Positions 1 to 64,000 of a DNA stretch of 64,000 bases are shown in pieces; the first letter of the stretch is position 1, and each line of letters starts with the position of its first letter. The position numbers and the translations under genes are program-made. The notes under the pieces were generated by a model. The model saw only the letters and a list, made by a program, of their open reading frames with translations. It did no database searches and was not told the origin of the DNA. The DNA lies in assembly GCA_963718615.1 (NCBI GenBank), contig OY970368.1:4800001-4864000 (forward strand), read 5' to 3'. Origin of the DNA: an uncultured cyanobacterium. GTDB taxonomy: Bacteria; Cyanobacteriota; Cyanobacteriia; PCC-9006; JAAUQQ01.

Positions 1-47
1 GTGGAATGCATGCCCCTACCATTCGATCTACCCTTAATTCTCGTTTC

Positions 48-770
48 TTAGGGGGTGGACTTGGGCCAGGTGGCGGTGGCGATCGCCTGCTGCACCTGAC
101 TTCCCACTGCTTCTGCTAAGGACTGAACCGCATCCAAATCCCCCGTTTGTTGGAGCGGCAAAAGGACGGCCACCGCCACCCAGGGTACCCGCTGTCCCCG
201 CACCTGCGCCACGCGATCGCGCCAGAACCAATCCCCCGGTTCGGGGCTACCCCCGTCGGGCCAGGCGTACCATTGCAGGGCGGCATAGACTTGGCCCGTT
301 TTCCAGCCCCGGACAAATCGAGCTTCGATTTTTTGAGGCCCTTGGGGCGTGTCGGCGGTCCAGGTGAGGTGGCGAATGTCGTCTTCCACCCATTGAAATT
401 GGCCTTTGATGTCGGTCCAATCGATCTGGGGCATATCGGTGTTGGCGAGTTGCGATCGCATCAGCACCAAGGCTGGCGTTCCCGCCGGAGCCAACCCACC
501 GGATTCTGCCGTGAACTGGCTCAACACCCATTCATGACCGCCCACCTGCAAGTCAATGGGTTCAGCGCGAGTCCAGCCGGGAAGCGTAATACCCTGGTTT
601 TGCAGATTCCCGAGCTGTTTTAAAACCGTCACGTTCGGCGTTTTTTGCCAATTCCATTGGCCCTTGAGATAGCCCGGTGCGGCTCCTATCAAAAAGAGTC
701 CCAGTAGAAAAACTAAGACGACCCGTTGGGCAAGGGGAGCCATGGGCGAGCGAGAGTTTGCGGCTGTCAT
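48..770 (-). CDS. Cyanoexosortase B system-associated protein
   Basis: N-terminal TM segment, PGYLKGQWNW and QWYAWPDGG..WFWRD motifs; directly downstream of the exosortase. Confidence 0.85.
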   Translation of the reverse strand: MTAANSRSPMAPLAQRVVLVFLLGLFLIGAAPGYLKGQWNWQKTPNVTVLKQLGNLQNQGITLPGWTRAEPIDLQVGGHEWVLSQFTAESGGLAPAGTPALVLMRSQLANTDMPQIDWTDIKGQFQWVEDDIRHLTWTADTPQGPQKIEARFVRGWKTGQVYAALQWYAWPDGGSPEPGDWFWRDRVAQVRGQRVPWVAVAVLLPLQQTGDLDAVQSLAEAVGSQVQQAIATATWPKSTP

Positions 771-786
771 GGGTGACTCTGGGCTG

Positions 787-820
787 TAAGTGGGAGGTTA
801 AGTGGGAGGTTAAGTGGGGA
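787..820. repeat. 12-bp tandem repeat TAAGTGGGAGGT x~3
   Basis: Read directly. Confidence 0.9.
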
Positions 821-869
821 TTTAGGGAGACGCTAGGTGGTGGGATCGGCCAATTGATTTCGGGTCTAT

Positions 870-1805
870 TTAGGATCTATTTGGAATTTGTTTTGGATCT
901 ATGTTGGGGGAACTAGGTTCAGGCCAGTAGCGCTCCATACCCTTGAGCAGCAGCAAAACGCTACCTAGCATCAGCGCCGAGAAAACATCCCCGCCCCAGC
1001 CGTCGTGGAGCCAAGCAAAGGCCCCTTCGCGACCGGTACCATGGAAAAAACTGAGAATAGTATTGCGAATAATATTGGCCGTGACGCTGAGGACAATGCC
1101 GCCCATGAGCAGCGTGGCCACGCGGGACCGCAAATGCAGCAGGTCGTTCCAATAGAGCATCATCAGCGATACATAAACCGTCGTGAACAGCATCTTGAGC
1201 CCAGCACAGTAGGGAGCGACTTCAACAACACGACCGTTCAGCCGCAGATAAATACCGTCAATCACCACATCAGTCATGCCAAAAATCTGGAGGATCGTCC
1301 CCGCCACACCTGCAATAAAGGCCTGGAGCGGCAACGTGTAGGGCGTAATCAAATAGGGTGCATTGGTGGGCGTCGCCAAGGCCACGAGCACCAGGGGAAA
1401 GGTCATAGCCTTAAGTCCTGGCCAGCCCCGCAACCCAAGACAAAGACCCGTCAACAGCAGTGGTAGCGACAGATTCACCAAATCGCTAACGTTACTGAGA
1501 TAAAACACTGCGGCCAAACCCAGCATTCCGGCACCAAGGGGATTACAGCACTGGGGTAACGCCGCCCAATCCGTCCGCCGTTGCCATACCAAATAGGCGG
1601 CAAAGGGTAAGCCAATCAGACCATGGCTAAAATACTCGTGCTCAATGCTGATGTTTTTGTGGAGCCAGCCATCGACCCAGTGCCAGAGCAGGGGGGCATA
1701 GAGGAGGGTGCAGAGGGTGGCGATCGCCCAAACCTGCCAATCGGCTTTGATCGCTTCAAGCTGAATCCCTAATGGGGCAGGACGGGAAGAGTTATGTTGG
1801 GTCAT
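870..1805 (-). CDS. crtB: Cyanoexosortase B
   Basis: Multi-TM protein with EHEYFSHG, VEVAPYCAG (Cys), NIIRN (Arg) and WLHDGWGG (His) exosortase motifs. Confidence 0.9.
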   Translation of the reverse strand: MTQHNSSRPAPLGIQLEAIKADWQVWAIATLCTLLYAPLLWHWVDGWLHKNISIEHEYFSHGLIGLPFAAYLVWQRRTDWAALPQCCNPLGAGMLGLAAVFYLSNVSDLVNLSLPLLLTGLCLGLRGWPGLKAMTFPLVLVALATPTNAPYLITPYTLPLQAFIAGVAGTILQIFGMTDVVIDGIYLRLNGRVVEVAPYCAGLKMLFTTVYVSLMMLYWNDLLHLRSRVATLLMGGIVLSVTANIIRNTILSFFHGTGREGAFAWLHDGWGGDVFSALMLGSVLLLLKGMERYWPEPSSPNIDPKQIPNRS

Positions 1806-1850
1806 CGTCTGGATTCCTCGATCTCCTGGTTCCTCCGGGTCATGGTTCCG

Positions 1851-2996
1851 CTAAGCAATCTGGGTAATGGGTTGCTGGCTGAGGCAATCGCTCAACGCCT
1901 CAACCACCTGTTCCACCTGAGCCTCCCTTAAACCGGGATACATGGGGAACGACAACATCGTCTGACTCAGCCGTTCCGCCTGGGGAAAGTCGCCCAGGCC
2001 ATAGCCCAAATCCCGAAATGCCGGTTGCAGATGGCAAGGTAAGGGGTAGTGAACTCCCGTCTGAATGCCTCGTTCTTCCAGGGTGGCCTGGAGCAGATTG
2101 CGGTTAACCTCGGGATGCAGCCGTGCGATGTATAGGTGATAGACATGGCCACTGCCGGTTTCGTTTTTGAGGGGGCAAACTTGAGGCACAAGGGCTGCGA
2201 GTCGCTGGTCGTAGAGTCTGGCTAGTCGATTGCGATCCTGGTTCCAGCCTTGCAGGTGGGGCAGCTTGAGATTCAGAATCGCCGCCTGGAACGTATCGAG
2301 GCGAGAATTCGTGCCAAATTCGGTGTGGAAATATTTGCGGGGGGCTCCGTAGTTGCGGAGCGATCGCAACCGATTGGCAATGCCTTCATCCTTGGTAATC
2401 ACCATGCCGCCATCGCCCAGCGCCCCTAAATTCTTGCTGGGATAAAAGCTAAACGCCGCCGCAATCCCAATGGATCCAGCCCGATAGCCTTCCCGCTCCG
2501 CCAAATGGGCCTGGGCCGCATCTTCAAAAACAAACAAACCATGCTGCTCAGCAAACGTCAGCAGCTCACCCGGCGACACCATCTGACCGTAGAGATGAAC
2601 CGCAATAATCGCGCGGGTGTCGGGTCGCAACGCATCGGCGGCAGCCTCTAAATCAATCAGGCCGGTTTGAGGGTCACAGTCCACTAAAATCGGCACCGCC
2701 CCCGCCCGCAGAACGCCGATCAGCGTTGCCACAAACGTGTTGGCCGGCAGCAGAACACTCGTGTCTGGCCCTAAACCGCAAGCCTGCAATCCTAGGGCCA
2801 GGGCATCGGTACCGCAGGCAACCCCCACCCCATAGTCCACACCGCAGGCTTGGGCAAAATCCCGTTCAAACTGAGAGACCGCTTCTCCCAAGACAAAATC
2901 GCCCCGTTGCAAAAGCTGCTGAAAGGCCGCCTCAAACTCAGCCTGCAAGGGCTGATGCTGTGCTTGAAGATCCACAAAAGGGACAAAGGATGGCAT
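1851..2996 (-). CDS. DegT/DnrJ/EryC1/StrS family PLP-dependent sugar aminotransferase
   Basis: EDAAQAH and FSFYPSKNLGALGDGG (PLP lysine) motifs. Confidence 0.95.
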   Translation of the reverse strand: MPSFVPFVDLQAQHQPLQAEFEAAFQQLLQRGDFVLGEAVSQFERDFAQACGVDYGVGVACGTDALALGLQACGLGPDTSVLLPANTFVATLIGVLRAGAVPILVDCDPQTGLIDLEAAADALRPDTRAIIAVHLYGQMVSPGELLTFAEQHGLFVFEDAAQAHLAEREGYRAGSIGIAAAFSFYPSKNLGALGDGGMVITKDEGIANRLRSLRNYGAPRKYFHTEFGTNSRLDTFQAAILNLKLPHLQGWNQDRNRLARLYDQRLAALVPQVCPLKNETGSGHVYHLYIARLHPEVNRNLLQATLEERGIQTGVHYPLPCHLQPAFRDLGYGLGDFPQAERLSQTMLSFPMYPGLREAQVEQVVEALSDCLSQQPITQIA

Positions 2997-3108
2997 GGGT
3001 TTGCGGGATGAAGAGAAAGACTGCTATTCCTAGACTTCCCTAAACCCAGTTGACGGCATAATGGGAGAACTTGCCTACATCTCAATATCAAGATTGGATA
3101 AAGTTAGG

Positions 3109-3150
3109 CAAATTTTCTGTCGCAAGTTTTCTGTCGCAAGTTTTCTGTCG
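3109..3150. repeat. 14-bp tandem repeat CAAGTTTTCTGTCG x3
   Basis: Read directly; one mismatch in the first copy. Confidence 0.9.
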
Positions 3151-3177
3151 CGTTGTCGAGTCATCTCTAAGCCTCTC

Positions 3178-3525
3178 ATGAACTACGCCACAGCCCGCCA
3201 ATTTCTCAGCAAACAGGTTCAAGCCAGCGACCCCGATTCGCTGCTGTCTCGCTTGGGGATTGGGTTACCGCCAGTTCCAGGACAGGTAACCTCTGTGCTG
3301 CTCGCCCTCAAGGTGGTGTACGAAGCTTTACATCATGAGACGCAGCTCGATCGCGAACTGGTTGCGCTCCTCCATGTGTTGGCTTGGGAGAGTCGCGATC
3401 GCTTCACCCTCCATCAGCGCCAAGGCATCGACTGGCCCCCACTCCTAGAAACGGATCTGGGCCGCATCGCTGCTGCCGTTCAGGGGATTTTTGCCAATGT
3501 TTGGCCCGATATTCACCATATTTAA
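3178..3525 (+). CDS. Conserved cyanobacterial hypothetical protein (start at ATG 3178 preferred)
   Basis: PPVPGQVTSVLLALKVV and LDRELVAL resemble a small conserved cyanobacterial family; the upstream extension runs through a tandem repeat. Confidence 0.7.
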   Translation: MNYATARQFLSKQVQASDPDSLLSRLGIGLPPVPGQVTSVLLALKVVYEALHHETQLDRELVALLHVLAWESRDRFTLHQRQGIDWPPLLETDLGRIAAAVQGIFANVWPDIHHI

Positions 3526-3558
3526 TTCAAATTTAATTCAAACATTTGATTTCAAATG

Positions 3559-3577
3559 GGGTGCGGAATGCGCACCC
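3559..3577. repeat. REP-like hairpin GGGTGCG-N5-CGCACCC between convergent genes
   Basis: Inverted repeat read directly; a related half-site GCATGCCCCTAC lies at 8-19. Confidence 0.5.
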
Positions 3578-3606
3578 TGCCCTAGGTCCCCCTTGATCTG
3601 CTTGTC

Positions 3607-4191
3607 CTAGCGATTGCGCAATTCGGCTTCTAATTTGTCGATGTCCTCCTTCGGGAATACGACAATCTGGCCGCTGTAGGCTTTGCCCTCCGCAGGCTGG
3701 GCGATTTCGTACCAATAGGCGAAGCGATCGCCATACCGCACTTCTCCCTGCCGCGCCGCCTGTAGGGGAGTCCGCCGATTATTGGCCTGGGCTACATCCA
3801 CTGCCCCTGGATAGCGAAACGTCAGACGAGCATTAGAAAAATCCTGATAGACATCTAGCCCGTAGATCACCCGCAGGGCCTCCTCTAGGCGTTCTTCTGT
3901 CACCCCATTGGGAATATCAAAAAACGTCATCGTTTCCGTTCGAATTCGACCCTTGTTTGGGGCGGGCGCAACGAGTCCTGGCGGAAAGACCGAAGCCTGA
4001 AACGTAAACCGCTGCGCCGCCGAACTGCTTTTCCGGACCATCAGTCGTTCCCCACTGCGAGGCTGGAGCGTCGGATGCCCCTTAATCCAGGCTTCCACAT
4101 CCTCGGTCGATTGACCCGGTAGAGCCTGGGCTGGAGCCATCAGACCCAGCAGGACCCCGCAGGACAGAAGCGATAAGCAAAAGTTTTTCAT
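3607..4191 (-). CDS. Secreted conserved hypothetical protein
   Basis: Signal peptide ending AQA then ALPGQS; 194-aa ORF. Confidence 0.8.
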   Translation of the reverse strand: MKNFCLSLLSCGVLLGLMAPAQALPGQSTEDVEAWIKGHPTLQPRSGERLMVRKSSSAAQRFTFQASVFPPGLVAPAPNKGRIRTETMTFFDIPNGVTEERLEEALRVIYGLDVYQDFSNARLTFRYPGAVDVAQANNRRTPLQAARQGEVRYGDRFAYWYEIAQPAEGKAYSGQIVVFPKEDIDKLEAELRNR

Positions 4192-4347
4192 GGGTGGTTC
4201 TGATTGAGACGCTCTAGATATGCTGCAAAATCTGCCGCTAAATGCGCTGCTAGTATACGGGCCACAAAAAAAATCCGCACCTGAATTCAGAGGATTGGCT
4301 AGTTTTTAGAAAAATCCTGACAAAACCAGGAATTAATTTTGAAAAAT

Positions 4348-4361
4348 GCATCTTACAATAC
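4348..4361 (+). promoter_or_regulatory. Degenerate NtcA site GCA-N8-TAC overlapping a TACAAT -10 box
   Basis: GCATCTTACAATAC; positional paralogue of the perfect site at 4942. Confidence 0.6.
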
Positions 4362-4373
4362 AGAAAGATATAG

Positions 4374-4488
4374 ATCGTTCATCTCCTTGACCGAGTCCAG
4401 TGGCCTTCATGACCCTATTTTCATGACCCAATTTTAAGGATTCTCCAGAGAGACGGAAGTAGGGAGCCATCCCGAAGGAACGCGCCTC
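4374..4488 (+). ncRNA. Glutamine riboswitch (glnA RNA motif), copy 1
   Basis: ATCGTTCATCT...AGACGGAAGTAGGG-N-CCCGAAGGAACGCGCC signature; CGCCTC (4483-4488) is complementary to RBS GAGGCG (4511-4516). Confidence 0.92.
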
Positions 4489-4520
4489 ATGCTACTCACT
4501 AGCCTTAGAGGAGGCGAAAA

Positions 4521-4715
4521 ATGCAAATGAACTATCGTGGTGTAAAGTACGACTCGACACCGGCCCCCGTCGTGACGATTTCAGAAGATCAGACCTTGAC
4601 CTATCGGGGCGTTACCGTGAATGCTAGCCGATTGGAACGGCAACAGGCTCGCGATCGCGATCGCTATCCCATCATCAACCCTCTCACCTACCGAGGGTTG
4701 AGCTACGGTGTATAG
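4521..4715 (+). CDS. DUF4278 family small protein
   Basis: Three YRG(V/L) motifs; strong RBS; riboswitch upstream. Confidence 0.88.
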   Translation: MQMNYRGVKYDSTPAPVVTISEDQTLTYRGVTVNASRLERQQARDRDRYPIINPLTYRGLSYGV

Positions 4716-4803
4716 CCCTGTTTGTCAGCATTGTTTGCTGAGAAAGACTGATCAAACCCAGGCTTATCAAACATAAGTGGTCAAACGACCCTTGATATTT
4801 CTG

Positions 4804-4837
4804 TCCGCTGTAGACCTGAGCTCAGCGGATTTTTTTT
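4804..4837 (+). terminator. Rho-independent terminator
   Basis: TCCGCTG...CAGCGGA stem followed by T8. Confidence 0.75.
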
Positions 4838-4941
4838 GCGATCGCAATCATCTCTCGACACATAAAACGCAGATTATCCCTCTAAAGATTCCAAAAACTC
4901 ACTATTGAGATGTATTGAGCAAAACTGACAAATCCAAAACC

Positions 4942-4955
4942 GTATCGTACAATAC
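4942..4955 (+). promoter_or_regulatory. NtcA site GTA-N8-TAC overlapping -10 box TACAAT (repressor position)
   Basis: GTATCGTACAATAC; overlap with the core promoter implies repression, as known for gif genes. Confidence 0.85.
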
Positions 4956-4970
4956 AGATAGAAAACAAAA

Positions 4971-5056
4971 ATCGTTCATCTTTCCCTGGGCCTGACGTAC
5001 TTACCGCCCGCTCGGAAAGACGGAAGTAGGGAAACCATCCCGAAGGAACGCGCCTC
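4971..5056 (+). ncRNA. Glutamine riboswitch (glnA RNA motif), copy 2
   Basis: ATCGTTCATCTTTCC...GGAAAGACGGAAGTAGGG-N-CCCGAAGGAACGCGCC; CGCCTC (5051-5056) is complementary to GAGGCG (5080-5085) abutting the ATG. Confidence 0.95.
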
Positions 5057-5085
5057 AATCTCATGCACAGCCGAAGAAGGAGGCG

Positions 5086-5361
5086 ATGATGAAACTCAAA
5101 TATCGTGGCATAGAATACGATTACACCCCTGAGCCGGTGCGCTACGGCCCGTCCTATGGGGTTGGCACCTATCGAGGCGTTCCCGTTAATCTACGTAGCG
5201 TCGAAGGCATTCATGTTGACGAGCATCCGGTTTATAACCTCAAGTACCGGGGCATTAGCTACACCACAGGTTCGGACATCGTTGAAAAGAGCCGGTCGAT
5301 CCTAGCGGGCGAGCGTCAGGAAGAGCGCTTGCGGAAGCGTTTGGTTCTAGCTCGCATGTAG
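5086..5361 (+). CDS. gifB: DUF4278 protein with IF7-like C-terminus; IF17-type glutamine synthetase inactivating factor
   Basis: YRG repeats plus C-terminal R-x12-R-x6-R spacing matching IF7 R8/R21/R28; NtcA box, riboswitch and position next to glnA. Confidence 0.75.
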   Translation: MMKLKYRGIEYDYTPEPVRYGPSYGVGTYRGVPVNLRSVEGIHVDEHPVYNLKYRGISYTTGSDIVEKSRSILAGERQEERLRKRLVLARM

Positions 5362-5438
5362 GTTCAGCTAGATCCTCAGTTCGATTCAGATTAGTGTTCA
5401 GAGCAGCAGAAATTGATAGCGTCAATACGCATTCAACT

Positions 5439-5476
5439 AAAAACCGCCTCGGCAGAAATGCTTAGGCGGTTTTCTT
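5439..5476. terminator. Bidirectional terminator between gifB-like gene and glnA
   Basis: AAAAACCGCCT...AGGCGGTTTT inverted repeat. Confidence 0.8.
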
Positions 5477-5497
5477 ATTGAGTATTTTTCTATCCGT

Positions 5498-6919
5498 TTA
5501 GCAATCGTAATACAGACCAAACTCGTAGGGATGGGGCCGTAGGCTCATAGGAATCACCTCGTTGGCCATTTTGTAGTCGATCCAGTTGTCAATGAAGCTT
5601 TCGCTAAAGACTCCCCCAACAGTCAAAAACTCGTGGTCATCCTTCAGAGCCTTAAGCGCATCAGGCAAGGAAGCGGGTGTAGAAGGAATCTTCGCCAACT
5701 CCTCAGGACTGAGTTCGTAGATATCCACATCTAGGGGCTCACCGGGGTCAATCTCATTTTTAATCCCGTCAATCCCCGCGCAGAGCATGACCGCAAAGGC
5801 CAGGTAGGGATTAGCCGTAGCATCGGGGCAGCGAAACTCCAGGCGCTTTGCCTTGGGGTTATCGCCCGAGAGCGGAATCCGCACAGAGGCAGAACGATTG
5901 CCTTGGGAGTAAGCCAGATTTACCGGAGCCTCAAATCCAGGCACCAAACGCTTGTAGGAGTTAGTACTAGGGTTGCTAAAGGCCAAAATTGCCGGGGCAT
6001 GCTTGAGAATGCCGCCGATATAGTTCAAGGCCATCTTGCTCAATCCCGCGTAGCCGTCCCCAGCAAACAGCGGCTGACCCGCGTTCCAAATCGATTGGTG
6101 GGTGTGCATCCCGGAGCCATTGTCCTGGAAGACAGGCTTGGGCATGAACGTGACTGTTTTGCCGTACTTGCGGGCCACGTTTTTGATGACGTATTTGTAG
6201 GTCATCAGCCAGTCTGCGGCTTCGATCATTTCGCCAAACTTAAAGCCCAGCTCACACTGACCTCCCGTCGCCACTTCGTGGTGATGCTTCTCAATGGGTA
6301 CACCACACTTAGCCATGGTCAGCAGCATTTCGCTACGCATGTCCTGGGAAGTATCGGTTGGCGCAACAGGAAAATAGCCCCCTTTGTAGCCAGGCTTATA
6401 GGCTAAGTTACCGCCTTCTTCCTCGCGACCGCTATTCCATCGACCCTCAATGGAATCAACGTAGTAATAACCAGAATGTTCATTTTGGTCAAAGCGAACG
6501 TCATCAAAGATGAAAAATTCTGCTTCAGGACCAAAATAGGCCGTATCTCCCAGGCCCGTTGCTTTGAGGTAATCCAGTGCCTTGGCCGCGATCGACCGAG
6601 GACAACGCTCGTAGGGCTGACCACTGCGAGGTTCTTGAATGCTACAAATCAGACTCAGCGTTGGCTCTTTCATGAATGGATCGATCCAAGCCGTCTTAGG
6701 ATCGGGAACCATGGCCATGTCAGATTCGTTAATGGCTTTCCAGCCTCGGCAGCTCGACCCATCAAAAGCGACGCCTTCCGTAAAGCTGCTCGCATCAATT
6801 TGGCTCTTATGAACGGTCAAGTGCTGCCAAATGCCCAGCAGGTCAATAAACTTCAGATCGATAAGCTCAATGCCCTGCTCTTCGATCATTTGCAATACTT
6901 CTTGAGCAGTGTCAGCCAT
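5498..6919 (-). CDS. glnA: Glutamine synthetase type I
   Basis: [37 protein letters not shown] motifs; 473 aa. Confidence 0.99.
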
Positions 6920-7092
6920 GGGATGAACTCCTTACATTCCATTCGAGGTCTCAGAGGGGAGGCTGGTGCGTTCGTACCTCTCTCAGAAGACTAATTCAGT
7001 TTAGTCAGGAAAAATCAGGAGGTTACGCAAACTCAAATCTATTCAAAATACTTGAGAATCCGTGATTTCCTGTATTTTTTGATGCCTGAATT

Positions 7093-7134
7093 ATCCTATG
7101 AACCTCAAACCCACAGTTTTGTAGCTAGAGATAC
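7093..7134 (-). promoter_or_regulatory. NtcA-activated glnA promoter
   Basis: GTAGCTAGAGATAC at 7121-7134, then 22 bp and TAGGAT (7098-7093) on the minus strand: canonical GTA-N8-TAC-N22-TAN3T. Confidence 0.9.
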
Positions 7135-7303
7135 AAAATACTGGGGTTGTGAAGCGGTTCAAGGTGAAAGGGAAGGATTCATTCAGAAATTAAACAGATC
7201 AAGCTCGATGGAGCAGGGTCTAGAAGTTTAAGACCTTGTCAACCGCTACTCCATTGTCCGCCAGCAATAACTCGGGGCCGGGCACCCGGCTCCGATGGAC
7301 GAG

Positions 7304-9478
7304 CTATTTGATAAACAACATCTCCTGATAGGTCGGCAGCGGCCAGAACTCATCGGCAACTTCACCTTCGAGCGCATCCGCAGACTCGCGCACTTCGTCC
7401 ATCAGCGGACGAATGGTTTTGGCAAAGTACTGCATGTGGTCGGCCAAAGATTCAAAGTCGTGCTGTTCTAGGGCCGAGCCCAGTTGGGTGACCGAGCCCA
7501 GCAAGCTTTGGCTTAAACCCGCGATGGTTTGGGCCGGGCTGGCATCGAGCTCGACTCCGATGTCCTTCAGGCTGCCGATGGTGCCCGAGAGATCCCCCAA
7601 ATACTTGATGGCGGCGGGGTAGATCAGGGTTTTGGCCATGCTGATCACTAGCTTGGCTTCGACTTCGATCGCCAAGAGATACTGCTCCGAGTAAACCTCG
7701 TAGCGGCTATGCAATTCTTTGGGGGAGAGCACGCCGGTTTTGTTGAACAGATCCTCGACAAACTCTGCCTGAAGATAGGGCAGCGCATCAGCCGTTGTGG
7801 GTAGATTGAGCAGACCGCGTTCTTCAACGGCCATGCGGTGCCATTCTTCGGAGTAACCATTGCCCCCAAAAATGACCGCACCATGGTCATTCATGACCTC
7901 TTTGAGAATGCTCAACGTTGCGGTGCTCAGATCAGCTCCGCTGCCCAGCTCCGCTTCTAGCCGATTGCCGATCCATTCCAGCGAATCCGCCAGCATGGTG
8001 TTGAGTACGACCAGGGGACCAGAGACGGATTGGCCAGAGCCGACGGCTCGGAACTCGAAGCGGTTGCCTGTAAAGGCGAAGGGGGAAGTGCGGTTGCGAT
8101 CGCCCGCATCCTGATCCAGCATAGGCAGCGTAGGGACGCCCAGGTTCATGATGCCCTTCGCTTTTGAGGTGGTGAGGCTACCGTTTTTGATTTGCTCAAA
8201 AACATCCTCAAGCTGCGACCCCAAATAAACCGACATAATCGCCGGGGGAGCTTCGTTGGCTCCGAGACGGTGGTCGTTGCTGGCCGTGGCGATCGCCGCC
8301 CGCATCAACGGACCATATTTATGAACCCCCCGAATCACGGCTCCACAGAACAGCAGAAACTGCATGTTTTCGTGGGGTGTATCGCCGGGGTCGAGCAGAT
8401 TGCCCTGGGTAGGATTCCCAATCGACCAGTTGACGTGTTTGCCAGAACCGTTGATACCTGCAAAGGGTTTTTCATGGAGCAGGCAGACCAGACCATGCTG
8501 GATTGCGGTTTTTCGCAGGACCGTCATCAGCAACTGCTGGTGGTCGCTGGCAACGTTGGCCGCTTCAAAAATCGGCGCAATTTCAAATTGTCCGGGGGCA
8601 ACCTCGTTGTGCTTGGTTTTTGCCGGAATACCGAGACGATAAAGCTTTTCTTCCACATCGTGCATAAACACCTGCACGCGCTCGGGAATCACCCCAAAAT
8701 AGTGGTCATCAAACTGTTGTCCCTTGGCCGGAGCCTTACCAAACAGCGTTCTCCCCGCTAACAGCAGATCTGGACGGCTATTGGCAAAGTTGGCATCAAT
8801 CAAGAAATATTCTTGTTCCGCGCCACAGCTAGAGTTGACCGGCGCAATTTCGCTATGGCCCAGGAGTTTCAGAACCTTTTGAGCCGCCTTATTCATGGCG
8901 TCGATGGACCGCAGCAGGGGCACTTTCTTGTCAAGCGCCTCACCTGTCCAAGAAATAAACACCGTCGGGATACAGAGCGTCATGCCATTGCCCGTATCCA
9001 TGACATAAACCGGGCTGGTGGGATCCCAGGCGGTATAGCCTCTAGCCTCGAAGGTGCCCCGAATGCCGCCGTTCGGGAAAGAAGAACCGTCCGGCTCCCC
9101 CTGCACTAAAAGCTTGCCCGAAAGTTCGGAAATAACTGTGCCGTCCCCTTGAACCGAAATGAAGCCATCATGCTTTTCCGCAGTGGCATTGGTCATGGGA
9201 TAAAAAACGTGGGCGTAGAACTTAGCCCCCTTGGACATGGCCCAGTCCTTCATCGCAGCGGCGACGGTATCCGCGATAGAGGCGTCTAAAGGCTCGCCCG
9301 CTTGGATGGTTTTTTTGACCGACTTAAAGACGGCTTTCGGGAGTCTTTCCTGCATTTTGCTCAGGTCAAAGACATCCGTGGCCCATAGCTGTTCCAAGGC
9401 TTTGGGGGGCTGGGTCGGCATCGGGGAACGATTCACGATCTCGTAAATCGCCTGTAAACGCGATTCATTTCCACTCAT
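7304..9478 (-). CDS. glnN: Glutamine synthetase type III
   Basis: 724 aa; TAEKHDGF, GEPDGSSFPNGG, HEKPFAGINGSGKH, DRNRTSPFAFTGNRFEFR motifs. Confidence 0.98.
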   Translation of the reverse strand: MSGNESRLQAIYEIVNRSPMPTQPPKALEQLWATDVFDLSKMQERLPKAVFKSVKKTIQAGEPLDASIADTVAAAMKDWAMSKGAKFYAHVFYPMTNATAEKHDGFISVQGDGTVISELSGKLLVQGEPDGSSFPNGGIRGTFEARGYTAWDPTSPVYVMDTGNGMTLCIPTVFISWTGEALDKKVPLLRSIDAMNKAAQKVLKLLGHSEIAPVNSSCGAEQEYFLIDANFANSRPDLLLAGRTLFGKAPAKGQQFDDHYFGVIPERVQVFMHDVEEKLYRLGIPAKTKHNEVAPGQFEIAPIFEAANVASDHQQLLMTVLRKTAIQHGLVCLLHEKPFAGINGSGKHVNWSIGNPTQGNLLDPGDTPHENMQFLLFCGAVIRGVHKYGPLMRAAIATASNDHRLGANEAPPAIMSVYLGSQLEDVFEQIKNGSLTTSKAKGIMNLGVPTLPMLDQDAGDRNRTSPFAFTGNRFEFRAVGSGQSVSGPLVVLNTMLADSLEWIGNRLEAELGSGADLSTATLSILKEVMNDHGAVIFGGNGYSEEWHRMAVEERGLLNLPTTADALPYLQAEFVEDLFNKTGVLSPKELHSRYEVYSEQYLLAIEVEAKLVISMAKTLIYPAAIKYLGDLSGTIGSLKDIGVELDASPAQTIAGLSQSLLGSVTQLGSALEQHDFESLADHMQYFAKTIRPLMDEVRESADALEGEVADEFWPLPTYQEMLFIK

Positions 9479-10095
9479 CTCGGTATTTCCTCTAGGGACA
9501 CGGGTTTTCGGATAATAAGGGATAGGGAATTTCTAAAACTGTGAGAAAAGAGGCAGAATTCTAAGCCGCCAAGCCCTTCTAAGTAGCCTAAAAAACGTAC
9601 AGAGAAGATTCATGTAGGATATATGGCTTGTGTTTTTGGGGATCCCGCCATCTCGCCAATCCCCGATTAGGCTTGTGCTATAAGGCATTAAGTTTAGTGA
9701 AGCGTAGCGACCTTACCCGTTGCACGAAACCGAAGTTGGATCCAGTTTTCCGTATCAGAAATTAGACAACCATGCTGAAAAGCCAGCAATTTTGCGGAGA
9801 ACCGGCCCGGTCTCAATTCCCGGTTTCAATCCCCGGTCTCAAATTTCAGGAGCAGCCAGGAGTCGCCGAGAAGCCAGACTTATACTGGGGCATTGAAACG
9901 TTTTATTGAAACAAATATTAAGTTTGGTGAAGGCGATCGCGATTTAAGCCTGTAAGTCAGTGGCCAAGAGGATTGACGTGACCCCGTGCATGGTAAGGTT
10001 TGAGGCAGGTTTAGTATTTAGAACTTAGCGACTTTAGCTGCTCTCATCGGAGCCAAAGTTCCTTTCATAAAAAGCTGTTTGGGAGAGAAAGTTTC

Positions 10096-10605
10096 ATGCG
10101 GGATGCGGTAACCGGCCTCATTGGAACCTATGACTTGACGGGACGCTATCTAGATCGGGACGCCATCGATAGCCTGAAATCCTATTTCGAAGAAGGGTCG
10201 GCTCGCGTTCAGGTGGCGGCCATGATTAATGCCAACGCGGCAACCCTCGTCAAGCAGGCCAGTGCTCAATTGTTTGAAGAAGTGCCTGAGCTACTGCGGG
10301 CGGGCGGCAATGCCTATACCACCCGTCGTTTCTCAGCCTGTCTGCGCGACTTGGATTACTATCTGCGCTATGCCAGCTACGCCTTGGTAGCGGGCAACAA
10401 TACCGTCCTAGATGAGCGTGTGCTTCAGGGTCTGCGCGAAACCTATAATTCCTTGGGTGTTCCCATTAGTCCGACGGTGCGTGGCATGCAGATTATGTGT
10501 GCCAACATCAAGGCCATGGCCAAGGAAGCAGGCATTAGCAACACTGACTTTATTGATAGCCCCTTTGAGCATATGGCGCGAGACTTTAGCGAAGTTAGCA
10601 TCTAA
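10096..10605 (+). CDS. apcF: Allophycocyanin beta-18 subunit
   Basis: MRDAVT start, GGNAYTTRRFSACLRD, 169 aa. Confidence 0.95.
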   Translation: MRDAVTGLIGTYDLTGRYLDRDAIDSLKSYFEEGSARVQVAAMINANAATLVKQASAQLFEEVPELLRAGGNAYTTRRFSACLRDLDYYLRYASYALVAGNNTVLDERVLQGLRETYNSLGVPISPTVRGMQIMCANIKAMAKEAGISNTDFIDSPFEHMARDFSEVSI

Positions 10606-10751
10606 TCAGCCCCCAAAGGGTCTGTGAGCAGAGGGCTGACGAGCCCAGTTCGCTAAGGTATAGACTCCGAATTCGAACCCAAAGGGAGCTGCACTTTGAG
10701 TTGCCTTTGAGCTGTTTTTATAAATCTACTGTTTTTGTTTGAGAGAAAGCG

Positions 10752-10940
10752 ATGACGATTCTGTTTCAGTTACTCCTCACCATCCTGGTGTTGTTTTCCT
10801 TCGTAATGGTCGTCGGCGTCCCTGTCGGCTATGCGTCTGGTTTCGATTGGGGTCGCTCTAAGCAGCTGATTTTTTTGGGTTCGATCGTTTGGGCGGCGCT
10901 TGTGGTTCTTGTGGGTATCCTGAATTATTTCGTTGTCTAG
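10752..10940 (+). CDS. psbZ: Photosystem II protein Z
   Basis: 62 aa, two TM helices, [10 protein letters not shown]; upstream of ribH. Confidence 0.97.
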
Positions 10941-11079
10941 GGTCTTAACGATTCTGTAACCGTGCTGAATCGGTCTAGGATTGAAATTAGGATTGAAATC
11001 AGGAATGGGAGTGCAGACCCTGCGCTCCCATTTCTATTGCGCAGTAATTTATTGTAGTCATTGAGGACAAGGAAGCATC

Positions 11080-11568
11080 ATGGCGGTTTTTGAAGGAAGT
11101 TTTACCCAAACCCAAGATTTTCGGTTTGCGATCGTGATTGGTCGATTTAATGACCTCGTGACTGAAAAACTCTTGGCAGGCTGTCAGGATTGTCTCAAAC
11201 GCCATGGCATTGATCCCGATCCCCAGGGAACCCAGGTTGACTATGCTTGGGTGCCGGGGTGTTTTGAAATTCCGTTGGCGGCTCGCCAGTTGGCCCAGAG
11301 CGATCGCTACCATGCCATCATTTGTCTAGGAGCCGTTATTCGAGGCCAAACTCCTCACTTTGACTACGTTTCCGCAGAGGTTACTAAAGGCATTGCCAGC
11401 ACGAGTCTGCAAACCGGCGTGCCGGTGATTATGGGGGTTCTGACGGTGGATACGATGCAGCAGGCCCTGGAACGGGCCGGGATTAAGAGCAATTTGGGCT
11501 GGAGCTATGCCATGAATGCGATCGAAATGGCCAGCCTGATGGGGCAGTTGCCGAGCCTTGCAAAATAA
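11080..11568 (+). CDS. ribH: Lumazine synthase
   Basis: [24 protein letters not shown] motifs. Confidence 0.98.
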
Positions 11569-11647
11569 ATCATTGCAAAATAATTTTGAAGAGTAGTTGA
11601 CATTTGTTGCGGAACTTGCGATTCTAGTATTCGTGCAAAGCACGTCT

Positions 11648-11719
11648 GCGGGTATAGCTCAGCGGTAGAGCGTCACCTTGCCAAGGTGAATGTCGCGCGT
11701 TCGAATCGCGTTACCCGCT
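11648..11719 (+). tRNA. tRNA-Gly(GCC)
   Basis: GCGGGTA/TACCCGC acceptor stem, TAGCTCAGCGGTAGAGC D arm, CACCT-TGCCA-AGGTG anticodon arm, GTTCGAATC T loop. Confidence 0.97.
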
Positions 11720-11828
11720 TTTAATCTTCACCCAACCTCCTGGTAAAATTTCCCTAAAAAGGTCGATTTTCCTAAGGATTCCGTAGTACTAATTAAAGTA
11801 GTGTCAAGTCCGTTGCCAGGAGCGACCT

Positions 11829-12230
11829 GTGCAGTCCCATAAAGCTCACAAGATCGATCTGTCTCAGGATTATCCCTGCCCCTGTCGTTGTCGGGGTCGT
11901 CTGTCTCCGATTGCCCTGACAGAAGCCTTTGGCTGCGTACGTTGTCAGCAAATTTTTGTGTTGAGCGAAGGGGGGCATGTGCTCGAAAAGCTGGTCACCC
12001 ACTATCCCTACAAGCAGGCTTGGCGATGGACGGGAACGCAATGGTATCGGGCTCACAGCGGCTGGCGAACCAGCTTTTTGCCGGCGGCTTTGATTACCAT
12101 TGGGATTTTGCTGTGCGTTTGGTTGCCTTTGGTGCGTTCCATGGGCGGCCAAGCCTTGGTTTGGGTGGCTGTTGCGCTATTGTTAGCTGTTTTGCCAGCC
12201 TTTTTGATGTGGTTGGCCTATCGCCGCTAG
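11829..12230 (+). CDS. Conserved cyanobacterial membrane protein with CPC/CxxC motifs
   Basis: YPCPCRCRG, TEAFGCVRCQQIF, two C-terminal TM helices. Confidence 0.8.
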   Translation: MQSHKAHKIDLSQDYPCPCRCRGRLSPIALTEAFGCVRCQQIFVLSEGGHVLEKLVTHYPYKQAWRWTGTQWYRAHSGWRTSFLPAALITIGILLCVWLPLVRSMGGQALVWVAVALLLAVLPAFLMWLAYRR

Positions 12231-12242
12231 CGGGATAAATTC

Positions 12243-13502
12243 ATGAGTGATGTAGAGAATTTCCCAGAGGCGGAAGCTTTGCCCGTCTGGGTGGGGCGGG
12301 CGGTGGAGGCGGCTCAAACGCTTCAGACTCTGAGTGGGGGACAACGGAGTAAGGCCCTGGGTGCTTTGGCGGTTGCCCTAGAGGCGGCTCAGGACGAAAT
12401 TTTAGAGGCGAATACGCTGGATTTGGAAGCGAGCCAGGAAATGGCGGTGCCGGATTTGGTGCAGGAATGGCTGAAACTGACACCAGAACGGCTACAGGAG
12501 GCAGTATCGATTTTACGGGCCTTGTCGCGTTTGGCGGATCCGCTGCAGCAGGCGGTGTTGCCCACGGCCCAGCCGTCCCTGGGGCAGGGCTATGGACAGC
12601 GACATCCGTTGGGTGTTGTTGCGATGATTTCTGAGGCTTTTCCAGGGTTGGGGGCGATCGCCACCGGGTTCTGTCTACGCACTGGCAATAGCCTGCTATT
12701 GCGCGGGGGAAGCGAATCCAGTCATTCCAATCAGGCCATTTATACAGTGTTGCAACAAACCTTGGAAGAGATCGGTTTCCCCAAGGACAGTCTCCTGTTG
12801 TTGCCCACAGAGCAGGGCAGTTCGCTGCGAGAGCTTTTGGGACAGCGATCGATTGATCTGATTATTCCCTATGGTCGAGCCAGTCTCGTCCAGCAGGTTG
12901 CCCAACAGGCGGCTGTGCCGGTTTTGCCAACGCGAATTGGTAATTGCTATTTATATTGGTCGAGTTCGGCTGGGTTAGAAACGGTACGCAGCATGATCCA
13001 AGAGAGTCATCGGGGTGAGCCGGAGCGGGTGAATGGTATTGAAAAAATTTTGATCCAGACCGCTGTGAGCAAAACTGCCATCGAACGATTGTTGCAAGCG
13101 CTGCAAGATCAAGAGTTTGATCTGCGGGGGGATGCGGCTTTAGTGGCGGAGTTTCCCCAGCTTAAACCAACGGAGGCAGAGGAATGGCGACAGCCCTATC
13201 AGCGTCTCCCTCGGGTGATTGCCCTGCGGTGGGTGGAGGATGTTTCAGCGGCGATCGCCTGGATTAACGAGCACAGCAGCGGGCATGCGGACTGTATTGC
13301 CACCGCCGCCTATAGCGAAAGCCGCCAGTTTGCCCAAGGGATCCGCAGCGCGACCACCTATGTCAATGCGTCGCCTCGGTTTGAGCGGTTGCCAGGGCTT
13401 TCCCAGGCGATCGCCCTCGGCATGTCCAATCAAGCGGGTCCCCAGGCGGGGCGTATTGGCCTAGACACTTTTACGCGAATATCGCAGATTATTCTGGGCT
13501 AA
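12243..13502 (+). CDS. Gamma-glutamyl phosphate reductase-like protein (divergent ProA paralogue)
   Basis: PLGVVAMISE, TGNSLLLRGGSE, HSSGHAD, YVNASPRF; catalytic Cys position is Val. Confidence 0.85.
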   Translation: MSDVENFPEAEALPVWVGRAVEAAQTLQTLSGGQRSKALGALAVALEAAQDEILEANTLDLEASQEMAVPDLVQEWLKLTPERLQEAVSILRALSRLADPLQQAVLPTAQPSLGQGYGQRHPLGVVAMISEAFPGLGAIATGFCLRTGNSLLLRGGSESSHSNQAIYTVLQQTLEEIGFPKDSLLLLPTEQGSSLRELLGQRSIDLIIPYGRASLVQQVAQQAAVPVLPTRIGNCYLYWSSSAGLETVRSMIQESHRGEPERVNGIEKILIQTAVSKTAIERLLQALQDQEFDLRGDAALVAEFPQLKPTEAEEWRQPYQRLPRVIALRWVEDVSAAIAWINEHSSGHADCIATAAYSESRQFAQGIRSATTYVNASPRFERLPGLSQAIALGMSNQAGPQAGRIGLDTFTRISQIILG

Positions 13503-13534
13503 GCGATCGTTCGTCCAATCATTGGGGACCAAGC

Positions 13535-14560
13535 ATGGGGATCGATGTTGTGAGTGAACTCTGGCTGCTATTCGGCTTGGGGCTGGGTCTTGGGCTGGGT
13601 CTTGGCCTAGGACTGGGGCTGGGGCGTTGGAGTCGACGTGGGCCGCGACGGGAAGAATCGGTTCCCTCGGCGTCAACATCGGTTTTACCCTATCCCCTGG
13701 CCTATTACCGGCTGTTGGAAATGGCTCAGTTTAAGGGCGGATTTTTGGCTCGGACGGCCCATGAATTGCGATCGCCCCTCAGCAGTCTCCTCGGCCTCCA
13801 CCAGCTCATCCTCTCGGATCTGTGCGATAGCCCAGAAGAGGAGCGGGACTGTGTGGCCCAAGCCTACGAAGCCGCCCAAAATTTCTATCAGCTCCTGGAA
13901 ACCCTGATCCGGGTGGCCAAAATTGAGCAGGGAGGGCAACGCCTCAGCCTAGAACCCATTGAGGTGGACATGCTGCTAGAAGAAGTGGCGCTCATTGTTT
14001 CTCTCCCCTTGGCCGATCGCAATGTTCGGCTGAAATTGCCTCCGCTCCACTCCGATCTCAAAAGTTTGGAGCTAGAAGCGGATTATCTCTGTCTTCAGCA
14101 AATTCTGAGTCAGCTTTTGCTCCAAGCTATGGAACAGAAAGCGACCGATATAGAAATCACGATTCTCCAAGCAACCCCGGCGCAGGGGGCAGAAATTGGC
14201 TTGGCGATCGCCGACAACCGACCTTTTCTTCCTTGGCAAGAAACCCTAGAAAGCTGGACGCTTCTACAATCTCCAACCCAGCCTGCGTTTCAGAACTTAC
14301 TCAATGACGCCAAGTCCGGTGGGACCAAGACTGGTGGAGCCGAACCCAACAGGATCGAGTCTGATGCGACTGATCCCAAGGCCGTCCAGTCCTTGATTCA
14401 GTCTTGGCAACCGGCTCAGCTCTCACCTGGCTTAACACTGTTGATTCAGCAGGCGCTGCTGGAGCAAATGGGGGGACGACTAGAACTGCTCCAGGCCCCC
14501 ACTGCCGAGGCTGTCGATCCGATTACCCAACTCTGCTGCTGGCTTCCTCATAGGATCTAA
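13535..14560 (+). CDS. Membrane-anchored histidine kinase-like protein with degenerate ATPase domain
   Basis: H-box AHELRSPLSSL; (GL)n TM stretch; N and G boxes poorly conserved. Confidence 0.8.
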   Translation: MGIDVVSELWLLFGLGLGLGLGLGLGLGLGRWSRRGPRREESVPSASTSVLPYPLAYYRLLEMAQFKGGFLARTAHELRSPLSSLLGLHQLILSDLCDSPEEERDCVAQAYEAAQNFYQLLETLIRVAKIEQGGQRLSLEPIEVDMLLEEVALIVSLPLADRNVRLKLPPLHSDLKSLELEADYLCLQQILSQLLLQAMEQKATDIEITILQATPAQGAEIGLAIADNRPFLPWQETLESWTLLQSPTQPAFQNLLNDAKSGGTKTGGAEPNRIESDATDPKAVQSLIQSWQPAQLSPGLTLLIQQALLEQMGGRLELLQAPTAEAVDPITQLCCWLPHRI

Positions 14561-15071
14561 CGCTGCGATCCTCCAACACGGACTGGTGGTGGGGAATTTC
14601 CTTCAGCAGGTCCAAGGGCTGATTATGCAAAACCATTGTGGTGCTGGAATTTCGCTCAAACCCGATGCGCTCATAAAATTTTTCTTGATAGGTCGTCATC
14701 AGATAAATCCGCTCCACCCGACTGAGATGGGGATGGCTGAGCAACGACACCACGAGCTTGCGGCCCAACCCATTGCCTTGATAATCGGGATGAATCACCA
14801 CATCCCAAATGGTTGCCCGGTAAACGCCATCGGAGGTCGCGCGGGCAAAGCCGACGAGGCGATCGCCCTCCCAAGCCACACAAATCGGTTTGCTATTGTC
14901 TAGAGCGACTTGTAAATCTTCAAGGCTGCGGTTCTGTGCCCAAAAAGCCGCTCGTTGGAAGAGATCCTGGAGGTCGAGGAGAGAGAGCGATCGCTGCATC
15001 TCAACACCCGTTTGAGGATGGGGGTGGGGATAGACACAAAACTGAATCAATGAGTTTTCAGAATTTTTCAT
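14523..15071 (-). CDS. GNAT family N-acetyltransferase (Ycf52-like)
   Basis: GFARATSDG, WDVVIHPDYQGNGLG, FYERIGF. Confidence 0.92.
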   Translation of the reverse strand: MKNSENSLIQFCVYPHPHPQTGVEMQRSLSLLDLQDLFQRAAFWAQNRSLEDLQVALDNSKPICVAWEGDRLVGFARATSDGVYRATIWDVVIHPDYQGNGLGRKLVVSLLSHPHLSRVERIYLMTTYQEKFYERIGFERNSSTTMVLHNQPLDLLKEIPHHQSVLEDRSVRSYEEASSRVG

Positions 15072-15363
15072 ACAAGGGCAATTCCAAGCCTAGGCCGGTG
15101 ATAGAGTGCCAAGGGTGCTACCGTGAGGCGATAGTTAATCCAGTAACCCGTCAATTCAGTAACCAGCAGCCACTTGAGATTTATCGGGAGCGGGGATTAG
15201 GCTGCCTAATTTATAACGTTTTTTTCACAAAAGCTCGCGATGCGCTGCAACGGAGCGCACGGTTTGTCAGGTTATCCTCAATTTACGAGAACCGATTGGC
15301 CGGTAACGATTGACTGGCAACGATGTCTCTAGGATCAAATGGGTATTCACTGAAGGCTTGATT

Positions 15364-15945
15364 ATGGCTAGATTTGCGCCCTTCCGTCTGCGTGGTTTTA
15401 TACGCTGGCGACGTTGGTTCCTTCTGGGGGTATTGGCCTGGATGGGGCTCGGTTTGGGTTGGGGGTGGAGCGTTGGCTTATCCCAGGGACCTCAGGGCGG
15501 GGGGGATTCGGGTTGGGCGATCGCCCAACCCCCTCCAGATCCCTACACCACCGTTGATTTTGTCCCCCAGCGCTACCAGCTAGGCCAGACGCTCTATCGA
15601 CAAAACTGCGCCACCTGTCATATTGGCGTTCCCCCCCAAGTCCTACCCTCAGAAGCCTGGCGCAATCTCATTCAAGATTCTAGCCACTATGGCGTCACGA
15701 TCACGCCGCCCCAAGGCCCTGCACAGGGTTTGATTTGGGCCTACCTCCGCACCTTTTCACGACTTAAATCTATCCAAGAAGAGCGCACCCCCTACCGGCT
15801 ACAACAGGCTCGCGCCTTCAAAGCCCTTCATCCCCAAGTCGAGCTTCCACGTCCCCTGGGCCTGGAAAGTTGCGCCACCTGCCATCCCGCCGCCGCCCAA
15901 TTCAACTTCCGCCAACTCACGCCCCCTTGGCTAGAGGCCCCCTAA
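15364..15945 (+). CDS. Dihaem cytochrome c family protein
   Basis: Two CATCH haem motifs and N-terminal signal/TM; ATG at 15364 preferred. Confidence 0.88.
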   Translation: MARFAPFRLRGFIRWRRWFLLGVLAWMGLGLGWGWSVGLSQGPQGGGDSGWAIAQPPPDPYTTVDFVPQRYQLGQTLYRQNCATCHIGVPPQVLPSEAWRNLIQDSSHYGVTITPPQGPAQGLIWAYLRTFSRLKSIQEERTPYRLQQARAFKALHPQVELPRPLGLESCATCHPAAAQFNFRQLTPPWLEAP

Positions 15946-16081
15946 ATCTTTGATGCGTAATCGGCTGGAGATCGGCTGGCGAGAGGTCGGTTATACCCAC
16001 CCATCCGCACCCGCAGCCGGGATTCTCGGGTGATAGGATAGGCATGAAATAAACTCCCGGTCTAGTATCTCCGCTGAAATT

Positions 16082-18931
16082 ATGCTCAAAGCGCTCTTGG
16101 GCGATCCCAACGCAAGAAAGCTCAACAAATACAAGCCCATCGTGACCGAAATCAATCTTCTGGAGGATGAGATCCAGGGGCTTTCAGACGAGGGGCTGGT
16201 CGTTAAAACAGCTGAATTCCGCCAGCAGTTGGAGAAGGCCAAAAACCGGGAGATGGAGCAGGAGATCCTCGAAGATATCTTGCCCGAAGCATTTGCAGTG
16301 GTTCGGGAGGCGGCTCGACGGGTGTTAGGCCTGCGCCACTATGATGTTCAGCTGATTGGGGGCATGGTTCTCCATGATGGCCAGATCGCGGAGATGAAAA
16401 CGGGGGAAGGCAAAACCTTGGTGGCGACGCTACCGTCCTATCTCAATGCGGTTTCGGGTAAAGGCGTCCACGTCGTGACCGTCAATGACTACCTCGCTCG
16501 CCGGGACGCGGAGTGGATGGGGCAGGTCCATCGATTTTTGGGATTGAAGGTGGGGCTGATTCAGCAGGGCATGTCACCGCTGGAACGCAAGCAAAACTAC
16601 GATTGCGACATTACCTACACCACCAACAGTGAATTGGGGTTTGACTACCTGCGGGACAACATGGCCACCACCATGGACGAGGTGGTCCAACGTCCCTTTA
16701 ATTTCTGCATTATTGATGAAGTGGATTCGGTGCTTGTCGATGAAGCCCGCACGCCCCTGATTATCTCAGGACAGGTAGAGCGACCCAGTGAGAAGTACTT
16801 GCAGGCTTCTGAAATTGCACTCCAACTTATGCGTTCCACGACGGATCCCAATGCCAAGGACAGCATGGAGGATCCCGACGGGGATTATGAGGTGGACGAA
16901 AAAGCCCGTAACGTTTTGCTGACGGACGAAGGCTTTATCAAAGCAGAGGATCTTCTGGGGCTCAATGATTTGTTTGACCCTAAGGATCCTTGGGCGCACT
17001 ACATTTTCAATGCCATCAAGGCCAAGGAATTATTTACAAAAGACGTGAACTACATCGTGCGCAATGACGAAGTGGTCATTGTTGATGAATTCACAGGGCG
17101 GGTGATGCCGGGACGTCGCTGGAGTGATGGATTGCATCAGGCGATCGAGGCGAAAGAGCGGGTGGAGATTCAGCCAGAAACCCAAACGCTGGCATCTATT
17201 ACCTATCAAAACTTTTTCCTCCTCTACCCCAAGCTAGGTGGCATGACGGGGACCGCCAAAACGGAAGAAACGGAATTTGAAAAGACCTACAATCTCCAGG
17301 TCACCATTGTTCCGACCAATCGCCCTCGGTCTCGGCAGGACCTCTCGGATGTGGTCTATAAAAACGAGTTGGCCAAGTGGAAGGCGGTGGCGGAGGATTG
17401 TGCCCGCATGCACGAAAGTGGCCGTCCGGTTCTGGTGGGCACCACGAGTGTAGAAAAATCAGAGGTGCTCTCTCGGCTGTTGGCGGAGCGGGGCATTCCT
17501 CACAATTTGCTCAATGCTAAACCCGAGAACGTTGAGCGTGAGGCTGAAATTGTCGCCCAGGCGGGTCGTCGAGAAGCGGTGACGATCGCCACAAACATGG
17601 CCGGTCGCGGCACGGACATTATCCTCGGCGGCAATGCGGAGTACATGGCGCGTTTGAAAGTGCGCGAGTATTTTATGCCGCCCTTGGTCAAACCTGAGGA
17701 TGACGGATTTAGCTTTTCCCAGGTGGCTGGGCTCGATGGTCGTGAAGCCCCTCAAGGATTTGGAGGGGGTAAAAAGATCAAGACTTGGAAGGCCTCTGCG
17801 GAGATTTTTCCTACGGAGCTTTCCCCAGCGTTAGAAAAACAGCTCAAGGAAGCCGTGGCGTTTGCGGTGCAAACCTATGGGCAGCAAAGTCTTGTAGAAC
17901 TGGATGCAGAGGACAGAATTGCTGTGGCGGCGGAGAAAGCGCCGACGACGGATCCGGTAATTCAAAAGCTGCGGGCTGTTTATAACGCCATTAAGGAAGC
18001 CTACGAAGCCTTTACCGATCGCGAACATGAAGCGGTGATCGAACTGGGTGGCCTGCATGTGATTGGCACAGAGCGTCACGAGTCTCGCCGCATTGACAAC
18101 CAACTGCGGGGTCGGGCCGGACGGCAGGGAGACCCTGGCACAACTCGGTTCTTCCTCAGCTTGGAAGATAATTTGCTGCGGATTTTTGGGGGCGATCGCG
18201 TTGCGGGTCTGATGAACGCCTTCCGAGTGGAGGAAGACATGCCGATTGAATCGGGGATGCTCACCCGTTCCCTGGAAGGCGCACAGAAAAAAGTTGAAAC
18301 CTACTATTACGATCTCCGCAAGCAGGTTTTTGAGTACGACGAGGTGATGAACAACCAGCGTCGAGCGATCTATGCGGAGCGACGGCGGGTTCTGGAGGGT
18401 CAAGACCTCAAGGAGCAAATGGTCAAATATGCCGAGCTGACCATCGACGATATTGTCGAGTACTACATCAACCCCGAATTACCCTCGGAGGAATGGGAGT
18501 TGGAGAAACTGGTGAGCAAGGTGAAGGAATTTATCTATTTGCTCGAAGATTTGCAGCCGTCCCAGCTCGAAGATTTGTCCGTCGATGAAATCAAAGCCTT
18601 CCTCTACGAGCAGGTGCGCATTGCCTACGATCTCAAGGAGGCCCAGATTGACCAGATTGAGCCAGGGCTAATGCGCAAGGCCGAGCGGTTCTTTATTCTT
18701 CAGCAAATCGATACGCTCTGGCGCGAGCATCTCCAGCAAATGGACGGGCTAAGGGAAACCGTGGGTCTGCGGGGCTATGGTCAGAAGGATCCCCTGATCG
18801 AGTACAAAAATGAGGGCTATGAGCTGTTCCTCGACATGATGACGGCCATTCGTCGGAACGTCGTGTACTCCCTGTTTGAGTTCCAGCCGCAGATTCAGCC
18901 GACGGCTCCAACCCCCGTAGAAACGGTTTAG
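16082..18931 (+). CDS. secA: Preprotein translocase ATPase SecA
   Basis: [29 protein letters not shown]; 949 aa. Confidence 0.99.
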
Positions 18932-19000
18932 CGTTGAGAGCTGAGTCAGAGAGCAGAGACTAGAGCTCAGAGTTACATTTGGGCGGACCCAAGGCTTTTC

Positions 19001-21766
19001 CTAATCGAGAAAGAGTCCTGGAATCAACAGGCGACTGACGGTCCGCCCATCTTCGAGGGGTAGCAACTCCAAGCTTCCCCCGAGTTTTTCCATAAGGGTT
19101 TGGGCCAAGTGCAGCCGGAGTCCCGGCTCCTCTTCCAGGAGCGATCGCACCAGGGGATCCGACTGATCCGCCGTGGGCTGTAAGGCGGCCAACAGTTGGG
19201 GATCAATGATGCCATTGTCCGTCACACTCAACTCCAGCAACCCCTCAGGTTGGGCATTGCACCAGACATCAATGCGCCCTCCGATCAAGCAGCGATCGCA
19301 AGCCGCCACCAAAACGCTGTGAATTGCATTTTCCAGCTTGAGGCTATCGCCGCACAGTTGGTGCTGCTGCACCTCGGACCAGTGAAACTGGGACCAAAGC
19401 TGGCGTTGGGAGATCAAGCTATCAATGCGATGTTTGGCTTGTTTGAGTAGACGGATCACCGGAAAGGTCTGGGTTCGAATTTGGAGCGTCTGCCCCTCTG
19501 CTTCGAAGACTTCCTTAAGACCGGCGATCGCCTGGTTCATCCGCTCCAGCCCCTCTTGCAAAATGCGCTCTCCTTCGGGGGTCAGTTCTTGGAGTCGTTG
19601 AAGCTGATCGGCCAAGGTGCGCTGAAACCGCTCTCCACAAAACTGTTTGTAGCCATGGAGTTGCTCTAGTTCCGCCTGACGAAGTTGGAGGTGCTGACGC
19701 TGGCGCAACGACCGGCGCGACCAAGCCAGCTGTTGAATCAAAATGCGGCACAGACTCAAAGGCCGCTCCATCCAAGGATGGGCCTGACTTTCACCCATCA
19801 GAATTAATCCCTGGGGCACATCCGAACTGGAGTCCCGCAGAGGCAGCACAAGTAACTGAGCTAGCTGGGGAAACGCCAACCATTGACGGGTCATAGGGGA
19901 GAGATGGTCCACCGGCTGAATTAGCCAATCTGTAGCCTGGAGCGCTTGCTGAAGTAAGGGATCCCGCAGACCATCCAGAACCGGAGTGCTGAGCTGCGAC
20001 CATTGGCTATCCAGATGGACCGCATCCACCCAGCGCATCTGCCCCTCCCGAGGAGACCAGTCTAGTAAGGCAACCCAGGGGACTTGCAACAATTGGGCGA
20101 TCGCCTGGAGCCCCACTCGATCCAACCGCTTGGGTTCGGTTTCCTGATGGAGGCTGGTGAGCCCCCACTGTAGCGCTTGGTGCCAGGTCTGCAACTGCTG
20201 CATTTGGTCGGACAAGCGTCGCTGATGGAGGACCGTGGTCATCTGACGAGACAGATCGCGAAAAAGCGCTAAATCGGCGGCAGACCAGGTTCGAGGCTGT
20301 TCCCGCGTGAGCAACAATGCCCCTTCGCCAAAATTTGAAGGAGCCGTGGGACAGACCAACAGCGATCGCACCCCTGCTCGACTGAATAACTGCGATCGCC
20401 AACGCATTAAGCGCAAATCCGACTGCCAGTCTTCCACCATCAATCCCTCGGGATGCTCATCCAGCAGCAGGCGATCGAGCTCATCCAATTTGGCTAAGGG
20501 ACCATTCAAGAGTTTGCGACGCCCCGCCTGATGCTGAAATAAAATCGGAAAACTTTGGCGAGCGTCCTGGTAATGAATCAGCAGCAACCGCTCCACCTGC
20601 AACCGTTCAAACAGGTAATCTGCCGTCTGACGCAGGGCCTCGTGCCAATCTTGCCGATCCCGCACCGCTAGCCCCAGGGCCGCAATCACCGCCTGGTCGG
20701 CTTTGCCGGTGCCGATTGCCTGGTCGATCTGATCCTGGGGGGCCACCAGGGTGGCCAACTGGGCAACGCCCTGCAAATAGCGCTTCTCGCCTTCACTCCA
20801 AAGATGGGCTGCGATGCCGCCTGTGACGATAAATCCCAGGAGTTGGGTACCCGAACCAATCGGGGCAACCAGCAGCGATCGCACCTGGATCTGCCCATGG
20901 AGATAGCTCGAAATGCTGGACTGGAGCGCACTGCTGGTGTCGCTGATACTGAGAACGCGATCGCGCTTGAGGGTTTGATATAAATCTTGACAATCGGCGA
21001 TCGCCAACACCCCAGGTGGTGAGAACCCCGTACCACTGCCCTGCACCTGTTTAAGCAATCGCGGCCAAAACACTCGGCGATCGGGGTCAAACCAATATAG
21101 AAGTGTACGGCTCGTGCCAATAAACTGGTGCGTCTCCGCCACAATGCACTGCAACTGCTCTTGCAGCGTAGGCTGTTCCCGCAGCTGATCCAAGAGTCGC
21201 AGCAGCGGCTCCTCCGGTCGCTTTTGCTGTTTTTCCTGGTGAACCGTAGCAATCTGATGTAGCGCCACCGCCAATTGACCACAAAGAATCGAGAGGGCCG
21301 CAATGTCATCGGCCTGGGGAGCCATCCCCCACTCCGGAATCCCAAACAGTGCAACCCCGTAGCAAACGGTTTGGTAATGAATGGGGAAGAGCAAACTGCC
21401 CTGAATGTCTAGGGTTTGGGCGATCGTCCGCCACCGACCCGCCTTGCGCTCTTGACCCAAATCCGGCACTTGCAGCGGTCGCCGTTGGACAAAAACCTGT
21501 TCCAGTAAGCTACCGGATTCTAGAAGTAGATGTTCGCGATGGAGCCAGCGTTTTTCCCCTGGACTGACGGCATCGTAGCCCATGAGACAGTCTTCCTGGG
21601 GCTGGTAGGTGCCAAACCAAACCAAGCTGTAGCCCAGTTCTTGGCAGAGAAAAGGAACCGTTGCCTCAAACAGGGCCTCGATTTCATCGGTTTCACGCAG
21701 CAGCTTGAGCACCTGGCTGAGCCTTGTGAGCTTTCGGTCCTGTGAAACCGAGGCTTGTCGGACCAT
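19001..21766 (-). CDS. Multi-GAF sensor protein with degenerate histidine kinase C-terminus
   Basis: Repeated GAF-type segments (SLLFPI, SLLVAPI, SLLVCP, LLVLPL) and VTDNG / EKLGGSL HATPase remnants. Confidence 0.82.
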   Translation of the reverse strand: MVRQASVSQDRKLTRLSQVLKLLRETDEIEALFEATVPFLCQELGYSLVWFGTYQPQEDCLMGYDAVSPGEKRWLHREHLLLESGSLLEQVFVQRRPLQVPDLGQERKAGRWRTIAQTLDIQGSLLFPIHYQTVCYGVALFGIPEWGMAPQADDIAALSILCGQLAVALHQIATVHQEKQQKRPEEPLLRLLDQLREQPTLQEQLQCIVAETHQFIGTSRTLLYWFDPDRRVFWPRLLKQVQGSGTGFSPPGVLAIADCQDLYQTLKRDRVLSISDTSSALQSSISSYLHGQIQVRSLLVAPIGSGTQLLGFIVTGGIAAHLWSEGEKRYLQGVAQLATLVAPQDQIDQAIGTGKADQAVIAALGLAVRDRQDWHEALRQTADYLFERLQVERLLLIHYQDARQSFPILFQHQAGRRKLLNGPLAKLDELDRLLLDEHPEGLMVEDWQSDLRLMRWRSQLFSRAGVRSLLVCPTAPSNFGEGALLLTREQPRTWSAADLALFRDLSRQMTTVLHQRRLSDQMQQLQTWHQALQWGLTSLHQETEPKRLDRVGLQAIAQLLQVPWVALLDWSPREGQMRWVDAVHLDSQWSQLSTPVLDGLRDPLLQQALQATDWLIQPVDHLSPMTRQWLAFPQLAQLLVLPLRDSSSDVPQGLILMGESQAHPWMERPLSLCRILIQQLAWSRRSLRQRQHLQLRQAELEQLHGYKQFCGERFQRTLADQLQRLQELTPEGERILQEGLERMNQAIAGLKEVFEAEGQTLQIRTQTFPVIRLLKQAKHRIDSLISQRQLWSQFHWSEVQQHQLCGDSLKLENAIHSVLVAACDRCLIGGRIDVWCNAQPEGLLELSVTDNGIIDPQLLAALQPTADQSDPLVRSLLEEEPGLRLHLAQTLMEKLGGSLELLPLEDGRTVSRLLIPGLFLD

Positions 21767-22041
21767 GGCGATTTCTCCTCCCTAACCCTAACCCTGTGCT
21801 TAACCCTGTTGTAACTGATCCAGGCCCACTCCATTGCCCTTTATCCTACGACGCTCATCAGCTGACTCTCATCGACGCTAATTTCAATAGGATGATGAAG
21901 ATCTTGATTTAAATTAAGTAAAAGATAGAAAAAAGCAGCCTAGGGCAAAATTTGAGGCGAGTTTCGAGTTTATTGTTCCCCGTTTCCTGTTCTTTTCTGC
22001 CGTTCTTTTCTGCCGTCCTTTTCTGCCAGGGATCACCGCGC

Positions 22042-23179
22042 TTGGATATTTACACTTCACTGATTCGTCCGCTGCTGTTTTCGGGTCTGCGAGCCGATCC
22101 AGAGTGGATGCATGGCCAAGCGATCCATTGGCTGGGCAAGCTTGCAACCGATCGCCAAACGCCCGGGCTAGACTGGGCTCGGACCCAAATCCAGCGAACC
22201 TGCAGCCTAGAGGATCCGCGCCTCACCCAGATCCTTCTGGGGCAAAACGTTTCCGAATCCCATTGGTTTGGCCGCCGGATTTGACAAGGATGGTTGGGCT
22301 GCGCCCCTGTGGTCAGATTTCGGGTTTGGTTTCGCTGAGATCGGCACTGTGACTTGGCATGCCCAAGCCGGTAATCCTCAGCCAAGGCTCTTTCGCCTAT
22401 TGGACGATCGGGCTGTCTTGAACCGCATGGGATTTAATAACCGAGGTGCCCAAGCGCTAGCCGCTCGCTTGGCTGAATATGGCTTGCCTGGGGGCGATCG
22501 CCCCATTCCCCTCGGCATCAATCTGGGAAAATCAAAAATCACCCCCCTAGAAACCGCCGCTACCGACTATTGCGCCAGTTTTGAGCTGCTTGCCCCTTGG
22601 GGAGATTATTTTGTCGTTAATGTTTCATCGCCGAATACGCCGGGATTGCGATCGCTCCAAGCCAAAGAACAGCTAGAGCCCATCTTGCGAGGATTGCAAG
22701 CCATCAATGGCCAGCCGCGCCCGCTCCTGCTCAAAATTGCACCGGATTTGGCCGACGAGGATATTCTTTCAATTTTGGATTTGATTGCAGACTGTCACCT
22801 CGCTGGCATCATCGCCACCAACACCACGATTCAGCGTTCCGGATTGCGCACCCAGATACTAGCAGCAACTGGCAAAAATGTGTCAGAGGAAGCGGGAGGA
22901 ATTAGCGGAGCTCCGTTGCGATCGCGTTCCACCGAGGTTATTCGCCTGATTTATCGCCACACCCAAGGCCAACTGCCGATTATCGGTGTCGGTGGCGTCT
23001 TCACCCCCGAGGATGCCTGGGAGAAAATTACCGCCGGAGCCAGCCTTGTTCAGATTTACACCGGTTGGATTTACGAAGGGCCTGCTATGGTTAAACGAAT
23101 TCTGCAAGGGCTTCAACAAAAACTAGAAGCTCAGGGCTTCGCTTCGATTACAGAGGCGATCGGCAGAACCGCAACCTGA
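22042..23179 (+). pseudogene. pyrD: Quinone-dependent dihydroorotate dehydrogenase with a one-base insertion near 22244 (possibly a sequencing error)
   Basis: N-terminal LDIYTSLIRPLLF..DPE in one frame, [24 protein letters not shown] in another; deleting one A from AAAA 22244-22247 restores GQTFPNPIG. Confidence 0.9.
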
Positions 23180-23501
23180 GTGTCACCGAAAAGTTACCGA
23201 AAAAGTTACCGAAAGGTCACCGGAGTGCGACTTGCAATCCCTGGCGATAGAGGGTTGAAAAATATATTTCTCTAGCGGTGGTCATTCTGCATGAGATTGG
23301 GTACCATGCACTAGCATAAATTCGGTTGATTGCAATAAACCGCTGTGTTACTCAGGTGAAATGCTCTCCAGTAGGGCGTTTTATCCCTATGGCCTGTCGT
23401 CACCTGGGGAAAAGGTAAGAAAAAACCTTGCCCATTCCCCGTTCAGCAGGTAAGCTCACGTTCTCAAAGTCGGCAAATCAACGCTAATGGGTAGGTAAAC
23501 C

Positions 23502-24596
23502 GTGTTTAAGGGCCTGTTCTCCGGAAATAAGCAGGGCATTGGGGTGGAACTGACCCCAGAACGTATCAATTTGGCCCAGCTCAAAAAGCAAGGTCAAGGT
23601 TATAAGCTCGTCAGTCTGGTCAGCAAAGAAATGCCAGAGGATGTCATCCAAGACGGCCAAATTGTGAATCCCCCTGCCCTGGCAGAGCTTTTGCAGTCGG
23701 TGATTGAGGAAGGCAAAATCAAGACCAAGCACGTCGCCACCGCGATTTCTGGCCGGGATGTGATTGCCCGCTTGATTTCTGTACCTGCCGAGCTCGATGA
23801 AAACGAGTTACGCGACATGGTTTTGAACCAGGAGGCGGGTCTGTATTTGCCTTTTCCCCGCGAAGAAGCCGACGTGGACTACCAAAAACTGGGTTTTTTC
23901 GTCGATGAGGATGGCATCGAGAAGGTCCAGGTGCTGCTGGTAGCCACCCGACGCGAGATTACCGACACCTACATCAGCACGTTCCGAGAGGCAGGTCTGG
24001 AGCTGGATGTTTTGGAAATTAGCAGTTTTGCGCTCATTCGGACGATCCGGCAGCAGCTCCAGCAGTTCAGCTCCCAGGAAGCGGTGGCGATCGCCGACAT
24101 CGAATTTGACAACACCGAAATTTCCATCGTGGTCGATGGCGTTCCCCAATTTTCCCGGACCGTCCCCATTGGCACCTACCAAATCTGGCAGTCCCTCTGC
24201 CGCGCCATGAACATGCCCCCGTCCCGCGATACCGAGTCCCTACGGGGGATGACGGTTCCCGTCACCCCAGTGGACAGCATCGGCACCAAAACCGCACCGG
24301 GAAATCCGGGCTCAGCGGCGATGCTGCGGGTGTTAGGCGATTTGTCCGATGAACTGCGCCGCTCCATCGATTTTTATCTCAATCAAGACGAAAACCTAGA
24401 AGTGGCCCAGCTCTTGATTGCAGGCCCCGGTGCCTGCTTGGGTCAGCTTGATGAATTTTTTAGCCAGCGGCTCAGCCTCCCGGCCAGCCAGGTGGATCCC
24501 TTTTCAACCTCGTCCATCGAAGCTGGGGCAGAGATCGACGATCTGCAACGTCCCAGTCTGGGGGTTGTATTGGGCTTAGGACTGCGTGAGGTGTGA
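23502..24596 (+). CDS. pilM: Type IV pilus assembly protein PilM
   Basis: Actin-like fold motifs IGVELTPERIN, LYLPFPREEA, ELRRSIDFY; first in operon. Confidence 0.96.
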   Translation: MFKGLFSGNKQGIGVELTPERINLAQLKKQGQGYKLVSLVSKEMPEDVIQDGQIVNPPALAELLQSVIEEGKIKTKHVATAISGRDVIARLISVPAELDENELRDMVLNQEAGLYLPFPREEADVDYQKLGFFVDEDGIEKVQVLLVATRREITDTYISTFREAGLELDVLEISSFALIRTIRQQLQQFSSQEAVAIADIEFDNTEISIVVDGVPQFSRTVPIGTYQIWQSLCRAMNMPPSRDTESLRGMTVPVTPVDSIGTKTAPGNPGSAAMLRVLGDLSDELRRSIDFYLNQDENLEVAQLLIAGPGACLGQLDEFFSQRLSLPASQVDPFSTSSIEAGAEIDDLQRPSLGVVLGLGLREV

Positions 24597-24599
24597 GAC

Positions 24600-25349
24600 A
24601 TGTATAGCTTAGATGTTAATTTTCTCAAGGATCGAGGCACTCAAACCCAGGACGCTCAAACGCGAGTGCGACGGACAACTGGCCCCATCAATTGGACGCC
24701 AGCAATGGTGGGTCTATTGGTCGGTTTGCTCTTTCCCCTCATGGCCTTAGGCGGACTCTTTTGGGCCAAGAACACATCCCGCAAACTCACTGCCGACAAG
24801 GCCCAGGTTGACCAGGAACTGGCCAGTTTGCAAGCCCAGGTGGCTGAGCTTGAAAAAATCACCCAGGAAACGGAAGCCGTTCAAAAGGATACCGCTTCCC
24901 TGGTGGGCGTGTTTGATCAGCTCAATCCCTGGTCTGCAATTTTGCAAGACGTGAGCAATCGCGTTCCGACAACGGTGCGGCTGCAATCGGTCAAACAAGA
25001 GGAAAACGCCCTGGTGTTGACGGGCAATGCCGAGTCCTATGAGGATGTCAACGACTTTGTGCTGACCCTCGGCGATTCCATTTTCTTCCAGAAACAAGGG
25101 ATTGTGCTTCAGGAGGCGGCGCTTGCCGATGATCCAACCAAGGTTGAAGTCAATAAAAGTGGCGAAAATGCGCCTGAAGTGACCGTGGAGAGCAAGCAGG
25201 TGGTGAACTACACCATCCAAGCGCCCTTCGGAGAATGGACTTATCAGGGCGAAGCCGGTCAGCCAACCCTTGAAGCCCTCTCACGCTTAGGGGCGGAGGG
25301 ATTGGTCTCACGCATTGAGGAGCTTAAGCAACAAGGGGTAATTGACTAA
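24600..25349 (+). CDS. pilN: Type IV pilus assembly protein PilN
   Basis: MYSLDVNFLKDR start, TM, coiled coil, PWSAILQD. Confidence 0.93.
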   Translation: MYSLDVNFLKDRGTQTQDAQTRVRRTTGPINWTPAMVGLLVGLLFPLMALGGLFWAKNTSRKLTADKAQVDQELASLQAQVAELEKITQETEAVQKDTASLVGVFDQLNPWSAILQDVSNRVPTTVRLQSVKQEENALVLTGNAESYEDVNDFVLTLGDSIFFQKQGIVLQEAALADDPTKVEVNKSGENAPEVTVESKQVVNYTIQAPFGEWTYQGEAGQPTLEALSRLGAEGLVSRIEELKQQGVID

Positions 25350-26119
25350 TGACATTCACGGAAGAGTTTGTCCCAGTTCAGGATGTTCGAGAGCAGGCGA
25401 ACTATCCCACGGCGTTTGGGGTCACGTTCACGCCAACGGTGCTGGGATGGTTGGCGATCGTGGCGGGTTTGATGGGGGGCCTTTATCTGCTCTTAAATCA
25501 GGTGTTACCCACGATTCAAGCCAATCGAGATTTGGCTGAGCAAGTTGAAGCCAGCAAAGCCCAGCTCGAAACCCAGAAAAAGAGTCTGGAGAATCGAGGA
25601 GAATTTGAAGCCCGGAAGCAATCGGCCCTGGCGGAGTTTGACCAGACCATGGATCTGTTTGCCGATGAATCGTCGCTGGATACGTTGCTGCTCGACATCA
25701 GTCAGCAAATCCCCAACCCGAAGGAAATTTTACGCAGTTTTTCTCCGGAGGGAGAAGTTGAGGTTGTCACCGATGGCTCCCTCGGGGAGGGGGTCAATGG
25801 CATGCTCAAGCGTCAGGCCTACACCGTTGAAATTGAGGGCACCTACAAAAATACCCAGCAGTTTTTGGATCGCCTGGAACGGCTTCAACCCCTGATGTTA
25901 GTCACGAGCGTTGAGACCGAATCCGCAGAGCTTGTCCAGGAGGTTAATGTGGGACCCTTTGGCCAAATCAGCATTAACCGCAAGGATCCGCTGTTGAACA
26001 GCACCATTAATTTGCAGGCGCTGATTGAGCGATCGCGCGAAGAAATCGAAGCGGATCGGACAGCGGCGGCGGCAGCGCCAGCGGATGGTACGGCTCCGGC
26101 TCCTGCCCCTGCGCCATAG
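25349..26119 (+). CDS. pilO: Type IV pilus assembly protein PilO
   Basis: YPTAFGVTFTP, SLDTLLLD, LERLQPL; overlaps the pilN stop. Confidence 0.9.
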   Translation: MTFTEEFVPVQDVREQANYPTAFGVTFTPTVLGWLAIVAGLMGGLYLLLNQVLPTIQANRDLAEQVEASKAQLETQKKSLENRGEFEARKQSALAEFDQTMDLFADESSLDTLLLDISQQIPNPKEILRSFSPEGEVEVVTDGSLGEGVNGMLKRQAYTVEIEGTYKNTQQFLDRLERLQPLMLVTSVETESAELVQEVNVGPFGQISINRKDPLLNSTINLQALIERSREEIEADRTAAAAAPADGTAPAPAPAP

Positions 26120-26204
26120 GGGCTCAATCCGAAGTTCACAGTGTGGCTGCCCTTGCAGCGTCTCCCGATCAATTCATGTGCTTGCAATCAGGTGAGGATT
26201 CAGA

Positions 26205-28382
26205 ATGAAATCATTTCTCGGCTTTAGTAGCTTAGCGACCGCCAGTGCGCTGGTGGTAGCCGCCGCCCAACCGACGCTGGCAGCCCCTACCCAGGTGACG
26301 GGGATAGAGATTAAGGAAACAAGCGGTGGGGTTGAAATTGAGCTAAGGACTAGGTTTGGCGATCGCCCCCAAGTCTTCTCTGCCCCCCGAGGCAATACCT
26401 GGGTCGCGGATGTCATCAATACCCAACTTTCAGAAGAGCAAGCCATCAATCGGGAAAACCCTGCCCCTGGCATCGCTTCGATTCAGATTCTTCCCCTGGA
26501 TACCAACAGCATTCGCATCATCGTGACCGGCACTGCGACTCAGCCTGCGGGGGAAGTTTTGCAACGGAGTAATAATCTATTGTCCTTTGCGGTGAAAACA
26601 GATACGGGAATCGCTGCGGTTCCCGCCCAGCCCGCTGCGCCGATCACCGCCCAAGGCCAAATTGCTCAGCCCCAGCAAGTTCAGCCGACTCAGCCGGTGG
26701 ATGTGCTGGTGCCCAATCCTAAGGTCACCATTGACGGTGAACCGGCGGCTCCCCAGCCATTAGAACCCGCTCCACCCTTTCTGCCTCGGGCTGTAGCGCC
26801 TCCGGTGGGGGACATTGCGATTTCAGAAATTAACTTTCAGCCCACCAGCGTTGATCTAGGGACAGCGGTTCGGATTCCGCGCCTGGTGCTGCGGGAAGCT
26901 CCGGCACGGGAGGTCCTGTCGCTGTTGGCTCGAGCGGCGGGGTTGAATTTAGCCTATAGTCCGGCGGCTGGCGAAAATGCCCAAGGGGGCGCGGCCCAAA
27001 CTCCGGACGGAGGCGAGGAAGGTCCTAAAATTTCCCTGGATGTGGAGAATGAGCCGGTTCAGGATGTCTTTAATGCGGTGTTGCGGCTGAGCGGCCTGGA
27101 GGGCAATCGCAATAACAATACGATTTTTGTCAGTCCCAAGCTGCCGAATGATGTCAAAGACATCGTGATCCGCACCTATCGGCTCAACCAGTCGACCGCT
27201 GCCAACGTCGCGTCATTTTTAACAAGTATGGGGGCGGAACGGGCCATTAGCCGGACAGTGGTTTCCCAGGAAGTCGAAGCGGTGGATGTGGGAACCGGGC
27301 AAGATACGGAAAATGCTCCCCAGTTAACCCAAACCCGTACGACCACCTCCACTGAACTGGATACCGATCGCCTAGAGACCCAGGACTCTGTGCCGGTCTT
27401 ACGGGGGGTTCAAGTTCTGGCCGATGAGCGAACCAATTCTGTGACGATTGTTGGACCTCGGAACTTGGTGGCGATCGCCTCCACCAAAATCACCGAGCTT
27501 GACCTTCGCAAGCGCCAAGTGGCCGTCAACGTTCGCATTGTTGATGTCAATCTCAACAACACCACCCGCGCCGGTACCAGCTTCTCCTTTGGTTTGGCAG
27601 GAACCCGTTTTCTCACGGAGGGTGGAATTGCGCTCTTTAACTTCGATACCTCCGGCGGCAATGGTGCTCGTGGCCCCGGCAATATCAGCAACGTTTCGAC
27701 CGCAGGGGTGGGCTCCAATGTTGGGTCTGCGTTTCAAAGCAACAATCTGGGCGGTGTGGTCAAGGACTTCGTGGCCCAACTTCAGGCCAATATCGTCAAT
27801 GGCAACGCCAAAATCCTGACCGATCCGACCATCGTGGTGCAAGAAGGGCAAACGGCTTCGGTGAATCTGACGGAGGAGGTCGTCACCAACCTCACCGTCA
27901 ACCGACAGACCACCGCTGCTGGCATTAGCGAAACGATCGAAATCGAAAAAGAGGATGCGGGGCTAGAGCTTGCGGTTCAAATCGATCGCATCGACGACAA
28001 TGGTTTCATCAATTTGTCTCTCTCGCCTTCGATTAAAGGCATTGCCGGGTTCCAGCAATTTGACGCTGGAAGCATCACGCTACTGAACAAACGGGTGCTC
28101 TCGTCTGGCACCATCCGCCTACGGGATGGCCAAGGGCTGATCCTTTCTGGGATTATTCAAGATGCCGATCGCAATACGGTGTCGAAGGTCCCCATCTTGG
28201 GAGATTTACCCCTGCTTGGCACCCTGTTTAGAAGAACAGAGCGGATCAATGAGCGCCGCGAAGTCATTGTCCTCGTGACGCCGCAAATCTTAGATGACTC
28301 CGATCGCTCCACCTTTGGCTATGCCTATTCACCCAGCGCCGAGGCAACTCGTTCCTTGGGAGCCACAACGACCTTGCCCTAG
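26205..28382 (+). CDS. pilQ: Type IV pilus secretin PilQ with AMIN domain
   Basis: ADERTNSVT, KILTDP, KVPILGDLPLLGTLFR secretin motifs. Confidence 0.95.
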   Translation: MKSFLGFSSLATASALVVAAAQPTLAAPTQVTGIEIKETSGGVEIELRTRFGDRPQVFSAPRGNTWVADVINTQLSEEQAINRENPAPGIASIQILPLDTNSIRIIVTGTATQPAGEVLQRSNNLLSFAVKTDTGIAAVPAQPAAPITAQGQIAQPQQVQPTQPVDVLVPNPKVTIDGEPAAPQPLEPAPPFLPRAVAPPVGDIAISEINFQPTSVDLGTAVRIPRLVLREAPAREVLSLLARAAGLNLAYSPAAGENAQGGAAQTPDGGEEGPKISLDVENEPVQDVFNAVLRLSGLEGNRNNNTIFVSPKLPNDVKDIVIRTYRLNQSTAANVASFLTSMGAERAISRTVVSQEVEAVDVGTGQDTENAPQLTQTRTTTSTELDTDRLETQDSVPVLRGVQVLADERTNSVTIVGPRNLVAIASTKITELDLRKRQVAVNVRIVDVNLNNTTRAGTSFSFGLAGTRFLTEGGIALFNFDTSGGNGARGPGNISNVSTAGVGSNVGSAFQSNNLGGVVKDFVAQLQANIVNGNAKILTDPTIVVQEGQTASVNLTEEVVTNLTVNRQTTAAGISETIEIEKEDAGLELAVQIDRIDDNGFINLSLSPSIKGIAGFQQFDAGSITLLNKRVLSSGTIRLRDGQGLILSGIIQDADRNTVSKVPILGDLPLLGTLFRRTERINERREVIVLVTPQILDDSDRSTFGYAYSPSAEATRSLGATTTLP

Positions 28383-28386
28383 AGTG

Positions 28387-28434
28387 ATTGAATCTGCATG
28401 AATTGAATCTGCATGAATTGAATCTGCATGAATT
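28387..28434. repeat. 15-bp tandem repeat ATTGAATCTGCATGA x3
   Basis: Read directly after the pilQ stop. Confidence 0.92.
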
Positions 28435-28441
28435 AAATGAT

Positions 28442-28476
28442 AAAGGGGAGCCCTGCAACGAGCTCCCCATTTTTTG
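28442..28476. terminator. Terminator between pilQ and the convergent gene
   Basis: GGGGAGC...GCTCCCC stem followed by ATTTTTT. Confidence 0.8.
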
Positions 28477-29340
28477 TTAAAGCAGAAACCGCAGCATCAG
28501 CGGCACAACGGTTTGAAACAGGCTGGTAAAGAAGTTGCCCGCCCCCCCGCCTGCGGGCTTAGGATTTTCGATCTGCTCCAAGGCTTCCAAGGTCTGCTGA
28601 GCAGTTTTTGCTCCCTGGACATCCTGCTGGTCTTCAAATAGCGTCTGGGCCGTTTTGACATCCTCCTGGGCCTGCTTCACTTGCCCCATGGCCGAGGCCG
28701 ACAGACCCCGACTGAGATAAGCGATCGCCAGCTTCGGTTGCCGATGAATCACCTGGCTGTAATATTCCATCGCTTCGGGATGGCGACCCTGCTGGGCGGC
28801 GTCCAGCGCCCAAGCGTAGTAAGTTTCCGTCGCGATTAGGGAGGCGGGCAGGGCGATCGCCCCCCGTAAATTAGCATGGGTGAGCTGGGCTCCCTCTAGG
28901 CGCGCATTGCCCAAATAGGCCCCCCGCAGGTCGGCGCTACGCAGGTCGGCACCGCGCAAATCCGTATTCTGAAGATTCGCACCATAGAGAACCGCCCCCT
29001 GCAAATTGGCCCCCTGCAAATTGGCGGCACTGAGGTTTGCGCGTCCCAAATTGGACGATCGCAAATTGGCATTTTGCAAATTCACCCCCTCCAGGTCCGC
29101 AAACACCAAACCCGCCTGCTCCAGATTGCATCCGACACAAGCCTTCGTCGAAAACAGTTGACGGAGCGGTTCCGAAGATTGGGCTTGGGCGGGCACAACT
29201 GTCCCTAAGGCCAATACCACACTAAGCCCCGCGCCCAGCCTCGTACCTAACCCCGTACCCAGGCCCGTTAGTCTATTACGCATGTTTAAGGGTGCTCCAA
29301 CCATAGAGTAGCGGCGATTTTTCTTCGAGCAGTTATGCAT
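28477..29340 (-). CDS. Secreted pentapeptide-repeat + TPR protein (true start probably downstream of 29340)
   Basis: CVGCNL, A(N/D)LxG repeats, TPR helices. Confidence 0.9.
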
Positions 29341-29973
29341 AAATACAATGAATGGCCTATTTTATTCCGTCAAATTACTGTTTTATGTCGGCCATTCTAG
29401 AGGAACAGTTCCCTTCTGTCAGGTTTTGGCGTAAAAAATAACTCCACAGATTTCGTAAACCTGCTTCTATAAAAAGTAAGAATTTATCTAAAAATTCCGG
29501 GTTGAGAACGCGACGCGATCGCCCTTCCCGCCCTACCCATTTTTGCCAAAATTATCAATATTCGCTGCCTTATTTTCAATTGGGGTGGCGTGGGCCTGAC
29601 TCAGCAGGATGCCGTTGCCCTACGCTTCCTACAGGTTTTTGGGCAAAAACGAGTATTTTTACTCAGTGATCTGATAAAGAATCTAATGCAATCCATGAAA
29701 TCTACATAACTTAAACTTTTCAGCGTTCCGAATTTCGGATTTTGCCCTTAGAATAGTCGTTTGAAACTTCTGGCCTGTCAGGGTTTCAGCGGTTAAACAA
29801 TAAAATTTGTTGTTTAAGGACTTCTGAGATGCTTAACTTTAGATCAAGGGAGTTGCTGATAGCTACCTTCCTGATCCAAAAATTGAATGTCAGAAGCACA
29901 AACTGCCCACATCTCACGCCAGAGATCGAAGCAATTGCCAACCTGAGTAGCAGTCATTTCTTAAGGAGACCTT

Positions 29974-30249
29974 ATGAACAAGGGTGAACTCATTGATCAA
30001 GTGGCCGATAAAGCCAGCGTCACCAAAAAGCAAGCGGATGCCGTGATTACGGCGGCTCTTGAAGCCATCGTCGAAGCCGTCTCGAACGGCGACAAAGTGA
30101 CCCTTGTGGGTTTCGGGTCCTTTGAACGTCGCGAGCGCAAGGCTCGGGAAGGCCGCAACCCGAAGACGGGAGCCAAGATGGAAATTCCGGCAACTCGTGT
30201 GCCAGCTTTCTCCGCTGGCAAGCTCTTCAAGGAGAAGGTGGCGGACTAA
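29974..30249 (+). CDS. hup: Histone-like DNA-binding protein HU
   Basis: MNKGELI, GFGSF, GRNPKTG, PAFSAGK. Confidence 0.98.
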   Translation: MNKGELIDQVADKASVTKKQADAVITAALEAIVEAVSNGDKVTLVGFGSFERRERKAREGRNPKTGAKMEIPATRVPAFSAGKLFKEKVAD

Positions 30250-30254
30250 TCCGC

Positions 30255-31400
30255 ATGGATCGACCCCAGCATGGCGGTAATCGGCAGTGGGCGGCAGCGG
30301 TGGCAGGTTGTGCGCCGGAGGATCTATTGGATTTTTCGGCTAGCCTGAGTCCGTTGGGGCCGCCCACTGGTGCGATCGCCGCTATTCAAGCGGGTTTGGC
30401 TGAGCTTTCGGCCTATCCCCATCCGGATTATGGAATCCTCCGCAGTGCCATTGCTCGGTTTCATCAGGTCGATGCAGACTGGATTTTGCCGGGTAATGGG
30501 GCGGCGGAGTTATTAACCTGGGCGGGGCGGGATTTGGCGGGTTGTGGGCGGGTCTATCTGCCGACTCCAGCCTTTGGGGACTATGGGCGATCGCTCCAAG
30601 CCTTTCAAGCGCCAGTTCAGCCCTGGCCTTTGCCCATCCAGCAGTTATTCGCAGATGTAGGCACCACCGTTGCTCCAGGGGGCTTTAATTTGCCTGAACT
30701 GAGTCCAACGGATGGCATTTTAATTAATAATCCTCACAATCCGAGCGGCTATTTGTTCTCGGCTGAGCCTATCCTCAAACGATTGGCCTCCGGTGGGCTG
30801 GTGGTGGTGGATGAGGCGTTTATGGACTTTTTGCCGCCGGACCGGCAGCAGAGCGTGATTGATTGGGTTAGCGATTATCCCAATTTGGTTGTGGTGCGAT
30901 CGCTCACGAAGTTTTATGGTCTGGCCGGACTGAGATTAGGCTATGCCATTCTCCATCCAGACCGTCGTCAGCGCTGGCAAACCTGGCGGGATCCCTGGCC
31001 GGTCAACAGTTTAGCCGCAGCAGTTGGCGCAACTATTTTAGAGGATAGGGCCTTTCAGCAGCAGACTTGGGATTGGTTGGTGGGAGCCCGGCGATCGCTC
31101 TTTGAGGGGTTACGGGCGCTACCGGGTTTGGAGCCCTATCTGGGTGCGGCCAATTTTTTGTTGGTGCGATGTGTTCAGGAGTCCCATGGTGGTGAGTTGT
31201 CTGCCAGTGAGTTGTCTGCCAGTGAGTTGTCTGCCAGTGAGTTGCAGTTGCAGCTTCTGCGACACCATCGCATTTTGATTCGAGATTGCTTGAGTTTCCC
31301 GGAGCTGGGCGATCGCTACTTCCGAGTGGCGGTGCGGTTACCGGATGAAAATCAGCGACTTTTGCAGGGGCTCCAGGCAGCCTTGGAGGGGAGAGTTTGA
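30255..31400 (+). CDS. cobD: Threonine-phosphate decarboxylase
   Basis: HGGN, DFSAS, NPHNPSG, VDEAFMDF, RSLTKFYGLAGLRLG. Confidence 0.9.
   Translation: MDRPQHGGNRQWAAAVAGCAPEDLLDFSASLSPLGPPTGAIAAIQAGLAELSAYPHPDYGILRSAIARFHQVDADWILPGNGAAELLTWAGRDLAGCGRVYLPTPAFGDYGRSLQAFQAPVQPWPLPIQQLFADVGTTVAPGGFNLPELSPTDGILINNPHNPSGYLFSAEPILKRLASGGLVVVDEAFMDFLPPDRQQSVIDWVSDYPNLVVVRSLTKFYGLAGLRLGYAILHPDRRQRWQTWRDPWPVNSLAAAVGATILEDRAFQQQTWDWLVGARRSLFEGLRALPGLEPYLGAANFLLVRCVQESHGGELSASELSASELSASELQLQLLRHHRILIRDCLSFPELGDRYFRVAVRLPDENQRLLQGLQAALEGRV
31192..31244 (+). repeat. In-frame 15-bp tandem repeat GTGAGTTGTCTGCCA x3.5 in cobD (ELSAS repeats)
   Basis: Read directly. Confidence 0.92.
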
Positions 31401-32935
31401 CGCTCTACGACTATGACCTTGCGATCTTAGGGGCAACCCCTAGCGGTCGGGTTAGTGCGGCGCTGGCCGCTCGGCTGCGGGCCAGGGTGGCGTTGATCGG
31501 CATACCGGATAATCAGCTTCAGCGGACCTGGTTGGGGCTCCAGATTTTGCGAACTGAGCTGGAAGCTCGGTCCCATCTTCCCAGTGGGGCGACCCTACAG
31601 GCGGGAGCAGAGATTTTTACGACCCTGGGCCAGAGACTGGCGATCGCCACCCAAGGCTCCGGGGATTGGACCCTGCCCCAGGAATCCGAAACCGATTTGT
31701 CTTTGTTAGGGGTGGATGTCATTCCAGGGGTAGCTCAATGGGTGCAACCTGGGCGGGGACAATCTCGGTGGGGACAATCTCGGCAAAGCCTTGCTTTGGC
31801 GCTCCAGGTGAAGAGCTGGATTCCCTTGCCCCAGGATGGTATCCCCAGCCCCCTGCGTCAACTGACTGCCCGTCGCTATCTCCTCGCGCCCCAGAATCGG
31901 CCCCAAATACCGTCCCAAATATCATCCTTACCGGGTTTGAGTGAAGTTGAGACGCTGCTGACTTGGCCCCATTGGGAGTCTTTGCCTGACTCGCTGATTA
32001 TCCTGGGGAGTGATCCCTGGGGGCTAGCCCTGGCGCAGATCTTGGCCCGATTGGGCTGCTCAGTCACAGTGGTGACCCAGCGATCGCATCTGCTGCCCCA
32101 TTTTGACCCAGAGTTGTCTACGCTACTGGTGGGGTTACTCACTGCTGCGGGCGTGACGCTTCGATTAGGAGTTTGCTCCGTGCAATTAATGGCAGTACAA
32201 CCAGCGGAGCTCCAGGTGGATGGGCAAATCCTAGGGGCTGAGCGGTTGCTGGTGGCAACGGGCTGGCGATCGCACTGGGACGGACTCAATGGAGCAGAGA
32301 TGGGGCTGGCGGAGCTAGGTCTGGTCAAGGCAGAAACCTTGGTTCCTCACCACCTATCGGTCGATGCCCATCTGCGGACGGCTCACCGACAAATCTACGC
32401 CTGTGGAACGGCCTTAGGGGGAACGGGGTTGGATGGCATCGCCTACCACGAAGCCCAAGTCGCCACCCGCAATGCCCTCTGGGGAAACTGGTGGCAGCCT
32501 CAGTATGTCACACAACCCGAAGTCCTCTGGACGGTCCCAGGCGCGGTGCGGCTAGGGCTCACAGAGCCCCAGGCAAAAGCGTTGTATCCCCATCAAGTTC
32601 GGATCCTGCGAACCTATCCCAAGGACAATTTGCAGGCACATCTGATGGACGCTACCACGGGCCTCTGCAAGCTTGTTCTGAGCACGTCGGGTCAGCTGTT
32701 GGGGGCACATCTGATGGGAGCACAGGTTTTGGAATGGAGTGGGGCGATCGCCCTAGCCCTGCAAAAAAACGGTTCCATCCAGGATCTGGCACGCTTGCCT
32801 ATGCTCCATCCCAGTTTCAGTACCCTGATCCGAGAAGCCGCCGCCCAATACCGCTGGCAGCGCTTGGCAGAGCGTCCCCGCCGGGAGGATCTACTGGAAC
32901 GGTTTTTTAACTGGCGACGGACCGGAGGAATTTAA
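31397..32935 (+). CDS. Pyridine nucleotide-disulphide oxidoreductase-like protein with degenerate motifs
   Basis: YDYDLAILG, LLVATG, IYACG, LLGAHLMG, HPSFS; no CxxxxC. Confidence 0.8.
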   Translation: MTLYDYDLAILGATPSGRVSAALAARLRARVALIGIPDNQLQRTWLGLQILRTELEARSHLPSGATLQAGAEIFTTLGQRLAIATQGSGDWTLPQESETDLSLLGVDVIPGVAQWVQPGRGQSRWGQSRQSLALALQVKSWIPLPQDGIPSPLRQLTARRYLLAPQNRPQIPSQISSLPGLSEVETLLTWPHWESLPDSLIILGSDPWGLALAQILARLGCSVTVVTQRSHLLPHFDPELSTLLVGLLTAAGVTLRLGVCSVQLMAVQPAELQVDGQILGAERLLVATGWRSHWDGLNGAEMGLAELGLVKAETLVPHHLSVDAHLRTAHRQIYACGTALGGTGLDGIAYHEAQVATRNALWGNWWQPQYVTQPEVLWTVPGAVRLGLTEPQAKALYPHQVRILRTYPKDNLQAHLMDATTGLCKLVLSTSGQLLGAHLMGAQVLEWSGAIALALQKNGSIQDLARLPMLHPSFSTLIREAAAQYRWQRLAERPRREDLLERFFNWRRTGGI

Positions 32936-32998
32936 CCCTCCATCCTTTATCCTTAAGACTTCATCCTTACCCGCCTTAGCGCTGTTAACTTTTTTGCC

Positions 32999-33721
32999 AT
33001 GGACCGCTGCCGCGTCGAAGTCATCTCTCAAACCCCGAACCCGCAGCAAACGATCTACGCTGCCATGCACCAGGACTATAGCGAGAATTTTGTCGTGGAT
33101 GAGCGGGAGACCTGGCCCGATGAAGCCCAAGCGGGGGAGGTGGTGGTCAAGCATCTGTTGGCGGGAGAGCGGGGTCACTATGGCCCGCTGGAGCATCCGC
33201 AAATTGTCTTAAATTGCGGTTATTTTCCCCACAGCGTCATGCAGCAGGCTCGTACTCACCGTGTCGGAATCAGTTTTGATGTTCAATCTTCAAGGTATAC
33301 CGGGAAAAGGGTTGTAGAATCCGCTACCGGAGAGCGAGAGATCGAGGACATTTTTTATCTGCGGCCCGTGGGGGATTATCGCGATCGCCAGGGCAAGCGC
33401 TACCACTACTCCGCCGAGCAACGGCAACGGGATCTCGACTGGTGCATCGAAGCCGCTAAGCGCTATGCTGCTGACCTGGAAGCGGGCTGGTCTGAGGAAC
33501 ATGCGCGGGGCAAATTGCCATTTGATTATCGCCAGCATTTTGTCATGAGTTTGAATGTGCGATCGTTTATGCATTTCCTCGATCTGCGTAGCAAGAAAGA
33601 TGCTCAGTTGGAAATACAACGACTGTGCGATTTGATGTGGCCCCATTTTCAGGCTTGGGTTCCGGCGATCGCCCAATGGTACGCAGACACTCGCCTCCAC
33701 AAAGCCCGCCTTTCGCCCTAG
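32999..33721 (+). CDS. thyX: FAD-dependent thymidylate synthase
   Basis: GHYGPLEH, RTHRVGISFDVQSSRY, AQLEI. Confidence 0.96.
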   Translation: MDRCRVEVISQTPNPQQTIYAAMHQDYSENFVVDERETWPDEAQAGEVVVKHLLAGERGHYGPLEHPQIVLNCGYFPHSVMQQARTHRVGISFDVQSSRYTGKRVVESATGEREIEDIFYLRPVGDYRDRQGKRYHYSAEQRQRDLDWCIEAAKRYAADLEAGWSEEHARGKLPFDYRQHFVMSLNVRSFMHFLDLRSKKDAQLEIQRLCDLMWPHFQAWVPAIAQWYADTRLHKARLSP

Positions 33722-33746
33722 GAAACGTTCGACGATTGCGCTGGAA

Positions 33747-33890
33747 ATGCCGCCGCGTTTGGGAGTGGAGGTGGTGAGCCCTGGGGCGATCGCGCGGACG
33801 CGGGACTATGAGCGCAAGCGGGCGCAGTATGAGGCGATCGGCATCCCCGCATATTGGATTATTGATCCGGAGCAGCAGGCGGCGTTTTTT
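33747..33890 (+). pseudogene. Uma2 (DUF820) endonuclease fragment
   Basis: VEVVSPG..RDYERKRAQYEAIGIPAYWIIDP without the N-terminal half. Confidence 0.8.
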
Positions 33891-34185
33891 CTGAGCTGCG
33901 GGCTGGGGCTGATGGATCTTCATCGACCTGATGAAGAGGCGGGGCGGTTTGCCGGAACAAGCCTTATTTCTTCAGGTTTATTTTCCCAGGCCTACTGCAG
34001 GTGGGACAGCTGTTCGCGGAACCTAGACTTACCTGAACAATGGCAAACTGGACACAATCTTTTATTGTAAAGGGACTCGCTTAACAACACAAACCCTAAC
34101 AATAGCAGCCCGAAAAACGTACCACTTAAACTCAGCGACTAAAGCCAGAAATGGACTGAACAAAAAACTAGATACCGCTAGCGGA

Positions 34186-34280
34186 GTCTAACGGGTTGCT
34201 ATAACGGGCACAAGCACAAGTTTAAAATGCCCAACCACCTGGGTGATTTGAACGTCCCCATGCGTATGGCAAAGTTGGGT
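34186..34280 (-). other. Degenerate attC-like site
   Basis: Minus strand ACCCAAC (R'')..TTGCCATA...TATAGCAA..GTTAGAC (R'). Confidence 0.4.
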
Positions 34281-34305
34281 AAAAGAGTAATGCTTTCAGC
34301 ACAAA

Positions 34306-34344
34306 AGGATATAATAAACGTCCTAAGGACGTTTATTATATCCT
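34306..34344. repeat. Perfect inverted repeat, 19-bp arms, 1-bp centre
   Basis: AGGATATAATAAACGTCCT-A-AGGACGTTTATTATATCCT. Confidence 0.97.
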
Positions 34345-34395
34345 CAATCATCAAGGCAGTCAACTACCATACGGGCGTCTGACAACCCTCCCCTC

Positions 34396-34424
34396 TTGAC
34401 AAAGTATTTGATTATTGCTAGGAT
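34396..34424 (+). promoter_or_regulatory. Sigma70-type promoter of the AbiE module
   Basis: TTGACA-17 bp-TAGGAT; the -10 lies within the second palindrome. Confidence 0.75.
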
Positions 34425-34457
34425 GAATGTCCTAAGGACATTCATCCTAGCAATAAT
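34411..34457. repeat. Perfect inverted repeat, 23-bp arms, 1-bp centre
   Basis: ATTATTGCTAGGATGAATGTCCT-A-AGGACATTCATCCTAGCAATAAT. Confidence 0.97.
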
Positions 34458-34491
34458 ATTTATAGTTGTGCCTTTTTGACTGTCAGCTATT

Positions 34492-35379
34492 ATGCAAGCC
34501 GTAAAAGCAATCACATTATCACTAGGCAATTTAGATCAGCCCGTCATCTCTAAGTATCGGTTTGGATTAACCGTAAACAAAATATACCGAAGCAAGGTTT
34601 ATGGTGGTGAAACTGTAAATCTCCACAAGGACTTTGCAGAAAAAGCAGACATTTCTAAATACTTGAATTTACTACTAGATGAAGGAATTTTGTTTCCTCA
34701 TAAGAATCTCTCTAGTATTTTTACTCTTCTTGGTCGATCTGATGGCGATCCTGAGGATATAGCCTGTACAGTTGACCCTTTTTGCTATATTTCTCATTTA
34801 AGCGCTATGTCATATCATGGTTTAACAGATCGAATACCAGGAAAACTATTTATATCTTCCCCTCCAGATTATACTTGGCGTTCTTTTGCAAAAGAGAAAA
34901 TGCAGAAAGATCTTGGCGATGATTTTGAAAGTTATTGTGAGCATGGACTGCCAAAACTTGTTCGAATAAACATGAATAAGATTAATAGGACAGATATTCA
35001 TTGTCTGAGTTCTAAACATTTGGGAGCATATAAGAATGTTAAGGGAAGACCTCTTAGAGTTTCGACAATAGGAAGAACATTTCTTGACATGTTAAGAAAG
35101 CCTGAGCTATGTGGAGGTATCAACCATGTATTGCATGTATTTGACGAGTATGGAGAGAAATATCTCAGATTGATTACTGACGACATTGATAAAAACGGAA
35201 AACCTATCGATAAGGTTAGGGCTGGATATATTCTGAATGAGCGTTTAGGTATTACTAATGAGGTTATTGAAGGTTGGTCTTCAATTGCACAAAGGGGCGG
35301 CTCGAGAAAGCTTGATCCAAGTTCAGAATACATTCCCGAATGGTCAGACAAATGGAAAATTTCTTTGAACGTTTTTTAG
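34492..35379 (+). CDS. AbiEi-type antitoxin / transcriptional regulator (type IV TA)
   Basis: YISHLSAMSYHGLTDRIP and RVSTIGRTFLDMLRKPELCGG motifs; low GC; upstream of the nucleotidyltransferase. Confidence 0.85.
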   Translation: MQAVKAITLSLGNLDQPVISKYRFGLTVNKIYRSKVYGGETVNLHKDFAEKADISKYLNLLLDEGILFPHKNLSSIFTLLGRSDGDPEDIACTVDPFCYISHLSAMSYHGLTDRIPGKLFISSPPDYTWRSFAKEKMQKDLGDDFESYCEHGLPKLVRINMNKINRTDIHCLSSKHLGAYKNVKGRPLRVSTIGRTFLDMLRKPELCGGINHVLHVFDEYGEKYLRLITDDIDKNGKPIDKVRAGYILNERLGITNEVIEGWSSIAQRGGSRKLDPSSEYIPEWSDKWKISLNVF

Positions 35380-35388
35380 GGATAGTAA

Positions 35389-36258
35389 TTGATGAGTAAA
35401 ATTGATGAATGTGATATCAATGACTGGGTTAAATGTGCACCAACTGAAGACAACAGAAAGTTTCGTGAGGCTGTACATACTATCTTGTTGGCAATTGCTT
35501 CAGATGTAACATTGAAGACAAGCATGATTTTGAAAGGTGGTATTCTTTTGGCTATCCGATATAACAGTCATCGCTATACAAAAGATATAGATTTCTCTAC
35601 TGATAAAAAGCTTGGTGGTGAGATTACTAAAGATAGTATCCGTGCATTATTGGATAGTAGCCTAGCACTGATGGTTGAAAAATTTGATTATGATTTAGAT
35701 TGTCGTGTGCAAAGTATTGAGTTACAGCCAAGAGATCCTAACTCTACATATCCATCGATGAAAATCAAAGTAGGATATGCATATAAAGGTACGTCTCAAC
35801 ACAAGCGATTATTATCTCTGCGATCATCAGATATCGTATCAATTGATTATAGTTTGAATGAAGAAACTCCTAATGTTGAAGATTTCAAACTGGATCTTAA
35901 AGAAGAAATTTTGATTTATTCATTAACAGACTTGATTGCCGAAAAGTATCGCTCATTACTACAGCAGGTTTCAAGAAATAGAAAGCGTAGACAAGATGTT
36001 TATGACTTATATTTGCTTATAGAGAATTTAAAGGATATTGATGACATTGAAAAATCCAAAGTTTTAGATTCCTTGATTAGTAAGTCGGAAGCTAGAAAAA
36101 TTTTTCCAGATATAAATTCATTTGACGACCCAGAACTAAAATCTAGAGCTCAAGAAGACTACCCAACACTTAGAGATGAAATAGAGGGTGAGCTTCCAGA
36201 CTTCAATGAACTATTTCACAAAGTTGCTGATTTCTATAAGTTATTGCCATGGTTATAG
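35389..36258 (+). CDS. AbiEii/AbiGii-family nucleotidyltransferase toxin
   Basis: LKGG..RYTKDIDF, IAEKYRSL, RRQDVYDL. Confidence 0.9.
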   Translation: MMSKIDECDINDWVKCAPTEDNRKFREAVHTILLAIASDVTLKTSMILKGGILLAIRYNSHRYTKDIDFSTDKKLGGEITKDSIRALLDSSLALMVEKFDYDLDCRVQSIELQPRDPNSTYPSMKIKVGYAYKGTSQHKRLLSLRSSDIVSIDYSLNEETPNVEDFKLDLKEEILIYSLTDLIAEKYRSLLQQVSRNRKRRQDVYDLYLLIENLKDIDDIEKSKVLDSLISKSEARKIFPDINSFDDPELKSRAQEDYPTLRDEIEGELPDFNELFHKVADFYKLLPWL

Positions 36259-36369
36259 CCATATTAGATAATTGAAGGGTAATTATTTGTTGATATTACT
36301 CATAATTTGAGTCAATAGATTCTGGCTTGGAAATGAAGTTAGATAAGTATAATCTCCTGAACAGGAGAC

Positions 36370-36453
36370 ACCTAACGACCAAGTTGAGCGGCAATTGGAA
36401 AATTGTAACCGAAGTAAAAAGATTTCGTATGCCGCTCCAACGACTTTATGGGG
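36370..36453 (-). other. attC-like integron recombination site with damaged R''
   Basis: Minus strand GTTGGAGCGGC...GCCGCTCAAC arms with one unpaired extra base in the first arm, ending TTGGTC-GTTAGGT (GTTRRRY). Confidence 0.7.
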
Positions 36454-36538
36454 AGATGAGAACCTAAAAAGACAAGGAGACGACCATGCATCGCGCGACA
36501 GCAAGCATGTCTATAACATATGTTAGACAGTCAGTATC

Positions 36539-37024
36539 TCAGCCACAGCGCGCCGCCTCGATCATGGCGATGTCAATCTTTCGCATCGTCATCATCGCAT
36601 TGAACGCGCGCTTGGCGACAGCAGGGTCGGGATCGGCGATCGCTTCTGTCAGTGCCAGCGGCGTGATCTGCCACGACAATCCCCACTTGTCTTTGCACCA
36701 GCCGCAGGCACTCTCTTGTCCGCCATTGCCGACGATCGCGTTCCAATAGTGATCCGTTTCGGACTGGTCAGCGGTTGCGACCTGAAACGAGAATGCTTCG
36801 TTGTGCTTGAACGCAGTTCCTCCGTTGAGACCGAGGCACGGAATACCCATTACGGTGAACAAGACGGTCAACACATCTCCTTCCTTCCCGGACGGAAAGT
36901 CCCCCGGCGCGCGTTGCACAGCATCAACGGAAGAATCTGGAAAGGTAGCGGCGTAAAACCGTGCCGCGTCCTCGGCGCTCCCGTCATACCAAAGGCAAAC
37001 CCTGTTCTTTTCTGTCTTTGTCAA
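36539..37024 (-). CDS. PhnB-like VOC protein (3-demethylubiquinone-9 3-methyltransferase domain family)
   Basis: CLWYD, LNGG, CGWCKDKWGLSWQI, MRKIDIA. Confidence 0.92.
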   Translation of the reverse strand: MTKTEKNRVCLWYDGSAEDAARFYAATFPDSSVDAVQRAPGDFPSGKEGDVLTVLFTVMGIPCLGLNGGTAFKHNEAFSFQVATADQSETDHYWNAIVGNGGQESACGWCKDKWGLSWQITPLALTEAIADPDPAVAKRAFNAMMTMRKIDIAMIEAARCG

Positions 37025-37137
37025 GTTGCTTCTCCATTGAGCTTAGAATTAATGATTCCAGAGACTTGGGTGCGTCGTGCTGGTTAACATCTGCTCTAAC
37101 CCAGCACGAAATGATTTTCTTAAATTCGCCTTTCAAG

Positions 37138-37518
37138 CTATTTCATTGAGTACAAGCCAAACATGTTGCCTTCAGAATCTATAGCCAGAGCAATAAAGCC
37201 ATATTCGCCAATAGACCTTTTAGGCTTTTGGATTTGTCCTCCCGCTGCTTCAACTTTAGATGCTTCGATGGCACAATCTTCACATGAGAAATAAATCAAA
37301 GTACTACTTCCACCAGCTTTAACGCCCTCCATTTTGACAAGAGCACCGCTAGCACCATACTTCTCCATATCCGACGGAAATGACAACATTTCGATGCTGG
37401 TATCATTGGGGTCACCCAATACATCCAAATTCACACTCAGCACGGATTCATAAAACTGCTTGGCCCTAGCTAAATCATCTACATAGATTTCAAACCAAGC
37501 TACAGGATTATTTGCCAT
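37138..37518 (-). CDS. VOC/glyoxalase family protein
   Basis: NPVAWFEIYVDD, FYESV, DSEGNMFGL; RBS GAGGAG before ATG 37518. Confidence 0.9.
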   Translation of the reverse strand: MANNPVAWFEIYVDDLARAKQFYESVLSVNLDVLGDPNDTSIEMLSFPSDMEKYGASGALVKMEGVKAGGSSTLIYFSCEDCAIEASKVEAAGGQIQKPKRSIGEYGFIALAIDSEGNMFGLYSMK

Positions 37519-37536
37519 GAGATTTCTCCTCAATAA

Positions 37537-37855
37537 TTATTCGTTAGCTGCTTCTTGCTTCAACATGCTTTTGAAGTTATTTAGAATTCCAAGCCAACCT
37601 TGCCTTTGCTGTTCCGCAGAATTCTCATCCTCTGCCTCACAGGCTTCAATTCCCCTTATAGTTAAACCCGATTGAGCCGTCTTTAGCTTTCATCCAATAG
37701 TTGAATTTACCGCCCACTTCTAGATTAATTTCTGCCGATGGGCAACACCAATCTTCAATAGCAAAATTCCAACTGGTAATATCATCTGGTGTTATCCATG
37801 CATCCCAGACTTCACTTAAAGGCGCTGCTACTTCTGTTTCAATTGTAATTTTCAT
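37537..37855 (-). pseudogene. SRPBCC/AHSA1 family gene with internal deletion and frameshift
   Basis: MKITIET..VWDAW..WNFA..GGKFNY stops at 37646; C-terminal EAEDENSAEQQRQGW..ILNNFK follows in another frame. Confidence 0.85.
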
Positions 37856-37950
37856 GTATGACCTTACTTCTGAGTTTGAGGCAGCTAACTTTTGCGAGGC
37901 TAGCAGCACGGTTGACTGAGTATATAGAATACTGCGTTCGCTCAACTCTC

Positions 37951-38307
37951 TTATTCATCTACAACCATTTGAAAACTACCGAAGATCAGGCGGCTTCCGT
38001 CGAAAGGCATTGGATTACTCTCGTCATTTATGCGAGAGTCCTTCATGACTTTTTCCATGCCAGAGTCTCTCGCCTCTCGTGAGGGCCATGATATCCAAGA
38101 AAAGACAACGGTTTCATCGCCTTTACACTGTACTGCCATCGGGAATGATGTTTTCTCTCCAGGTGGGACATCATCTCCCCAACATTCCACCAGCCGAGTT
38201 GCTCCATGCTCTTTGAATACTGCCGCAGCTTCACGGGCATGCTGGATGTAAGTTTCCTTGTTTATTGTCGGTACCGCAACTACAAAGCCTTCGATGTATT
38301 CCATCAC
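37951..38307 (-). CDS. DUF1428 family protein
   Basis: YIEGFVVAVP, VECWGDDVP, MPFDGSRLIFG. Confidence 0.92.
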   Translation of the reverse strand: MMEYIEGFVVAVPTINKETYIQHAREAAAVFKEHGATRLVECWGDDVPPGEKTSFPMAVQCKGDETVVFSWISWPSREARDSGMEKVMKDSRINDESNPMPFDGSRLIFGSFQMVVDE

Positions 38308-38504
38308 CGCCTCCTAAAAGATATGATTTGGCTTGACGTCTAATTTCCTTGGAGCTGACAGCACGGAGAGCCCGCCTAAGCAACGCATAGAGCGCCCAAG
38401 CAGCTATACATGCCGAGATTCAATACAGAACAATAGTACTATGAAATTAAAAATCTGCCTACCCAACCATCTGTAAAGATTTGCAAAAGAAGGGTACAAG
38501 CTTT

Positions 38505-38630
38505 TCAGGAGTTGGAATTTTGATCTTCCCCCGATACCTCAAACGAGCCTGAAAGTTCTGGAAGCGCCAACAACGCCTCCGTTGCCGCTAGTGTATCTGG
38601 ACCTGAAATCGCAATTTGAATATTATTCAC
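38505..38630 (-). pseudogene. Truncated 5' fragment of a cyanobacterial hypothetical gene
   Basis: GAGGAG RBS, GTG start, NNIQIAISGPDTLAATEALLALPELSG then an early stop. Confidence 0.4.
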
Positions 38631-38715
38631 AACCCATCTCCTCATTTAATCAATCGCCTTTCATCATAATTGTCTCTCCCCGACAATCAGACAGATCAGG
38701 CTGTCGCGCGATCGC

Positions 38716-38860
38716 GAAGATGGCGTCTTCGAGGTCTTTTTCGAGGTAGCGATCGTTTAAATCGAGAAAATCCAGGATGTAGGGATTTTTGAGCAGAATG
38801 TTGGGGGTGGGTTGTTGGGTTTGGCGGAGTGGGTTGAGGTCATGTAGGTTTTGGGTGACG
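38716..38860 (-). pseudogene. YhcG (DUF1016) PD-(D/E)XK family fragment
   Basis: LKNPYILDFLDLNDRYLEKDLEDAI motif only. Confidence 0.75.
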
Positions 38861-38866
38861 GGAAGT

Positions 38867-39394
38867 TTAACGGTGTTGCTGGGCGAAGTGGTCTTGGAGT
38901 TCGCGGTGGATGAAGCGGTAGCGACCGCCGATGCGTTGGAGGAGGCGGCGTTCGGTACAGTAATTGAAAAATCTCTCAAGTTGCCAAGGTGCTTTTCTAG
39001 TTGCAAGTAGCACGATCCTCAACGCTAGATGCTTCATCAATGACAAACAGATTAAGTTTGCAAGAACAAATCCAAGCAGACAGATTAAAAACGTTTTGAA
39101 GGAAGCATCAACAATAACTGTTTGACAGTAAAAAAAAGGAAAAAACCAAGCTAGACATGCTGCTGCCTTCAACTTTTCTTCTCGGCCTCTGGTATATCCA
39201 ACATATGGACTAAGTTCTGACGTCCAAACGCTCAACACTGTCGCAAGGGAAAAAACAAACAAGAACAGCACTAGGAAAAACCAGAAAAATGGAAGAAGCG
39301 GTAGCCAAAAAATCACCTTTCCTGTCGTATTTAGACTCTCAAAAATATACAATTGCAGATATTCCTCACAAGAGACATAGAAAAAGCGTAATGC
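38867..39394 (-). pseudogene. C-terminal part of the IS-interrupted NACHT membrane protein
   Basis: TM segments plus HLALRIVL..APW..F..Y..ERRLLQRIGGRYRFIH..LQDHF, the tail typical of cyanobacterial TM-NACHT proteins. Confidence 0.88.
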
Positions 39395-39508
39395 CAATAA
39401 CAATACTCCGGACAGTTTTTGGGCTCCCGGCGAGGAAAGCTACCCATCATATAGAGTGTATTCACAACCAAGCAAATAAACAGATGGATAGCCTTAAAGA
39501 GATCCTAA

Positions 39509-41338
39509 CCCGGATTTCTCACCAGGGCGGATAGAGAGTATCAGGCTTGCCCGAAATGAGATGAGCAGTCTGTTGACTCGAGCAATAGAGGATGCCTGAG
39601 GCATCTTTCAGGCTGTCTATGCTGTAAAGGTAGTCATTGTGCTCTAGATATGGGGCTTCAGGCAGATTTTGAGCAGGTCAAAGCAAGGGTGTGTAATCTC
39701 ACCCTTGGAGAGTCGTTGAATTAAAGTCGGAGCGAAAGGCTAGAGTTCTACTCATCGGTCTATCCTGGCCTAGGGAGTCGTCTGCGCAACTGTTGTGCTG
39801 CCGCTTCAAAGAGGGTTTGTATGGGCGAAGCGAAAGTGAATGCGACGAGAATGCGCCTGACAGAGATGCGAACCTGTGCGCCAAGCTTGAGCAGCTTGCG
39901 TCGAATGGTGCCCAGAGTCGCATCAGCGAGTTCAGTTTTGGCGAGTGCCTTGAGGCGCAGGGCCTGCATCAAGACATAGGCGAAGGATGAAAACCAGAGT
40001 CTGAGCTGATTGCTTTCAAAGTCATGGGTGGAGGTGCGGTCGCTGAAGAGGTCAAGCTGATGCTCCTTGATGCGATTTTCCATCTCTCCTCGCGGACAGT
40101 AATAATCGCGGTGAAGGTGAGCGGGATGGGCCTGCTGTGCTGTCAAAGAGGTGACAACGAAATGGCGACGTGGGCCATTGCCATCGTAGGTGAGCTTGCA
40201 AATGACGCGACGCTCACAGCTCCAGGATTTAAGCGTGGCATAGCTCAAGGACTGATGCCAAACCTGGGGCGGAACCAAGCGGTTGAGTTCAGCCTCTAGT
40301 TCACTTGCACTCTGCTCTAACAGAGGTTCTAAGGTGGCAGCAACCGTTTGGCGCTGGGCCTCATAAACGGCTTTGGCTCGCTGTTCTAACCCCCAAGTCA
40401 ATTGGCGCAAGCGCTCATTGCTGCTGTGGGCAAAAACAAAGTCCACCTGGGCTTCACCTTCACACCACAGCATGATGTCATCTCGGCTGTAAGCACTATC
40501 GCCGCGCACCAGAATCTTCACCTTCGGCCAATGACCTCGAATCTGAGCCACGATGCGTTGGAGTTCTTCTAACGCTCCCGCTGCGGGGTCCACATTGGCC
40601 GGTCGCAGTTTTGCACTCAACAAATGGCGACCACTGAAGATGAGCAACGGGGTGTAGCAGTCATGGCGGTAATACCCATTGAACGCTGAACCTTCCTGGG
40701 TGCCATGGGTGGGGTCATCGGTGACATCCATGTCCAGGATGATTTGTTTCGGTTCACCTTCGAGTTGTTCGATGAATAGCTCCACCAAGAGCGCCTCGAT
40801 GGCAGCCGGGTCCAGGCTCAGTTTCACGTAGCGCGAATCTGACAAGTCGCGGGGGACATGCATCGCTTGCTCCAATCGGTTGAGGGTGCTCTTGCCCGCT
40901 AACGGTGCACAGCGCGGATGCTGGCTTTCTAACTGACCCAGAACTACCCCAAATAATCGCTCATGCCGAAGGTCGTCATGGTCATTCACGTCCTCGTAGC
41001 CTTGCACCAATCCATAAAGCCGTTGCCCGAGCAGCGTTTTCAATTCATGTTGCACCCGGCTGCCATCGCGGTGATCCGTAAAGCACTCGGACAGCCGCTC
41101 ACTGATTCGATATAGCTGGTCGATTTCTCGAATTAGCAGCAGCCCTCCATCACTGCTGAGCTCACCACCGCTAAAGTTCGCTACTATCTTGCGTTGATTC
41201 AGGCGTCCAAACTCGTAGCTTGGCAAGTTACACTCTGTTTGGGTCGGGGCCATCTTTGCAAACCGCTGAATGTCTTGTGGTTATTACATTCTCGCTGGTT
41301 GGTGACCCCGATCCCTCGGCACTGGTGAGATATCCGGG
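39509..41338 (-). mobile_element. IS1380-family element nested in the outer IS
   Basis: IRs CCCGGATTTCTCACCA (39509-39524) and TGGTGAGATATCCGGG (41323-41338), 15/16. Confidence 0.92.
39760..41253 (-). CDS. IS1380-family DDE transposase
   Basis: FSGGELSSDGG, LDMDVTDDPTHG, VRGDSAY, YCPRGEMENRIKE. Confidence 0.95.
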   Translation of the reverse strand: MAPTQTECNLPSYEFGRLNQRKIVANFSGGELSSDGGLLLIREIDQLYRISERLSECFTDHRDGSRVQHELKTLLGQRLYGLVQGYEDVNDHDDLRHERLFGVVLGQLESQHPRCAPLAGKSTLNRLEQAMHVPRDLSDSRYVKLSLDPAAIEALLVELFIEQLEGEPKQIILDMDVTDDPTHGTQEGSAFNGYYRHDCYTPLLIFSGRHLLSAKLRPANVDPAAGALEELQRIVAQIRGHWPKVKILVRGDSAYSRDDIMLWCEGEAQVDFVFAHSSNERLRQLTWGLEQRAKAVYEAQRQTVAATLEPLLEQSASELEAELNRLVPPQVWHQSLSYATLKSWSCERRVICKLTYDGNGPRRHFVVTSLTAQQAHPAHLHRDYYCPRGEMENRIKEHQLDLFSDRTSTHDFESNQLRLWFSSFAYVLMQALRLKALAKTELADATLGTIRRKLLKLGAQVRISVRRILVAFTFASPIQTLFEAAAQQLRRRLPRPG

Positions 41339-41396
41339 TTATTACATTCTCGCTGGTTGGTGACCCCGATCCCTCGGCACTGGTGAGATATCCGGG
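41281..41396. repeat. 58-bp tandem duplication of the IS1380 end
   Basis: 41281-41338 is identical to 41339-41396. Confidence 0.95.
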
Positions 41397-41527
41397 CTCA
41401 ACCAACATCTCCTCGAACGCTTTATTTCTCACTTCGACCTTGACCCGAGTTTGATTAAATCAACACCAGAATGGTTAAACCTATGCCAGTACGGCACTAT
41501 CACCTCTTAAAACTGTCCGGAGTGTTG

Positions 41528-43371
41528 CAATAAGCAGAATCAGTGTATTTTCGTAATCGGCTATTAATTCTAGCCCTGACAAGTCGCCGCATGGCTTTAG
41601 CCCTGTTTGTATATTTTGGATCACAATGAGATACAGTCATATGAGCTAGAGGAAGAACAAGCACAAATGGAGTCCATAGTAGCTTGGCAAAAAAGAACAC
41701 AAAGAATGTACTCAATCTAAGAATTTGATCAATTTCCTCAAGATTCGGCATCCTCAGTGCAATCTTTGAACTGAAGCTAATTTCGTGTAGAATTGGCGTA
41801 TGTTTTCTAATACACCTTGGCACTGGCTTCCTCAATAAGAAACATAGCGGATAAAGCAATAGAGACAGCAACAAGCGAGATCCATCGGCCTTAGACTCTG
41901 TTGAGGCAATAAATGAAAAAGGAATTCCAGTTAGTAGTATACCTGCACTTATTCCGCCCAGAGATATCAGCTCAAACTGCAAAGGTTCAAATTGGCTAAT
42001 CAGCAGCAGTGCAATAGTTCCTGTTGCGACAGCATTAAGGAAAAACAGAGTAGTCCAATAAAACCACTGCTCTCGTTTATCCTGTAGCCAGTACGGCTGA
42101 AGACTTTCCACTGAAAAACTAAACTCGCAATACTTTGTCTGAGATTGAGCTATCCATTGTAGAAAACGTTGAACTTGCTCGATATCAGGCTCCAACTTCA
42201 GACTTTTGAAAGCCCATTGTCTAGCTTTCAGCTCTTTTCTACCTCTATCCGCAAGGCGCATCTCATAACTTAATTGACGCTGAACATATTTCTCTAGTAA
42301 TTCAGTCTTAGCTGGAAGCTTTGTATTTAGATCATAGGCTCTCACCATTAGATTAAGAAATAGAGGTACTCGAAAAAGTTCTAAGCTGTCTTTTTCATCT
42401 TTGTTATTGTATGGGGCTGTAGTTGTTTTAACTAATCGCTTTATTGTCGCTAATAATTGATTGAGTTCGTACGAGTTTCGCTCACCAAACTTCGTCAAAT
42501 AATCATAAATTTGTATATCGCTTAGTGCTTTTAGATGGACTGCACCCCGTAGAGTTGAAAGAACTATTCCCGCCTGTCGAAACTCCTTCATCCGGCAACA
42601 AACTACCAAATGTGAATAGTGCCTCGCAAACTCATTGATTTTGTCTGTACATTTCTTCTGTCGCATCAACTCCAGTTCATCCAAACCATCCAGTAACGGC
42701 AACAACACCTGATGATCTAGCCAGGACTCATAAATCTTGTGCATTCGGCTTCCGCCAAAATTTTCGTACAGCTGTTCTAGCAACCAATCATGAATGCTTT
42801 GATTATTATCCCGCCAAGTAGAAAGCTCAAAAATGATTGGGATGACGGTTTTGGGATTGGCGATCGCCTCCCCCACCAACTGCTCTGCCAGCGTCAATAG
42901 CGTTGTCGTCTTCCCTGCCCCCGGCGTTCCCAAAATCAGCAGCTTGCCCTGGATATCCTCACGTGCATAGATTTGGATAATTGGTTGACGGGGATCGATC
43001 GTTTCCTCCTTTGCTGTTTCTGAAGTAAGGGTTTTCGTTGCCTCAAGAGCCCTAAACTGTGATCGTAACCGTCCCACCAACTCCGGCTCCTCCGACAAAT
43101 CCACCTCCGACAGCAATCCACCGTAAAGCGTATCCCGCAGCCGCTTCTTGATTTCTGGTTGCTGCTCTAGACGCAGGATACGATCGGCCCGATCCCAATC
43201 AATTCCAGGTTGTTCCGATCGCCTTCCAAATAAGGAAAAATATTGCTGGCGAATAATTTGAGCATGGGGAGAATTTTGTAGGGCGATCGCATCCCCACCC
43301 GCCTGCACCTGCTGCACCGAGCTGCCGTCAATTTGGGAATTTTGAATGTCCTGATTTTGGGAATCCGCCAT
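41528..43371 (-). pseudogene. NACHT NTPase with N-terminal Q/N-rich motif and C-terminal TM region, interrupted by IS
   Basis: Walker A LLILGTPGAGKTT, Walker B LLPLLDGLDEL, VVCCR, PLFL, LQPYWL; reading frame runs into the IS end. Confidence 0.92.
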
Positions 43372-43374
43372 GGT

Positions 43375-43839
43375 CTAGAACCCCAACAACGCCGCCGCCG
43401 GACCCAACCAGGGCGAAATCATTTCAAACACCTTAACCCCTTTTTCCCAGAGATTCTTACCCGTATCCGTCGCCTTGTCCACCCCCTCCAGCGCATCGCC
43501 CACCCGCTTGAGGTTCTTCGCCACCAAATCCTTATCCGGCTCTTCTTCTTGAACCTCCTGCTTCGCCGACTGCATATAGTTCAGCGCCTTCTGCTCCTGG
43601 GCAGCTGGCAACTGCGCTGCTTTAATCGCGCCCTCCAACTCCACCAGCAACCGCACCACCTCCGCCCCCGTCAACCCTTCCTGAGCTGCCGCCAGATTTC
43701 CCGACTGGCTGGCTGTGGCATTTTGCCCCGCCTGGACCATTTGCACCTGGGCATTGTTGATCGAGGTACCGCTGATCGCTTGGGATTGGGTCGGCTGAGC
43801 AGTCTGAACCGAATCGGGCTGGGATTTTTTCCAAAACAT
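43375..43839 (-). CDS. Small protein: N-terminal Q/S/N-rich motif plus helical domain; probable NACHT partner
   Basis: ATG 43839 (MFWKKSQ..) preferred; stop is 3 bp from the NACHT start; motif shared with the NACHT N-terminus. Confidence 0.8.
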   Translation of the reverse strand: MFWKKSQPDSVQTAQPTQSQAISGTSINNAQVQMVQAGQNATASQSGNLAAAQEGLTGAEVVRLLVELEGAIKAAQLPAAQEQKALNYMQSAKQEVQEEEPDKDLVAKNLKRVGDALEGVDKATDTGKNLWEKGVKVFEMISPWLGPAAALLGF

Positions 43840-43938
43840 GGGCGATCGCCTCAATCTGCGTAAAACACTGGTCCCCATTGTACAAATCCCCATTGTACAA
43901 ACGAGTCCAGGAATGAACAGAAATTCGCAGCCCCCCTT

Positions 43939-44532
43939 CTACCGGCCCGCCCGCAATAAGACCTCCGCCGTTAATTTTAGATTCGGGAATGTTGGAGAGG
44001 CGATCGCCGCATCTCCCTGAAACGTCACAAAGACATAGCCCTCATTCGTCAAACTGCCCACCCTCACCCAAGCGAGGGATGGATCAATCTGCCACATTTC
44101 CGGGATTCCCCTGGATGCATATTCCTGAGGTTTACGCCCATAGTCCCGCTGGTAATTGTCTGAGTCTTCATTGCCGGGGGACACCACCTCAATCACCAGC
44201 CAAGGATTCGGCTCACCCAACCTCAAACAAACCTCGGCACGACCTTCGATCGCCAGGGCTGATTCCTCAGAATGAACAATCAAATCTGGATCCCGAACGG
44301 TCGCATAGACACTATCCACCTGAAGATGCTGCTTCATGCCCAATCGATAGAAAGGAAGCCCCATCTGTTGCAGAAAATGTGCATACAAAAAGCCTGCAAT
44401 CCAGTTATTGAGGGTACTTTCCGCTCCCATCGCAACTAGTACCCCATCCTCAAGCTCATAGCGGATATCCGTACCATCGTCATAGTTCAGATACTCCTCC
44501 AGAGACATTCGTTTTTGGGTGGCGACGGTCAT
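43939..44532 (-). CDS. Uma2 (DUF820) family endonuclease
   Basis: LEEYL..RYELEDG, RDPDL, VIEVVSPG, GIPEMWQIDP, SPTFPNL. Confidence 0.93.
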   Translation of the reverse strand: MTVATQKRMSLEEYLNYDDGTDIRYELEDGVLVAMGAESTLNNWIAGFLYAHFLQQMGLPFYRLGMKQHLQVDSVYATVRDPDLIVHSEESALAIEGRAEVCLRLGEPNPWLVIEVVSPGNEDSDNYQRDYGRKPQEYASRGIPEMWQIDPSLAWVRVGSLTNEGYVFVTFQGDAAIASPTFPNLKLTAEVLLRAGR

Positions 44533-44646
44533 GGGCTGCTCCCGCTTAATTCACCAAACTAGTTCCATTGTAAGGCCAGTCTCCTAACCCCTTTTGCCCA
44601 AGGGAGCGGTAAACTGTAAGACGCGATCGCAGCAGTGGGATAATTT

Positions 44647-46845
44647 ATGGCTGTTTTTCTCCTTGAAGTCGGTACCGAAGAACTACCGGCATCCTTCGTC
44701 ACGGATGCCCTCGCCCAGTGGCGACAGCTCGTGCCCGCCAGTTTGGCCGAGGAATTTCTAGAGCCCAAATCCGTCGCCGTCTATGGAACGCCACGCCGTT
44801 TGGCCGTGGTGATTGAGGGGTTGCCCACACAGCAGCGCGATCGCGAAGAAGACATCAAAGGCCCCCCCGCCAGCGCCGCCTTCAAGGATGGCAAACCCAC
44901 CAAAGCCGCCGAAGGCTTCGCCCGCAAGCAAGGGGTTGAGCTCGCAGCGCTGGAAGTGCGCCCCACAGATAGAGGGGATTTTGTATTTGTCCAGAAAAAA
45001 ACTGCTGGACGACCCACAGCGGCAATTTTGACAGAGCTGATTCCCCGGTGGATCGGTGGGCTGGAAGGTAAACGCTTGATGCGCTGGGGCGATGGGGAAC
45101 TGCGGTTCTCGCGTCCGATTCGCTGGCTCGTGGCCCTGTTGGATGAGCAGTTGCTGGATTTGACGCTGGAGAATGGCTCAGCTCATTGCAATCAGTCGGT
45201 GAAGAGCGATCGCCAATCCCGAGGCCACCGGGTTCTCCACGACCAACCGGTCCTGCTCGACCATGCCAAAGACTACGTCGCTGCCCTCAAATCCGCCTTT
45301 GTCATGGTGGACCCCGCCGAGCGCGAAGCGGTGATTCGCCAGCAAACCCTAGCCGCCGCCAAAAAACAGGGCGGTGTGGCGGAAATGCCAGATGAGCTGA
45401 TGGCAGAGGTGGTCAATTTAGTGGAATGGCCCACGGCAGTCGTGGGTACCTTTGAAGACGAATTTCTCAACCTGCCCCCGGAGGTGATCACCACAGTGAT
45501 GATCAGCCACCAACGTTACTTTCCCCTACGCCACAAGGGTGCCCAGGACGACCGGGCCGCGACGGCGGCGACGAAGACCTTACTCCCCCATTTTGTGACG
45601 ATTTCCAATGGCGATCCGGCCAAGTCCGAGATTATTGCCGAGGGCAATGGTCGGGTCGTGCGCGCCAGGTTGGCCGATGGCGAGTACTTTTACAAAGCCG
45701 ATGCAGCCCAGTCTTTAGAAGCGTTTTTACCCAAATTGGAAACCGTGACGTTCCAGGCTTCTTTGGGATCGATGACGGCCAAGGCAGAACGGATTGAGGC
45801 GATCGCCGAACTGTTAGCAGACCAACTGGGTTTGATTGGCGACAACCGCCAGCAGATCCTCCGCGCCGCCAAACTCTGCAAAGCCGACCTCGTTAGCCAA
45901 ATGGTTTTTGAGTTTCCCGAGCTTCAGGGCATCATGGGCCAAAAGTACGCCCTTGTTAGCGGCGAATCCCCCGAAGTTGCCGCAGCAATGTATGAGCATT
46001 ATTTACCGCGCGGGGCCGGAGATGAGCTGCCCCAGAGTTTGATGGGGCAGGTGGTGGCGATCGCCGATCGCCTCGATACCCTCGTCAGTATTTTTGGTCT
46101 GGGCATGATTCCCTCCAGTTCCTCCGATCCCTTTGCCCTACGGCGGGCAGCCAATGCCATTGTTAATATTGTTTGGCATTCAGGACTGGCGCTCAACCTA
46201 GACCAGTTGCTTAGCCAAGCGGTGGATAAATTTGCTGGACGGTTCCCAGATTTGGTCGCGGATCCAGCGGGATTGCTCGGGCAACTGCGGGAATTTTTTC
46301 TGGGACGGGTGCGATCGCTCCTCCAGGAAGAACAGCAAATGGACTATGACCTGGTTAACGCCGTTCTGGGTGAAGGCGATGCGGAGTACACTGCACGGGC
46401 GTTGCAGGATCTGCTGGATGTGGGCGATCGCGCCCGGTTTCTGCAAGCCATTCGCCAGGATGGACGACTGGAGCAAATCTATGAATCGATTAACCGCTCT
46501 AGCCGTCTTGCCGCCAAGGGTGAGTTGGACTTTGCCGCGCTGGACGCCCAAGAAGTTGTAGATCCCAAGCTATTCCAACAGCCTACGGAGCAAGCTTTCT
46601 ACGAGGGTCTCGTGGCACTCTTGCCTAAAACCCAAGCCGCACAATCTTCACGGGACTATAACCAAGTCGTGGCCGCCCTCGCGGAAATTGCTCCAGCGGT
46701 GGCAGAGTTTTTTGATGGGGAGCAAAGCGTATTGGTGATGGATCCGGATCCGGCGGTTCAGGCTAATCGCTTAAATTTGCTCGGCATTTTGCGCAATCAT
46801 GGACGGGTTTTGGCGGATTTTGGGGCGATCGTGAAGGGCCAATAA
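44647..46845 (+). CDS. glyS: Glycine-tRNA ligase beta subunit
   Basis: [35 protein letters not shown]. Confidence 0.98.
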
Positions 46846-46885
46846 CACTTCAAAATGATGGAATGATGGGAATAAAAGTGGGGAT

Positions 46886-46916
46886 AAAAAAGGGGATGCA
46901 GATCAACCACATCCCC
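46886..46916 (-). terminator. Terminator of the cpc operon
   Basis: GGGGATG/CATCCCC stem with A6 on plus (T6 on minus). Confidence 0.7.
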
Positions 46917-46956
46917 AGCAATCGCTTTGCTCATTAAAGCAAGTCAGACTCTGGAT

Positions 46957-47826
46957 TTAGAGCGGAACAATACTCGCAATTTGTCCCCCTTGGCGACGCA
47001 CTCTTTGCAGATAGGGCGTCAGCTCTTCATAGGGAATCACAACGGCTTTGTTCACCCGACGAACCTTAGGATAGCGAGGTCCACTTGCCCCTGCAACTTC
47101 TACTCGATAGAAACGGCTAGAGGAAAACGCCTTGGAACCTCCAAAAGTACTGACTGGCGTATTGCCCTTCGCCGCAGGCAGGAAGGCAAAGCCACCGGCA
47201 CCACCAGAAGGCGGCAAGACCACAGAAGCCGAATTACGCGCTAAATCGTTGACCAGTCGAGGTGCATTCCCCGTTAACTGGGCGCGATCGCTATTCGCAG
47301 GACCCCGATAAAGCTGGAGCAAGCGAGGAAGTCCCACAGCTCTCTGACCAACACCCGTTGTGACCAAATCCCGGTAATAGGGAACAATATTTTCGCCAAA
47401 GCTGGTTTGATACTCAGAGGAGTCAATATAGGAGTCAATATCCGCATCAAATCCCTGGGATTGATACAGATTCAGGTGTTCGCTGATTTCTGACTGAGCA
47501 TAGGGAGCCCGTCCGAGCAAATGCTTGAAATTTAGCTCGATGGTCCGGCTCTGGAAACTGTTGTAGAAGAACTGTTGCTTGTACAGATCCGACTTCGCCA
47601 ATTGGCGCACAAATTCTTGAACGGTGATTTTGCGATCGCGCAATAAAGACTCCGCAATCACCAATCGCTCAGAGGTCAAAAGATGAGGATTCCCCAAAAC
47701 CTGCTGATACGCCGCGAGAATAACCGATTCAACTTCTGCTTGAGTTGCATTGGGACGTAGCTCCACCGGAGCAGCATTGCTAAATGCCGACGTTCCGAGG
47801 CGAGCTGCTGCTGTTGTAATAGCCAC
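46957..47826 (-). CDS. cpcC: Phycocyanin rod linker (CpcC/CpcI type)
   Basis: [32 protein letters not shown]-terminal CpcD-like domain. Confidence 0.9.
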
Positions 47827-47895
47827 CTAAATTTCTCCTTCAGTACAAGGTAATGGACCAAGAGGGGGTATGTATCACAAGTTATTTTCATCACA

Positions 47896-47940
47896 CAAGT
47901 TGTGCGTGACAAGTTGTACATGACAAGTGGTACATGACAA
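47896..47940. repeat. Imperfect 14-bp tandem repeat ACAAGTTGTACATG x3
   Basis: Read directly between the linker genes; followed by a CCCCTCTCCC/GGGAGAAGGG hairpin. Confidence 0.75.
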
Positions 47941-48001
47941 CAGGATAACCTCCCTCCTCCCTAGCCCCTCTCCCTGAGGGAGAAGGGAGCCAGAGCCAAG
48001 G

Positions 48002-48817
48002 CTAAACGGGGGTAACGCTAACGACCTTCCGACCCGCCCGGCTTAACTGTTGGAGCTTGGGCGTCAATTGGTCATAGGACACCAGCAGGTCAACCGCACT
48101 CCGCCGCACAACGGCTGAATTGGGAGCAGCGGCTTGGAGAACCCGTAGCCGATACACACTACCCCGAGAGCCCCCTAAGGCACCGGAGAGCGCACTGGAA
48201 GAAGCAGAAGAAATGGGAGTAGACGAATTGCGAGCCACTTCCCAGGTTAAGCGAGGCTTGGTTTGACACTGGGCGCGATCGCTACTGGCATAACCACTAT
48301 AAAGATGCATCAACCGGCTAAAGCCAATCGCCCGCTGTCCGGGATGATCCACTTGAAAATCGCGATGATAGGGAACAATATTGTCCCCAAAACTGCTGTC
48401 ATACTCCGGAGAGTTGAGATAGGAATCAATTTCCGCTTCGTATCCCTGGGAAAGGAATAGATCCAAATGATAGGAAATCTCAGCTTGATCGTAGGGGGCT
48501 CGTCCCAACAGATGCTTATAATTCAGCTCAATAAAGCGCATGTGGAAGTTGGGATACAAAAACTTCTTGCGATAGAGCTCTGAGGTGGCGATCGCCCGCA
48601 CAAAATCCCGTACCGAAAGCACGCCGCGCATCAGCAGCGACTCAGGACCCACTAAACGCTCGCTATTCATCAGATGCTCATTGCCCAGCACCTGCCGATA
48701 GGCCGCCGAAATCACCGACTGCATCTCATCGGGTGTCCAGTTAGCACGCAATTCAACGGGTTCCGTTTCTCCAAAGGGTTGAATCCCTAATCGTCCTGCC
48801 TCTTGTAATCCAGCCAT
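48002..48817 (-). CDS. Phycocyanin rod linker (CpcH/CpcC2 type)
   Basis: ATG 48817; [29 protein letters not shown]. Confidence 0.9.
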
Positions 48818-48961
48818 GTTGGTTTCCCCCACGCAAGGAATTAGTAAACCGATTTTTTCAAAAATTTTTAACTTTAACGCTTGATCGAAAACTGCCCGGA
48901 ATGATCGCAACAACACTATCACCTGGATAGCACTGCCGATCTTTCCGGGCAAACATCAGAC

Positions 48962-49447
48962 TTAGAGAGAGTTGATGATGTAGTCGATGTAGGAGTTGGC
49001 TTCCAGTGCAGGGTCACCGCTTAAACCGTGGTTAGCCTTGATATACTTGAGGGCTTCAGCATACCAGCTGGGAACCAATTCAAAGCTGCTGTGCATTTCA
49101 GCCAGACCAGCCAACAGGAATTCATCAGCAGGGCCAGTGCCGCCAGCAATCAGACAGTACTGAATGATGCGGACGTAGTAGCCGATGTCGCGCAGGCACT
49201 TAGCCTTACCGCGAGCGCTGGAGGCATAGTTGTTGCCCTGCATCGAGGTGGTGTAGGGGAAAGCTTGATAAACTGCATTAGCAGCGCCTTCAGCTAGCTG
49301 GTCTGCCTTGGCACCTAGGGCCTTAGCAGCTTCTAGGTCAGCATTGGCCAAGCGTAGGCGACCAAAAGCAACCTGAAGTTCAACGTTACCGAGGTAACGG
49401 CCTTGGGAATCAGCAGCTGCAACCGCTTCTGTTAATTGGGTTTTCAT
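48962..49447 (-). CDS. cpcA: Phycocyanin alpha subunit
   Basis: [34 protein letters not shown]. Confidence 0.95.
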
Positions 49448-49520
49448 TGGAATGATATCTCCCTCGTATTTTAGAAAGTTTTAAGTGGATCGAAGCCTTG
49501 AAACGTGAGCTTACAGATAA

Positions 49521-50039
49521 TTAGCTGACAGCTGCAGCTGCGCGGTCAAAGTAGCCACCCAATTCAGCCATGAGCGCGCTACAGTCGCCGGGGGTTACAC
49601 CGTTGCGATCGTTAGCAAGCGCGATCGCAGCTTCTTTCATTTTGAGCACGCTATTGGCCATGGAAGAGGTCGGAACACCCAATGCCAAATAGGTTTCACG
49701 CAGACCATTCAAGCAGCGGTCATCCAGCACGCTGGAATCGCCTAGGAACACTGCATAGGTCACGTAGCGCAGGATGATGTCCATGTCGCGCATACAGGCC
49801 GAGATCCGGCGGTTGGTATAAGCATTTCCACCAGGAGCAATGAGTTGAGGCTGCTCTTCAAATAACGCGCGAGCTGCATTGGTGACGATCGTCGATGCAG
49901 AGCCGGTAATGCGGTTTACAACATCGGTGCGCTTTGCACCATCACGAACCATGGCAGCCAGAGCGTCAATCTGAGCACCGCTCACCAATTGACCGCTATT
50001 ATCAGCCTGAGAAACAACCTTGGTAAAGGCATCTAACAT
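49521..50039 (-). CDS. cpcB: Phycocyanin beta subunit
   Basis: [30 protein letters not shown]; 172 aa. Confidence 0.96.
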
Positions 50040-50369
50040 GGATCAAACTCCTTTAATTTTCTCGGTTGGATAAACTTCAATTTCAAAAACTGAGGTAATT
50101 CAGTTTAGGTTTTAAGGTTGACCGCAAAAGCAGTCTTAGAAAATCGTTACACAAATAATCTGATGAATCAGCCAACAGCCTAATACTCCATCCATTTCAA
50201 AGCAGACAGTCTGCAAGAAATACCAGACTCTTAAAAGAATCTGGTGAGATTAGGTATTGATTTGTCAACGATAGAATAGGAGCACGCCTTAGGAAACTGA
50301 GCCTCAAACCCGGTGGAGTCTAGGGTTTAGCCCCTTGAGCTGTCCTTGCTGTCATTAGAGCAAGTTTTT

Positions 50370-50387
50370 TGTGCAAAATTCATGCAA
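50370..50387 (-). promoter_or_regulatory. L-box-like direct repeat (RcaC site) upstream of cpcB
   Basis: Minus strand TTGCATG-AATT-TTGCACA; 12/14 match to TTGCACA-N4-TTGCACA. Confidence 0.65.
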
Positions 50388-50497
50388 TTTTCAGAATAAT
50401 GAGTTTCGGAAAGTGTTAAGAAACACAAACGACAGTAGAACCCTTACTGGACGGTCTTTTCAAGGTTTTTCCTGAATGAAAATCTTGCAATCAAACT

Positions 50498-51829
50498 TTA
50501 CATATCCCGAGTATCTTTTGGGGTTGATTTTCTGCTAGGCAGCATCACTTCAAAACAACTTCCCACGTCAAGCTGACTTTTAGCCCCAATTCTTCCCCCA
50601 TGTTGTTGCACGATCGCCTTGGCGATCGCCAATCCCAAACCACTGCCCCCAGCCCGTCGAGTCCGAGCTTTTTCTGCCCGCCAAAATCGATCGAAAATAA
50701 ATGGCAATTCTGCCGCTGCAATGCCAATCCCCGTATCCTCCACGCGAATCTTGACCCATGCGGGGTCCTGTACCATCGCAATCAAAACATGTCCCCCCGT
50801 GCGATTGTATTGCACGGCGTTCTGCAGCAAATTAGAAAATAAGCGACTGAGCTGAGCGCGATCGCCCATGACAATAGCCGCAAGGCCACTCAGCGTCAGC
50901 GAAACATCCTTGGCCTTGGCCGCTGGCTCTAGCAGCAGCAAAAGCTCCCGCAATAACATTCCTAGGTCCACTACCTCCGATTGCCGAGGCACCACGGTTT
51001 CACCTACGTCCATACGCGCCAAGAGCAGCAGGTCTTCCGCGAGGTAGCTCATTTGGGTCGCAGCGCTGGCGATCGCCCCCAACTTTTTGACGTCCTTAGG
51101 ATGAATCCGCTCGGGATGGTTTTGCATCACATCCACCGAAGCGCGAATGGCCGTAAGGGGACCCCGCAATTCATGGGAGGCATCGGCGGTGAACTGCTTA
51201 AGCTGACGATAGCTGGTTTCGACGGGACGTAGCGATCGCTGGGTCAGCCACAATCCCCCCAAGCCAGCCAATCCCAGGGCCGACAAACCGCCTAGACTCA
51301 ATACTCCAATGAGCTGCTGCTGCAACTGTTGAATATCTTCCAGGGACTGGCTAGCCCGCACATAGCCTTCGAGGGTTGGTTTTTGCCCAGCGACGGGATC
51401 CTTAAATACGGACACCGTGAACGTGCGCACGGGCGCATCATCGGCATTTTCCGTCGGCTGAACAAGGCTCGTAGTATGTGCCCCCATCTCAACAACGACA
51501 GGAAGCTTGAGGGGTCCTGAGGCCACCAATCGCCGTCCTTGAGCATTAAACCACTCCAGGGTTTGGTGGTCCCGATTGAAGATATCCCGCCAGGGTACTT
51601 CGTCCATTTGGGTGAGATAGCGATCGCCCAACACCTGCACCCCACTCAAAGAAGGCGTCGCCGCTTGGGCTAGGGTCATCAGTTTTTTATCCAACTGTTG
51701 GTAGAGGCTGCGACTAAAAAAGGCGTAGACCTCAAGACCCACAAGGCCAAAGATCACAGCCACGACCAAGAGCTGACAAAACAACAGTTGCCAGCGCAAA
51801 CCCTGAAATAAATTACGCATACGTCCCAT
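50498..51829 (-). CDS. Two-TM sensor histidine kinase
   Basis: FTADASHELRGP, NLLQNAVQY, DTGIGI, GSGLGLAI. Confidence 0.95.
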   Translation of the reverse strand: MGRMRNLFQGLRWQLLFCQLLVVAVIFGLVGLEVYAFFSRSLYQQLDKKLMTLAQAATPSLSGVQVLGDRYLTQMDEVPWRDIFNRDHQTLEWFNAQGRRLVASGPLKLPVVVEMGAHTTSLVQPTENADDAPVRTFTVSVFKDPVAGQKPTLEGYVRASQSLEDIQQLQQQLIGVLSLGGLSALGLAGLGGLWLTQRSLRPVETSYRQLKQFTADASHELRGPLTAIRASVDVMQNHPERIHPKDVKKLGAIASAATQMSYLAEDLLLLARMDVGETVVPRQSEVVDLGMLLRELLLLLEPAAKAKDVSLTLSGLAAIVMGDRAQLSRLFSNLLQNAVQYNRTGGHVLIAMVQDPAWVKIRVEDTGIGIAAAELPFIFDRFWRAEKARTRRAGGSGLGLAIAKAIVQQHGGRIGAKSQLDVGSCFEVMLPSRKSTPKDTRDM

Positions 51830-51831
51830 CC

Positions 51832-52584
51832 CTAGGAAACTCCAGCCGGTAACGGTCGCACCGTTGTATCTCGAACCATCGCTTTGGCTGAGGGAAGCTG
51901 ACCTGAGGTCAGGGGATCTGCCTTAAGGCGATAGCCCAAGCCATAGACCGTTGTAATGGGATTGGGGGCTCCGGCGGCTTTGAGCTTTTGGCGAAGGCCC
52001 CGGATATGGGCTTTGACTGTGGCCTCTTCGGGCATGTCTTCGAAGCCCCAAAGGTGATCCAGCAACTGAGTGCGGCTAAAAACGCGACCCGGATGGCGTA
52101 GAAAAAATTCAAGCAAACTGTATTCCTTGGGACTGAGCGCAATCGGGCTGTTTCCCCAACTGACTTCGCAGGTGCTAGGGTCGAGCCGTAACACTCCCCA
52201 TTCAAGAACTGGCGGCAAGGTTGTTTCGCCCCGCCGGACCAGGGCGCGAATCCGGGCAGACAGTTCTTGTAATGCAAACGGCTTCACCAGATAGTCATCG
52301 GCCCCCGCATCCAGACCTAAAACGCGATCGGAAACCGTATCCTTTGCCGTCAACATGAGAATGGGCAATGTATATCCCGCCGTTCGCAGTCGCTGGCACA
52401 ACTCAATACCATCAATCCCCGGCAACATCACATCCAAAAGCATCAGATCGTAGGTATAGGTTTCCAGTAACGCCCACCCCGCCGCGCCATCTAACGCCAC
52501 TTCAACCACATGATTTTGATCCGCTAGATCTTCAGCCAACGCATCGGCAATCCGCTCATCGTCCTCGACTAAGAGAATCCGCAT
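51832..52584 (-). CDS. OmpR-family response regulator
   Basis: LLVEDD, LDVMLP, ADDYLVKPF, TVYGLGY. Confidence 0.96.
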   Translation of the reverse strand: MRILLVEDDERIADALAEDLADQNHVVEVALDGAAGWALLETYTYDLMLLDVMLPGIDGIELCQRLRTAGYTLPILMLTAKDTVSDRVLGLDAGADDYLVKPFALQELSARIRALVRRGETTLPPVLEWGVLRLDPSTCEVSWGNSPIALSPKEYSLLEFFLRHPGRVFSRTQLLDHLWGFEDMPEEATVKAHIRGLRQKLKAAGAPNPITTVYGLGYRLKADPLTSGQLPSAKAMVRDTTVRPLPAGVS

Positions 52585-52704
52585 TGCTCTGCCTCCTGAA
52601 TTCGTCCCTAGGGGGCAATCTGGACGATCGCCCCCTAGGCTTAGTAAATCTCTTTCTTTGACGAAAATTTTAGGTCAGAGTTCCGCGATCGCCCCAAACA
52701 CCCA

Positions 52705-53577
52705 TCAGGCAGACCTCGGAGTGGTCAACACAGGTGCTTGGCTCGGGGGCTGAAGCGGAGCAATCGGTTGAGCAGTGACAGTCCGAAGGACGGGAGACTG
52801 TTCCATCTCGTAGGCAAACGGAATGGTCGTACCACTAATGGATTTAGAGGCCCTAGAGGCCAGGAAAATGCACAGATCTGGGACCAAAACCGCTGAGAGC
52901 AGCGGCAGCGGCTGCGCCGGGGCAGGCTGGGGTAGCCATCCCGTCAGCGTCAGCCATTCTGGGCTGCGAAGACGCAGTTCCGACTGCTGGGTCTGGGGCT
53001 GAGTCTGGGTCTGTTTTTGGATCGAACAGATATTATTTACCCGAACCCCGTATTGGGCCTGCTCCTGGGAAACTTGTTGGACCAAGCTGTGGCACCAAGC
53101 TCGCAACGCCACCGCGCCCGAAGCATGGCAAGGTCTCTCTTCTAAGGAGCGCTCAATCCCTAGCAGCACGATACTGCCTCGACTCGCCTGGAGCTGGGGC
53201 ATGCCATATTTCAATAACAGAAGCGTTGCCTTCATGCTGTCAAAGGTGTTGCTGGCTTCTTCCAGGGGATAGGTTTGAAGCGTAGGCGCGGAGTAGGCTT
53301 CCATCCCCGCCAAAATGGCATCCAAACGACCCGATCGCTCGATAATGCCATCGAGACAGGCGATCGCATCCGTCGGTTTTTGCAGCGGCCCGGTGTAGGC
53401 CCAGGCTTTTGCCCCTTGACGACGCAGCAGCCCCACCACCGTTCGACTCCAGCTTTCGGAGTGAGAGTGAATGGCGATCGAGGCTCCTTCGGCGGCCAGT
53501 TTGAGGGCAACTTTGGTTTGGACCGGAATTTCAGCGCCGGTCAGCAAGACTACTTTGCCTTCTAGTTTGCGAATCAT
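52705..53577 (-). CDS. Degenerate SDR-family oxidoreductase
   Basis: LEGKVVLLTGA, GRLDAI, YGVRVNNI, FLAS; no GxxxGxG or YxxxK. Confidence 0.75.
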   Translation of the reverse strand: MIRKLEGKVVLLTGAEIPVQTKVALKLAAEGASIAIHSHSESWSRTVVGLLRRQGAKAWAYTGPLQKPTDAIACLDGIIERSGRLDAILAGMEAYSAPTLQTYPLEEASNTFDSMKATLLLLKYGMPQLQASRGSIVLLGIERSLEERPCHASGAVALRAWCHSLVQQVSQEQAQYGVRVNNICSIQKQTQTQPQTQQSELRLRSPEWLTLTGWLPQPAPAQPLPLLSAVLVPDLCIFLASRASKSISGTTIPFAYEMEQSPVLRTVTAQPIAPLQPPSQAPVLTTPRSA

Positions 53578-53742
53578 AGCTTCAGTCCTCTTAATGACTG
53601 GTGTTAGCGCAACTTTATTAGCGTTGAGGCCGTGTGAGTGAGTGATTTGGCCCGCGTTAAGCTAACGTCTTCTCCCGGTATGGTAGACCGCAAATGTAAA
53701 GATGTTGATAAGAAAAGATTGGCATTGTTAGGATTTCCCTAA

Positions 53743-53784
53743 CAAAAACCCCAGACGTTCGACCGAATCGCGAACGGCTGGGGA
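53743..53784 (-). terminator. Terminator after bicA
   Basis: CCCCAG..CGTTCG / CGAACG..CTGGGG stem with A5 on plus. Confidence 0.65.
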
Positions 53785-53819
53785 TAAATCAAGTGCTGGA
53801 AGCCCAGATGAGAAATGGA

Positions 53820-55556
53820 TTAACCCGTAACGGGTCCAAAATCGGTTGGGGTTGTAGGAGTTCCTGTTGTGATGGTTGCATCCACAAGATTATCCGCCTC
53901 TAATTCGGGCGTCTGACCGAGGAAATAGAGCGATCGCGATAGCGCTTCCTCCCGACTGTAGGTAATATTTTCCGCCGGAATTTGCCCCCAAATCTTCAGC
54001 TTCTTCAATCGCTGCAACACCTTACCCCCTGCACCCACAATCAAAACCTGGCGTTTGGCATCGAGAGCCTCTTGGATGGCATTTTCCAATGCCAAGGAGG
54101 CGGTAACCCCCAAATGGGAGACATCTTGCAGATCAAGAATCAACACTTTATTTTGATCAATTACCGCATGCTCACGGGAAATGGTTTTGGCCACGCCAAA
54201 AATCATCGGACCACTGAGCTGAAGCAACAGCACCTGCCCCTGGGCTTGGTTGAGCAAGGACTTTTCTTGGGGCGTCAGGCGAATTTCGTCGTCCGCCACG
54301 GTAATGGCTTTCACCTCCTTCGAACGAATTTCAGTCAAGCGCTCAATTGTCAAAATATTGGCCACGAACACCCCAACACCGACTGCCGCGATCAAGTCAA
54401 CGAACACAGTCAGAGCAATCACACCATAGAGAATAAACGCAGCTTTCCAAGACAGGCGATGGGCACGCTTCAAAAATCCCCAATCGACGATATCTAGACC
54501 CACCTTAAAGGCAATCCCCGAAAGCACTGCCAGAGGAATGGGCTCCGTAAGATTAGCAGCCCCTAAAATGACAACAAGCAAAATGCCCGCCCGAGCCAGA
54601 CCCGAGAGCGCCGTTTGGGCACCCGCTTGAATATTGACCACCGTGCCCATCGTGGCACCGGCACCGGGCAACCCCCCCAGCAAACCCGACATCAGGTTGC
54701 CAATACCTTGACCCACCAGCTCTTTATCAGAATTATGTTGTGTACGGGTGAGGCTGTCCGCAACCACAGAGGTCAGCAGCGCATCAATACAGCCCAGCAT
54801 CGCCAAAACCAACGCATCTACCACAATCAACTGTAGGTCCGCCGCTGTAAAAAAGGGCAAGTTCAGCGAGGGCAGGGCATTGGGGATTTCGGCAATGCGA
54901 CGAATATCCACGCCAGGGAACAGGAACAAGGACAACACCGTTCCCACAATCAAGGCCAGCAACTGAGGCGGCACGATGCGCTTGAAGCGCGAGGGGGTGA
55001 AGAATAAAATGGCAATGCTGATGCCCCCCAGCACTAGCTCCGGCACCTGAATATTCAAGAGAAATTCCGGCAGCTGACCGAGGGTCCCGAGCACGCCCCC
55101 CTTCGGGTTGGCATAGCCCAACAGCGGTGCGAGTTGCAGCACCATCAGAATAATCCCGATTCCCGACATAAAGCCCGAAATGACGGTATAGGGCATCTGG
55201 GTGATATATCGCCCTAGCTTCAAAAACCCAAATAAAATTTGGAACACTCCCGCTAACATCACCACGGTGAAGGCCATGGCCATCCCATTGTCCGCATCTC
55301 GGGCAAGGAGATCCGCCACAATGGTCGTAAAGACCACAGTCATCGGCCCTGTGGGCTCCGAAATCAGCGTCGGCGTACCGCCAAATAGGGCGGCAAAAAA
55401 ACCAATGATAATCGCACCATACAAACCAGCAACTGCTCCAGCGCCGGAGGTGATGCCGAAGGTGAGTGCCATGGGTAGCGCAATCACAGCGGCGGTAACA
55501 CCGCCGAAGAGATCACCCTTGACGTTGCGCAGATGAATCGTATTCGTAATTGACAT
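53820..55556 (-). CDS. bicA: SulP-family Na+-dependent bicarbonate transporter BicA
   Basis: GDLFGGVTAAVIALPMAL, LISEPTGPMTV, GAGATMGTVVNIQ, C-terminal STAS domain. Confidence 0.93.
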   Translation of the reverse strand: MSITNTIHLRNVKGDLFGGVTAAVIALPMALTFGITSGAGAVAGLYGAIIIGFFAALFGGTPTLISEPTGPMTVVFTTIVADLLARDADNGMAMAFTVVMLAGVFQILFGFLKLGRYITQMPYTVISGFMSGIGIILMVLQLAPLLGYANPKGGVLGTLGQLPEFLLNIQVPELVLGGISIAILFFTPSRFKRIVPPQLLALIVGTVLSLFLFPGVDIRRIAEIPNALPSLNLPFFTAADLQLIVVDALVLAMLGCIDALLTSVVADSLTRTQHNSDKELVGQGIGNLMSGLLGGLPGAGATMGTVVNIQAGAQTALSGLARAGILLVVILGAANLTEPIPLAVLSGIAFKVGLDIVDWGFLKRAHRLSWKAAFILYGVIALTVFVDLIAAVGVGVFVANILTIERLTEIRSKEVKAITVADDEIRLTPQEKSLLNQAQGQVLLLQLSGPMIFGVAKTISREHAVIDQNKVLILDLQDVSHLGVTASLALENAIQEALDAKRQVLIVGAGGKVLQRLKKLKIWGQIPAENITYSREEALSRSLYFLGQTPELEADNLVDATITTGTPTTPTDFGPVTG

Positions 55557-55788
55557 AATGCAAGGACAGTGAGGTACACCGTAACTCTGGCGGCAAGACG
55601 AGATGTCTTAGCCCTGAAATCTATGCAAGATTAAAAAATGATTGAAATTAGTCTATCTGTAAACCGACGAGCTGTAACCGATCGCGACGGTTTGAATAAT
55701 TGTAATTCCCTATCATTAAAGATGGAATTTAGTTATTAAACGATCAAACGACTTCTGTCCTGCAAGCTGGCTGGCTGAAAACTCAGGG

Positions 55789-56325
55789 CTAAAGCTCTGT
55801 CATCGTGCCTAAATACTTGGTCACAGGAAAATCCTGGGCGGCATCATCCCAAAATTCATCGGTTTTGAGGTAGGCGGGGTAAACCGTGAGCGATCGCGCC
55901 ACATCTCGCTCCACCCAAGCCGCTTCGACAATCGTCAGGGCATCGGTAGCATCAGCGGGCAAATGGTCGAGGCTGATCTGACCGCTGACTGCATCCACGG
56001 GCATGTAAAACGCCACGTGCTGAATTTGATGAATCTCATCACGAAACTCGTGAATATAAGCTACACGGGATAGCTCCACCGTCAGACCCGATTCTTCCTT
56101 GGCCTCTCGACGAGCACAGTCAAAAATGGAATGATCCTCGGGTTCTAAACCACCGCCGGGGGGTAGCCAAATTATTTTTCCAGGGCGAGATTTAGAGCGA
56201 TGCTTAACGAGCAAAATTTCCTGGGGAGACTCGAAAGCCCGTACAATCAAGGCCGCAGCCCGAACACGATGACGCATATTTTCTAAGACTTCTCTAAGGC
56301 TTCTCTGAGACTTTCCCCTTGGCAT
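55789..56325 (-). CDS. NUDIX hydrolase
   Basis: PGGGLE..ARREAKEESGL Nudix box. Confidence 0.9.
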   Translation of the reverse strand: MPRGKSQRSLREVLENMRHRVRAAALIVRAFESPQEILLVKHRSKSRPGKIIWLPPGGGLEPEDHSIFDCARREAKEESGLTVELSRVAYIHEFRDEIHQIQHVAFYMPVDAVSGQISLDHLPADATDALTIVEAAWVERDVARSLTVYPAYLKTDEFWDDAAQDFPVTKYLGTMTEL

Positions 56326-56438
56326 CTCTAATTATAGGGTTGGAGAGCGATGGCAAGGGTGCTTTGGCCCTCGGCAGGCAAGCAAGCTATGATGAGAACA
56401 ACGTTTTTTCAGTTCTTTGCAGCTCTGCATCAATTCCC

Positions 56439-57314
56439 ATGGTTTCTTTGCCCGTCTCGTTCCAAGAGGAAGAAAATCGTCCCACCCCCTATCCCCAAGG
56501 CTCCGAAGAAAACCGTGCCCTAGACTGGCCTACTGAGGCAAAAATTACCGTCCGGGCCAAGCTGGTGGGGGAGCGGCTGATTCTCAAGACCCTAGAAACG
56601 ACGGATCCTTTGGCAACTAATCCACTGATTGTTAAGGCCGGTGATGCGGGCTGTGCAGTCCTTTTGCGCTACGGAGTCGTGGTGCTCTTCAACCTGACGT
56701 CGATGGAAGAGGCCAGTTTTCTAGAAACGCTTAGGCCCTTTATCAAAGAACCGAAGTCTGACAAGGCGTACGAGCAACTGACGATCGGTTTTGATTCCCA
56801 GGTGAAAGAACGACTCGATCGCGATATTCTCTGGCTGCGGGACAGCACGGTGGAGCGCTTGCAGGTACTAGCGGAAGCTTTGGCCAAAAGCGTGGTTTTG
56901 GAATATTACGAAAATCAGGTGGCGGGGGTGTTCGATCGCATCCAATCCTTCGCCGATGCCATCCAAGACCAACCGGGCGTGCGCCGTCCCAAAAACCAGG
57001 AGCTACTGCGCCAAATTGGCGGCACGCTGCTGATCCAGCACAAAATGGTGGGAATGGTCCAGGTGGGAGAAAAACCAGATCCCATTTGGGATCGTCCGGA
57101 GCTCGATCGCCTTTATTTACGGCTTGAAGATGAATACGAGCTGCGGGAGCGACTGCTGGCCCTAGAACGCAAGCTGTCGTTGGTCTCGAAAACCGCAGAA
57201 ACGGCCTTAGAGTTGCTCCAGCACGATAGTAGCCACCGGGTGGAGTGGTACATCGTGATTTTGATTGTGGTGGAGATTTTGCTGTCAGTGTATGAGCTTT
57301 GGATTAAGGGGTAA
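56439..57314 (+). CDS. RMD1 (DUF155) family protein
   Basis: RYGVVVLFN, LAKSVVLEYYE, YELRER, VEWYIVILI; ATG 56439 preferred. Confidence 0.88.
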   Translation: MVSLPVSFQEEENRPTPYPQGSEENRALDWPTEAKITVRAKLVGERLILKTLETTDPLATNPLIVKAGDAGCAVLLRYGVVVLFNLTSMEEASFLETLRPFIKEPKSDKAYEQLTIGFDSQVKERLDRDILWLRDSTVERLQVLAEALAKSVVLEYYENQVAGVFDRIQSFADAIQDQPGVRRPKNQELLRQIGGTLLIQHKMVGMVQVGEKPDPIWDRPELDRLYLRLEDEYELRERLLALERKLSLVSKTAETALELLQHDSSHRVEWYIVILIVVEILLSVYELWIKG

Positions 57315-57322
57315 TCTCCCCC

Positions 57323-57354
57323 TTGACTCTCTAGTCGACAGGAGAGTCTACCAT
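57323..57354 (+). promoter_or_regulatory. MerR/CueR-type promoter with dyad operator
   Basis: TTGACT-20 bp-TACCAT; dyad ACTCTC-TA-GTCGAC-AG-GAGAGT spans the spacer. Confidence 0.8.
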
Positions 57355-57384
57355 GACGGGGTAGATTCTTTTGGCTAAACTTCT

Positions 57385-58434
57385 ATGACAATGCTAGGCT
57401 CTCGCAGTCTTTTACCCAATATCGTTTTTCCTTTTATCGCCTATCTATTATTGTTTGTCGGTATGGGCCTGATCGCAGGCTCTGTTGTCCATATGGGCGA
57501 GATCTCGCAAATCTCGCGCTACATCGCGATCGGATCCGTGGGCATGGTGATGTTCGTCGTGGGATCTTACTGGCAAGAGATTCATATTAACCCCAAACAG
57601 TTGCCCAGACAAGAGTTGTTGCGCTACGTGCTGTGGTCTCTGCTCCTAGCCGTGGGCATTGGCATGATCAGCGGGGGCACCCAGCATTTCCTTGATTTTC
57701 CAATATACGCCAGTTTTCTGCTACCAGGCGGGTTGTTTCTAGCCATCGCCGCCTATGTATTGCGCAGCCATCTAAAGCTGTCTTTTAAGGCTTGGAATCT
57801 CTTGTTAGTCGGGACCTTGGCGATCGCCCTGCCGCTCTTCCTCGGCCTCAGTCACTACGCCCACACTCTCCCTAGCGGAACGGGCCATGGTCACGGAGCC
57901 CATGGGCAAACTGAATCCATGCAGAGTGCCTTGCCTGCATCTAGCGAACATTCTTCTAGTGCACACAGCGCTATGGTAGCTATTGCCAGCGATCGCGATT
58001 TCCTGCTAGAGATGATCCCCCACCATCAAGAAGCTGTCGATACCTCTGCCTATTTACTCACTCGAACCTCTGACCCAGCGCTCAAAACCTTTGTGCAAAG
58101 CGTTATTCAGGTCCAATCCCAAGAGGTGGAACAGATGAAACAGTGGTATCAGCAATGGATAGGCCAACCCTATGCCCCTGTTGGAACCTACAGGCCCATG
58201 ATGTCTAACTTGCCCAAAGCCGAAGGTCCTGCCTTAGAAAACGCTTATTTACAAGGAATGATTGTCCATCACCAAGGGGCGATCGCCATGGCCCAACAGA
58301 TCCAACCCTTATCTCAACGACCCGAACTGCTGCAATTTGCCCAGGGAATTATTCAAACTCAAAGTCAGGAAGTCAGCCAATTGGAACATTGGCTGGGCGA
58401 TCGCCAAATAGGGCAAGGAATACATCAGCATTGA
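57385..58434 (+). CDS. DUF305 (CopM-like) domain protein with N-terminal multi-TM domain and His-rich linker
   Basis: MIPHHQEAV and MIVHHQGAI repeats; about five TM helices; HGHGAHG. Confidence 0.88.
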   Translation: MTMLGSRSLLPNIVFPFIAYLLLFVGMGLIAGSVVHMGEISQISRYIAIGSVGMVMFVVGSYWQEIHINPKQLPRQELLRYVLWSLLLAVGIGMISGGTQHFLDFPIYASFLLPGGLFLAIAAYVLRSHLKLSFKAWNLLLVGTLAIALPLFLGLSHYAHTLPSGTGHGHGAHGQTESMQSALPASSEHSSSAHSAMVAIASDRDFLLEMIPHHQEAVDTSAYLLTRTSDPALKTFVQSVIQVQSQEVEQMKQWYQQWIGQPYAPVGTYRPMMSNLPKAEGPALENAYLQGMIVHHQGAIAMAQQIQPLSQRPELLQFAQGIIQTQSQEVSQLEHWLGDRQIGQGIHQH

Positions 58435-58485
58435 GAGGGTGCAGCAGACAAAGCTGGTACAAGGAAACACCAATCAACGGAAGGA

Positions 58486-58932
58486 TTACAACTCACTCGC
58501 AACACGACCCTGATCATCTGAGTTCAAGCGTTGCAGGGCCTGTAGTCGTTGCTGAGCCAACACAAAAGTAGGATCTAGTTTCAAGACTTGCTCATAGGCT
58601 GCACCTGCTTCCGATAGTTGTTTCAGCATGGTTAGTGCATGGCCGAGGTTTAGGTAGGCGGTCTTAAATTGGGGATCGAGCTTGAGGGCCTGTTGATAGG
58701 CGGCGATCGCCTCTGCCCATTTTCCCTGATTTCCCAGGGCAATGCCAAGGTTGTAGTGAGCCACGGGATTGCGCGGGTCGGTTTGTAGAATCGATCGCCA
58801 CAACGACTCGGCCTCCTGATATAACACCGCTTCTTGGATGGGCTCAGCGGCAAGGTCCTGGGCACAAACCACCAGAGGAGTAGTAGACCAGACTAGCAAT
58901 GCAAGAGAAATTACGAGGGGAAGTCCTTTCAT
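58486..58932 (-). CDS. Secreted TPR protein
   Basis: Signal peptide; AHYNLGIAL, AYLNLGHAL repeats. Confidence 0.88.
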   Translation of the reverse strand: MKGLPLVISLALLVWSTTPLVVCAQDLAAEPIQEAVLYQEAESLWRSILQTDPRNPVAHYNLGIALGNQGKWAEAIAAYQQALKLDPQFKTAYLNLGHALTMLKQLSEAGAAYEQVLKLDPTFVLAQQRLQALQRLNSDDQGRVASEL

Positions 58933-59294
58933 GATTCAGACGCAGAAATCAGTGGAAGCCAAAAAGGAGTGATGCAGGTTCTAACGCTTCTTTCGTCTGA
59001 ACTGGGCAAACCTATGCAGCCTGTTTTCAGATCGCGAGTGCCTGATAACGATAGGGGGCGAAAATTCATGATTCCTTCAATTTTGCCAAGCCCCTAAGAA
59101 TGGGAATATTGGCTCTTATTCAGCCCATACCGAGAGGCAAGCGCTAACGCTTTTCGCTCCCGGAGGTAGCTTCCTATAGACTGCACAGAAGTAGACGCAA
59201 GATAACTTTGCGCTCGGATGAAAAGCCGGTCTCGTAAGGGATACAGGAATCTACAGGCGATCGGAATTGTATTTCGGCAGACTTTATCAAAACT

Positions 59295-62200
59295 TCACTC
59301 ATTCGCCAGCCTACCCCTAGAAGCGCAAGGTACCGAGAATGCCAAGGGACGCGATTTTTTCTCGGCTATCAACTGAATCTGGCCGCTAGGCGTCACAATC
59401 CAAGTTTGCGCTTCTATCAGCGGTTTGTGCGGGGATAGGTCTTGAGCCTGCACCGTGGGCGATTGAGTCAATCCGGCTCCCGGTTGAGAGACTTGCGGTA
59501 AGGGTATCCAAGGATTGATCAGCATCGGTGACCCAAAGGCTTCGTCTGGGCTCAACGGAATGCCACCCCGTCCGGTAATCACAAAGGAACTGCGGGAGGC
59601 TTCACTGTTCGGAGCACAACTGCGATCAATCCGATCACTGGGATCAACGAGGCTGTTGGGTAGCATAAATAGGCCCCGGCTAGGGTCGAGATCGGGGGTG
59701 TTGAGGACGATCGTTCCGCTGGTTCCGGTCTCAGAACTGGCGCTAATATCATTGGTCCGGTTAGCACGGAGCTGGTCCCGGTTTTGACCGTCTTTTTGCT
59801 CAAAGTTAAAAATAGTCTGGGCCGTGATGTTGATCCGCCCTCCATCACCACCAATGGCGTTGGCAATGATATCGCTGTTTTCGCCAGGCAAGCCAATCAG
59901 AAAAGCGGTATTGATATCGATATTACCTCCGTTTCCACTGCCTCCGGCATCCGTTTCAACATTACCACCACGACGGAGAACAAGAATATCGCTTGTCAGA
60001 TTGATATCGCCCCCATTACTAGACAGAGTCTGAGCGCTCAAACTTCCCTCAGTATCGAGAACAATGCGCGGTGAATTCACAACTATATTGCCTGCGTCCC
60101 CTTGAGCAGTCGCATTGACAGCAATCTGAGCCCGATCTTTTACCCTAAGTTGGTCTGTTGTTCTCACCGTAATCTCTCCAGCAGCGCCTGAGCTTGTCGC
60201 TCGCGCAAAGATCCCACTGAGGGGTCCATCGACGTCAACTCGATTTTCTCCTGCATTGAGAACACGTTGTTCAAACTGTTCATCCATCCCAGATAAATCA
60301 ATTGATTGAGATTCAAGCCTCACTTTTCCAGCATTCCCCATTCCCCGAGAGCTTGTCAAAATTTGTCCACCATTGGTAAGGCTTAGCTTTTCCGTTTGAA
60401 CATCGATGTTTCCTGCATTTGAGCGACTCACGGTCGTTGAGCTCAAGGCTCCAGCATCAGAAATATTCAAAATTTTTGATTTTAGCTGAATATTACCTCC
60501 AGGACCTGAGGAACTTCGTTCACTTCCAGAGAATAGTCCGCTAGAAACACCCCGCAAAGCACTATTAAATGCAATTCGTTCATTAGGTTTCTCACTCACG
60601 CCCGAAATATTGACAACCTCTGCTTCGATCTTAATATTGCCAGCTCTTGCTTCACCAGATACGAGGGCAATCTCTTCTGATGAGAGACCTTGACTGAGCA
60701 AACCGGCTACATAGTGTCGTTCAAACAGCCTGACATCACTTTCTGGATCAGGAGACTCCGGTCCAACGGGAATTTTATAAATCGCCACTTCATCAATGTC
60801 GCCTTTAAAGGGCTGTGGATACAGAGGATGCTCCCAAGCGCCAATCACTGCAACGGGAGGTTCTCCCTCAAAGGGGCCTTTTGTACCCACTGCAGCTTCA
60901 ACACCATCAATTTCTAAACGGGTTGTATTGCGATAGATAAAGGGTGGTCGACTATAAATAACCTTGGCAACGACATGGTGCCATTGACCATCAAAGGGCA
61001 ATACACCCACCGGTGTATCTAAATCATCTCCCCACAGACCAAGCCGCACGGAGCCATTACTATTCAAACGCAGGTGCAGACTATTCCTGGTTGTACTTTC
61101 ATCATGGGCTCCAAAAAAGACTTGCTCCTTTGGAGGATTGTCTAAATCTGGCTTAATCCATGTCTCAATAATAAATGAAGTATTCCTTAAATCAAGGCTA
61201 TCGTCAATCTGAATGGTGCCATTTGCTTTGCCATCCGTAATCCCAAATTTAGCCGCCGTTCCATCCACTCCAGGAATCAACTGATTAACGATACCAACAT
61301 AGGTTCCATCTACACCATTCCCTGAGCTATCTAGCGCAATAGTGCTATTGATATCATCGAGTTTCCAGTAGGCAATAGGATTATCAGCCTCAACAATCTG
61401 CGCATAAGAAAGACCTTCTAATTCATTGGCCAAAGGTTCTAATGCAATCCCTTCTGTTGTTGCCTCAACTCTTCCCCCTGATGCCAATGTCAATTGAGGC
61501 GTTTTTATCTGGATATCACCACCATTACCAGAGCCATTATTCACACTGCTAAAGATCAGGCTATCTTCGATAACTGAAAGCAAGTTTGCTGCATTAATGG
61601 TAATGTTACCAGCATTTCCAGACTCGCTAGTGTTCGTACGAACTTGACTGTTCTCTCTGAGATTAATCGTTTCAGCATTGAGCAGAATTTCACCGCCATT
61701 AGCAGAAGATTGTGTAGAGGATGATATTTGCCCCTGAATCATTTCAATTTGACGAGCTCGCACTTCTAGCTTCTTAGGACTACCCAAAGACCCCGCACCT
61801 GCATTATTCAAAATCCAAGCACTTCTTTCGGCTCGGAGGGTGTCTTCTACATCGAGAAATATCTCTCCGCCACCGGCTAAGCCAATGGATCCAGCTTGAA
61901 TGCGGCCACCATTATCCAAAAAAATATTTTTTGCCCTTACTCGAATATCTCCTGAGTTTGCCCCAGGCGCATTGACATTTTCACGCGCATCCGTAAAAAG
62001 TCCACCCCGATCAATGGAAAGATTTTCCCTTAAATAAACAAAAATTCCATCATTACTGCCCTTCGTATTAATTCGAGAGGTAACAAAAGAATTCCTAATT
62101 GTTAGAGCATTTGCATTAAACGTGATTGAGCCAGGTCGTCCCCCCTGGTTACTTCCTGTATTAGCGACTCGAGAAATATTGTCCATCAACATATCCCCAG

Positions 62201-64000
62201 TCAACTGGAAGGTAATATCTCCAGCATCCCCATTCCCGCCTGTATCTGCAAAAATAACAGACGAATTCTGGAGTCTAACGGCATCGCCAACAATCAGAAT
62301 ATCTCCCGCTCTCCCCGTTCCATAAAGCCGTGTTAGCAATTCAGACTTATCCGAAAGGAAGATATCCTTTACTAACAAAGTTAAATCTCCTGCATTTCCC
62401 GTTGCATTAGAATCTGTATTAATCGTTGAATTGTCTCGCATTTCTAAAGAATTTGCGACGAATACTATATCACCTGCTTTTCCCGCTCCATTCTTCAACC
62501 TTGTCGATAAAATTTTGGCACCATTGAATAGATAAATTTCATTTGCTTTAAACCGAATTTCTCCCGAATCTCCTTGGGTATCAGACTGAGTATTTATTCG
62601 TGTCTTATCTAAGATAATACTTGTTCCAAACAACGAAACCATGCCTGCATTGCCAACACCATTAGCAGAAGTATTCACCTCCTTAGCAAGGGCAATATCA
62701 CCACGAGAATCAATAACAACCTGGCCCGCATTGCCAGTAAAGTTGCCAGTGTCCTGATCGGTGTAAATTTCTGAAACACTGATATCTCCTGGCACCAAGG
62801 TGGAGTTTACTTCATATTGATTGGATAGAAAAACTAAGCCATCTGGCGATTTTACTTGTACACGGTTTAGCGTGATACCAGCATCTGTCGGTATCGATGA
62901 AAAGCTTACAGGAGCAGGAGAAAAGCCCAACTCTGTGAGAGAAACAGGCTGGGTTGCCATCGTACCCGATCGGATATCTAACACCGGATGGTTGATACCG
63001 TCAATAGCGACTGGAGTCACTCCATCTGAGAGGGTCACTGTTTCCTGGAGAGCATTGCCTAAAGCATCAGCTCCTGTAATCGTAATATCCCCCGCTGTCA
63101 CCGAGCCTCCCGCCAAGACATGTAGCGAAACCCCTTCATAATTGCCAAAGACCACATCTCCCGCAGCCCTGACGAACGGGTCATTTGGGCTCAATAAATC
63201 TCCTGGTTTCCCTAGTAAGTTCTCAACCTGAAAGGTACCACCGCTAAAGAAATGGGCATCTCCGATGACAGGGTTGGACGATCGCAACACCATCTCCCCA
63301 CCTGAAAACAATCTGCTTGCCGGATCATTGAGTGCAAAAATATCAACCGAATCATTTCCTTGGATCAGCAGCTTGCGGTTGGCGATCGCCACCAACGCCG
63401 AACCCACCCCATCCCGAATCTGCACAGAGTTTCCCAACAAGGTCAGGTCTCGTCCAGCCGATAGCCGACCTTGCAAATCCAGAGAATCTGACACCAATGT
63501 CAGATCCTGCCCCGACAGCAACTGCCCCCGAATCTCTATCACTGAGTTCTGCCGCCCCATCTGTAATCCTGGCTTTATATTCACATTGAGCAAGGGCGGA
63601 CTATCTAGCGCAACGGCACTGAACTCCAGATCCGGCCCAAACGCTAAGGACTCCGCCGTACTGGCCAAAAACGACCCCGCCACATCCAGCCGCGCCCCCG
63701 GCCCAAACACAATCCCATTCGGATTCAGCAAAAACAAATCTGCCGACCCCAACACCCCCAACGTCCCATCAATCCGCGAAACCGAATTTCCTGTAACCCG
63801 GCTAAAAATCTGCTCAATGCCAACAGGATTTGCAAAATAAACCGCCTGCCCCCCCTCCACCCCAAAGGCCTCAAAACTATGAAAGAGGTTTGGCCCCCGG
63901 ACCAGCCCTCCCTCAATCACAGTGATATCGATATTTCCGGTAGGACTCTTTTCCAATCGAGACGCGCCTGTCCCCAAAGTCCCATCCGGCACAATCTGTG
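59295..64000 (-). CDS. Filamentous haemagglutinin-family (two-partner secretion type) exoprotein with inserted LamG-like domain; 5' end beyond the window
   Basis: NLFHSFEAF, LLNPNGIVFG, AGNI repeats, ENSDIIANA, FVITGRGG, EAQTW. Confidence 0.92.
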   Translation of the reverse strand, partial: QIVPDGTLGTGASRLEKSPTGNIDITVIEGGLVRGPNLFHSFEAFGVEGGQAVYFANPVGIEQIFSRVTGNSVSRIDGTLGVLGSADLFLLNPNGIVFGPGARLDVAGSFLASTAESLAFGPDLEFSAVALDSPPLLNVNIKPGLQMGRQNSVIEIRGQLLSGQDLTLVSDSLDLQGRLSAGRDLTLLGNSVQIRDGVGSALVAIANRKLLIQGNDSVDIFALNDPASRLFSGGEMVLRSSNPVIGDAHFFSGGTFQVENLLGKPGDLLSPNDPFVRAAGDVVFGNYEGVSLHVLAGGSVTAGDITITGADALGNALQETVTLSDGVTPVAIDGINHPVLDIRSGTMATQPVSLTELGFSPAPVSFSSIPTDAGITLNRVQVKSPDGLVFLSNQYEVNSTLVPGDISVSEIYTDQDTGNFTGNAGQVVIDSRGDIALAKEVNTSANGVGNAGMVSLFGTSIILDKTRINTQSDTQGDSGEIRFKANEIYLFNGAKILSTRLKNGAGKAGDIVFVANSLEMRDNSTINTDSNATGNAGDLTLLVKDIFLSDKSELLTRLYGTGRAGDILIVGDAVRLQNSSVIFADTGGNGDAGDITFQLTGDMLMDNISRVANTGSNQGGRPGSITFNANALTIRNSFVTSRINTKGSNDGIFVYLRENLSIDRGGLFTDARENVNAPGANSGDIRVRAKNIFLDNGGRIQAGSIGLAGGGEIFLDVEDTLRAERSAWILNNAGAGSLGSPKKLEVRARQIEMIQGQISSSTQSSANGGEILLNAETINLRENSQVRTNTSESGNAGNITINAANLLSVIEDSLIFSSVNNGSGNGGDIQIKTPQLTLASGGRVEATTEGIALEPLANELEGLSYAQIVEADNPIAYWKLDDINSTIALDSSGNGVDGTYVGIVNQLIPGVDGTAAKFGITDGKANGTIQIDDSLDLRNTSFIIETWIKPDLDNPPKEQVFFGAHDESTTRNSLHLRLNSNGSVRLGLWGDDLDTPVGVLPFDGQWHHVVAKVIYSRPPFIYRNTTRLEIDGVEAAVGTKGPFEGEPPVAVIGAWEHPLYPQPFKGDIDEVAIYKIPVGPESPDPESDVRLFERHYVAGLLSQGLSSEEIALVSGEARAGNIKIEAEVVNISGVSEKPNERIAFNSALRGVSSGLFSGSERSSSGPGGNIQLKSKILNISDAGALSSTTVSRSNAGNIDVQTEKLSLTNGGQILTSSRGMGNAGKVRLESQSIDLSGMDEQFEQRVLNAGENRVDVDGPLSGIFARATSSGAAGEITVRTTDQLRVKDRAQIAVNATAQGDAGNIVVNSPRIVLDTEGSLSAQTLSSNGGDINLTSDILVLRRGGNVETDAGGSGNGGNIDINTAFLIGLPGENSDIIANAIGGDGGRINITAQTIFNFEQKDGQNRDQLRANRTNDISASSETGTSGTIVLNTPDLDPSRGLFMLPNSLVDPSDRIDRSCAPNSEASRSSFVITGRGGIPLSPDEAFGSPMLINPWIPLPQVSQPGAGLTQSPTVQAQDLSPHKPLIEAQTWIVTPSGQIQLIAEKKSRPLAFSVPCASRGRLANE

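Follow-up and report, generated by a model that had tools for sequence, protein, structure and literature searches.

A small four-helix-bundle protein and an adjacent membrane NACHT NTPase of cyanobacteria share a motif in what looks like a new form of amyloid-motif immune wiring

Amyloid signalling from NLR proteins to executioner proteins is established in fungi and animals. In the HET-S/NWD2 system of Podospora, which is of the HeLo/MLKL type, the NLR templates a prion-forming region, and the folding of that region releases the membrane-active helix of a helical bundle. In bacteria, amyloid signalling is, to our knowledge, described for the Bell and Bab proteins, in which the motif always lies at the C terminus of the effector. 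Here, we describe a pair of adjacent genes in a 64,000-nucleotide stretch of DNA from an uncultured cyanobacterium (contig OY970368.1, positions 4,800,001 to 4,864,000; the whole stretch is referred to as the window, and coordinates are counted from its first letter). The pair is a real feature, and it looks like a new form of shared-amyloid-motif immune wiring. By analogy, its logic would be the same as that of HET-S/NWD2 and other HeLo/MLKL-type executioners, with the parts arranged in the opposite order.

In the BASS/Bell-NLR pairs (Dyrka et al. 2020, bioRxiv 10.1101/2020.01.06.895854), as in the window, the two genes are collinear and adjacent, with few base pairs between them; in these pairs and in the Bab/Agp systems with BASS11 (Ibarlosa et al. 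2024, bioRxiv 10.1101/2024.11.07.622273), a motif of approximately 25 to 30 residues is carried by a small helical protein and by the N terminus of an NLR-like protein. According to the available portions of these papers, BASS motifs are also rich in Q, N, G, V and I and poor in K, P and L, comprise several families, are attached to TIR and CHAT proteins as well and are enriched in cyanobacteria, all of which is like the situation reported here, in a comparison made by description (layout, length and composition) rather than with the BASS1 to BASS11 profiles. In contrast, the effector motif of BASS pairs follows a Bell domain (or a TIR, CHAT or hydrolase domain), whereas no Bell domain was found in the effector in the window, which carries its motif N-terminal to the helical domain, with a hydrophobic helix at the C terminus, the mirror image of the Bell/Bab layout. 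The receptors differ as well, since in the one in the window a membrane region of six helices takes the place of TPR or WD repeats. The 2020 BASS screen, as outlined in the sections available, covered only the C termini of Bell proteins (Dyrka et al. 2020), and effector-side motifs are still assigned to C termini in the accessible text of a 2025 paper.

The second group of comparable systems is that of the EAD-coupled NTPase conflict systems, including the iSTAND and the VMAP MoxR-vWA ternary systems (Kaur et al. 2020, eLife, PMC7159879). Here too, as far as the accessible text goes, a core component and the product of the adjacent gene carry the same small adaptor, and there are many adaptor classes and partners (NACHT, iSTAND, FGE-sulfatase, GUN4, TIR and caspase-like). 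There, EADs are described as small domains with an alpha or alpha+beta fold (Kaur et al. 2020, PMC7159879), unlike the adaptor in the window, which is a low-complexity motif that is predicted to be disordered and has no Pfam match. A term search of the main text of two EAD conflict-system papers recovered no constant four-helix bundle after the motif.

The small partner protein is encoded on the minus strand at positions 43375 to 43839 (154 aa). Its open frame reaches 43893; however, the ATG at 43839 is the likely start, because 25 homologues of 145 to 156 aa begin at the equivalent methionine. The motif lies at approximately residues 17 to 46, ahead of the helical domain, and a four-helix bundle (43378 to 43677, minus strand) occupies approximately residues 55 to 154; its last part is a conserved hydrophobic tail that bears the signature P-W-L-G. 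An AF2 model built from 26 sequences contained helices at residues 58 to 74, 79 to 96, 103 to 117 and 125 to 152, with block pLDDT values of 84 to 95 over residues 61 to 150; both the helical bundle of about 100 aa and the reversed topology that had been proposed in the initial annotation were thereby borne out. W131, P143 and W144 are invariant among the homologues. The family comprises 396 representative clusters, and those that come with a name or phylum are all cyanobacterial. The small protein, motif included, matched no Pfam family at an E value of ≤1 and no NCBIfam model at an E value of ≤0.01.

The stop codon of the small gene is followed, after a 3-bp spacer (43372 to 43374, minus strand) read from the sequence, by the ATG of the NACHT NTPase gene, the 5' part of which (41500 to 43371, minus strand; 623 codons) was assigned by Pfam and by tblastn of intact relatives. 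Homology to those relatives extends from 43371 to about 41632; the stop codon, at 41500 to 41502, lies within an inserted segment. The P-loop domain (42502 to 42939, minus strand; residues 145 to 290, with the Walker A motif at residue 148) scored 28.0 bits with the Pfam NACHT model (PF05729), compared to a cut-off of 26.7; the intact relatives scanned mostly scored 29.6 to 41.2 bits, and one, at 25.4, fell slightly below the cut-off. The relatives have six long predicted helices between residues 417 and 647, followed by a conserved tail of about 70 residues, and no canonical C-terminal NLR repeat sensor (TPR, WD or LRR) was present in them. Hydropathy and an AF2 model of an intact relative thus agreed with the membrane region initially put forward in place of TPR or WD repeats.

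The receptor gene had been described as broken by an insertion sequence, and this is the case: the insertion splits it in its membrane region, leaving the 5' part on one side and a 3' remnant on the other. The insertion sequence (39506 to 41396) has a transposase open reading frame at 39760 to 41253 on the minus strand (Pfam DDE_Tnp_1_4, E value of 6.9e-138) and terminal inverted repeats at 39506 to 39531 and 41316 to 41341, a perfect 58-nt tandem duplication lies at one end (41279 to 41394), and the genome contains eight copies at 100% identity, this one included. The whole inserted segment appears to span 39392 to 41536, that is, the insertion sequence with about 110 to 140 nt on each side; it is edged by imperfect 28-nt inverted repeats (39392 to 39419 and 41509 to 41536), and its flanks were not found in the other copies. 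About 90 residues of the relatives are unaligned, which roughly equals the 83 residues that flank the inserted segment in the window. The 3' remnant (38867 to 39391, minus strand) would encode additional membrane helices together with the C-terminal domain, which is conserved: approximately residues 640 to 770 of intact relatives aligned by tblastn to 39238 to 38876, and the remnant has three hydrophobic segments. Since the receptor gene is split in this way, the module is probably inactive in this genome.

The two proteins had been said to share a 28-aa motif and no other evident similarity, and both observations were reproduced. Translations of 43788 to 43705 (the partner-side motif, minus strand; the conserved block is about 30 aa) and of 43359 to 43276 (the receptor-side motif, minus strand; residues 5 to 32 of the NACHT protein) aligned without gaps, with 13 of 28 residues identical and a BLOSUM62 sum of 57, and this pairing was the top-scoring ungapped 28-mer match across the two full proteins. 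BLASTP with composition-based statistics recovered the motif segment at an E value of 1e-4 and no segment outside it at an E value of <1. When the letters of the effector motif were shuffled, neither the score of 57 nor 13 identities was attained in 20,000 trials (mean, -5.8; standard deviation, 11.5). In a stricter shuffle, in which the first 60 residues of the small protein were permuted and the best 28-mer in any register was scored against the first 60 residues of the NACHT protein, the observed score was attained in none of 5,000 trials (mean, 20.4; standard deviation, 5.6; maximum, 50). Composition is therefore not the cause of the match. At the DNA level, the motifs are identical at only 43 of 84 positions and at 12 of 28 third codon positions, which rules out a recent DNA duplication. 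A motif HMM searched against all six frames of the 6.1-Mb genome detected these two genes only (E values of 4.3e-9 and 1.4e-7), and no third copy was found in that search (next best E value, 0.46). A weak candidate for a further copy at C1:3701056 (E value of 0.37) turned out to be an unrelated 588-aa open reading frame.

Co-occurrence of the motif in homologous pairs of small and NACHT genes had been set beforehand as a test of the proposal. Of the 21 genome loci with a relative of the small protein, 16 have the motif on the gene that comes next; of the remainder, two are contig ends, two are degraded and one is unclear. The gap between the small gene and its partner is 6 to 160 bp in the 16 related loci, and partner and receptor alike retain the motif in pairs that share 40 to 60% protein identity with the pair in the window. 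It was also found at the N terminus of 90 of the best 120 NACHT relatives, a count made with an HMM built from these same families. In an automated count, 23 of 41 bundle open reading frames had an adjacent gene on the same strand that aligned at a score of ≥45 within the first 160 residues, compared to 3 of 290 non-adjacent open reading frames, all three of which proved to be further motif-bearing partner genes. No motif-bearing gene lay within 4.5 kb of 7 of the 20 bundle genes in the sampled genomes. Bundle/partner pairs are also present on plasmids, namely, pREB6 of Acaryochloris and pCC7120epsilon of Nostoc PCC 7120.

The bundle family bears several classes of head motif, and in each pair seen the N terminus of the neighbour has the same class. 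The partners of class A, to which NACHT-TM proteins belong, also include TM-TM-motif-NACHT and motif-TM-GUN4 proteins. The class with the motif V-Q-I-G-Q-A-G is paired with NACHT proteins of 298 to 927 aa, and the class with V-Q-G-D-N-N repeats is paired with iSTAND or FGE-sulfatase proteins, the genes of which are followed by that of a MoxR-like AAA_5 ATPase, an order of genes that resembles the EAD/iSTAND/MoxR systems in the text available to us. One CHAT-motif-bundle protein is followed, 10 bp on, by a P-loop/WD40 NLR-like protein with a matching head; a metagenome scan for the context of TIR-motif-bundle fusions yielded a single locus, this being a CHAT fusion. That a single bundle family carries the matching motif class next to very different neighbours argues that the motif is the coupling element.

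The partner-side motif is rich in Q, N and G, and its columns 5, 10 and 15 are hydrophobic. Q, N, G, V and I together make up 56% of the motif and 28% of the bundle, K, P and L make up 5.4% and 24.5%, respectively, and there is no proline in 960 motif residues. The bias described for BASS is enrichment in Q, N, G, V and I and depletion of K, P and L (Dyrka et al. 2020, section 9, as available), and the composition and length of the motif fit that description. Both motifs are predicted to be disordered: in the AF2 monomer models, pLDDT was below 50 at residues 1 to 29 and 31 to 53 of the small protein, which contain the motif, and also at the receptor motif, where the equivalent residues 1 to 54 of an intact NACHT relative were disordered, whereas the domains alongside were mostly modelled with confidence. 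A reading of the motif as a leader peptide or secretion signal was dropped; the motif heads a cytoplasmic NTPase and is internal in fusion proteins.

Taken together, adjacency, sharing beyond chance, co-conservation, class-by-class matching, predicted disorder and BASS-like composition lead us to favour, with a probability of roughly 0.55, a two-gene module of NLR-type receptor and executioner, coupled by a disordered Q/N/G-rich motif that most likely works like BASS. It can be envisioned that, on sensing a cue, the NACHT NTPase embedded in the membrane forms oligomers, and that the clustered N-terminal motifs of the receptor would then fold into a cross-beta or beta-solenoid nucleus, which would recruit the small protein and template the same motif at its head. 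Refolding of the motif beside helix 1 could loosen the four-helix bundle and free the hydrophobic C-terminal helix, which might act on the membrane and so bring about cell death or abortive infection. In the proposal of a receptor-effector amyloid pair, what stands is the conserved receptor/partner module with its co-conserved motif and class matching; binding, amyloid templating, toxicity of the effector through membrane attack and a role in defence we infer. The suggested likeness to RHIM proved weak: both motifs in the window have V-Q-A-G after M or Q rather than G and lack the G-phi-Q-phi-G signature of RHIM, PP and BASS3, and the Pfam RHIM model matched neither member of the pair at an E value of ≤1 nor any of 10 related sequences at an E value of ≤10. 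A V-Q-I-G core does occur in some of the sister classes (G-V-Q-I-G or V-Q-I-G-G).

Since the bundle has no segment of transmembrane grade (highest 19-residue hydropathy, 1.12) and its four-helix fold is generic, its putative role as an executioner is drawn from analogy. Foldseek gave no match to the PDB at an E value of ≤0.001, and a profile of the small protein gave nothing against PDB sequences at an E value of <0.8. The best VIA-align match (the helical region of YicC, with many designed or generic four-helix bundles also recovered) had a Z score of 11.7, below the value of about 13 that, according to the tool itself, helical bundles often reach. Profile search against PDB sequences, fold search and Pfam connected the protein with Bell or HeLo neither by sequence nor by fold; the best 50 fold matches listed included no HeLo or MLKL chain, and the Pfam HeLo model gave a single sub-threshold hit, in one sister protein (E value of 0.046; 14 bits, compared to a cut-off of 23.2). 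The ESM Atlas returned only unnamed cyanobacterial clusters and, at 0.88, TCAD2 (PF19971), which we regard as a lead only because no Pfam scan backs it. The PADLOC model for protein B of the candidate defence system PDC-M14 (PDC-M14B; PDLC04449) matched the C-terminal part of the small protein (E value of 1.8e-8; profile positions 151 to 264 of 267). Across the family, the bundle and part of the motif match the C-terminal 110 positions of the profile at E values of 1e-8 to 1e-9, in seven of the eight members scanned; the remaining one, a TIR fusion, gave no match at an E value of ≤1e-5. However, only the C-terminal 40% of that profile is matched, and its N-terminal part has no counterpart here; PDC-M14A matched none of the partner proteins scanned, and the literature searched contained no mention of PDC-M14. 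When fused in TIR, CHAT and pentapeptide proteins, the bundle follows another effector-like domain, so it could instead be a regulatory or targeting module; in the TIR and CHAT fusions, the motif sits between that domain and the bundle. A bolder version of the favoured reading, which we offer tentatively, is that the P-W-L-G four-helix bundle is a hitherto unrecognised, reverse-topology cell-death execution domain with a prion-like head that is templated by the sensor and a membrane-active C-terminal helix, a cassette that would have been combined with many sensors unrelated to one another (NACHT-TM, WD40 NLR-like, iSTAND with MoxR, FGE-sulfatase and GUN4). In that version, the hydrophobic spacing of five in the motif suggests that each molecule may contribute one rung of a pentapeptide-repeat-like beta-solenoid.

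The alternative that survives best, which we consider possible but less likely, is that the motif couples the two proteins as an adaptor, homotypic or heterotypic, without forming amyloid. Similar to an EAD, it would dock the small protein, for example, through beta-strand augmentation, on the oligomer of the activated NTPase; the resulting complex would be finite, and no templating that propagates itself would take place. The layout is exactly that of EAD coupling, with one copy on the core (NACHT or iSTAND) and one on the adjacent protein (PMC7159879, in the text available), and relatives of the NACHT protein use alternative N-terminal heads, one of which carries PF19954. Each side also has conserved residues of its own, which suggest complementary rather than identical surfaces and would fit a defined heteromeric contact too: on the partner side, these are Ser at columns 2, 4 and 6 of the motif; the receptor side has Asp, in mixture with Gln, Asn and Glu, at columns 6 and 12, and some receptors additionally have Ser/Phe at columns 26 to 27 and Asn-Ser at columns 29 to 30. 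Judged from the sequences, the specificity of the motif pairs is modest: the 16 cognate pairs have 9 to 16 identities in 30 residues, cognate motifs, in line with coupled pairs, have slightly more identities (11.75) than non-cognate motifs (10.69), the observed identity sum was attained by 729 of 100,000 permutations in a test that ignores relatedness of the sequences, and for just 2 of the 16 effectors does the own receptor rank first. A complex prediction with two copies each of NACHT residues 1 to 48 and small-protein residues 1 to 60, run with alignments and without controls, scored 0.18, compared to a mark of 0.32, a result that we take as evidence neither of binding nor of its absence. 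Against an EAD-like adaptor, the EADs in the accessible descriptions are folded, whereas the motif is some 30 residues long, of low complexity and predicted to be disordered; no Pfam family matches it, and its composition shows the bias reported for amyloid signalling sequences.

It is improbable that the motif is instead a common regulatory site, such as a protease cleavage site, a degron or a modification site, or that the bundle protein, rather than being the output of the receptor, inhibits or chaperones it. Cutting at the motif in the CHAT peptidase-motif-bundle fusions could free the bundle, and the bundle fold is generic; however, the modules of most pairs contain no protease, every receptor carries the motif at a terminus, as is usual for adaptors, and a common site fails to explain why, in at least four motif classes, the head motif of each bundle subfamily is mirrored specifically by the adjacent partner. 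That the similarity has no function and simply reflects composition, or a recent duplication of part of the 5' end, can practically be dismissed, for although both segments are Q-rich, it is opposed by the two shuffles, by the low DNA identity and by conservation on both sides of diverged pairs.

If the BASS-like reading is true, the pair would add a new effector domain and the opposite motif polarity to bacterial amyloid signalling, and it would join the amyloid-motif field (Saupe and Dyrka groups) to the EAD, iSTAND and MoxR-vWA conflict systems (Aravind group). On the bolder version of that reading, a single polymerisation event would fire two effectors where the bundle lies behind a TIR or CHAT domain. 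Screens confined to effector C termini miss part of the repertoire. Intact pairs are present in culturable strains, that is, in Nostoc sp. PCC 7120, a genetic model (pCC7120epsilon), and in Acaryochloris marina (pREB6), which makes the proposal directly testable, and the natural motif classes provide ready-made specificity swaps.

The two genes lie on the minus strand, with the small ORF (43893/43839 to 43375) followed three bases later by the 623-codon 5' ORF of the NACHT receptor (43371 to 41500), a spacing that was read directly from the sequence. The motif peptides quoted in the initial annotation, at 43788-43705 in the small protein and 43359-43276 in the receptor, were recovered by translation; their ungapped alignment has 13 identities in 28 positions (BLOSUM62 sum, 57), and no other 28-mer pairing of the two whole proteins scored better without gaps. 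The likeness is not explained by composition, since a sum of 57 was reached by none of 20,000 in-register composition-preserving shuffles and by none of 5,000 shuffles of the first 60 residues in any register (maximum, 50). BLASTP with composition-based statistics gave the motif segment an E value of 1e-4 and, in agreement with the earlier claim, found no other similarity between the small protein and the NACHT protein with an E value below 1. The motif DNA is identical at 43 of 84 positions and at 12 of 28 third codon positions; therefore, the likeness reflects protein-level conservation and not a fresh duplication. In a motif HMM search of six frames of the 6.1-Mb genome, the two window genes matched (E values of 4.3e-9 and 1.4e-7) and no third copy was found, the next best E value being 0.46.

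The pairing is conserved beyond this genome. When one genome per species was scanned, relatives of the small protein were found at 21 loci, and at 16 of these the next downstream ORF carried the motif; this result upheld the proposed co-occurrence in adjacent small-ORF/NACHT pairs. The five other loci comprised two at a contig end, two with fragments of both genes, and one with ambiguous ORF calling. The partner was a NACHT protein with a membrane region at 10 loci, a NACHT protein with two N-terminal membrane helices before the motif at three, and a motif-TM-GUN4 protein at one; the last two partners were too short to class, one being cut by a contig end and the other by a premature stop. At the related loci L014, L017, and L018, two membrane helices are predicted ahead of the motif in the NACHT protein encoded downstream of the small gene; the motif would therefore lie just past the membrane and not at a free N terminus.

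Database proteins matching the window's NACHT protein at an E value of ≤1e-10 numbered 643, from sources including Microcystis, Anabaena, Dolichospermum, Leptolyngbya, and Nodosilinea. An N-terminal motif (HMM E value of <1e-3) was present in 90 of the best 120 of these, a figure that is a count and not an independent test, because the same families supplied the 32 segments behind the HMM. Across 16 pairs (L020, whose small gene runs off the edge of the locus, was left out), cognate motifs shared a mean of 11.75 identities of 30 versus 10.69 for noncognate motifs; the observed sum was reached in 729 of 100,000 permutations for identity and 372 of 100,000 for score, in a comparison that ignores relatedness, and the cognate receptor ranked first for only 2 of the 16. 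At locus L110 (2707-8824), in another genome, the Q-rich motif of the NACHT relatives is replaced by a helical N-terminal head of approximately 45 residues that recurs on three adjacent genes, and PF19954 is listed for a database relative whose N terminus is similar (P0291); folded and disordered heads thus seem to be interchangeable on this NACHT family.

The strongest argument that the pair is a module comes from its modularity. A small-protein profile scored against 1.84 billion representative proteins gave 396 matches at an E value of ≤0.001 and 232 at ≤1e-10; most are about 140 to 150 aa long, and in many the motif-plus-bundle unit is the C terminus of a longer protein. Ten such fusions were scanned: two CHAT, two TIR, five pentapeptide-repeat, and one without a family. 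Among 401 sampled cyanobacterial genomes, the bundle was detected in 25 at an E value of ≤1e-5, 18 of them at ≤1.8e-12, and 20 of these places were taken with their flanks. The head motif before the bundle varies among places, and the neighbour's N terminus carries the matching one. The window's class is paired with NACHT-TM proteins. Heads with a V-Q-I-G-Q-A-G core are matched by NACHT proteins of 298 to 927 aa, and those with V-Q-G-D-N-N repeats by iSTAND (PF19995) or FGE-sulfatase proteins; at three or more loci of the repeat class, genes for a MoxR-like AAA_5 ATPase and for a large protein without assignment come next. On a metagenome contig, 10 bp separate the gene for a CHAT-motif-bundle protein from the next gene, which encodes a P-loop/WD40 NLR-like protein with a matching head. 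A matching pair also occurs on plasmid pREB6 of Acaryochloris marina MBIC11017 (NC_009931.1). There the annotated start of the NACHT gene (WP_187153002.1; 5605-7521) looks too far downstream: the reading frame continues upstream of it, and this added stretch codes for a head motif matching the neighbouring 144-aa protein.

An automated count compared the first 160 residues of the neighbour with the pre-bundle region; 23 of 41 bundle ORFs had an adjacent same-strand gene scoring ≥45. Only 3 of 290 nonadjacent ORFs reached 45, all three being additional motif-bearing partner genes, and four more pairs (scores of 35 to 43) were visible only in gapless register. At 7 of the 20 sampled places, no gene within 4.5 kb carried the motif; large fusion proteins account for six of the seven. 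A different Gly/Asn-rich N-terminal head of approximately 45 residues is shared by at least three tandem genes at loci L103 (5264-10257) and L105 (5973-9230), whose bodies differ (WD40, NACHT-TM, and AAA_35); these genes adjoin pentapeptide-TM proteins whose C termini match the bundle profile very weakly (E values of 0.25 to 0.4).

All 25 relatives of 145 to 156 aa begin at a Met equivalent to 43839, so the small protein is taken to be 154 aa long. An AlphaFold2 model based on the relatives' alignment bore out the description of a helical protein with its motif ahead of the helical domain: residues 1 to 53 have pLDDT values below 50, and a confident four-helix bundle follows (helices 58-74, 79-96, 103-117, and 125-152). 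The C-terminal end of the last helix is a conserved hydrophobic tail, with W131, P143, and W144 invariant, and no segment of the protein is of transmembrane grade (hydropathy maximum, 1.12). There was no match in Pfam (E value of ≤1) or NCBIfam (≤0.01) and nothing among PDB sequences at an E value below 0.8, and fold searches with the bundle returned generic four-helix bundles only. The sole named match was to the C-terminal 110 positions of the PADLOC profile PDC-M14B (E value of 1.8e-8), for which a literature search found no paper. Directly upstream of the small gene is a gene for a Uma2-family putative restriction endonuclease (43939-44532, minus strand; Pfam E value of 6.5e-24), and one NACHT relative in the database (P0282) has Uma2 and NACHT on one protein.

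The receptor ORF matches Pfam NACHT with 28.0 bits (cutoff, 26.7), and its Walker A motif is at residue 148. Intact relatives are 650 to 790 aa long, and an AlphaFold2 model of one of 723 aa (47-sequence alignment) has a disordered head (1-54), followed by the NACHT module, then six long helices (within residues 417 to 647), and finally a short conserved C-terminal domain. These helices, and the three to seven segments of membrane-grade hydropathy in that region, agree with the membrane tail first ascribed to the receptor. The insertion sequence noted in this copy was also confirmed: the gene aligns with intact relatives from 43371 to about 41632 and again at 39238-38876, and between these parts is an element with a DDE_Tnp_1_4 transposase (E value of 6.9e-138), so that the membrane region of the gene is interrupted. 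One frame still covers the head, NTPase, and first three hydrophobic segments; the window's copy of the module is probably disabled. The genome has eight copies of the element, all 100% identical, and transposition was therefore recent. In this copy (39506-41396) and one other, a 58-nt sequence at one end is perfectly duplicated in tandem (here 41279-41336 and 41337-41394). Imperfect inverted repeats of 28 nt (39392-39419 and 41509-41536) bound the segment about 110 to 140 nt outside the element's ends, and a similar 48-nt stretch occurs elsewhere in the genome sequence (C1:5363651); the receptor gene may first have taken up a small MITE-like element, inside which the insertion sequence now lies. 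A gene for an AbiEii nucleotidyltransferase toxin (35389-36258, plus strand; Pfam E value of 7.7e-30), some 2.6 kb away from the NACHT remnant, hints at a defence neighbourhood; the preceding 295-aa ORF (34492-35379, plus strand), with no Pfam match, may encode its antitoxin.

The motif is 25% Gln; Q, N, G, V, and I make up 56% of its residues versus 28% in the bundle, and K, P, and L make up 5.4% versus 24.5%. No proline occurs among the 960 motif residues counted, and hydrophobic residues fall at columns 5, 10, and 15. This compositional bias and length are those reported for BASS motifs in Dyrka et al. 2020 (bioRxiv 10.1101/2020.01.06.895854), and both heads are predicted to be disordered in AlphaFold2 monomer models. 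The suggested RHIM-like core fared less well: the RHIM/PP/BASS3 signature G-phi-Q-phi-G is absent from the window's pair, which has no match to the Pfam RHIM model, and is approximated in the V-Q-I-G head classes. One repeat-class head gave a subthreshold match to a beta-roll antifreeze family (E value of 0.012). Judged from sequence, amyloid signalling by the motif, with a putative cross-beta structure, is the best-fitting model, with a probability of roughly 0.55. The main rival, that the motif acts as a non-amyloid adaptor, is the more doubtful reading. The wiring by effector-associated domains described in Kaur et al. 2020 (PMC7159879) follows the same principle and is partly found in the same systems as the motif-bundle family (iSTAND, MoxR-vWA, FGE-sulfatase, and GUN4), but those domains are folded adaptors.

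In the reports on amyloid signalling, the 2020 BASS screen compared Bell-protein C termini with NLR N termini (Dyrka et al. 2020), the Bab/Agp effector has a C-terminal motif and an N-terminal hydrophobic helix (Ibarlosa et al. 2024, bioRxiv 10.1101/2024.11.07.622273), and a 2025 methods paper placed motifs in NLR N termini or effector C termini. In contrast to Bell and Bab/Agp, the motif-bundle family is a mirror image with a different helical domain. No description of the bundle or motif was found by term searches of the running text of Kaur et al. 2020 and Kaur et al. 2021 or by a wider text-based literature search.

In conclusion, the comparative evidence (16 of 21 loci and matching head classes) strongly supports reading the two genes as a receptor-partner pair, in which the small protein and the NACHT protein would form one module. 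A matching set of NACHT gene, bundle gene, and gene for a 326-aa protein is found on plasmid pCC7120epsilon of Nostoc sp. PCC 7120 (NC_003270.1, 635-6401), in the order pentapeptide-TM, NACHT-TM, bundle, and 326-aa protein, the last three having a Gly/Gln/Asn-rich head in common. In this model strain, the gene row represents a tractable experimental system.
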